This document shows, one piece after another, positions 1-43,934 of a DNA stretch of 43,934 bases. The position numbers and the translations under genes were made by a program. Source of the stretch: Hyphochytrium catenoides (lineage: Eukaryota > Protista > Hyphochytriomycota). Location: assembly GCA_900088475.1 (NCBI GenBank), contig FLMG01003765.1:1-43934 (forward strand), given 5' to 3'. Every line of letters starts with the position of its first letter. The first letter of the stretch is position 1. The notes beneath the pieces were generated by a model. It made no database searches and was not told where the DNA came from. It saw only the letters and a list, made by a program, of their open reading frames with translations.

Positions 1-673
1 CCCTCTCCTGGCTTTCAAGCGCACACCTCTCTCCCACTCGTCTGTCTTCTGCTCACTTGCGTGCTGCAACTGAGCAGCAAGGTGCACAGCTACACCGTGA
101 TGCAGCATGTACCGTATCTTCTGCTCATTCTCTCCTTCTGGATGATGGCCGTCATCCTCTTCACCATGACTAGCTTTCCTCGCTTCATGCAGTCAACCGG
201 CAACCCGTTCCTATGTGTTGGTTCAGGAGGAGAGTCGTCTCCTCCCGTCTGTCACCGGCTGCATACTGCCTATGTGGCAGCACTTGTCGGTAGGAAGAGC
301 TTCATCATCTCGCTCGTCTCTTGAACCATTACGAACTGGTTCTCTCTCTCTCTTCCACGTCTTCCTCTTGCCTACTGAACTGTGGAGGAACCTTTCAGCT
401 TCGTTAGATCGGCCTTAAGGTCCTCTCTCTGCAGTTCATCGGTTGCCATCTTGCTCCTATGGTCTTTCTTCATTCTTTAACTCTTTATTCTTGACGCTGC
501 GTACTTTAGACCTGTCTCTCCTTCGAGTTTACTTATGCTTTCTTCACACATCCGCAGGGGCAGTGGTAGCGACGTACTCTCAGACGCAAGTCTCGCTGTA
601 TTGTCTCCAGAGAGTGGTTGTCATGGCCATGAGGGTCCGCAGCGGAGAGCTAGGGAACTGGGCAAGTGCGTGA
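1..673 (+). CDS. Small multi-pass membrane protein, 5' truncated by the window edge; paralog of 1802..2844. Exons <1..289, 558..673
   Basis: Frame 1 reads ..LPLVCLLLTCVLQLSSKVHSYTVMQHVPYLLLILSFWMMAVILFTMTSFPRFMQSTGNPFLC..AALV. A phase-1 intron follows (GTAGG..CGCAG), then GAVVATYSQTQVSLYCLQR..ASA*. It aligns colinearly with the next gene. Confidence 0.7.
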
Positions 674-1801
674 CCCTGCTTCTTGGCGCTGTAGGGCCGT
701 GGAATAAGCAGACGTCCAGAAGGGCAATCCTCTCCTCGCGAAGGGTTATAGGGCTGGTGCAAGCGTATGACCGACGAGGACGGTGGTCGCCAAGAGCCTC
801 GTCAGGCAGAGGGGGTGGAGTGGCAAGCCACAAAGAAGCGAGATGGAAGCCGGTCCAAAAGGAGGGTGGTGCCATGCCAATCTCAGAGGTTACCGTTAGG
901 CTTTGCGGTTGCCCATTCCCTCAAGGACTATCCCACTTTCTCTCTTATTCAATCAGCATATCTCCGGCATACCTTCTAAGGATCAGGGAGCATCGAGTGT
1001 CATTCCAAGCAAGGCATCAGGATCATTGGTTGCAGCATAGGACGCTACCGCTGAGCTTCACGGTCTGCCCTGTGGCATAATTGAGCATGGGAGAGGCTAT
1101 TGGCTTCTGTATGTTAGACCTGTGCCTGCTAGCCTGCAGCTTGAGGCCTCAGGCTCCACTGCCTCGCCTTGAGCTCCGTCCCGCTCCTTTCCTTGTGAAC
1201 CTCGAAGCATCGCCTTACGCAGCTCCTCTCTCTACCTTCCCAGGCCCATCCTGCCTGCTGCTGCAGCTCCACTTTCCCTTCTATACTATAATGATAAAGG
1301 CTCAGAAGCCCGTCATCTAACCTCTTTTTAGACAAAAAGCGAGATTCTTAGGCTAAAGCTAAAGTATATCCAAGCTCCAAAGTACTGTAAGTAAAGTTCT
1401 TCAGGTTACCGATGAACAAACAGACCAGGCTAAACCTAAGTTAATGATTTAGTCAGGGATATATCTGTAGTTCAGCCTTATATTGCGACAATTGTAGGTT
1501 CAGTGCCGCAAAAAGGAGGGAAAATCCGTTGAGGAAAAGAGATTTTCTAGGCGATGAAAGCTCTTGAAGACCCGTGAAGATCTCTGGTTGAAGCTCCATC
1601 AGAAGCTCCGCAAGCTGCTTTCGAGCCGCCTATCCTCCGTCTCAGAAGTGTAGAGCGGCCGTCAGGGCGCTGGGGACGAAGCGCGTGGTCCAGTTCTGCT
1701 AATGACCTGCACATAGCTTGATGATATAAGTGTGATCTTCTAGGGCGGAGGATCGGGTCAACTATTGATTATAGTTCGAGCAGGCAGAGGAGTGGCAGGC
1801 A

Positions 1802-2844
1802 ATGCAGACAGATAACCCTTGGTTGCGGAATATTCAGAGAGAAGAGCACGAGAGGGCGACCTACGGGGCAGTCATCGCTATCCTTGGCCAGTGCATCAAC
1901 TTCTATGGTGTCTTCGGCTTCATCCAGACGGTGGTGGAGATGCGCAGGATGGACCACGCCGACGATGGTAAGCGCTTTTCTGCCTCTACTGCTTAAGATT
2001 CACCAGACGGGGTATGCCTCTTGCGCTTCATGCCTTGTTTGGCCGTTCTGCAGTGTTTACAGCCTCTTGAAGCTCTACCCTTTGTTGCCTATCTTGTTCG
2101 TTAGCGCTGACATCTTTCCTCTGTCAACAGGCATCAAACCTCTGATGGCTCTTCACGTGGCTGCCGTCCTTCCCTTCCTTGCTCTCTCTCTCACCTGCCT
2201 AAACTACCTCGCCAACAAACTCAATAACTTTGTCCTCCTCTCCTACTTCCCATACTTCCTCCTTCTGCTTACCTTCTGGCAGCTCTCGTCACTCGTCTTC
2301 TCTATGTCTTCATACACCCAGTTCATGTTCTCCACTGGAAATGCCTTTCTCTGTCTAGCAGACGGGCCAGGGAAGCTGCCTATAGCCTGTAAGGACGCGG
2401 AGTACTTCTATTTGAATGCTGTTCTAGGTACGCCGCACCTTCTCCTATCTGTATGCTACGTCCTTTCCCTTCGTTATCCATTTCTCTCTCTCTCTCTCTC
2501 TCTCTCTGTGTCTCTCTCATTCAGCTCTTTCATTTATCCATTCTCTCTCTCTCAATCTCACGCTTCTTTTCTCTGTCTCCCTCTCTGCGTCCCTCTCTGT
2601 CTGTCACACTCTCTGTTTCTCTCTTTCTGTATGTGTGTCTAGCTGCCCTTGTCTGTCTTTGCCTCTATTTTCAATCTGTCTCTATGGGGCCTCACATCGA
2701 GTCTTCTTGGTCGTAAGTGGATGCCTGTCTCCTTATCACTGCACTGCTGACCCGTCCTCTGTGGTTCCAGGTGCGCTAGTAAGCTCCTTTAGTCAAACCC
2801 AGATAGCTCTTTCCTCCTTGAGACGAGCTGCTCGGGCTCTTTGA
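1802..2844 (+). CDS. Small multi-pass membrane protein of unknown family, 178 aa; join(1802..1967,2131..2427,2771..2844)
   Basis: ATG at 1802. GT-AG introns give a continuous 537-nt frame with about 3-4 hydrophobic segments. PYFLLLLTFW..STGNAFLC and GALVSSFSQTQIAL match the upstream paralog. Confidence 0.75.
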
Positions 2845-3690
2845 AGACCATGCGAGTGAAGGCTAAAGCTAGGACTGCACCTGTCGCGACAATAGAATAG
2901 TTGAGGCACATAGTGGCTTCTATCTCTGTGTGCCCTCTCTTCTCTTTCCTACTAAGGGAGACAGAAAGGTGGACATTGCAAAGAGAAGAGGATCAGCCGA
3001 ATTGGCGCGGAAGAAATCAGAGATGACAGAGCTCAACAACCAGTCTCGGGCCACAGCGGGAGGAACAGCAGCCGCCTTCTCTTCCTTCCGCCTCCACCCT
3101 ATAAGCGCTGCCACTGGGCAAAGAGGAGACCTTAGGATGCCAAAGACCGAGCCACCCTTTCCTTCCCTGTTCCCCAGAGATGATGCCTGGCACAGCCGGA
3201 TCGCGGCGACAGTCAGAAAAAGTTAAGAGCTTCACTTCTACCTCAGACGTGCACTGAAGCGAGGAAAAAGACAGTCTCAGCCGCCGCGAAGCCAGAAGAA
3301 CAGACTCATCATAGCCTTTGTGGGGGCTGAGACAAAGAGAGAGAGAAGAAAGAGAGAGACAGAGAGAGAGGGAGGATGGCGAAAGAGCCCCAACGAGGAT
3401 AAGAAACTCGCATGGGGTGGCAGCGTGCAGGGAAGGGATAATGATGCTATCAATGACTTTATTACAGAGACTCCGACCCTTTCGCCAGATATTAACAATA
3501 TTTATGAGAAAAGAAGTAGGAAGTTGACCGGAAACGCTTGATGGCTGGCTGATAGAGAGACGAGAAAGAGAGAGACACTGTGGCCGCATCGCGCCTTGAC
3601 CTCAGATAAATAACTGAACACAGTCTCAACCCTGGGGTCGGTAGGTGGGCGAGACACTGACGGAAAAGAGAAAACAACGCGTGGCATGTG

Positions 3691-4884
3691 TTATCGGGCG
3701 TGAGGTACTGATACAGGGTGTCTGCTGTTATGAGAGAAGGTGGCAGATGACGGGCGTAGCACACTCTCTCTCTCATTGTACTCCTCATAGAGAGTAGGGC
3801 GAGGCCAGGCAGAAGAGAAAGGATGGTTTCTGAAGAGAGAAGAGCTGGAGGAAGAAGCTCTGCGGATGGCTTGATAAGCCTGGGTAGAGATGGCATCGAG
3901 ACTGATTGCCCCGCTCATGGCCAGGAGAGACTCCTTCAATGTCGCGTCGTCCAGAGACAACTCTAAGAGAGAGAGGCAGCCTGGATCGCACCTCTGCGAT
4001 GGATGAAAGGTAGGGATAGGAGTCAGAAGAACTAGAGAAAGTGGTCTACAATGCGGAAGAGAACAACCATTGCTTACCTGCAGCTGTCTATCCAGCAGTG
4101 ATGGCTCCGTCGTGCCCCAGAGACTTTCTAACTCGCAGATCCTTCGTCCGCTAGCCCCCGTGGGACTTAGAGACGGCAGGTGATAGCGCTGTGGGGTCTG
4201 CCAAGTCAGTGTACGTGGGAGAGAGTGAGAGAGAATCTTCAAGGAGAAAGGGTAGAGATCGAGAGAGAGAGGTGTGAACAGAGAAGATAGAGAGAGCCTT
4301 AGAGAGAGAGGAAATAAGGAAGAGAGACGGAGTAAGACAGCCGGAAGCGTCTAGAGAAGGGAGAGCGACAGTGGAGAGACCGGCTGACGTTACCTCGAAT
4401 TCTTGCCCTTCTACGTGCTTCTCTTTCTGCTCCGCTCCTGTCTTACTCAGAAGCAAAAGGTCTTCTCCCCTTATTCCCCTTTCTCCCCCTTCCTCCCAGG
4501 TCAGGAGGTAATCTGTCTCGCTGAGACTCGTCAGTGTGGAGCCTGAGAAGCTTGGAAGAACGCGCTGTCCTCCGATCCCTTCTGTCTCCAGAGCTGCTCC
4601 GTCTGGGTCCTTTCTCTCTCTCCAAGTGTCTGTTACTGCTCTCTTCCTGTGGGCTAGCTTCACCTGCTGCTTCTCCGCCTCTGAGAGAGAGGCTTCAGCG
4701 TACAATCTCTCTCTCTCTTTATCCTGCACAGAGCGGTGATGTGAGAGAATAGAAGAGAGAGTGCTCGTTCTAGAGTTTGAGACAGGACACCTTGCGTGAG
4801 AGACGGAGACGGGAAGAAGCTGGAAGAGATCGAGAGGGAGAGACAGGGAGAGGGAGAGCGAAGACTATGCGCGGAAGGAGGGAG

Positions 4885-4920
<36 letters not shown>

Positions 4921-6106
4921 GAGGTAGGGAACACACGGACCTGTTCGGCAGGTCGGAGAGTGATAGTTAGGCTCTCTTGGTCTTCAGCAATGGAGTCGTC
5001 TCCAGCTTCTGTCTCTCTTTCCCGGTTTTCTGTGGCTCTCTTTTCTTTAACTAGAAAGTGGATGGGAGAGACTTCGAAGAGGCTCTGCAGCAGGCGCTTG
5101 TGCTGAGTCCCAGTGGCGCCGCCGCCCCCTAAGGAGCGCTGACGGACAACAGCGTCGTTGCCCTGAAATAAAGGTTATAAGCACATCGACAATGGACAAG
5201 CAAACAAGCAGAAACGTTCACCTACTGTCTCTTCTTTCTCTCCCTTTCTTTCTATGACTTTCACTCTCTGCACCAGTGTCTGTCCCCAACTCCTCCACCT
5301 GGTCTCGTCTTGTGGATTTACGCTCTTCTCTCTCTCTCTCCCTCTCTCACGTTCTCGTTCTCCTTCCCCTCTCCTGCTGTCTCTCTTTCGTTTTCAGGCC
5401 TTGTCCTCTTTGGACATATTCCGTTATCTCTCTGACATTCTCTCTCTGTCTCTCTCTCTTTTTCTCGTCCTCTGTTTCCGGTAATTCTCTTCTCTCTCTG
5501 TCTGTTGTCACTAAGGCTTTCTGTCCTACATCGTCTCACCTCGGTATCCTGGGAGCATAACTTAGGCGTAGAGCCCTGACACGGGTCGATAGTGGAAGGA
5601 CGAGTGGTCGTGATCGCTCTGAAGCGGCGCTTACGAGATGGACGGCTCTCCCCTCCTTCATTACTTTCTCTCTCTTTGTCTTCGTCTTCTCTCTCTTTCC
5701 TGGGAGGAGAGCAACCGTCGATTGTCTTCTCTTGCGAGAAGTAGGGAGGTTGCCCAGGGCCAGGGAGATCGAGAGAAGGACGATTAAAGGAGAGAGAGCT
5801 TTCTGAAGAAGGAGACTCCGGTGAGGTTGTACGCGGAGATACAGAGAGAGAAGACGATGTCATAGACGCTTTCCTCTCTGGGTCTCTCTTCTCTGTCTTG
5901 AGGGATGAGGAGGATTGAGAGACAGCTTCCTGGGACGAGGAGGTTAAAGGAAAGGTGCCCGGAGGGAGAATCGAAGCGAGTTCAGCCTCATAGCGGGCTT
6001 GCCATTTTTTTCTCATCGAGGAGTTCCATCGGTTCTTGACGGCATTTTCAGACCTAAGAGATGGAGAATTAGGAAAGAAAAAAGACAGAGACAGAGAGAG
6101 AGACAG

Positions 6107-6143
<37 letters not shown>

Positions 6144-7431
6144 GAGAGAAGCATGAGGGCAGTGCAACTGCAAGGTGCAATGGCCGCAGAGGAATGAAGA
6201 GGACCAAGAGAGAAGGGGAAGAGATAAATGAAAGAGAAAGAGAGAGGCATAGAGCAGTCGCGATGGGTAGTATTGAAGGAAGTATAGCCCGTTGCGCCAT
6301 ACCTTCCTTTCAGACACTTGGCTATCTCGCACCATCGGTTGCCTAGAATAGATAGAAAACGTTCATGGAGAGATACATATCGAGCGAGAGCGAGAAAGAG
6401 AGAGAGAGAAAAAGAAGAGAGAGAGAGAGAGAAAGGAGAGAGAGAGGGAGAGAGAGAAAAGAGAAAGAGAGAATCTAAATATACTTAAACGGCCAAGAGC
6501 GAAACAAAGAGAAAGGCAACAGTGACAAGAGAAAGACTAGAGATAACCAGGAATATAATCCCTTAGAGAGAGATTGAAAGAGAGTGACAGAGAGCAAGAA
6601 AGCACCGGACGCGCCAGCTCCAGCAGAGCGCGGAGAGTCTGCATTACCTAGCTTGGACTGCGCAAGAATGAGAGTCTTGTCCTCTTCTTCTGTCCATCTA
6701 CCTTTCTTGATATTGGGATCCAAGTGATTGAACCACCGCTCCCGACACTGCTTCCCTATCCTGCCTGGGATCTTCGCGGCTATCTCTGACCACTTCGTCA
6801 CTCCGCTCTCTATGCACTGGACAATGCAATCATCCTCTTCCTTTGTCCAGGGACCCTTTACTAGGCCGGGCCTAAGCACCTAAGGAACGGAGATCAAAGA
6901 AAGAGGCAAGAGCCAGTGATATGAGCGGTTGAGCGGGAGAGAGGAACTAACGTCAGAGTCGAGCAGGACAGACGTCAGGACGAGAGATGAGCGGAAAGAG
7001 GGAGGAGAGACTGAAGGTAAAAGCTGAGAAATCACCTTCTGCCAGCGATGTAGGCACTGGACATCGCTTCTCTTCCCAGCAAGAAACTCCTCAGAGATTC
7101 TCTTCCAGTTCCTGGCACCAATAGCTGCCACCGCTTCCCGAAGAAGATTATCCTCTTCAGGGCTCCACTTCCCTCCTCCCGCACCTCCTCGTCCGTCTCC
7201 ACCTTCCTCCTTGCCAGACTCCGGCAGGGACAAGTCTGAGAGAAGACAAAGGAAACCCGTTCGCGATGAGCTAACAAGGAGAATTGTCACGAGGTAATGG
7301 GAGAAGCAGAAGAGAGAAACAGAGTAACAAAGCAACTTCCCTATTACGCGGAGGGAAGAAGAGAGAGAAAAGCTAGGGAAGAAGAGAGAGAAAAGCTAGG
7401 GAACCATAAAGAGAGAGTAGGAGAGCGAAGA

Positions 7432-7465
<34 letters not shown>

Positions 7466-7827
7466 AAAGATGAGCGGCGGAGTATTGAGAGATGGAGAGA
7501 GAGAGAGGGAGACCGCGAGACAAAGAAAGAGAGTGCGCTCCTAAGTGAATGCAAAGGTGCCCAACTTACCCTCGCTTTTGCGTTTCTTAGAGGATCGTTG
7601 CTGGCACTTCTGCTCTTCCTCTGCGAAAGGAAGGCGGAAGCACAGGGGAGAGAGGTTAGAGAGAAGGTTCCGTGGACCTTGAGTCAGCCAAAGGCTTTAC
7701 TGCCTGCACACTCATAGAGGAAGAAGAGAGAGAGAGAGAGAGGTAATAGAGGGATCTTACGCTCTTTGGTCCTCCGTGCCTTCCCTTTAGCGCTCTTGGC
7801 TCTCTTGCTCGTGGAAAGCGAGCTCAT
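3691..7827 (-). CDS. MYB3R: Three-repeat (R1R2R3) MYB transcription factor, ~705 aa; exons 7827-7761, 7620-7570, 7235-7036, 6879-6648, 6342-6303, 6053-5540, 5162-4941, 4723-4394, 4236-4078, 3993-3691
   Basis: R1 is GKWSPEEDNLL..RSDVQCLHRWQKVL. R2 is KGPWTKEED..RIGKQCRERWFNHLDP. R3 is [39 protein letters not shown]. Ten GT-AG exons stay in frame (2118 nt). The C-terminal exons are less certain than the MYB repeats. Confidence 0.9.
7352..7403. repeat. 23-bp tandem duplication (AGGGAAGAAGAGAGAGAAAAGCT x2 plus partial) in a MYB intron
   Basis: Exact repeat read directly from the sequence. Confidence 0.85.
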
Positions 7828-8779
7828 GTTCCGTGGCAGCGGAGAGTCTAGGCAGTTAAGGCATGACCCTTCTTTAAAGCAATAGACGACCGGTCAGGGT
7901 ACCACGCCCTCGAAGTAAGAGTTCTATTGAACAGAGAGAGGTTGTGCGCGGGGAGAGAGAAAGAGAGAGAGAGAGACCAAGATTAAAGCCGTCGGAGCTT
8001 TGTTGGCCTTGTCTCTTTGGCTTGACAAGTGCTAGTCGTAGCCTTCACTTCGTGCTCTCTTTCTCAAAGTCGTCCAGCTGCCGTAGGAATCACTCAATGT
8101 AAAGAGGAGAGAGATTAACGGACTGCTCACAGAGCAGGAGAGAGACCCGTCGGTAGGAGAAAAAGAAGCTATCTCTTCGGTCTCTCCTTCGCTAGTCCTC
8201 CTCCTGCTTCTCTGTTCTACGAACAGGCTCTTCTCATGTTACCGTTCTCCATCAGGGAAAGGAAAGGAACAGAGATGTAACCAAGCATCAGACGTCGAAA
8301 GGAGTTGCGCAGTGGTGACACGAGAGGGAGAGGAAAAAGAGGGGATCAAAGTGTGAGAGGAGAGAGCGTAGGGTGGTGGAGGCTTAGGAAAAGTAACCGC
8401 GAAGAAGGGGCGAGAAGAGAAAAAATGAGAGTCGAGAAAAAAGAGGAGACATAGTTTTGGAGCAAGCGAAGCCAGCGAGGGAAGAGAAGGCGAACGACTA
8501 GAGAGGGAGAGAACAAATGAAAGCGAAAAGAGAGAGAAAGGAGAGAGAGAGAGAGAAAGAGAGTCCGAGAGAGAGAAAGAGAGTCTGTGAGAGAGAGAGA
8601 AAGGGAGTCAGAGAGCGAGAGCGAGAGAGCCTTCGAGCGAGAGAGAGCGAGAGAGTGAGTGACAGAGAGAGAGAGAGAGAGAGANNNNNNNNNNNNNNNN
8701 NNNNNNNNNNNNNNNNNNNNNNNNNNNNNNNNAGAGAGAGAGGTCCAAGAAGCGAAAGGACACACTTCCCTCTCTCCAT

Positions 8780-9400
8780 GTTTGCCCAGGTCACTGGGCC
8801 CAACCCTCGCCGGCATATTATTGGGTAGTAAAGAGGTAAATTGGCCTTCTACGCTGCTTTCAATGGCCTACGTTCGGACAAGAACACACAAGCAGTCTGC
8901 CAACCTCTACTTGGAATTATTACTATCTGAGGCAGTATACTTCAAACTGCATAGCTACTCACTGGCCAGGTATTACTACTCCGCCTTCTTGAGGAGTTTG
9001 ACTCGAAGAAGAGAATCTCCAATGGTCACTTCTGAGTCACTGACATTTCGAACCGGGTCCGCTATATTCTTGATAGTAGGCTTTAATCGTCCATAGATGC
9101 AGAATTCTCACACAAAGAGGTTGGTCCCCCTTCCATGCTTCTGGTTTCTTTTCTTCCTTTTCTTGTCCCGTCTTCTACACTGTTGGCTGATAGATATTAC
9201 CCATGCTGTCACCGGCGGCAGTGATGATCTCACCATAATTCAATACTTCTTGCCCATCATCATCCTCGTTATAGAATCTTAGTATCTCGTACAGTGAAGA
9301 GATGGCCTCAAATATCGCGCAGCATGGTTCGACGATCATCACCATCATCAACTTTTCACGAGTGATAATAATAATAGCAGGATATGATGTTGTTGCCAAC
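8780..9400 (-). mobile_element. Possible highly decayed DNA-transposon (hAT-like) relic
   Basis: A stop-interrupted minus frame reads K*RLADCLCVLVRT*AIESSVEGQFTSL, which resembles the hAT C-terminal motif (..LA..L..PA.SA.VER.FS). It lies in intergenic DNA between divergent genes. Confidence 0.25.
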
Positions 9401-11090
9401 GGCCGCCGTCCATTCGTCGTTTCTCCTATAAAGCCATTATAAATGCCAGTTGCAGCGGCCTATTGTGGTCTGTCTGCCCAGCCAGCAGACGGTAAGAACA
9501 CCTTCTCGTCTATCGGCCTGCCTACTCTAAAAATCCGCTGCTATATTTTGTCTACAAGGTTACTCTTTCTTTGTAAGGCAATAAGAAGTATTAGAAGCTT
9601 TCCTAATTCAAAAAAGCTTAAAGCAAGCTACCTGGGCCCGTTCATCGCACCCCATCTTTGCGTATTTATTGTATGGCAACGAGAGAGTCAGTAGCGGCTA
9701 GTGTAGTTGTTAGTAGTCCATAAGATGCTCCCCCTTCGAAGGATATCGAGCAAGAAAAAGTCAGACACCACCTAAGGTTCAGCTTTCTCTAGTATGCACA
9801 ATTGGTGGTCGGCAGATGATCAGCTGCACCAGCAGAGAAGAAGAGAAGATGGTGAATCTTGAAAAAGTAAGAGGTGATAATGATGATGCATGCCGAAGAA
9901 GAACAGCTCTTAGTAGTAGTATCAGGCCTTACCTGGGATGACAGCAAAGTGATAGTGGAGGACATCAACAAGGGAAGAAGATAATGAAGAAAGAAGAAGA
10001 AGACGGCGGAAGATATGTGGCGATGTGGGAAGAATGGAGAATGAAGGGGAAAAGAAGGCACAACCAATGCAAGGAGGAGGAAGAAGAAGAGCAGGGAAGA
10101 GAACCTTTGGTAGAATCAACAACAGTCAGTAATCAAATCACTATGGAGATCAAACTGCTGTCCTATCAGTTATCGAAACTTAACAGCTTTTTATTCTGAC
10201 ACTTTTCGAGCGGTTGACCCTCGATGAAGACTAATGTTCTAAGCACAATGCACCCACCTAAACGTGTGTCAGTGTGGTGAGAGAGGCACAGAGGCCCTTC
10301 AGACAGCGGCTCACAGCACTTTTTGGGTGTGAACAGTAGGATGGCAGCAGCTGCAAGACAGAGTCAGAGCATGAGAGACAGAGCAGTTGTGAGATGTGGG
10401 GGTGGCAGTGTTCAGCCCCTATAGAATGACAGACAGAGCAATGCAGTGTTTAGAGTGATAAGCTAGAAGAGGCTGGGGAAAGCCCAGAGAATGAGCGGGC
10501 AGACAGAGTGAAGCCGCTTGAGCTTTCTAGGGCTAGACATGCACATAGAGAGAGAAAGAGGAGGAGAGAGAGAGAGAGAGAGAGAGAGAGNNNNNNNNNN
10601 NNAGAGAGAGAGAGAAAGTGGCCCAGCGAACGAATCAGCTTCCTCATCCGAAGGTGCGGCAGGTTCCTTGTGCGTCTGAGCGGTAGCATCTCACTGAAGA
10701 GCGAGAGTCATCGCAGCGCCGCGGCATCTGAAGCTTTACAGACGCAAGAGCCGCGTGCAAATCTCTCTGGTTAGCGCTCGGAGGCGAGGGCGCAAGAAGT
10801 GGTAACTGTGGCGCGCGCTGCCTTCTTGGAAGGAGGAGCTAAGTAGAGCGACGAGAGAAGAAAGGTGATCACAACGAGAGAGAGACAAGGAGGGAGAGAG
10901 TGTGAGTGGGAGCATCAAGGAAGCCGGCCCATCGTTCTCCCATTAGTGAGTTCATAGGGAGAAAGATAGCGCCTGTAAGCCGGAAAGGAAAGGAGTCAGG
11001 CTATCACCGCATTCCGCTTCCTTGTGAAGAGTCTCTGTGTCCTTCTCCAGTTTTTCCTCTTGCTGCTGGGCCGCTGTGCGCTTGGAAACT

Positions 11091-13914
11091 ATGATTTCTA
11101 AGCGGTCGGGCGGGAAGAGGTGCGAGGGCGACTGTCAGCATCATCTACACTACCATCATCACTTCCATAGAAACCATGAGATTGGAAGAGAAGAACTCAG
11201 ACGAAGACTTGCTTCGGCGGCGCCCGTCCCCGAACTCGTTAGGTCTGTCTGTTTGTCTCTCTCTCGCAGTCTTCCGTTCCCTCTCTCTTGCTTGCTCTTT
11301 CTCCCTTTCTCTCTCTTCCTGTCTGCCTTGGTCCGCCTTATCTATCTTCAATTCAAAGCTGTCGCCACTCTTCTAATAACTCTATATCTACTCTTTGACC
11401 GCCTTCCGCGCGCGCGCCTTGCTTCCTTACTGACTTGATTCCCTCTTTTACAGCTCGGACATCTCCCCTGAGGACATCAAGAGAATAGAAGCAGGACTCA
11501 TAGGCACAGAAGCGGCTCTTCAGCACGATGCAGCGCGGCGTATACGCGAGCTCCTCTCTTCGCACAGAGATGCGCTCATCCGCGAAGTTCTACATCATAA
11601 CTGGATCCCGCGGTTATTGGGTTGGCTGAAGCTTAATGACTTCCCTACATTGCAGGTTGAGTCTCTCTGGGCCCTGACAAACATCGCGGCGGCTGCCAGT
11701 GAGCACACTCCCGTGCTGATGAAGCACGGCATCGTGCCCATACTGATCAACCTGCTAGACTCACGCAACGAGGAGGTAAGGATGTCGGTCCAGTCTTAGG
11801 TTTCTTACTATGTGGCTGCCTTTTTAACGTCTTCCAGACGGTTCTTGCTTGATTTATCCCATCTCCTCGCGTTCTTTTTGTCTCTTCCTCTTCATTACCT
11901 TTGAGATTATTAGGGGCTCTTATTGCGGGTCCAGCTAATATCTTTATGTCCTGATCCACTTTGTCGCCCTCTTAATCTTTTCTCCCTCTCTCTCTCTCTC
12001 TCTCTCTCTAAAACTCTCTCTCTCTCTCTCTCTCCTTTTCCAACTTCCTCTCGCCCCCTCCTCCTTCCTTCTCTTTTTTCTCCTCTCTTTCTCTCTTTGT
12101 CCTTACTCGTAAAGGTGCTAGAACAGGCGATATGGGTCCTTGGCAACCTTGCGGGCGAGGGCTCGGCTACCCGCGACGCTATCCTAAACGCCTCTGTGCT
12201 CGTTCCCCTCGTAAACGTACTGAAAGAAAGAAAGAAGCTCTCTCTTCGCCGTATTGGCACATGGACGCTTAGCAATCTCTGTGACGGACAGCCTCGGCCG
12301 GTGTTTGACATCAATCTCGTCCTCCCTATTTTGGCGGAGCTGCTGAAGGAGACAGACACAGAGGTCCTTTCTCATGTCTGCTGGGCTCTCTCCCATCTCT
12401 GTGACGGTCCTAGCTCGCACATCCAGTACGTTGTGAACCAAGAAGTATGCTGGAAGCTCGTGGAGCTGTTGATGTACAAGTCTTGGCGCGTCACGAAGCC
12501 TGCTTTGAGGACAATTGGGAACATTGTTTGCGCGGAGGATGATCACGACTATACACAGCACATCATTGACTGTGGAGCTGTCCCCTGCCTGAGACAGCTG
12601 ATCAGCCATTCGAATAGGGAGATCCAGAAAGAGGCATGCTGGACGCTGTCTAACATTGCCGCGGGGACGGTGGACCAGATCCAGTGCGTTCTAGACTCCA
12701 ATAGCATACCGCAGCTTGTCCAGCTTGCCTCGGACCCTTCCTCAGACTCAGAGGTCAAGAGTGAGGCATGCTGGGTAGTGCTAAACGCTACTAGCTGCGG
12801 GTCTGATGCACAGATTGAATATCTGGTGCGGCAGGGCTGCATTGACGTGTTAGGCGACCTTTTATCTGAGAGCAGCATGGTGATGATGGCTCTTGAAGGG
12901 CTTGAGAGGATCTTGCAGGTAGGAGAGGAAGTAGGGAAGAGGCTGAACGGGGCCAATCCCTACGCTGCCCTGCTTGCCACCTCAAAAATCGAGGACCTAG
13001 AGAACCACAAGTCTGCAGCGGTAGCAAAGAGAGCGAGTAGGATCTGGAAGCAGCACTTCGTCACCTGCGCCATCTGTAGCCGTGCCTTCTCAAAGCATTC
13101 GCCTGAGACTTTCTTCTGTGAGGAGTGTAAGTGCCACGTCTGCAGAGGGTGCAACTGCACCGTCTTCCACCTGGAGTACCAGGAGAGCTTTTGGAAGGGA
13201 GAGAAGGAGAAAGAGGAGGTGATGAAGGTGGCAAAGCAGACAACGAAGAGGAACAAGAGGCAGAAGAAGAAGAAGAAACAGAAGCAAAAGCAGAAGAAGG
13301 CAGTGCAGAAGCAGGAGGGAGAGGGAGGACTGCATGAGAAAGGCTCCCCTGACAGTGGAGAAGACGACGAGGAGGATGAGGACAAGGAGGAAAGTAGTGA
13401 CGAAGACGTTGCTCCTTCTCGATCCCGAGCATCCTCAGCAGCGCTCACGGAGAAGGGGAGGAGCACTCCAGAGTCAAAAAAGATGGTGGGACAGGAGACG
13501 AGCCACGGTGGTGCTGTTCTTTCCTCTTCCCTATCTCCTCCTCTTGGGCAAATGACCAAAGGGAAGGCCGCAGCCGAAGCATCGCAGCCCGGACTCACCC
13601 TTTCTTCTAATGGTCTGCACGGATCCACGGCGGTGATGGGCACCAGTGCGTCTAAGGATAGTGGAGCAGGGGCACTCGGCAAGGCCAAGATTCGGGGCTC
13701 TTCATCTCTCGGTGGCTCTGCGACCCTGCAGGTGAGCGGTGGGAAGAAGAACAAGAATTCTCTTCCAGCTGCTTTCTCAGACTTCAAGATCGAGGATCCT
13801 TTTGATGCGAATGACGAGCTTGTCTCCTTCTTGGAGCAAACAGGATCCATCCTCGCTCTGGCTAGCAAGTTGGACGAGGAGGACTCACTGCTTATGCAAG
13901 GAGCCCGTCATTAA
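11091..13914 (+). CDS. Importin-alpha (karyopherin alpha)-like ARM-repeat protein with a C-terminal Cys/His zinc-finger-like motif and low-complexity tail, ~757 aa; join(11091..11242,11454..11775,12115..13914)
   Basis: ARM helix-3 motifs LWALTNIA, IWVLGNLAGEG, TWTLSNLC, CWALSHL, ALRTIGNIV, KEACWTLSNIAAG, EACWVVLNAT, followed by LEGLERILQVG. Intron phases (2, 0) give a continuous 2274-nt frame. Confidence 0.9.
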
Positions 13915-14770
13915 CAGACACGGACGAGGGGGAAGAAACCCACAGGGAGAGAGGTAGGGCTCGGCAAGGTGGAGAAGAACAAGAGGCGGCTTTGAGATGG
14001 AAAGAAAGGGAAGGGAAGGGCGATTCTTTATAATTTGTTATTTAGAGATATTACGCTCTGTGATAGATAAGCTAAGCCGAGGCTTAGCACGAGATTATTG
14101 ACGCGATAATGAAAAGTGAGCTATGAAGGGCTCTTAATGGTGCCTCTTGGCTGCTTCTCTGTCTCTGTGTCTCTCTCTCTCTCTCTCTCTCTCTCTGTCC
14201 CGCGACCGTACAAGGTATATTTTGTCTCTCCTTGAGCTCNNNNNNNNNNNNNNNNNNNNNNNNNNNNNNNNNNNNNNNNNNNNNNNNNNNNNNNNNNNNN
14301 NNNNNNNNNNNNNNNNNNNNNNNNNNNNNNNNNNNNNNNNNNNNNNNNNNNNNNNNNNNNNNNNNNNNNNNNNNNNNNNNNNNNNNNNNNNNNNNNNNNN
14401 NNNNNNNNNNNNNNNNNNNNNNNNNNNNNNNNNNNNNNNNNNNNNNNNNNNNNNNNNNNNNNNNNNNNNNNNNNNNNNNNNNNNNNNNNNNNNNNNNNNN
14501 NNNNNNNNNNNNNNNNNNNNNNNNNNNNNNNNNNNNNNNNNNNNNNNNNTCGGGTTTACCGAAGAGTTACGAGCTTGCTGTGCTGCTCGCCTAGCAACTA
14601 TCTTGTCCGCCTCTCTCCAATGACCGGTAGCCGTAGTCACCGCCGTAGAGGAGGTCTCTTCTCTGCCTTGAGCTCACCCAGCAGCTAATGCTGTGCCTAT
14701 CTATCTCCTCCTCAAACCTACGGTCTTTCTCTCTGCCGATGTGGCCCCATTGGCTCAGGAGCTCCTAGTC

Positions 14771-15642
14771 TCAAGGGTAGAGCTGCCCACAGTCCTCTAT
14801 GTACACTTCCTCCTGCGGCTTCCCACTCTCTGAGCCAAGTGCCTCCAGTGTCCTCAAGACCTTCATGCCTTCAGCTCCCATTATATAGCCGAAGACAACG
14901 TGCCTCTCATCCAGCCACTTCGTCTCTGAGCCATTGGAGGAGAAACAGAGAGACCACGGAGGAGCGCAAGAAAGGAAGAATGAGGAAGGTTACTCTGGAG
15001 GCAGGTCAGGAAAGTGAAGCAAGGGAAACGATAAGCTTTGAAGCACTCTAAAGCTTGAGAAGGAAAGGTAGCTCGCAGGGAACAGGAAGAGTAAGAGAAG
15101 CAGATGTAGCAGACACTGGCTGGTTGAAGAGAGAGGAAGAGAGACCGAAACAGTTGCTCACGCCCCTCTGGCGGGGGGAGTAGACCAAGAGTGGGGCATA
15201 CTTCCTTCTCAAGATAGATATACAACGAGAGGGATGAGGAAAGAGAGAGAGAAAGGGAGAGAAAGAGAGAGAAAGAGAGAGAGAAGAGAGAGAGAGAGGA
15301 TAGAGAGAGGGAGAAGAGAGAGCGAAAGAGGGAGAGAGAGAGAGAGAAAGAGAGAGAGAAGAGAGAGAGAAAGAGAAAGAGAGGAGAGAGAGAAAGGGAG
15401 AGAGAAAGGCAGAGAGAGATAAGATAGACAAGGAGCTAGAAGACAGACATCTTTCCTACCCACGAAGGAGATGTAGAATCTGCTGGTGTTGCTATCTGGC
15501 CCGGTATTGACCATGCTGAGCACGCCTGGGCCCGTGTGACGCAGGATAAAGTTCTCGTCCTTGAATTCTACCATCGAGTCATAGATGCTCTCACCGCCCG
15601 TCCCATCGTTGTTCTGGAATAATTCGCGGATGGAGAGAGATG

Positions 15643-15691
<49 letters not shown>

Positions 15692-16569
15692 AGCACAGGC
15701 ATGCACGGCTGTCGGGAAGGGATAGAATAGGAGCGGGAACGAGTGGCTATGCTAGAGAGAGCTGAAGAGAGAACTGAGAGACAGAGGGATGGGGAGCAGA
15801 CGCATATCAAAGAAGCCATGTTAGAGAGCTGATCACTGCCATTCGCAATGCAAAATGGAGAGGAGACTGCAAAACGTGGAAGAGAGACACAGAAGGGGAA
15901 GAGAGAGAGAAAGAAAGAGAGAAAGGGAGAGAGAAAGAGAGAGAAAGAGAAAGAGAGAGAGAGAAAGAGAGAGGACAGGATGGTACCACAAAGTCCCCGC
16001 TCTGACAGTTATAGTCCTTGGTAATGCGAGTGAAGTTGCTGCACATCCATCGACCAAGAAGGGAAGAGAAGAAGGGAGGCAATGGATGACAGAGCAACAC
16101 AAAGAGATGAAGAGATGAGAAGAGTGAAGGCTCATACTTAGCCTCTGCTAAGATGCAGACCGGACCAGAGAGTTACAGAGAGAGACAGAAAGAGAAAGAG
16201 AGGAGGAATAGAGAGAGGGGGAGAGAGAGAGAGAGCGAAGAGAGTTTGGCAAGCGAGAGAGCAACTGGAAGGAGGTGTGAGCTAAGGGATGGCAAGCGTA
16301 TCCATGGACATAAGATAGCGAGATGACGGGGGTCACGCCTACCAGCCTCGATAGCAGCGAAGCTTGCCCGACCGATCTGACACTCCAAGCTCCCCGGTAC
16401 ACAGAGCGCGGAAGTTGTTGCACGTCTTCGGGCAGACATCCGATCGCAGCTCAATGGTGAGGCGGCCCAACTTCCTGCTGGAGGCACTGAGATCCAGGAA
16501 GACGATCGGGTTGAGCTTCCTGTCCCCAAGCACAGGCGGGCCTGGCGTGTCCAGACTCGAGCCCACCAT
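14771..16569 (-). CDS. Cyclophilin-type peptidyl-prolyl isomerase with a divergent active site, 195 aa; exons 16569-16343, 16038-15987, 15613-15460, 14925-14771
   Basis: [28 protein letters not shown]; [15 protein letters not shown]; [27 protein letters not shown]; [10 protein letters not shown]; IEDCGQL. The spliced frame is 588 nt. Confidence 0.92.
15230..15420. repeat. Imperfect (GA)n microsatellite in a cyclophilin intron; representative of many GA/CT tracts (e.g. 2483-2506, 4888-4915, 6110-6140, 7436-7463, 8530-8740, 10545-10615, 11985-12032, 15650-15689, 25650-25689, 39727-39757)
   Basis: Dinucleotide runs are directly visible. The N-gaps at 8685 and 10591 sit inside them. Confidence 0.95.
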
Positions 16570-17052
16570 AGCTCCTGACTAATCTTAAGCCTCACAAATC
16601 ATCCAGACGGTCTCCGGCAAGCTCTTCCCAGCTCAGCTCTTGAAGACAGAGCTTCCTAACTGTCTCCCCAGGAGCGGGGCGGTGCGGCTCAAAGGCAATA
16701 AGAACAGCCGAAGAAAAACCTTGAATAACTGACGGCGTTTCGGTCCTAGAGAACCCGCTAACGGCCAGATCTCGGGTCCTGATTAGGGAATGGACGAGCA
16801 GGCCAGACACAGAGCTGGAGGATCTGTCTATGAGCACGAAAGAGGAGCGATGGAGCTGCTTAGGAGGGTTACGGGCGGGTAGAAGCAGAGTTTGGGCCGG
16901 ATCCCTTTGTAGGAACACCCTTGGAGTGCTAAGGATAGGACAGATTGTCACAAGGGCGATTGCGTGAACGAACAGCGTTTATTATGGTTTGCGGAACAGT
17001 CTCACACTCATCATCACTGAAGTGTGCCTTAAGTTAAGGGCTAAGAGGGGGC

Positions 17053-18275
17053 TTAAGAGCGGCCCTTGTTGACGCGGAGGCTCCTCTCCTCCAGGATGGA
17101 GAGCTTGATACCCTTGCCGCGAGGCAGTGACACCCAAGGCTTGTTTTCCTTACCGATAACGAACACATTTCCAAGACGGGTAGCAAAAGAGTGACCTGCT
17201 GCGTCCTTGATGTGTGCAATATCGAAAGAACCCTGATGCCTGAAGGATAGAGTAAGAAGTTGGCGTTAGGGCTGAGGTTCCGATAAAGTGTCACAAACAT
17301 AACAAAGGGTATACATCTAGAAGGACAAAGAGGTAGGCCGACGTCTATACGCATACACATAGGCTCAATGCTAGTAGACTGCTGATGCCTCACGGTGTAC
17401 CGATGACAACCAACCACACCCAGCTCAACAGGGAGTCCGAGGGTGCGTCCCTACCTCTCAACGTGTCCAAGGATACCAACACGACCCGTGTTGCGTCCAC
17501 GAGTGATCATCACCAGATTGCCAGCCTCGAACTTGATGAAATCAACAATCTTGCCGGTCTCAAGGTCGATCTTGACGGTGTCGTTGACCTTGATAAGAGG
17601 ATCAGGGTACCGGATGGTGCGGCCATCGTGGGTGGCAACATAAGGAACGCCCTTCTTGGTCAGCTCCTGCTTGTTGACGCGAGCCAGCTTGTACTTGGCC
17701 TCCTCATCAGAGATGCGGTGGAGAACAAAGCGGCCCTTGGTGTCGTAAAGAAGGCGGAAGGTATCCTCGGTCTTCTCAATAGACACAACGTCCTGGAACC
17801 CAGCAGGGAAGTTCAAGTCGGTGCGGACCTTGCCGTCCACAGAGACGAGCTTCTCCATGCAGATCATGTTAACCTCGTTCTTGGTCAAGGCATACTTGAG
17901 CCTATTGCGGAGGATAAGGATGAGTGGCAGGCACTCGCGAAGCTTGTGTGGTCCTGGGCTGGGGCGTGGGGCGTAAATGCCGTCCAGCTTGCCCAGCATC
18001 CAGTGCTTGGGTGCGCTCAAGCGCTTAAGATGCTTCTTTGGTCCGCGGCCCTATAACGTAACATATAACCGTGAGAAGATTGTGCAGAGATCAAGAGACA
18101 TCGACCCAAGATAAATATCGCGGACGTCATGCCAGATGAACGACAAGCTGTGAGGTAATAACATAAGCAATAACCATGCGATCAAAGAACGACAGCACAC
18201 ATACAAACTGCTCAACAGACTCGAGCTCATTGTAGCCCATCGAGAAGACAATACAGCTTTATCCAAGCTTACCAT
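17053..18275 (-). CDS. RPS4: 40S ribosomal protein S4 (eS4), 261 aa; exons 18275-18273 (ATG only), 18050-17455, 17239-17053
   Basis: [70 protein letters not shown]. Introns are canonical. Confidence 0.98.
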
Positions 18276-19187
18276 GTTGCTATTGTTCGTTCAGGAGCTT
18301 CAGTCTCCAACTGTTCCGGATGATGAGTGAGAGAAATGAAGACGCGATGACGGGGAGCTGAGGCCTGAGCGGCATCCGATTGCGTGGTCGGCGGCGCTCC
18401 CTCCTCCCTACCAATCAAGTAGTGCAGGGACCAACCAGGCAAGAGTCTCCCAAATACGACCTATTATGAGAAACAATATGCTAGGAAAATGTCTCCCATT
18501 ACTGGGAAGCTTATAAAAGTAAAGGTGAAATACCTCCCACCCGCCCATGGTATTATAATATAGTCGCCCATTTGGATCAACTTCCTTCCCATCCCGGATC
18601 TTATTCGGAATAGGAAATGTCAAGGAGTTGGTAATTCTTGGAAGGAGAGTTGCTTATCAATTATATACTTAGGCTGTACGCTTCCCCAAAGAGTGGTACG
18701 GGCCGTACTACAACTACAATACCTCGTCCAACAAGCTTCAATGCCTATGAAGCCCAAGTAGAAAACATAGACAGTTTAATGATGATGATGACTGGGAAGA
18801 CGGAAGAAATGTGAGCTCATCACCGCAGTCAACACCACGCTCATTTCTTATCAGTTAGTTGAAGACTGATAGTGAAAAGTAGGCACTTGGCGGCAGCGAT
18901 GGGTCGCTGGGGGAGATGGCATGACATAATGTAATTGAGGAGGGGAGAGGCATTAAATAGCGCTGCAGCCACCGGGGTTCTTCCTTATTGAGATTGAATG
19001 GGTAGGATTATCTAGTCCAGAATAAGCTTTTGTCGACTCTGTACTAGGCTACGGCGTATCTGTGCTTCTTACGGGCATACATATTGCAATAATGTAGAGC
19101 CATCACAAAGACCTTGTAAGATGTGGTAAGAGGCCGCCTGGGATTATTAGGATCATTCGTTTATTTGTTCAGTGCTCTGAGTTATTG

Positions 19188-20561
19188 TCACGATGGTCCC
19201 TCTTCAAGCAGTGCTTGGAAGCGCTGAGTCTGGTCCAACATAATCCTCTCCAGTGTGTCCTGACAAGAAGAGAGGTGAGGCACGCGCACATTATCACACA
19301 AGGACTGAGTATAGAACCCACCTTAAGTTTGTTATCCATGGAGTGCAGGCTAATGGAGTCTCTTAGCAGAGCAGCATCAATTTTGTGCTTATTTAGCACC
19401 TGAAGTGATATCTCGTTTGTCCTGTCCATATATCTGGGGATACAAGGGGCGAGGTCAATTGAAAACAGTTTGGTGACCCGAAAGACGGCAAAGAACAGCT
19501 CCTTCTTTACCTCTGAATGATGTCGTTATACAGGCTCTGGTCGCTTAATCCTGCAGCCTTGGCCTGAACGATCAGCTCGCTCATCGCCGCTTGCATGAGG
19601 TCGTTCTGCTCAAGCAGGATCTCGATGAGCTTCTCTACAGGAATCACGTTCTGAAGGTTGTCCTTCTTAATCTAAGTGCAGTTGTTAGCGCATCAATGAT
19701 GAGAATGACCAAATCATGACTACTTCTTACCAGAGGCTCTCGTTCTCCAGTAGCAAGCCACCTCAGACGCTCCATACGACTGATTTGAAGCTGAAACTTC
19801 TCAGCCTGCTCGACTGATAGGCCTCCATCCTCACCATTCCCTCCTGGCAGCTGATTTCTGCTCAGGTCATCAAAGGCCTGGTGCACTTCCTCTTCTGTAA
19901 CATAATTGTTGCGGTAGACGGCATCCCGGACTCGCTCCAACAGGTCCTCAAACTTTCGAGTCATCTCAATCCGTCTTTCATCTGCAGTTTTCGGCTTCTT
20001 GTTCGCTTTCTTCTCCTTAGGTGAGAGAGTAAGGAATAAGCATCCACAGCTCCTGCCTCACAAAAAGGATTCTCTTACCTGCTCTAACTCATCCGCGAAG
20101 TCGGCCAACAGCTTATCTACAAGGTATTCCAAGTTCGTGTTGACGTTATCCGACAAATACAGCAGAAAGTCGACGTTAATCTTGGAGGATGGTCTATGGA
20201 CAGGCGCCTCCTCTCCATCTTCACTGTCTGGTTTAACCTTCTTTGTCTCCGCATTAGGTTCATCCTCGCCGACCTCATTGTAATTCGAGTAAATCGCAGC
20301 TGCCGCAGCTATCAGACCCACAGCTCCGGCTGGCGCAGCTAGATTGCGAGAGTTGGCGAAGAGTTTGCTTATGGGTGAGGTGCTACTGCCAGTCGACGAG
20401 AATCGCCGCTGCGGTACTCGTCGCCGCATGCCCAGCTGTTCGGGCCGAATCGAGTATCTTCTGGACATCAGAATATCAAAGGAGTTCCTAGATACTGCTC
20501 GACCACGTGGACCTTGGAACATAGGTCGGGTGACGCGCAAGATAGGCCTCAAGCCTCCCAT
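19188..20561 (-). CDS. Uncharacterised five-exon protein, probably mitochondrion-targeted and single-pass
   Basis: The Arg/Ser-rich, acid-poor N-terminus (..RRYS..RRFSST) is followed by the hydrophobic segment APAGAVGLIAAAAAIY. Four short GT-AG introns join in frame to the TGA at 19188-19190. Confidence 0.7.
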
Positions 20562-21435
20562 GGTTGTCCCATAGGGTGATCACACCACTTCAGAGTTCTA
20601 TCACAGTGCTCTCGTCCCCGTCCTCGTTCCCTCTTGCCCTACGCAACAAGCTCCATCGTTGGAACTTCAGCCTTCGAGCAAACCTTTGCGCTGTGGACGC
20701 TGACGAGGTTTAGACTCTTCTGAGAAAGCAGCACTAGGCGGTCCTAAGGGGCGACACCCTGTCTCTGCTCTGCCTCGTGGCGCAACAACCGCCTACCGCC
20801 GCCGCCTGGCTTCCGATGATGCAGCACACAACCAGCTGCCATCAAGAACTCACACACCTTCCCTTCATCTCTCTTGCTGTCTTTGTCCCCTCCCCTTTCT
20901 CTGTTCCGGACTTGCCACTCTGTCTCGCTTGCTGTTCCGTCTCTTGGCTGCCAGGTCCCCCAGAGAGATTCCAACCTCCCACAACCCGCAAACCTTCGAA
21001 CAACCAACACACAAAACCCTTTAGACTGATTACCAGTCACAGATTATCATGAGCCTCACCCTGACCGTCTAGCTCCGAGGGGCGTTCTGAACTGTCCACA
21101 CTGAAGTTGAAGAATCTCTGCCGGACCTTCGACCACCGGCCACGGCGCTTCGAGCTCGAGCTCCAGCGCTCCAGCGCTTGGGTCTGAGCTTAGTTTGGCT
21201 GGTCTCGGCCAATAGACAGCGGCTAGACACGCATGTTCTCTGTCAACGTCCCGGTTCTTGCCTGTCAACGTCTCGCTTGTTCCTATATATTTTGCCAGCA
21301 GTGGTGTCTTTTATGTAGCCTTTGCGGGGAGTGGACATCTGGTGCCGTTGGAGCTGGTCGTGTGGCTGTACACAGAAAGTGGCACTGTGTCTGATGTCTC
21401 TGGCCACTTGCCTTTCAAATCCTCCGCGCAAGCGC

Positions 21436-23088
21436 ATGAAAACAATGAAGTCGAAGGCTGCCTTACTTCTCCCGGTGTTGCTTCTGATAGCACTCTGCGG
21501 AGGAGCTACGGGGAAGTCAAGCAAGTCGAAGACTGAGTCCTCTCACTGGGGCCGATTGTATTTGGAAAGAGGGTTAGATAGCATTCAGTATTTCCGTGCA
21601 AAGTTTGGCGGACAGCCTGCAGTGGGCCAGTTTCCCCTAGAGATTGCAGAGCCAAGCAACGGTTGTATCCCTTACCCTAGCTATGTCATTGACCGCATCC
21701 GTAAAGAGCGCTCGATCATGCTCGTCCGCCGGGGTAAGTGGTGGCGCTATGGAGTTCATGACCAACCCTGCTTTAATTGTCACTTCACTGTGCAAACATA
21801 GGCTTATGTTCGTTCGTCGAAAAAGCTCGTCATGCTCAGAATGCAGGCGCGTCCGCGGTGATCATGATCAACGATGACGAGAGTGTGCAGCGTCTCCCTG
21901 GGATCCAGCATGGCGACATCACCATTGCATTTGTTGTCGTGAGAAAAAGCGCTGGTGAGTCCGGGTCTTACCTAACTGCCAGTTAGAAGTTTGACAGCCC
22001 ATATCGGTAGCTAAAGAGTGTCCTTTGTTTGTTTATCAACCTGGAATATGATCAGGTGATCTCCTAGAAGCTGCAATTAGCCGCAGTGCGACAAAGGGGA
22101 GACTAGTGGCCATGCAGTGTCTTCCAAAGAGCCCCTGCCAACCTATGGCAGAAGAAGACCAGAGGGCAATCTCCTCACAGATAGTTACCGGTGGAGAGCT
22201 TCACGCTGTGCGATATAATCAGAAGATGCAGAAAGAGATCGAATCCATGGAGTTTCTTACGGTTAGCAAAAGCATCCAGAATGCCAGCACCTCCTTTGCA
22301 TATCGTGTGTACCCACAACCTCCTCCACTCTCTCCATTCTGCGGCATTGCTCTTCGCCTCTGCCTCCCCTGCCCTTCTATTCTCTTGCCTGCAGGCGGAG
22401 TTTGGAGGTCCCTTGGCGTTTGACGCGGTAACTGCGGTCCGGTCGGAACCATCTGATGGCTGTTCGCCTATCAATAACAAAGAGGATCTGAGCAACGCCG
22501 CGCTGATCATTGAGAGAGGGGGTTGCAGCTTCCTTACCAAGGTACTTGGCTATAATGTTGCTCAGCGCGGCTGGTACCCAGGGACATTTTCAACCTCCGT
22601 CATGTCAGCAAACAATCACTTGCGCTTTCTTTACGGGTCAACAACCTGAAAGGCCCCTGTCTAACCATTGATTGCAGGTGTCCAATGCTCAAAGTTCTGG
22701 AGCAGTATTGGCGATTGTCACCGACAATGGACAGGGCATTGCGCGCATGGAGACTACGCACAAGTACGAAGCTTATAACATTAGCATTCCTTCAATTATG
22801 GTCAGCGAGTCAGGCGGCAAGACATTGCTGCAGCAACGGAGGACACAAGTCCATTTTGCCTCCATAGATGGGCGGGTGTATGACCTGTGGAAAACCATTC
22901 AGTTCATGCCTGAGAACATTCCGAAGAAGAAGAAAGCGCAGCAAAAGTTCTTGGCCAACCTCTTCGAGCTCCATATGGAGAATCCTGATCGAGTGAAAGC
23001 GCTTAAAGACTCTTTCTTACACAGCGGTGGCCATGAAGATATACTTCGAGATGTGCTAGTACGACAGATGGGCAAAGAGGAGCTCTGA
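21436..23088 (+). CDS. Signal-peptide protein with two PA (protease-associated) domains and a C-terminal KEEL, 404 aa; join(21436..21733,21802..21954,22056..22261,22395..22541,22678..23088)
   Basis: Signal AALLLPVLLLIALCGG. PA1 is AKFGG..EPSNGC..LVRRGLCSFVEKARHAQNAGASAVIMIN. PA2 is AEFGG..EPSDGCSP..IIERGGCSFLTKVSNAQSSGAVLAIVTDN..IPSIMVS. The protein ends GKEEL*. Confidence 0.88.
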
Positions 23089-23296
23089 CCTGTGGCATTG
23101 ATTCTTGCTTCCTCTTCTCCACTGTCTCTCTCTCGGCCACTTCCACTCTTTCTCTCTACATGGGACGGCATATTTTCCCCATGGCAGTATAGTAGCTCCT
23201 CTAAGGTTGAATATCAGTAAATGGTTATGTATATGAGCTTACATATGAGACGTTGCTTTGGTCTCGCCCTTGCCGATTCCTTATCTATTGTCCGTT

Positions 23297-25643
23297 CTAG
23301 CTTTCCTCTTCAAAGAGGTAGTTGTCAGCTTGGTTATTGCTTTCCTCTTTCCACCACCATCCCTGGCTCTCTCCTCTCTGTGGCTCTTCTTCTCTCTTGC
23401 TTACTGTCTTGTCGTATCTTTGGATCCTCACAACGGGCTCCACAGCGGTGGCCGCCCTCGTGCTCTCCATTGGAAGTATGGGCATTGGGGGACCTGGGGA
23501 GGAAGAGGCGTAGTAGGATGCGGCGCTAGGCTTTGTCTCTTTATCCGCTTGGAAAGATTTCTCCTTGTTCTGCAGGAGGTCCATGATGTCGTGTCGTCCT
23601 GTTCTTTCTTCCTCTAGCGTTATCTCAGCTATCTGTGGAGCACAGATAGGCGGCTGTCAGCTTGCTGTTCGTCCGACCACTTCAAGCTCCACCTAGCCTG
23701 CACTGATGGAAGAGATCCGCTTCCTGTCTCCTCGCGTTAATACTCTCGCCCGCTATCTCTCTCACCCTCTTTGTCTGTCTGTCTGTCTGTCTGTCTCTTT
23801 CTCTCTCTCTCTCTCTCTCTTCTCTTTCTCTCTCTCTCTCACAGCTAGTCCGCAACCGTTTTTCGTTTTCTTCTCTCCACACTCTCTCCCTACATCCATG
23901 GCCTCTATCAGTTTGCGCTTCGTTTGCTCGTATTCTCTCTCTGATGCTTAACTTTCCTCCTTTGGATGACAGGACCTTACCAGCTCAAGCATAACGTCAC
24001 ACTTCAAAGCCAAATCATTGTTCTGCACGTCCTTCTCTTCCAAGGCCGTCTGCAAGAGAGAAAGCTTCTGTGTGGACGAAGAAAGAGACACGGAAAGTCT
24101 TTCTCTGTCTGCCTGCAACCTTTCCACTTCTCGAACAAGGATCGCTTCTCTCCGGCTTGCCTCCTCACGAAAGCGGAGTAGGTTAGCGTCACTTTCATTA
24201 ATAACGTGCTGCTGCTCTGTCTCCTTCGCCTCCGCTTTTCTTCGAGCTTCCTCCAATGCCTGGGATAGGCTAACTATCTGCTGTGCATTGGCCTCATGCT
24301 GTCTGTTCATCTCTTGGACCCTCTATGTTGACAAAGATATAGATCTGAGTGCAAAAGAGTATGCAGACACAGAGCGGAGATCAAGGCAGACGAAAAGGAG
24401 AAGCAATCGTTCATGCAAGGAGAGTAGAAGAGGATTATGGGAGAAGAAAGACGCGGATTGGATGTGGAAGGCTCACCTCAGACAAAGAGGTCAGTCTGGC
24501 GTCCTTGTCTTGCAGTTGTTGCTGCAGTCGAGTGACCTCTGCGCTCTTAGAATCCTCGAGCTCTTGAAGCTGCCGCCTTATGCTAGTTACCGTTACCTCT
24601 CTGTCGTGTGCCTGGTGCCTTAGAGACGCCTCAGCTTTCTCTTTCTCTTCTAACTGCTGTCTTAATGTACTCAGCACCTCTTCTAAGCCCCTCTTCTGAA
24701 GCTCTAGCTGCAGCCGTTCTTCTTCTGCAATGGTCCTGTAGGAGAGCTGTTGACTCTTTAGGGAGTCTAGCAGTGCCTGATGGCTCTCGTGAGCCATCTC
24801 GCGGAGATTGGACTCTGTCTTTAGAGCTTCCTGACAGTCAGAAAGCAGCCTCTGCAATCTTTGGATCTCACCGCTGTTCTTCTCTTCTTGCTGTCGCAGG
24901 TTCTCTCTCAATGTTTCTACTTGGCCCTCTTTTTCTAGTTGTACCCTTTGCTCTGTCTCTTCTTTCTCCCGTTGTGCCACCCTTGCAGCTTCGACTTGCT
25001 TCTCATATGACTCTCTTAGCTGTAGGTACTCGCTGTCTTTTTGTTCCAGCTGTCTTTGCAAGGAGAGGGCATGCGTCTCCCTCTCTTTTATCTCTTGAGA
25101 CGATGCTTCCAGCGCATGGATGAGTCTTTCTTTCTCTCGGCCAACCTCCTCCGCGAGGGCCTCTTTTGCTTGTCTCTCCAGCTCTTTCTCTTCCATCCAC
25201 TTCTTGATCATCTCCTCCAGCTTTCCATTCTCGGCTCGCATGTGACCCAGGCGCTCTTCTGAGGCTATCGAGCGGCTTGCCAAGTCATCATTGATCTTCT
25301 GGAGGTGGCTGATCTGCTGCTGAAAGTCTTTATGTCGTGCTTCTGAGAGCTCGAAGCGGTGTTGAGAGTCATCTAAGAGCTTCCGAAGCTGTGCCAGGTC
25401 CAAATCTTTGGACTTCAGAGACTTCTCCTGCTGCCGCCGAAGGTCCTGCAGTGCATTGAGCTCGGCCCTTAGCTGTGTAATCTCCTCGAGATGTTTGCCG
25501 AGAGCCACGTCTGCTCAGTTTCCGGAGTCAATGGATGACGGAGGAGAGAGAGACGCAGACAAGACATGCACAGGAGGGAGAATAAGGGAGATATAAAAAG
25601 GCGCAGGGAGAGAGGGAAAGATAGAGAGAGAGAGAGGGAAAAG

Positions 25644-25692
<49 letters not shown>

Positions 25693-26685
25693 ACAGAGAG
25701 TGTGAGAGAAAGAGAGGTCATAATGCATACCAGGTGAGGGAAGGAAGAGAGAGAACAGAAACTATTGTCGAGAATAGGAGAGAAGAGAGAAAGAAAGAGA
25801 AGAAAGCATGTGGATGGTGAAAGTAGAGGGAGACATGCTTAGGTTGCCTGGCATTCGGTGTCCTGAACAAAGGGAAGGGAAGGGATAACACAAGCTTGTC
25901 AAAGCAAGAGAAAGAACGAAGAATGTACCATTGCAAATCCATCCTTCCTGGTTTAAGCTGAGCGTCATGCCATCTAACGCGAGGGCTATGGGAAGATCAA
26001 AGGTGCTTGCCATAGTCTTTGGTCCATGCTCGTCTTCGGTACTCATATTCTCTCTCCCTCTCTTGCTTCTGCCTCCCTGCTTGGTTCGTCACGCCCTATT
26101 CGATCTCCCTTAGCAAACTGAAGTTCAACCTCAGCGGATAGCACCGCTGAGACCGCTTCACTACGCCTGCTTGCTCTGGATTCTCAATGTAGACAAGTGT
26201 CAAGACAGAAGGACAGCGAAGACAGCTTCCTCATAGAGCGCAAGGCGGCAAAGAGAAGAGGAGACTGCTCTTCACTGAGCAGCAGCAGCGCACTCAGCTG
26301 GGAGCAGGAAGAGAGAAAGACAGAACCTGAGGATGATGGCTTCTGATCTTCCTTCGCTTGCCCTTGGGCTTCTTGGCCCCAGTGGCTCCTTCACAGCTGC
26401 TGATCCTCCTGAACCGACACACTTCCTCTCCTGGGGGAGATCTGAATTGTCCGTTATTGGCTAGATGAGGGCAGAGGAAATTTCAAATTATCTTTCGGCA
26501 GTGAGGAAACCGGACAGAGAAGTGCGGAACCTTCTGCTGCTGTTGGCGCTGATGTTGGCGCTGGCTGTTGGCGCGGCTGCTGCTGCTTTCAACATGCCTG
26601 ACTCCCTTGCTGACTCCTCACTTTTGGTTGAAAAGCTCCCGCGTCTGTAGGCGCTTCTCTCGTTACTGCCTTGGCTCTCGCGCAT
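23297..26685 (-). CDS. Long coiled-coil protein, function unknown; core exons ~25513-24477 and ~24322-23980, last exon ending 23297; 5' exons uncertain
   Basis: More than 450 codons of E/Q/K/L/R-rich helical sequence flanked by splice signals. The start codon and upstream exon structure are not resolved. Confidence 0.7.
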
Positions 26686-28951
26686 AGGCTGAAGCTATAT
26701 GCTACTTATGGTAGGGTTTTAAGGTGACAAGAGGGTCTCCTCCCTCCTAGCCCTCTATCACTTTTGGTGGCCCCTCATCATAAGAACAGCTTCTGGTTCC
26801 GTTATCTGTTCTTATCGCTGTTGGCGCGCATGCTAGTCGTTGGCCGTGACATAGTTACGATATCGCTATGTGATTGAGGGCCAGGTTGTCGGAAGCTCTT
26901 CCATCAGGTGACGTGAATTTTGGCTTCTGCGCCTCATCAGCTTGCCACACCGCATCAGGTTATAGGTCCCTTGGTGGAGTGCAACGCAGCAATAAGCAGA
27001 ATGTCGTCTACTGAGATCACTAAGTAGATGGCCTGCCCGTCCTTTTAACCGTAAATGAGACAGACATGCATCTAACTGCGGCTTGTTTGCCTAGAGCCAT
27101 GAGTGATCAGAGAATGGAATGAATAACCTCGCAGTCATTGATCCACACCAGGCCAATCCCATCGCTGACAATTCGTTTTGAATAAGAGCTTGAATAAGTT
27201 ACCGGGGGGATCAGCAGCATTCTTTTTTTCTGCCATCAACAGCATCAAGAGCAACAACAGCAGCGAGGTCCTCATTCCTTCTTCAAGACGCATCATGACC
27301 CAGGCACGTGCAGGAGGCACAGCCATATTCTGCATTCTCTACTACGGTCAAGGACGTTAAAGGATAAACAGGTTATTTTACTTGGTGATCTATTTAGATG
27401 ACACTCAACTATTTGCACTCCACCAAGGAAGAGCTAACAGCCAGATTAGCACCGGCACATTGGTGTGGAGGCAGGCTGAGATGATCATCATCGGAGCATA
27501 CATAATATTTCATTAACTGACAAGAATATAGTGGAAGCAACTATACTTTCAACAACAGCAGCTGGAGCTTCCGTCTTAATTCAACCTGCTCCTCCGATAT
27601 ACTAAGTCTCGAACAAGAGTGGGAATGGCATGCATTAGAGACCCCAAAAGAATTGACGAAAGCTTTGTTAGTGCAAGAACTGCCTTTGTTGAAAGCTGCC
27701 TATGAAAGGGGTTTAACAACAGACTTACTCTTCCACCTTCTCCTAAGATAAGAGCTATGGAAACAGAGAGGCCATTCATAATGGGATGACATGTTCCTCA
27801 TCAGACAGAGGCGATTTGTCGGGTGGCTTCTTGTTAGCTCTTCGTCAGCCGTAGGTCTCACATCGTACCTAGAAAGAATTGCTCTTCTTCCATCCTACAG
27901 TCCCTCTTCACTAGCATCCTCACCATCACTGCTACTCTCTTTCCTTTGCCCGAGACGCACTGGCAGAAGGTCTCCACCCTTCCTCTATTGAAGAGTCCCA
28001 CGGAGATCTCACGGCCTCTATGAGGCCCTCAATCTTGCGCGTCATCGAGCGGCAACAGCACAGGTTCCTTCGTCCTGATCTCCCCATAGAAAGTTGTGCA
28101 GTGAAGAAGGGAAGCGAAGGAGAAGAGCCCTAACATTCTCATTTTCATAACTTCTGGGGGAGGTCTCCATTGGAAAGGAGCCACATTTTCTTGTAGGTGT
28201 TCTGACCTATGATAGAGGAATTAGAGGTATTTGTAGACCGGCCTACCCTACGTGGTGTGTCTCCATAAACTTCAATAAAAAAGTTGATGTTTCTTTCAAT
28301 GGTACACACCTGATCCTATTCATCAACCGCCTTGGGCAGGCTAGAGGAGCTGTCATATAATTTCTGGTGATGCTGGAAGCGCCATCACCGCCGCCTCCGC
28401 CATCAAAACCTTACAAGCCGCACCTGCAGCGGCAGCATTATTATTAGCACTGCAGCGTCACAGCGTCAACCAACAGCAGCAGCAGCAGCAGCGGGAGCAC
28501 CAAGTAGACCACCAGCACCAGGCAGACACCAACAGAGCCAGGCAGCACGGGCAGCAGCACTAGCAGCGGAGCAAGGCGCTCTGATCCTTAGCGGAGGCAT
28601 TGGACAAAGGCGGGGGGCAAAAGCACCAGCAGCAGCAGTCACAGCTTCTGATTCTTATTGCCCTGTGCGGAGCAGAGACAAATAAAGGAGAGAGATAATT
28701 AGGCGCTTTGTTCTCTTCAATCTCTGGCTCTCTCTCGTTGTTTCAAGCTATCCTCAGCTTTCTTCAAACATTGTCGCGCCGGGGCCATCGGTGCCGCTTG
28801 TTGGGAGCAAGGAAGGACGGACTTGCCTTGTTCGCATCACCAGCCTACTACTGCTTGCGAACCTTGGGCTATTCTCTGGCATCTTGGAGCGGGGACCGTC
28901 TAGTAAAAAGAGCAGAGCTGCCAGGAAGAGCACTAGGGAGCTTTTGTCAAG

Positions 28952-31900
28952 ATGGCAGCAGGGGCAGCGGGCAAGTACGTTGTGCACAAGTTTGGAGGGA
29001 CCAGTGTTGCCAGTGCAGACTGCTATCGCCAGGCCTGCACCATCATTGAAGATGTCCAGCGCAACCATGATGGGCCCGTAGCAGTGGTATGGCCGTCCGT
29101 CTCCCCATCTCCACTCTCAACACACCCCATCCTCATCTCTCTTTCTCTTGCTCTCTCTCTCGCTCTTTCGCTCTTTCTTCTCACTCTCTCTATCCCGGCC
29201 CTTCCCTTCTCTCTTCTTTTTCTGCGTTGTCCCCATCGACTCTTCATGTCGTAGGTCGTGTCTGCGATGGGAGGCAAACCAAAGGTCACTGACCTGCTGA
29301 TCCAGTTGATGACGCTGGCAAGGACGGGGAACCTGGGTGACTGTGAGGCTGTGCTAGACGGGTTGCGACAGAAGGTGCTAATTTATGGCAGGCCGCATTG
29401 CAACGCCATCTCTTGATATGCTGTGTCTCACCCTACGCTGTTCCGCTCCGTTAACCTTTATTGCAGTTCACTTTCCTTTGCCGTCCGTTCTCTCCTATGG
29501 CCCTTTCTCTACTCATCATATTCTCTTGCTTCAGCATTTCACCGCTATCAAGGACATGCTTCCAGAGGCACGATGGGAGAAGCTGCAGGCGATAATCGAG
29601 CAGGATCTGACGAACATCAAAGACATTCTTAAGGCTGTAGCACTCATTAAGGTATATGACTAGATTTGAAATGGCGTTATTGCCACTTTNNNNNNNNNNN
29701 NNNNNNNNNNNNNNNNNNNNNNNNNNNNNNNNNNNNNNNNNNNNNNNNNNNAATGTGAGGATAGAGGAGCTCATCTCTGGCCATGGCGAGCTCTGGTCAG
29801 CGAGACAGCTGCAGGAGCTTCTCTGCGCCAGAGGACATGACTACGCTTACCTTGATGCTAGGAAGGTGTGCTAATAATGATGATGTTACCCTGTCCCTCC
29901 TTCGGCCTTTCTTTCTGCATCCTCCTCTTCGCCCCTACACCTTCCCTCTCCCTCGCTATTCCAACTTTCCTAAGTCTGTGGCCCCAGGTCCTCGTAGTGG
30001 AAGAAGGAGAGAAAGGGCCACAAGTCCTCTGGGAAGAGTCAGAACGTCGCCTGCAAGAGTTCCTCTCCTCTCTTCAGCCAACCAAGAACCTTGTCATCAC
30101 CGGATTTGTGGCTTCCACACTCTCAGGAGTCAGCACTACGCTGAAGAGAGACGGAAGTGACTTCTCAGCCTCCATCTTCGGCCGGCTTCTTGGAAGTGCC
30201 TCAATCACCATCTGGACAGATGTTAGCGGTGTGCTTAGTGCGGACCCAAGACGAGTGCCGGAGGCTAAGATTCTTCCTGAGATTTCCTACAAAGAGGTAA
30301 GAGCAGCAGACAACGGAAAGCAGGCAATGCCCCTCTGACCACTCTTCCCCATTCCATCCCCGCGTACCTCTTCGTCTCCCGCTCTTATATACCTGTGTGG
30401 CCCTCTTCCTCCTCTTCTCTCTCCGTACGCCCTTCCTACTTTTAGGCAATGGAGCTGGCGTACTTTGGCGCTAAGGTGATACACCCGAAGACCATGGCGC
30501 CCGCAGTCGAAAAGTCGATCCCTATCTATATCAGAAACACCTTTATGCCACATCATAAGGGCACTAGGATTTTTACGTCTATCTGGGAGAGAGAGAGCAG
30601 GAAAGAGAGGCCGGAGGAGAGAGAAGACAACGTCTGCGGCTTCTCCACCGTAGACGACTTGGCGCTATTTAACCTTGAAGGTCATGGCATGGTGCGTGAG
30701 GAGAAAGAGACAGAGAAACAAATGATTGGCCTAACCTCATCCTCTTCTCCTTCGTGTTTGTCTGTCATTTACTCACTTTTCGCATGCCCTATCGCCTTAC
30801 TAGAATACTCGACTACTGCTTCCGGCGCCTCTTTGTTTCGTCCGGCTTGCTTTTGCCTATAAGTCGGCCCTTCGCTTCTGCCTCATCCGGCAATTGCTCT
30901 TTCCCATCAGCCAACTGTGGGTCTCGTCTAGTTTGGCCTCACTGGAGGGCTCTCTCTCTTCTTAGGTCGGTGTTCCAGGTATCGCAAGCAGACTATTCGG
31001 TGCGTTAGAGAAGGTGAAGGTCAGTGTGGTCATGATTGCGCAAGCCAGCTCGGAGCATTCCATCTGCTTTGCTGTGCCCAACAGACAGGTAAGCGGACAG
31101 ACCTCTTTCAGGAGCCCGGCATAAAGCTCTCCTCAGTGCACGAGTGAGTGTAAGAGTAAAGAGTGGTGTTCTAGTTTCACTTTCTCTCTCGTGTCTTTAA
31201 ATCTGTGCTCTCTGTGGCAACTAGCTATCCTAAAGAAACGCGGTAGCCGAGGAGGTAGAAAGGAAGCCATGAGCAATCGGCCAAGAGAACAGCAATAGAG
31301 CTCACCTTCATGTTTGTTCTTCTGCGAACCATTGCAGAGTGAGATCACTTGTGACGCGGTCACTACAGCTTTCTTCAAGGAGATTCATGACGGGGACATC
31401 AATGTATGCCTTAGAGCTCCAAAGCGCTCCCCCTCTCGCTACATCAGTAGTTCCCTTGATTGGCTTCATCACCCGTACATTTTCTTACCATCATACTTTC
31501 TGGTGTCAACAAGGCTTCTTTCCTGCGTAGCACGGCAGTTGTCCCCTTCCTCTCCTCACAATGCTTTGCGATTTGTCTGTGTGCTCCTTGTTCAGTTCGC
31601 CTCCATCAACTTGTTGCTTCCATAAGATAACCCTATTAAAGCCTCTAGATCATATCTCTCCGGTCAGCGTCATTGCTGCTGTGGGCGACGCGATGCCTCA
31701 CGTGCCTGGAGTATGCGGGCGATTCTTTCAAGCGCTGCGGCACGCTGGGATCAATGTCTTGGCCGTGGCCCAAGGATCCAATGAAAGAAACCTGTCTTGC
31801 GTAAGTTCTCGTATCTCTCAGTGTCAGTGTGTTTGTCCGCGCTCTTGCTCTTGTGGAGTATCATGGCAAGGTCTAACCAGTAACCTAACTTGTGATGTTG

Positions 31901-34900
31901 GCTCTCACACAGGTCGTTCGTCACGCAGACTCCGCCCGCGCCCTTCGTGCCGTGCACTCAGCCTTCTTCCTGTCTTCTCTCACATTGTCGATCGGCCTGG
32001 TAGGGGTACAAGGTGAAGGCAGCATTGGGTTGGAGCTATTGGAGCAGATTAACAGGCAGAAAGAATGGCTGAGAAGTAGATACCATGTAGACCTTAGGGT
32101 AGGTTAACGCACCGACCTACTTTTCTTGTCAGTGCCTCTTCGTCAACCTGTTCCTCCAGGCCTACTTTCCTTACTCGTACTGCCTCCTACTCGCTGTCTC
32201 CTTAAGGTCGAAACCTGACGTGCTCACGCTTTCACTCTTCTAGCTCACCGACCCTTTGTCCCTTGAGATTTCAACTCGTTGAAGTCGTTCTCATTGTAAC
32301 TATATTATCAAGCGAGGCCCCAGCCATTGAGACCGGATCTGTCTCTGCTGTTTCTGTTTACTGCAATTCTCTCTTCCACTGGCTAATCTTTCTTTCCTCG
32401 TCCCTGCGCATCGCATCCTCAGATCCGAGCGGTGGCGTCAAACTCCCATATGCTCCTGCACGAGACGGGCCTAGACCTTGAACAGTGCATTCAAACCTTC
32501 TCAGCTTTGGCATCTTCAGACCCCTCGGCGGCGGCTTCCTCAATCTCTCTACCTCTGGTGCCTCTAGACAGGGACCATCTCCTGGAGCATGTGAAGGCAG
32601 ACCACATACCTCACTGGGCCGTGGTGGATTGCTCAAACAGGTGTGCACCTCCAAGTGTTAGCGTGCCAACGGGTCTCTATCTCTCCTCCGTCCTCTCTCA
32701 TTGATCAAGCACCCTTATGACTTCAAGCTCAGGACCATGCCATTGAGCTTTCGCTTGCCCTGCTCGTTGCATCCAGTTTCTCCCATTATCCTCTTGTCGC
32801 CTTAACCTTTGACCTTATTGCGTCCCCAACTGAGGGAGCCAGCCATCCTGACGGCATCTGACCGTCGCTTTTCCTTTCACTCTTCGTCTACTTACCTTCG
32901 CGTAGCGAGTCATTGGCCAGACAGTACCCCTCCTGGGTGTCGCAACGGCTTCACGTCGTAACAGTGAATGTTGAGAGCCAGGCGGGCCCTCAGAGTCTCT
33001 ATGACCGTATTTTGGAGATGAAATGCAGAGAGAGCACTGCTGTACAAGCGGAGGGCGTCGTGGCCCCAGGTCTGCCAGTGCTGGGAACCTTAGAGGATCT
33101 CATACAAGTAGGCAGCCTCTTTCCATTTCGTCCCTGATGGCCCTGGCCCGCTGAGAGGTCATTCAGTTATTTGCTATGAGGTCTATGCGTCCCTTTGGGG
33201 CTGTTCTTCCGATTTCGACTTGAAGGCGTTACGATGGGCCCTCTCGCTGTCCTGCCGCTGCTTCTCTCATCTCATCATCAAGCGCTCCCTTGCGACTCTT
33301 TTTCATTGCTCAAAGTCTCTTTTAGATCAAGATCTCTAGTGGGTCTCGCGCTCGCCGTGGCTCAACATTCTCTTCTGCCGAACCCTTCAACTCATTGCTT
33401 TTGTAGACGGGTGATGCGGTGCGAGCAGTGCTCTGTGTGCTCTCAGGAGGTATCAGCTGGATCCTCAGTGCGATGGAGGATGAAGCAGATAGGGCGACAG
33501 AGACAGGAAGAAATGGAAAGGAAGGAGGGCTGGTTGGAGCAGCTAAGAAGGCGCTAAAGCTGGGATTCTGCGGTCCTCCTGCTCTCTCACACTTCGCGGA
33601 GGACTTTACCGGTATCACTGAGGCGAAGAGGGTAAGAGCCAGGCTTCTCCAGTCCTCGGTCCCTTCGCTGAGTACTCGGTTTGGCTAACTTTTCTCCTGC
33701 CTCCGTCCTTATTTATTGCCATGGTTTGCTTGATTGTTTGTCTATGTTATCCCCGTAGGCGGTGATCCTAGCTCGAGAATTGGGTCTGGAGGTGGAGCTC
33801 AGTGATGTGAAGGTTAGCCAAGGATCTCACACGATTAAGAGGCACTCTCTTCTGCTCTCAGCCGCGATTTTTTATCACTCTTACCGACCTGCATTTTGTC
33901 TGCTCTCTCTCTGTTTCTCTCCTGTGCTTGTCATTGGTCTCTCACTCTCGGTGTGTCTGCCTCTCTATGTCTTCTTCTTCTCTCTATTTGTCCCTCTTTG
34001 CCTTAGTCTGACATCTAGCCTACTTCTATCTTCATAACCAACTCATCGCTTACCTCTTCCAATGTGCTATTCTCCATACAGATTGAGGGGATTCTTCCCA
34101 TCTCTATGGCCAAGGCTTCACAGTCCGAGATTCTCGCGGCACTGGCAGAGCGGAGCGATGAGCTTCAAGGAAGACTGCAAAAGCTCAAGCTGCAAGGCAA
34201 AAGACTGCAGTACGTGCAAAGCAGAGAGGAAGAGAGAGAAAAGCTGTCAAATGCCTTGGGAGGGAGATGACGGTGAAGCGCCGAGGAGGGAATCTGACAT
34301 CATAAGGAAATGCACTAATTGGCTAATCTACCACTGTGCAGGCTCCTGTCACGCGTAAGCCTCGATGGGCAAAAAGCTGCCGTAAGCGTGGCGTTGGAAG
34401 TGACAGACAGGGAACATTTCTTCTCCCACGTCCGCGGTCAGTAGCCCTCTACCTCCCTCCGCATTCTTCGTTTACCCCTGACCTGCTGCTCTATCAATAC
34501 CTTTCTGCGAGAGCCACCCTGGAACTGTTATCTTGGTCACTCCTCTTCCCTCCCTTCTTCCTGGTGCCTGCATGAATTATTTGGGCTCTGTCCTTACCAT
34601 CTCTTATCCGCATATTCAGGGAATGCCAATGCTGTGGCGTTCTTCACTCAACGGCACGCCTCTCAGCCCCTTCTAGTTCAAGGCGCTGGGCCCTCTCCGG
34701 TCATCCTGGCGGGTTGTCTCTTCTCCGAGATCCTTAGACTATGCCGGGAGCTCGGCGCCAGGGATCATGGTAGGTCTCCCAGAGTGCATAACAGAGCCTT
34801 GTGGTTTGGATCTCTCCTGTCCGATGCCTTGCATGTCCAGCCACTTTCTCTGTTCGTTCGCTTCTCCTCTTGCCGCATAACTCTCCATCCTATCCAAGCG

Positions 34901-35117
34901 CTCAAACCTTCCGCAAGAAGAGAAGTTGCCAGAGCTTGTCAGTTAGGAGGTTGCATGGAGATGCTAATGCCTCTGTTCTGTCTTCTACTCTGTGTCTTCG
35001 CCCTCTCTAGGTGGCACCATTGCCATGAAGAATAAGAAGTTTAAGCCCCGGCCCTCTCCTTCCATGACCAACTTAAGTGACCTGGTAGGCGAGACCAACG
35101 GTACTTTGAGCCACTAG
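28952..35117 (+). CDS. Aspartokinase + 2xACT + homoserine dehydrogenase-like fusion (AK-HSDH, ThrA-type architecture); many exons, one partly in an N-gap; HSDH motifs degenerate
   Basis: The AK domain shows [52 protein letters not shown] and [16 protein letters not shown]. The ACT domains show [24 protein letters not shown] and [18 protein letters not shown]. An HSDH-like C-terminal half follows, with the stop TAG at 35115-35117. Confidence 0.9.
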
Positions 35118-35299
35118 ACAACGCAAGCTCATTAGAGTTAGGCAGGCAAACGAAGAGAGAGGTAGCAAGCACCAAAGGCATCAAGGTGTAAGGTTAGAGA
35201 CTGGAAGGAATGGTAGCCCGCGATGGTGCCATCTATTTAACAATAAAGAAGCAGTTGCAGAGTCATCATCATCATCAACATATTTTGTCATTAGTTCGA

Positions 35300-36650
35300 T
35301 CATGGCCTAGCAAGATCAGGCAGTATCGAGTCTTGAGTTACGTTAGCATGGAGCTCAAAGTAATGTGAAGCCGAGCCAGTTGGATCAGGCAGTAACGCTG
35401 CCTCCCGTTGATAACTCTCCTTCTCTGCTGCGTCCCGCTCCGTTAAACCTCTTCAAGACTTGTCAGTTCCTTCCTATCCAAACCACTTCGTCACATTATT
35501 TTGTCGTCCACCTACAGCTTTGGGTCTAGTTGCTTCAGCCGCTGCTCATGCTCCTCTACTAGTACCAGCTGCTTCCGTCCAAAAGGAGGACTAGACAATG
35601 GCGGGATCAAGATAAGATTGAGATTGATAGTTTGCGTCCAGAGCTGGACTAGCGGGATTGAGACTGTGCTGGCGTGTAAGGTCTCTCATACGGAAAGAGC
35701 TTTGAGCTTATACAGACCAGGAGTCTGGGGCAAGGCAGGTCTCTGTATGAACTCACAGGCAAGAGGAAATGCTACGAGAGATGCTGGCTGTCCAGTTACC
35801 CTAGTTCTCATTCTTCTTGCTCCTCTAAAAAGGAAGGAAGACATGAATTGGAAATGACAGAGCTTCTTGTGGGGCCAGAAGGCTGGCACCCTGTGTGTCG
35901 AACTGTCCAGCAGGACAACTCCTCCCAGAGCTCGTCCGTTGTTTGGCAGCCCTCGCGGATCATCAGTACGACTAGAGGATGCAGCTCCGTGCTGATAGTA
36001 CGAGTAGTAGTGCTTCCCTTCTCCTGCGATCAACTCATGGACATGGATGAGGACATGATCTCCGCTGCGATCATCATGCTGACAGCGTGACAGCACCGCA
36101 CTCATCATCTCATCATCATGTCAGGTGTCCAGCTTACCAGCGTACAGCGGAACGGTGATAACTGATAACTACTACCAGAGACATCTTTAGTTTCAAACTC
36201 CTGGGTGATGTCTGGAAATTACAAGACTTTGTTAGGTTTCCAAAGCGCTATTTTGCTCTAAGGCCGCTCTGTATGAAACGGTAGACGATTCTGGGAACCC
36301 GTTCATACTTTCATCCACATTGACGTTCCAGTTGGTGATTAGTGATTACGTTGAAGGAATCAGTTATTCCCACGACTGACTTGAGCCACAACTCTGTGCG
36401 CACTTTTGGACAAGGGGTTACTACTGACACCAATATTACTACTGAACTGTCAGACTGCCAAGAGGCGGGAAGGAAAGCACTGCCTCTTACCCGCCCTATT
36501 CGCTCCTCTGACATTACTCTGGCTCACCTGCCAGCCGTTATTACCAACTCTGTCTACCCTTACAACAGTCTAAGTGTACCCAGTAACGTAATCTCATCAT
36601 CATCTGTCTGCCATCATCCCATCTCTTGGAAGCAACTTGCCTGACCCAAC
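35300..36650 (-). mobile_element. Possible decayed hAT-like transposase relic
   Basis: Broken minus-strand frames carry fragments in roughly hAT order: RTELWLKS..SFNVITNH, then SYLDP, then EKESYQREAALLPDP..LPDLARP. There are many stops and no spliced gene was found here. The resemblance was judged by eye only. Confidence 0.25.
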
Positions 36651-37201
36651 CTGCTGGAGGACTCAAGTGCGCTCCTTCGCTCCCCATTGTCCTGGCCCAG
36701 AAAAGCGTCATTTTCTAATTTTCCCTGCCCAGGTGAAGCACCGCCGGCCGCCCTCCCGTGCAGTGCATCACAAAGGTAGAGAAAGGGAAAAGTGCGGGAG
36801 TCAAGGGATCAAAGAGTCATTCTCCTTCTCTATATGTTGATCATTTGACGTCGCCGCTCTTTGCCTCTTTTTGCTTTTTGATACCAGATCCCTATTGTGT
36901 TGAGAGAGATCAAGAGAAGCTGCATCTGTCTGGCAAGCGAACTCTTTTTCGGGACAAGTGCTGTCGTATCGAGCTGCTATCGTCGTGATCTGCTCTTTTC
37001 AGCGGATCCCTACACCGCTCTCGGCTCTGTGTTGCCTAGGCCTTCTGAAGCTGTTAGAGTACTGGGTTTCTTTCCTCCTGTAGAGGAAAGTGCACCTGGA
37101 TACCCCAACCTCTCAGGGTCAATTTTTTATTAGCGTCGAACAGTGCTTCGCAGCGTGCGGAGCTCTGTTCATAATACAACTTCGGAACCATCCGCCAACA
37201 G

Positions 37202-37867
37202 GCTTCAAGCTCTTTTTATAACCAAACCAACCACAACTATGACACTGGTTCACAATATTTCACCTTTGATGATTCCCTTTTGGACCCAAGCCCCTCGGAG
37301 GAGGCGGACTTGCTCTTGGACCTCGTTGAGCTTGACTCCTCATGCCAGGAGGAGGGATCTCACCAGGTCCCTCACTGGCTAACACAAGACCTTCAAGATG
37401 GCAAGGACTCAGAGAACATTGAGGAGCTAATTTTGGATCTTTTTGCACCAGAGAAGCAGCACTCTCCTAAACTTGGATCACTCATTATACCTCCACCTGT
37501 CCATGTGAAGATCGCCAATGTTCCATCCCCACTTCTCGAGCCTGCATTGGGTAAACTTTCCCCTCAACCTCCGACTTACCGCCTCGATCAGCCCAGTGCA
37601 GCTCATTGCAACGGTACCTATGGAAGCTCCGTACTGCCAACCCTTCAAGAAGACGTACACTGTTCGAGAAAAGTGGTAAAAAGTCCCAAAAGTCGCCACC
37701 ATGTACAAAGTAGGTACCGCGCTGCGACCCCAGCCGTGCCCAGACGGCGTGTCGAGCGGTACAGAGTGAAGGGACAGTTTGCCAAGTCACCGGTGGTCTT
37801 TGTCCCTGTTACGGATCTGCAACGCGATAGCGCCAGGAAGTCGGCAAGCGGAAGTCAAGTGGTCTAG
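37202..37867 (+). CDS. Protein with a C-terminal half-CCT-like motif (putative transcription regulator); 5' exon not located
   Basis: The frame is open from a CAG acceptor near 37201. An acidic then Pro-rich region leads to RRRVERYRVKGQFAKSPVVFVPVTDL, which resembles the CCT C-terminal RPRxKG(R/Q)F motif. Confidence 0.55.
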   Translation, partial: ASSSFYNQTNHNYDTGSQYFTFDDSLLDPSPSEEADLLLDLVELDSSCQEEGSHQVPHWLTQDLQDGKDSENIEELILDLFAPEKQHSPKLGSLIIPPPVHVKIANVPSPLLEPALGKLSPQPPTYRLDQPSAAHCNGTYGSSVLPTLQEDVHCSRKVVKSPKSRHHVQSRYRAATPAVPRRRVERYRVKGQFAKSPVVFVPVTDLQRDSARKSASGSQVV

Positions 37868-38500
37868 CTACAGTCACACTCTTGTGGCAGCTATACCTCC
37901 GCCTTTTATGTCAGCGTGAGCGCGCAATGCTGCTGCCGAAGCTATGAGTCTATATGTTGACCTTGGAGGCGCTGCCCCCTAGGTTTGTCTCTATATGTTC
38001 TCTATTGGTCAAAAAGGAAAGAAAAAGCGCACCAATATTTTTGGAAAGTAAAAAGTAAAAGATAAACGTCAAAAACCCCATCATATCCTGCCCTAGAAGC
38101 GCTTGCTTAGTGTAAGACGAGAGCGTGAGCACATGGATAGCCAGAGTGAAAGGACACTATGTATTGGATTGATATATGGTTACAAGGTAAGCATCGGCGC
38201 CACACGGTCCTATTGCGCTAGGCCACCGCATGCGTCGCAGTTGCTGGAGAGGTGCCGAGCCATCCAGACGAGGCGTTCAGGCAATAGTAGGGAATCAGAG
38301 GTAAGATTTAGAGAGAGGCCATGGACAGGAAGTCATGGAATCGCCACGTAAGTTCCTGGATGATAAGGAATATAGGGAGACAACTCCCAGAGGGCAGCAA
38401 TGCTGCTGATTTTGTCACACTGAGGTAAGTCTGGTACTCTGTTTGAGCTGCGTGGTCCCAATGGGTGAAGTGCTGCGCCCCAGAACGCCGCCCTGGCCGG

Positions 38501-39300
38501 TTAGCGTCTTCTTGGCTTCCGGCCAACCACAGTGAATCCATCCTGAGCAAATACCACGTAAGGAAGACATAGAGAAGCAATCAGATAGTGATAGAGAGCA
38601 TCTGAGTACATACTCATCAAAGAAACGGTCTGCAGCCGCGTAGTAGGAGACCCGTTGACAATGTAAGCATGAGGAGACAGCACGCAGGGACGATAGCATA
38701 CAAGCTTCTTCTCAGCCTAAGAGAAGCCCTGTTGCGGGACAATAGTCTTACCTCATCGACCTCTGGCTCTGGTCTTCCTCGTGCTGCAGGCGGGGGCTGT
38801 GGCATACTATCAGCAGCGACCTCCATCTCTTCGTCCATCTCCTCATCTTCGTCCTCATCCTCCTGCTTCGGCACCACAATCGGCGCAGGCGGAGGAGACG
38901 CCAGAATGCGCTCTACCCGCACGTAGTTCCCAACTTTGCACTCATTGCACATCGTCATCAGAAGGTGAGAGACCTCTTCCACACTGCCATCCTCCGTGAT
39001 GGTCTGGAACTCTGTGTCAAGATAATCCGCCAAATAGTCGATCACGTCGTCCACGTCGATGTTGCGCTTCACACGGAACAATTCTAGGAGCTCGGCAGCC
39101 ATGGCACGAGCCTTCTCTTCGCTGTTGCCGCCGCCCCAGTTGCCAGCCACTGCCATCCTTAGCGCTGTCCAGCGGTCGAGGACAGCGTACATTCCTTTGG
39201 AGAAGGAGTCAAAGGCTACTTTGGCTGCCTGTGCGCGTGTGACAGGGCCTCCATTCCCTGCTTCTGTTGATGTCGCTTGGGCTTCGCCTTGCAGCTGCAT
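38501..39300 (-). CDS. TSR2: Pre-rRNA-processing protein TSR2 (eS26 escortin), 196 aa; exons 39300-38752, 38542-38501
   Basis: WGG domain RWTALRMAVAGNWGG..EDGSVEEV, an acidic stretch, and the terminal motif VDEDGFTVVGRKPRRR*. Confidence 0.93.
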
Positions 39301-39722
39301 CTTCCCCAGAAATGACAGAACCTGGATCCTTGCGCTGGCCTGCCACTAGCAAGAGTAAGGCTCGTTCGGATTAGCGAAGATGAAGATGTGCGTTTGCTGA
39401 AGTTAGGGTGAAGAGGCAGGGCGACTGCTGTGTGACGGGAGAGGCAGCTAGTGAGGAGAGACTTGACAGATCAACCAAAGGAGGAAAAGAGAGAGAGAAA
39501 GAGACAGAGAGAAAAAGAGAGAGGAAAAGAGAGGGAGAGAGAAAGAGAGAGAGAGAGAGGGAGATGTTGATGCTTTCAGTTCCCTCTCTTCCTCACCAAC
39601 AGACCAACACAAGGCCTTTAATTACTGAAAAGAGTATTGCGAGGAAATGAGAATATTGTAATTGTACCAGGGCTTAAAGACCTGTTGAAAACATCAGAAT
39701 CACTCCCAAGATGAAGAGCCAA

Positions 39723-39762
<40 letters not shown>

Positions 39763-39968
39763 CTCTAAATGGAGAGAGAGAGTGGGAGAGAGAGAGAGAG
39801 GGAGCTCTAAGCGGAGAGAGAGAGAGAGAGAGCCAAACGGGGAGGGCTTCTGTAAGCAAAAGAGAGAGAGAGAACTCGACCGGCAAGGTTATTGGGCTCT
39901 TGACCAAGCTGTCAGGTCAGCTTGTTATTGCCCGCTGCTCTGCTTCGCCCTCAGATGGAGCGGTAACG

Positions 39969-41108
39969 ATGGGTGACGACTGCCTGCTGGATGCGGGCTT
40001 TATGTTTGATGACGCGCTAGATAAGCGCACCAAGAGCTTTCGGTTCCTCCTGCAGAGAGAAGATGATGCAGAGACAGCAGAGGAGGCAATTGATGTCCAG
40101 CTCCTTTGCGTCGATGATGACCCGGGAGCTCTGCAGGTCACACCAGCAACGTCTTTCTCTCAACTATCGTTACGTTTTCTGCCCTGCGCTTCCTCTCCTG
40201 GCAGGGCCTCCTTTGACTTCCTTGAGCAGTCCCGCTAACTGACCTTCTCATGCCTTGCTTGCTGTCTCCTCGTCCATCAATGGATACTGTTAGTCTGGGC
40301 ATTATGTGTGGCCCGCCTCTCCTCACCTGGCGGAGTTTATCTTAGCCCATCGGCACACGTTCCCTCTGCACAGCTGCATAGTGGAGCTAGGCGCAGGCTG
40401 TGGGCTCTTAGGGCTCGTTTTGGCCCAGCTCCAAGCACGAGGGAAGGCGAAGGAAGAGGCCGAGGTAGAAAGAAGAGGCCGAGGAATAATATTTACAGAT
40501 CACGATCCAGGAGTCTTAGCGACAATAGAGAAGAACATCGCCTTGCAGACTTCTGAAGGAGAAGAGGTAGCGAGTTTCTCATCTTTCGCTCGCATGGCTC
40601 TCATCTACCTTCTGGCGCATTCTCGTATAGAAGCCCTTCTCAGCCCTTATCTCTGCTCTAATAGAGTCCTCTGTCTCTCTCTCTATATATATATGAATCG
40701 CATCCTCCTCGCCTGCAGCAACTGAAGGCGCAGACACATTTCCTGCGATGGGGAGAGGATGGACAGCAGGAGGTGAAGAGCTTGCTGGAGCTCGTCCAAA
40801 CAGTAGAAGGAGAACTTCCCCTCATCGTCGGAGCTGACGTTATCTATTCAAAAGAGGTCGTTAGCTTACTATTCTGGACAGTCAACGCTCTCTTCTCCGC
40901 CTCTAGCCCCAGTTCTTCAACTCGGGAGCTGGTCTTCTTAATGGCCAGCAGCTTCTCCTACGATGAGCAGACGGAGAAGGAGATCGACCGCTGTGCTGCT
41001 CTGTACAAATTAAAGAGAAAGGTGCTACATTGCTCGCTATGCACTGCAGAAGAGAAAGACAAAGAAAGAAGCTTCCGCATTCAGGAGTTTCGAAAGTACA
41101 CGCAATAA
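39969..41108 (+). CDS. Seven-beta-strand protein methyltransferase, Methyltransf_16 (METTL21/23-like) family, 276 aa; join(39969..40136,40294..40566,40719..41108)
   Basis: SGHYVWPAS, motif I IVELGAGCGLLG, post-I IIFTDHD, LRWG, and motif II IVGADVIY. Confidence 0.9.
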
Positions 41109-41461
41109 AAATCTGAAGCAAGGGAAGTCTTTTGGATGACTGCCCGTCCTTCTCTCTCTCTCCCCCTCTCTCTCTCTATTTTTTTCTCTCTCTCTATCCC
41201 GTCCTTTTTCAGGCTTCCAATACTGCCACGGATGATGGCCCGTTCTCAAAGACTTTGATAGCGCTGGCGGAGGAGTGAGAGAGAGACAGAAAGTGGAAGG
41301 AGCCACCACAGGAACAGTATGTATGCTCCGTGATGACTCGGTCTGTGTATCACTGATCGCCGTGGGAGGTGTGTCTCTCCATAACCTTGTCACTTTACTT
41401 CTTCTCCTTGCTCCCGGCTCGTTGTTAGGGCAGACATCAGTGGGAAGCCTACGCCGGACTC

Positions 41462-41794
41462 TTAGATCGTGCCATAGGTTAAAGAGGAAGACCGCGTCGG
41501 CTGTCGAGAGAGAGCAGGAGCATCCTCGTCCTTCTCCTCCTCCCCGCCCTCCACTGGGATAAGCTCCATCGAGTCATTGACTGCCAATAGTCTGCCAGAA
41601 GAAGCTTCATCTGCACTCGGAGCATCCAACCCTTCAAAGTAAGGAGCGCAACGCCTAATCAGGTAGAAGACGACGCACAGCGTCATGAGGGATAGGAAGA
41701 GGAGCCACGCCAGTCTCCCACGGAACAGCGGCTGGATTGTCTGGTCTCCAAGAAGTAGGACGGAGCCATCCACTAAGGCCCGATGCCGTAGCAT
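41462..41794 (-). CDS. Small putative single-pass membrane protein (or the last exon of one)
   Basis: 110-aa ORF from an ATG, with TM segment LAWLLFLSLMTLCVVFYLI, an acidic tail and terminal YGTI. Confidence 0.4.
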   Translation of the reverse strand: MLRHRALVDGSVLLLGDQTIQPLFRGRLAWLLFLSLMTLCVVFYLIRRCAPYFEGLDAPSADEASSGRLLAVNDSMELIPVEGGEEEKDEDAPALSRQPTRSSSLTYGTI

Positions 41795-42361
41795 AGCTAT
41801 TCTTATAGAACGTAATGAACAAAGAGGGGAACCTCAGAGAGGGACAGGAAAGGGAAGAGGTAGAGCTATTCTCAAGGGACAACCATGTATAGGCTCAGCA
41901 AACCCATTGCCTTGCTTTCCGCAAAGCCCAGCAGAACCTAATCAGCAGTAGAGCTGCTCCTCTTCTCTTCCACGCGCTCTCAGCTGGCTGGACAGGCGGC
42001 AGTGACCAGTTCCTAGCGCTGAGGCGCCTGCTGAAGAACGCCGCTTGACCAGCTTTTGAGGTGGAGGATAAGAGAGGAAATGGTGCAGAGATCCTGTGGT
42101 AGCTGCGCCACTGACATCAGAGGTTTGGATGCGCGGTATCTATAAGTTGCTCTGTCTTACCGGAACTCCTGATTTACCGGTAGCAAGGTGTCTCTCTTAC
42201 AGGTCTGTCTCCTTCAACATGATTGTGGTGCTGACAATAATGTTGGGGATGAGTGATGATGGAGCTGCTGCCAGCGGCCGGGCAGAAAGCTGTCTACTCA
42301 GCTGCTTGCGGGTCGTACTATGGAGGAGATGTCAGTCGCGTGCCGTAGAGAGGTGGGAGGT

Positions 42362-42774
42362 AGTGGTTGATTGTACCATCCCCATCACTCCAGGATCAAA
42401 GCCGCCTTTCCGCTCTGCATACAAGCTCAAGCTTGGGCCCGAAGAATTGGAGGTGCTACGAAAGACGCTGAAGGAACTAACGGCGAAGGGCGATCAGGCC
42501 CTCTCTCTCTCCCTATGGCGCCCCAGTGCTGATGATGAGGCAGAACGGCAAGTTCCGCTTCTGCGTGGACTACCGAGCGCTGAATCAAGTTAGCCAGAAG
42601 TTTAACATCGTCTTGCCTCCTTCGGGGCCATTGTCTCCAAGCTACATGGGAACAGGGTTATCAGCATCATTGACCTAACCAAGGGATACTATCAGGTGCG
42701 AGTGGCGGAGCCAGACCTGCATAAAACGGCGTTCAACACACCTTTGTTCGGGGCTCGCACGAATGGCTCGTCAC
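42362..42774 (+). mobile_element. Ty3/gypsy reverse transcriptase fragment, frameshifted (left arm and loop of an inverted repeat)
   Basis: IPITPGSKPP..YKL..EELEVLRKTLKEL..IRPSLSPYGAPVL..GKFRFCVDYRALN..IIDLTKGYYQVRV..DLHKTAFNTP..HEWLV. Confidence 0.9.
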
Positions 42775-43122
42775 GTCTGGCTCCGCCACTCGCGCCTGAT
42801 AGTATCCCTTGGTCAGATCAATGCTGCTGAAAACCTTGTTCCCATGTAGCTTGGAGACAATGGCCTCGAAGGAGGGCAAGGCGAAGTTAAACGTCTAGCT
42901 AACTTGATCTAGAGCTCGGTAGTCCACGCAGAAGCGGAACTTGCCGTTCTGCCACCTTCAGCACTGGGGCGCCATAGGGAGAGAGCGAGGGCCTGATCGC
43001 CCTTCGCCGTTAGTTCCTTCAGCGTCTTTCGTAGCGCCTCCAATTCTTCGGGCCCAAGCTTGTATGCAGAGCGGAAAGGCGGCTTTGATCCTGGAGTGAT
43101 GGGGATGGTACAATCAACCACT
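42362..43122. repeat. Long inverted repeat: arms 42362-42716 and 42775-43122, 58-bp spacer
   Basis: AGTGGTTGATTGTACCATCCCC..GGCGGAGCCAGAC is the reverse complement of GTCTGGCTCCGCC..GGGGATGGTACAATCAACCACT, with scattered mismatches and small indels. Confidence 0.95.
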
Positions 43123-43830
43123 CGCTCTGAAGGTAGCTCGGGTGGCAGGGGCCCTTCGGGGAAGAGATGAGAGTACCTAGCGTACAGAGCCGCCGCGTCC
43201 TTAGGCGCCTCACATGGTTGTCGGGAAAGAGCTCCTTAAACTTGGCCATCACTTCCTTCGCTTCAGGAGAGTGCAGCTCTGTTACTTTTGGCTCTCTCTC
43301 TGGTAGGGATGCCAAGCTCTGGACCTGCAGCCAGAGTCGGAGACTTGCTCTGCCGTGGGAAAAGAGTGAAGATCTAGAGCTTGCATTTTTACGTAGTGAT
43401 ACATTCTTAGCGCTTCTCAGACGTATGCCCGTCATCAAAAGTTTATCGTCTGTCTGTCTGTCCGCCATAGGTAATATAATCATGAAGAGCGGGCTCCCTT
43501 CGCGTGTGTGCCAGCATGAACGACGGGGCAGATGAATGAAAAATCTTCCTAAGCTCGTCGGTCCAATCCAGGCAGAGAGACAAACCGAGATGGTACAGGG
43601 TGTTGCTGGAGGTAGAAGACTTAAGAGTGCAACGTGCCCGATAAGAACAGCTAAATTAAACCATCAGACGGCCTCTCTGGTTCCGCAACGGGGACAGCGG
43701 CGCGCAGTGGTGATAGAGACCTCACAGGCGATAGAAGCTGTGAAGGAGGGAGGCTGAGGGTCGGCATGCGGAGGAGACGGACAACAGTCAAGAGAGGACC
43801 TTGATGGTCTTTCCATTAGAATGAATGGTA
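42775..43830 (-). mobile_element. Decayed Ty3/gypsy pol fragment (probable protease remnant through RT N-terminal half)
   Basis: The minus strand reads NGKTIKVL/LDC (protease-like, ~43790-43820), then LFPEGPLPPELPSERVVDCTIPITPG..FRFCVDYRAL..FSSIDLTKGYYQARV, with stops and frameshifts. Confidence 0.85.
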
Positions 43831-43934
43831 GCTCAAGATGACTAGAAAGATGTCTTCACTTGGCATTAGGTGGTAGTATCCTGCTCTACCTCCACTTTCT
43901 TCTTCTTTCTCTCTCTCTCTCTCTCTATCTTCCC

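What the first reader, a model, noticed from the sequence alone, without database searches (positions are those of the whole stretch)
31912..35117. Aspartokinase fused to an apparently dead homoserine dehydrogenase (pseudoenzyme domain)
Seen: the AK and ACT motifs are intact, but each HSDH signature is altered while the frame stays open across many introns. HVVTPNKK becomes [18 protein letters not shown] becomes [17 protein letters not shown] becomes SGGISWI. GYTEPDPRDDLSGxDVARK becomes [23 protein letters not shown]. GPGAGAxVTA becomes [10 protein letters not shown]. The Rossmann loop reads GVQGEGSIG. Established: the NK Lys and the Glu/Asp/Lys of the EPDP..D..D..RK segment are the substrate-binding and catalytic residues of HSDH. 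Inference: this is a monofunctional AK that keeps a full-length inactive HSDH fold as a regulatory, nucleotide-sensing or oligomerisation module, which would change flux control at the Lys versus Thr/Met branch.
Basis: partly seen in the sequence, partly recalled or inferred. Interest (0 to 1): 0.72.

Follow-up and report, generated by a model that had tools for sequence, protein, structure and literature searches.

The report
Aspartokinase with a dead homoserine-dehydrogenase domain
This 18-exon gene of an oomycete-related protist encodes an intact aspartate kinase fused to a complete homoserine-dehydrogenase fold that has lost its key catalytic residues; the same loss is seen across a whole clade of oomycete, algal and haptophyte genes that databases still label "bifunctional".

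Summary
All six altered motifs are in the sequence. They lie inside exons of an 18-exon GT-AG gene (28952-35117, + strand), so mis-splicing cannot explain them.

- **What the gene encodes.** Exons 1-9 encode an intact aspartokinase with two ACT domains. Exons 10-17 are colinear with the whole homoserine dehydrogenase (HSDH) domain.
- **What is lost.** Both lysines that contact the reacting hydroxyl are gone (NK to NV, ARK to AKR). The DxxxK aspartate, the EPDP glutamate and the nicotinamide-binding threonine are also gone.
- **What is kept.** The window keeps 92% of canonical-invariant positions in the kinase half but 51% in the HSDH half.
- **A clade-wide trait.** In the sampled members of the eukaryote clade (oomycetes, a dictyochophyte, a pelagophyte, a haptophyte and unnamed protist sequences), every one lacks most catalytic residues, in varying patterns. 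The window falls in that clade.
- **Still under selection.** In four oomycete orthologues the dead half has dN/dS of 0.06-0.08, like the kinase half. A predicted structure of one orthologue matches yeast HSDH.

The best reading is a monofunctional aspartokinase with a pseudo-HSDH scaffold or regulatory domain. Its role is untested. No RNA evidence was available, and I could not search the rest of the genome for a separate HSDH.

The parts
28952..29086 (+). Exon 1: start codon and AK N-terminus (KFGGTS nucleotide-binding motif)
   Evidence: ORF and translation; Pfam AA_kinase E=1e-4; donor GTATGG
29255..29374 (+). Exon 2: AK ([13 protein letters not shown])
   Evidence: Translation and splice sites; 44 bits to the eukaryote-clade profile
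29535..29651 (+). Exon 3: AK helical insert
29690..29751 (.). Assembly gap (N run) that hides the 5' end of exon 4
29752..29865 (+). Exon 4, 5' end cut by the gap: AK (GHGELWSA)
   Evidence: The frame is open right up to the N run
29988..30296 (+). Exon 5: AK core ([24 protein letters not shown])
   Evidence: Pfam AA_kinase 58 bits. Query of the big search. The single-exon tree puts it inside the eukaryote clade, SH-aLRT 98
30446..30691 (+). Exon 6: AK C-terminal part ([13 protein letters not shown]) plus a charged insert
30966..31088 (+). Exon 7: ACT domain 1
   Evidence: Pfam ACT_9 52.8 bits
31338..31403 (+). Exon 8: end of ACT1
31627..31800 (+). Exon 9: ACT domain 2
   Evidence: Pfam ACT_9 50.9 bits
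31913..32098 (+). Exon 10: end of ACT2, then first strand and glycine loop of the HSDH-like Rossmann domain ([12 protein letters not shown]; 3-residue insert, GxGxxG kept as GEGSIG)
   Evidence: profile E=3e-13
32423..32640 (+). Exon 11: Rossmann domain with a Ser/Ala-rich insert; ends in [12 protein letters not shown]
   Evidence: profile E=4e-15; ends in phase 2
32906..33107 (+). Exon 12: HVVTVNVE (the TPNKK proline and catalytic lysine are lost, the asparagine is kept) and [10 protein letters not shown]
   Evidence: profile E=1e-18
33407..33631 (+). Exon 13: TGD, SGGIS (SGT threonine lost), low-complexity insert, and the degenerate catalytic loop [23 protein letters not shown] (Glu lost, substrate Asp kept, Asp to Thr, Lys to Arg)
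   Evidence: This is the weakest profile score for its length (12 bits). No PDB sequence hit
33759..33812 (+). Exon 14: AVILARELG helix, conserved
34082..34209 (+). Exon 15: variable helical region, ends GKRLQ
34342..34436 (+). Exon 16: beta-sheet of the substrate domain (LLSRVSLDG...)
34620..34769 (+). Exon 17: GNANAVAF...[12 protein letters not shown] (nicotinamide-binding GxGAGxxxT motif altered, Thr to Leu) and the clade-typical ELGARDH tail
   Evidence: profile E=6e-17
35011..35117 (+). Exon 18: basic, Pro-rich C-terminal tail and TAG stop
   Evidence: There is no homologue alignment, so this exon is the least certain

Best explanation
The gene encodes a monofunctional, ACT-regulated aspartate kinase. 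Its C-terminal half is a pseudoenzyme: a complete homoserine-dehydrogenase fold (Rossmann domain plus substrate domain) that can no longer reduce aspartate semialdehyde. The side chains that hold and polarise the reacting C4 oxygen (the NK lysine and the DxxxK aspartate and lysine) are replaced, and so are the EPDP glutamate and the nicotinamide-binding threonine. The loss most likely happened once, in the ancestor of a eukaryote clade (oomycetes and relatives, ochrophyte algae, a haptophyte). The domain has been kept since then under purifying selection. The likely role (inferred, not shown) is the structural one the HSDH half already has in ThrA-type enzymes: dimer or tetramer formation, and coupling of the ACT effector sites to the kinase. 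In this organism it might also bind a dinucleotide or an amino acid, since GxGxxG, the ribose-contacting Asn and the carboxylate-binding Asp survive. HSDH activity would then have to come from a separate gene.
For: **Shown**
- The gene model is colinear with full-length homologues. The motif changes lie inside exons.
- Against positions conserved in at least 12 of 13 canonical bacterial AK-HSDHs, the window keeps 104/113 in AK+ACT but 40/79 in HSDH. K587 becomes V, D687 becomes T, K691 becomes R, E676 is lost, T647 becomes G and T813 becomes L (P0049 numbering). N586, D682, TGD and ARELG are kept.
- In P. horikoshii HSDH the homoserine C4-OH contacts Lys116 and Lys215, the carboxylate contacts Asp206, and the nicotinamide contacts Gly296 and Thr300 (PMC4495429; PMC5893615).
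- The 17 eukaryote sequences in the tree, all with degenerate motifs, form one side of an SH-aLRT 100 branch. Names: Phytophthora, Pythium, Aphanomyces, Albugo, Saprolegnia, Rhizochromulina, Aureoumbra, Diacronema.
- The window's exon 5 falls inside that clade (SH-aLRT 98). Its AK exons fit the clade profile far better than the bacterial one (605 vs 461 bits).
- The residue at the lost lysine varies across the clade (V, I, L, A, F, S, N). No clade-specific polar residue replaces the old site.
- dN/dS in four intronless Peronosporales orthologues is 0.06-0.08 for the HSDH-like half and 0.03-0.12 for AK.
- An AlphaFold model of the Pythium insidiosum C-terminal half has pLDDT 93 and pTM 0.92. 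Its top 35 PDB matches are all HSDHs, best 1EBF with TM 0.78/0.83.
- In deep comparisons the HSDH-like half has drifted: mean pairwise identity is 0.26 vs 0.50 for AK in the clade, against 0.46 vs 0.45 in canonical bacteria.

**Context**
- The diatom T. pseudonana is reported to have a 936-aa 'aspartate kinase' plus three separate HSDH genes (PMC4523565).
Against: - No enzyme assay exists for any clade member.
- Strong purifying selection, the invariant Asn and the near-invariant substrate Asp would also fit a domain that still binds a ligand or catalyses something else.
- Oomycetes keep the second lysine, and the window has a Lys one residue before the Arg.
- I could not search this genome or oomycete genomes for a separate HSDH. 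A divergent but active HSDH is therefore not formally excluded.
- No RNA evidence for the splice model was available.
- The window's own spliced protein was not folded or placed in a full-length tree, because the joined step was left out. The fold and dN/dS evidence come from orthologues about 45-55% identical.
Confidence: 0.72

Rival explanations
1. The C-terminal half is a divergent but still active homoserine dehydrogenase that uses substitute residues, so the protein is truly bifunctional, as databases annotate it.
For: Sources name orthologues 'bifunctional aspartokinase/homoserine dehydrogenase' or 'Homoserine dehydrogenase'. Papers list them as AK-HSDH (PMC2705460; PMC5592239). Pfam Homoserine_dh still matches the orthologues above its cut-off (46-57 bits vs 22.9). 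dN/dS is low. The Asn of NK, the substrate Asp and, in the window, GxGxxG are kept.
Against: Both lysines that contact the reacting oxygen are absent in the window. The first is absent in 13 of 14 clade representatives, and the replacing residues differ between lineages, so no common substitute site exists. The Rossmann glycine loop is destroyed or split by an acidic insert in oomycetes and several algae. Pfam NAD_binding_3 falls below its cut-off in the oomycetes (21-23 vs 24 bits, against 74 in a canonical bacterium). The HSDH-like half has diverged about twice as far as AK within the clade. The annotations are automatic, not experimental.
Confidence: 0.1
2. The HSDH-fold domain has taken on a new ligand-dependent function, as an allosteric sensor (NAD(P)H, homoserine, ASA or another amino acid) or as a different enzyme, rather than being a passive scaffold.
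For: Purifying selection is as strong as on AK within oomycetes. Inside the old pocket the carboxylate-binding Asp is kept in 12 of 14 representatives plus the window, and the ribose-contacting Asn is kept in all. Within oomycetes the former active-site loop is highly conserved as DDV.GVRSAKK. The window keeps GEGSIG.
Against: No residue set specific to the clade is conserved across all lineages. The dinucleotide loop is not conserved across the clade. Nothing here tests binding.
Confidence: 0.15
3. Artefact: a wrong splice model, or a decaying pseudogene copy whose real catalytic motifs are lost through assembly or annotation error.
For: There is no transcript evidence. The assembly is a draft with N runs, one of them inside this gene.
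Against: The altered motifs lie in the interior of exons 12, 13 and 17. All readable splice sites are canonical, and the frame is open through about 440 codons and 8 introns of this half. Intronless oomycete orthologues show the same kind of loss. The N run lies in the kinase half.
Confidence: 0.03

Closest known systems
Bifunctional aspartokinase/homoserine dehydrogenase I (E. coli ThrA type; canonical bacterial AK-HSDH such as the Polyangiales, Luteimonas and Bdellovibrionales proteins P0239, P0081 and P0122)
   Same: Same domain order and length: AA_kinase, two ACT domains, Rossmann domain, HSDH substrate domain. The two are colinear over the whole protein. AK+ACT invariant positions are 92% kept. 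The TGD, ARELG, LRYV and PLVxG blocks are kept.
   Different: The window has lost the TPNK Pro and Lys, the EPDP Glu, the DxxxK Asp and Lys, the SGT Thr and the GAGxxxT Thr. Only 51% of HSDH invariant positions are kept. It has a 3-residue insert in the glycine loop and a C-terminal GARDH extension and tail.
Oomycete 'ACT domain-containing protein / bifunctional aspartokinase-homoserine dehydrogenase' (e.g. Pythium insidiosum P0175, Peronospora belbahrii P0024, Aphanomyces astaci P0005)
   Same: These are the closest full-length relatives by summed tblastn score: AK about 54% identical, HSDH-like HSPs 40-47% identical. They lie in the same clade. They share the loss of the NK lysine, the PHW motif, an insert in the glycine loop and the GAR tail.
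   Different: The oomycete genes are intronless, while the window gene has 17 introns. Oomycetes have a longer acidic loop insert that abolishes GxGxxG. They keep the second Lys but have Arg at the Asp position (GVRSAKK). The window keeps three canonical residues that none of the 14 clade representatives keep (the G of SGG, the N of GNANA, a G of GAG).
Monofunctional aspartate kinases (LysC/AKIII type, yeast Hom3)
   Same: The predicted net catalytic function is aspartate phosphorylation under ACT-domain control.
   Different: Those enzymes end after the ACT domains. This one carries an extra HSDH-fold half of about 440 residues.
Pseudo-dehydrogenase regulators with a Rossmann fold, e.g. Gal80 (analogy from general knowledge; Gal80 appears only as a distant fold neighbour at rank 42, TM about 0.39)
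   Same: The concept is the same: an oxidoreductase fold kept without catalysis and used for protein-protein contacts or dinucleotide sensing.
   Different: It is a different family (GFO/IDH/MocA) and not fused to an enzyme of the same pathway. No binding data exist here.

Membership tests
Bifunctional AK-HSDH (EC 2.7.2.4 + EC 1.1.1.3) | Amino-acid-kinase domain with intact conserved positions | tested here: met
   Pfam AA_kinase 58 bits for exon 5 alone. 104 of 113 canonical-invariant AK+ACT positions are kept.
Bifunctional AK-HSDH (EC 2.7.2.4 + EC 1.1.1.3) | Two ACT regulatory domains | tested here: met
   ACT_9 at 52.8 bits (exon 7) and 50.9 bits (exon 9).
Bifunctional AK-HSDH (EC 2.7.2.4 + EC 1.1.1.3) | C-terminal domain homologous to HSDH and colinear with it | tested here: met
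   Exons 10-17 match profile positions 1-379 in order. An orthologue model matches 1EBF with TM 0.78/0.83.
Bifunctional AK-HSDH (EC 2.7.2.4 + EC 1.1.1.3) | The two lysines that contact the substrate C4 oxygen (NK and ARK) | tested here: not met
   NK is NV and ARK is AKR, with no indel between the preceding Gly and ILARE. Their role is described in PMC4495429.
Bifunctional AK-HSDH (EC 2.7.2.4 + EC 1.1.1.3) | Asp of DxxxK and Glu of EPDP | tested here: not met
   The Asp is Thr. The Glu column is Gly or falls in an insert. That these residues are catalytic in yeast HSDH rests on my own knowledge of that literature; I did not read it here.
Bifunctional AK-HSDH (EC 2.7.2.4 + EC 1.1.1.3) | Carboxylate-binding Asp (RDDLSG) and Asn of NK | tested here: met
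   EDFTG keeps the Asp and TVNV keeps the Asn.
Bifunctional AK-HSDH (EC 2.7.2.4 + EC 1.1.1.3) | NAD(P)-binding GxGxxG loop and the GxGAGxxxT nicotinamide motif | tested here: inconclusive
   GEGSIG fits GxGxxG but sits after a 3-residue insert. In [11 protein letters not shown] one Gly is kept and the Thr is lost. Binding was not tested.
Pfam Homoserine_dh (PF00742) / NAD_binding_3 (PF03447) | Score above the gathering cut-off | tested here: inconclusive
   Only single exons could be scanned. Exon 12 gives NAD_binding_3 at 16 bits (cut-off 24) and the other exons give nothing. Oomycete orthologues pass PF00742 (46-57 bits vs 22.9) but not PF03447 (21-23 bits vs 24). P0009, another clade member, passes both (70.6 and 44.9 bits).
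Eukaryote (stramenopile/haptophyte) AK with degenerate HSDH-like half | Phylogenetic position of the kinase part | tested here: met
   The exon 5 tree gives 15 eukaryote rows including the window on one side, SH-aLRT 98. AK exons score 605 bits to the clade profile and 461 to the bacterial one. A full-length tree that includes the window was not made.
Eukaryote (stramenopile/haptophyte) AK with degenerate HSDH-like half | Shared derived characters: loss of the TPNK Pro and Lys, SN/SD in VDCSNS, the GAR[DS] C-terminal extension, and an insert in the glycine loop with PHW (oomycete subclade) | tested here: met
   Alignments.

The most novel reading that the evidence does not exclude
The conserved pseudo-HSDH half is a metabolite or redox sensor that sets aspartate-kinase activity. 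The former active-site pocket keeps the carboxylate-binding Asp and the ribose-contacting Asn, and in this organism the GxGxxG loop as well. It would bind homoserine, aspartate semialdehyde or NAD(P)H. This would give stramenopiles and haptophytes feedback at the entry of the aspartate pathway that is not described for ThrA-type or plant enzymes.
Probability: 0.15. Interest if true: 0.75.

Novelty: new variant of a known kind. Interest (0 to 1): 0.55.

Why it matters
Genome annotations and at least two comparative papers treat these proteins as bifunctional AK-HSDH. If the HSDH half is dead, metabolic reconstructions of oomycete pathogens, diatom relatives and haptophytes assign EC 1.1.1.3 to the wrong gene. 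The threonine/methionine branch would then depend on a separate enzyme. That changes which gene is the branch-point control and which is a sensible inhibitor target. It would also be a clean, old example of a pathway enzyme domain turned into a non-catalytic module while still fused to its former partner. It offers natural variation for study: the glycine loop is intact here and destroyed in oomycetes. I found no paper describing this in the searched library, but that library is incomplete.

Tried and rejected
- **Coccidian origin.** I first suspected a coccidian because of the CT-rich introns, and read that HSDH is the 'missing' threonine-pathway enzyme in Toxoplasma (PMC7909243). I rejected that link. 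The nearest relatives are oomycetes, and other agents' notes call the genome oomycete-related.
- **RNA evidence.** The look-up of sequencing runs listed no run.
- **Single-exon searches.**
  - Pfam scans gave almost nothing for the HSDH-like exons.
  - A PDB sequence search gave nothing for exon 13.
  - For exon 12 the PDB search gave one weak hit, an HSDH.
  - Only family profiles built here gave significant, colinear matches.
- **Synteny.** tblastx of the Peronospora flanks against the window gave no hits.
- **The window's own annotated protein.** A search with P0175 listed none among the best 120.
- **Joined protein.** The window was compared exon by exon instead.
- **Separate HSDH.** I did not use the last word search to look for monofunctional HSDHs of oomycetes. 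The listed top hits would have been bacterial, and the tool cannot filter by taxon.
- **New active site.** I considered a new catalytic site and found no clade-wide conserved polar replacements.
Full report
**Gene model**

The finding lies in the 3' half of one intron-rich gene on the + strand, 28952-35117. Reading the sequence and translating candidate exons gives 18 exons. The 16 intron boundaries that can be read are GT...AG, and the reading frame closes exactly on TAG at 35115-35117. The acceptor of exon 4 lies in the N run. Exons 1-6 encode an amino-acid kinase. Pfam AA_kinase scores 58 bits for exon 5 alone, and the KFGGTS start is in exon 1. Exons 7-10 encode two ACT domains (ACT_9 at 51-53 bits). 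An assembly gap (N run 29690-29751) removes the 5' end of exon 4. It does not touch the part under study.

**The observation**

- GVQGEGSIG in exon 10
- HVVTVNVE and [10 protein letters not shown] in exon 12
- SGGISWI and [23 protein letters not shown] in exon 13
- [10 protein letters not shown] in exon 17

They lie in the interior of exons, so alternative splicing cannot bring the canonical motifs back.

Single exons are too diverged for Pfam or for most PDB sequence searches. The exception is exon 12. Its only PDB hit is a homoserine dehydrogenase, aligned TPNKK to TVNVE and EATVGAGLP to [10 protein letters not shown]. I built a profile from 40 HSDH and HSDH-like domains. Exons 10 to 17 match it in order along positions 1-379, with per-exon E-values from 1e-18 to 3e-3. 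The kinase exons do not match. Added as separate fragments to an alignment of full-length homologues, exons 9-17 are colinear with the whole HSDH half.

**Which residues are lost**

I compared the window with the columns conserved in at least 12 of 13 canonical bacterial AK-HSDHs. It keeps 104 of 113 in the AK+ACT half and 40 of 79 in the HSDH half. In P0049 numbering:

| Lost | Kept |
|---|---|
| P585 and K587 of TPNK | N586 |
| T647 of SGT | D682 |
| E676 and the EPDP segment | TGD |
| D687 and K691 of DVARK (now TEAKR, with no indel relative to ILARE) | ARELG |
| T813 of GAGxxxT | the LRYV block (its Leu) and PLV |

[quoted passage not shown] The carboxylate contacts Asp206. The nicotinamide contacts Gly296 and Thr300, and Asn115 contacts the ribose through a water (PMC4495429; also PMC5893615). 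By motif position these correspond to the NK lysine, the ARK lysine, the second Asp of RDDLSG, the GAG...T motif and the Asn of NK. Both lysines at the reacting oxygen are therefore absent here (Val and Arg). The carboxylate-binding Asp and the Asn survive. The glycine loop reads GEGSIG, which still fits GxGxxG, after a three-residue insert.

**Relatives**

A search of the 1.84-billion-protein library with exon 5 gave 8066 hits. The full-length ones fall into two groups.
- One group is bacterial AK-HSDH with every motif intact (names).
- The other is eukaryotic. Every sampled member has lost most of these motifs, in patterns that differ between lineages.
  - Oomycetes: Phytophthora, Peronospora, Pythium, Albugo, Saprolegnia, Aphanomyces and others.
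  - Named algae: the dictyochophyte Rhizochromulina, the pelagophyte Aureoumbra and the haptophyte Diacronema.
  - Unnamed protist or transcriptome sequences.

In a maximum-likelihood tree of 34 full-length proteins, the 17 eukaryote sequences form one side of a branch with SH-aLRT 100. A few bacterial lineages have lost motifs independently.

The window belongs to the eukaryote clade:
- Exon 5 alone places it there (15 eukaryote rows, SH-aLRT 98).
- The AK+ACT exons fit the clade profile much better than the bacterial one (605 vs 461 bits).
- It shares the clade's loss of the TPNK Pro and Lys, the GAR[DS] C-terminal extension and, with the oomycete subclade, PHW and an insert in the glycine loop.

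By summed tblastn score its closest full-length relatives are Pythium and Phytophthora proteins. Some canonical bacterial proteins score nearly as high, mainly because the window's HSDH-like half matches them as well as or better than it matches the oomycete one. Other agents' notes call this genome oomycete-related. My results agree, but I did not identify the species.

**Is the dead half decaying?**

No.
- The four Peronosporales orthologues I fetched are intronless. Pairwise dN/dS for the HSDH-like half is 0.06-0.08, against 0.03-0.12 for AK and 0.02-0.06 for ACT. dS is often near or above 1, so the values are rough, but the direction is clear.
- An AlphaFold model of the Pythium insidiosum C-terminal half, using the 40-sequence alignment, has mean pLDDT 93.3 and pTM 0.92. 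Its best 35 PDB matches are all homoserine dehydrogenases, led by yeast 1EBF with TM 0.78/0.83.
- The constraint is nevertheless weaker than in true enzymes. Among diverse clade members mean pairwise identity is 0.50 in AK+ACT but 0.26 in the HSDH-like half. Canonical bacteria show 0.45 and 0.46.
- The residue replacing the first catalytic lysine differs between lineages (V, I, L, A, F, S, N). No clade-wide polar replacement appears anywhere in the domain.
- The glycine loop is intact in some members (the window, P0009, P0011, P0074). It is lost in others and split by a 6-15 residue acidic insert in Peronosporales and Pythiales.

**Interpretation**

- **Best reading (about 0.7).** An ACT-regulated, monofunctional aspartokinase keeps a catalytically dead HSDH fold. 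The fold is most likely kept for the quaternary-structure and allosteric role that it has in ThrA-type enzymes. HSDHs share a conserved dimer interface contributed by both domains (PMC9728202). The scaffold role is an inference. A ligand-sensing role in the remnant pocket is possible (about 0.15). It cannot be a family-wide dinucleotide sensor.
- **Active but divergent HSDH (about 0.1).** This is unlikely. Excluding it needs an assay and a genome-wide search for another HSDH.
- **Context.** One diatom is reported to have a 936-aa 'aspartate kinase' and three separate HSDH genes (PMC4523565). I did not verify that the long diatom protein belongs to this clade.

**What is known**

Source annotations call orthologues 'bifunctional aspartokinase/homoserine dehydrogenase', 'Homoserine dehydrogenase' or just 'ACT domain-containing protein'. 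Two papers list the oomycete genes as AK-HSDH. Full-text searches found no paper that describes the HSDH half as inactive, but the library is incomplete. I therefore class this as a new variant of a known kind: a known fusion in which one enzyme half has become a pseudoenzyme, across a wide clade.

**Limits**

- No RNA run was listed, so the splice model rests on homology and splice signals.
- Exon 18, the tail, has no homologue support.
- The window's own protein was therefore not searched, folded or placed in a full-length tree. Fold and selection evidence come from orthologues.

Noticed in passing
window 8685-8732, 10591-10602, 14240-14549, 29690-29751: The window contains four runs of N (assembly gaps). 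The last one lies inside the aspartokinase gene and hides the start of exon 4.
   Followed up: partly
P0029/P0197 (Myxococcales MAG), P0078/P0068, and the P0147 cluster of 24 members: Some bacterial AK-HSDH proteins have also lost part of the HSDH motifs (TPNSRA with GYTQPNVTEDLSG; QNRVA; SNNRA with LSEPLS). In the tree these fall outside the eukaryote clade, so they look like independent losses.
   Followed up: partly
L001 4807-5706 and 8836-9564; L002-L004 flanks: In Peronospora and Phytophthora the intronless orthologue is flanked on both sides by Orai-1 (PF07856) genes. Several long gene models (P0157, P0159, P0161, P0177) carry an Orai-1 hit, probably run-on models. The window shows no such synteny (tblastx, no hits).
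   Followed up: partly
window 33470-33535 (exon 13) and 32500-32560 (exon 11): The HSDH-like half carries low-complexity inserts that canonical enzymes lack ([18 protein letters not shown]; [15 protein letters not shown]). Other clade members have inserts of different sequence at the first site.
   Followed up: no
window 24435-25508, minus strand: A long open frame (357 aa) encodes a Glu/Leu/Gln-rich, coiled-coil-like protein upstream of the aspartokinase gene.
   Followed up: no
PMC7909243 (literature, not this genome): In Toxoplasma and other cyst-forming coccidia, HSDH is reported as the one missing enzyme of the threonine pathway, while an 'aspartate kinase' is annotated. It would be worth checking whether that kinase also carries a degenerate HSDH-like half. 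No coccidian protein was among the 20 top hits whose source names I looked up; the other hits were not checked.
   Followed up: no
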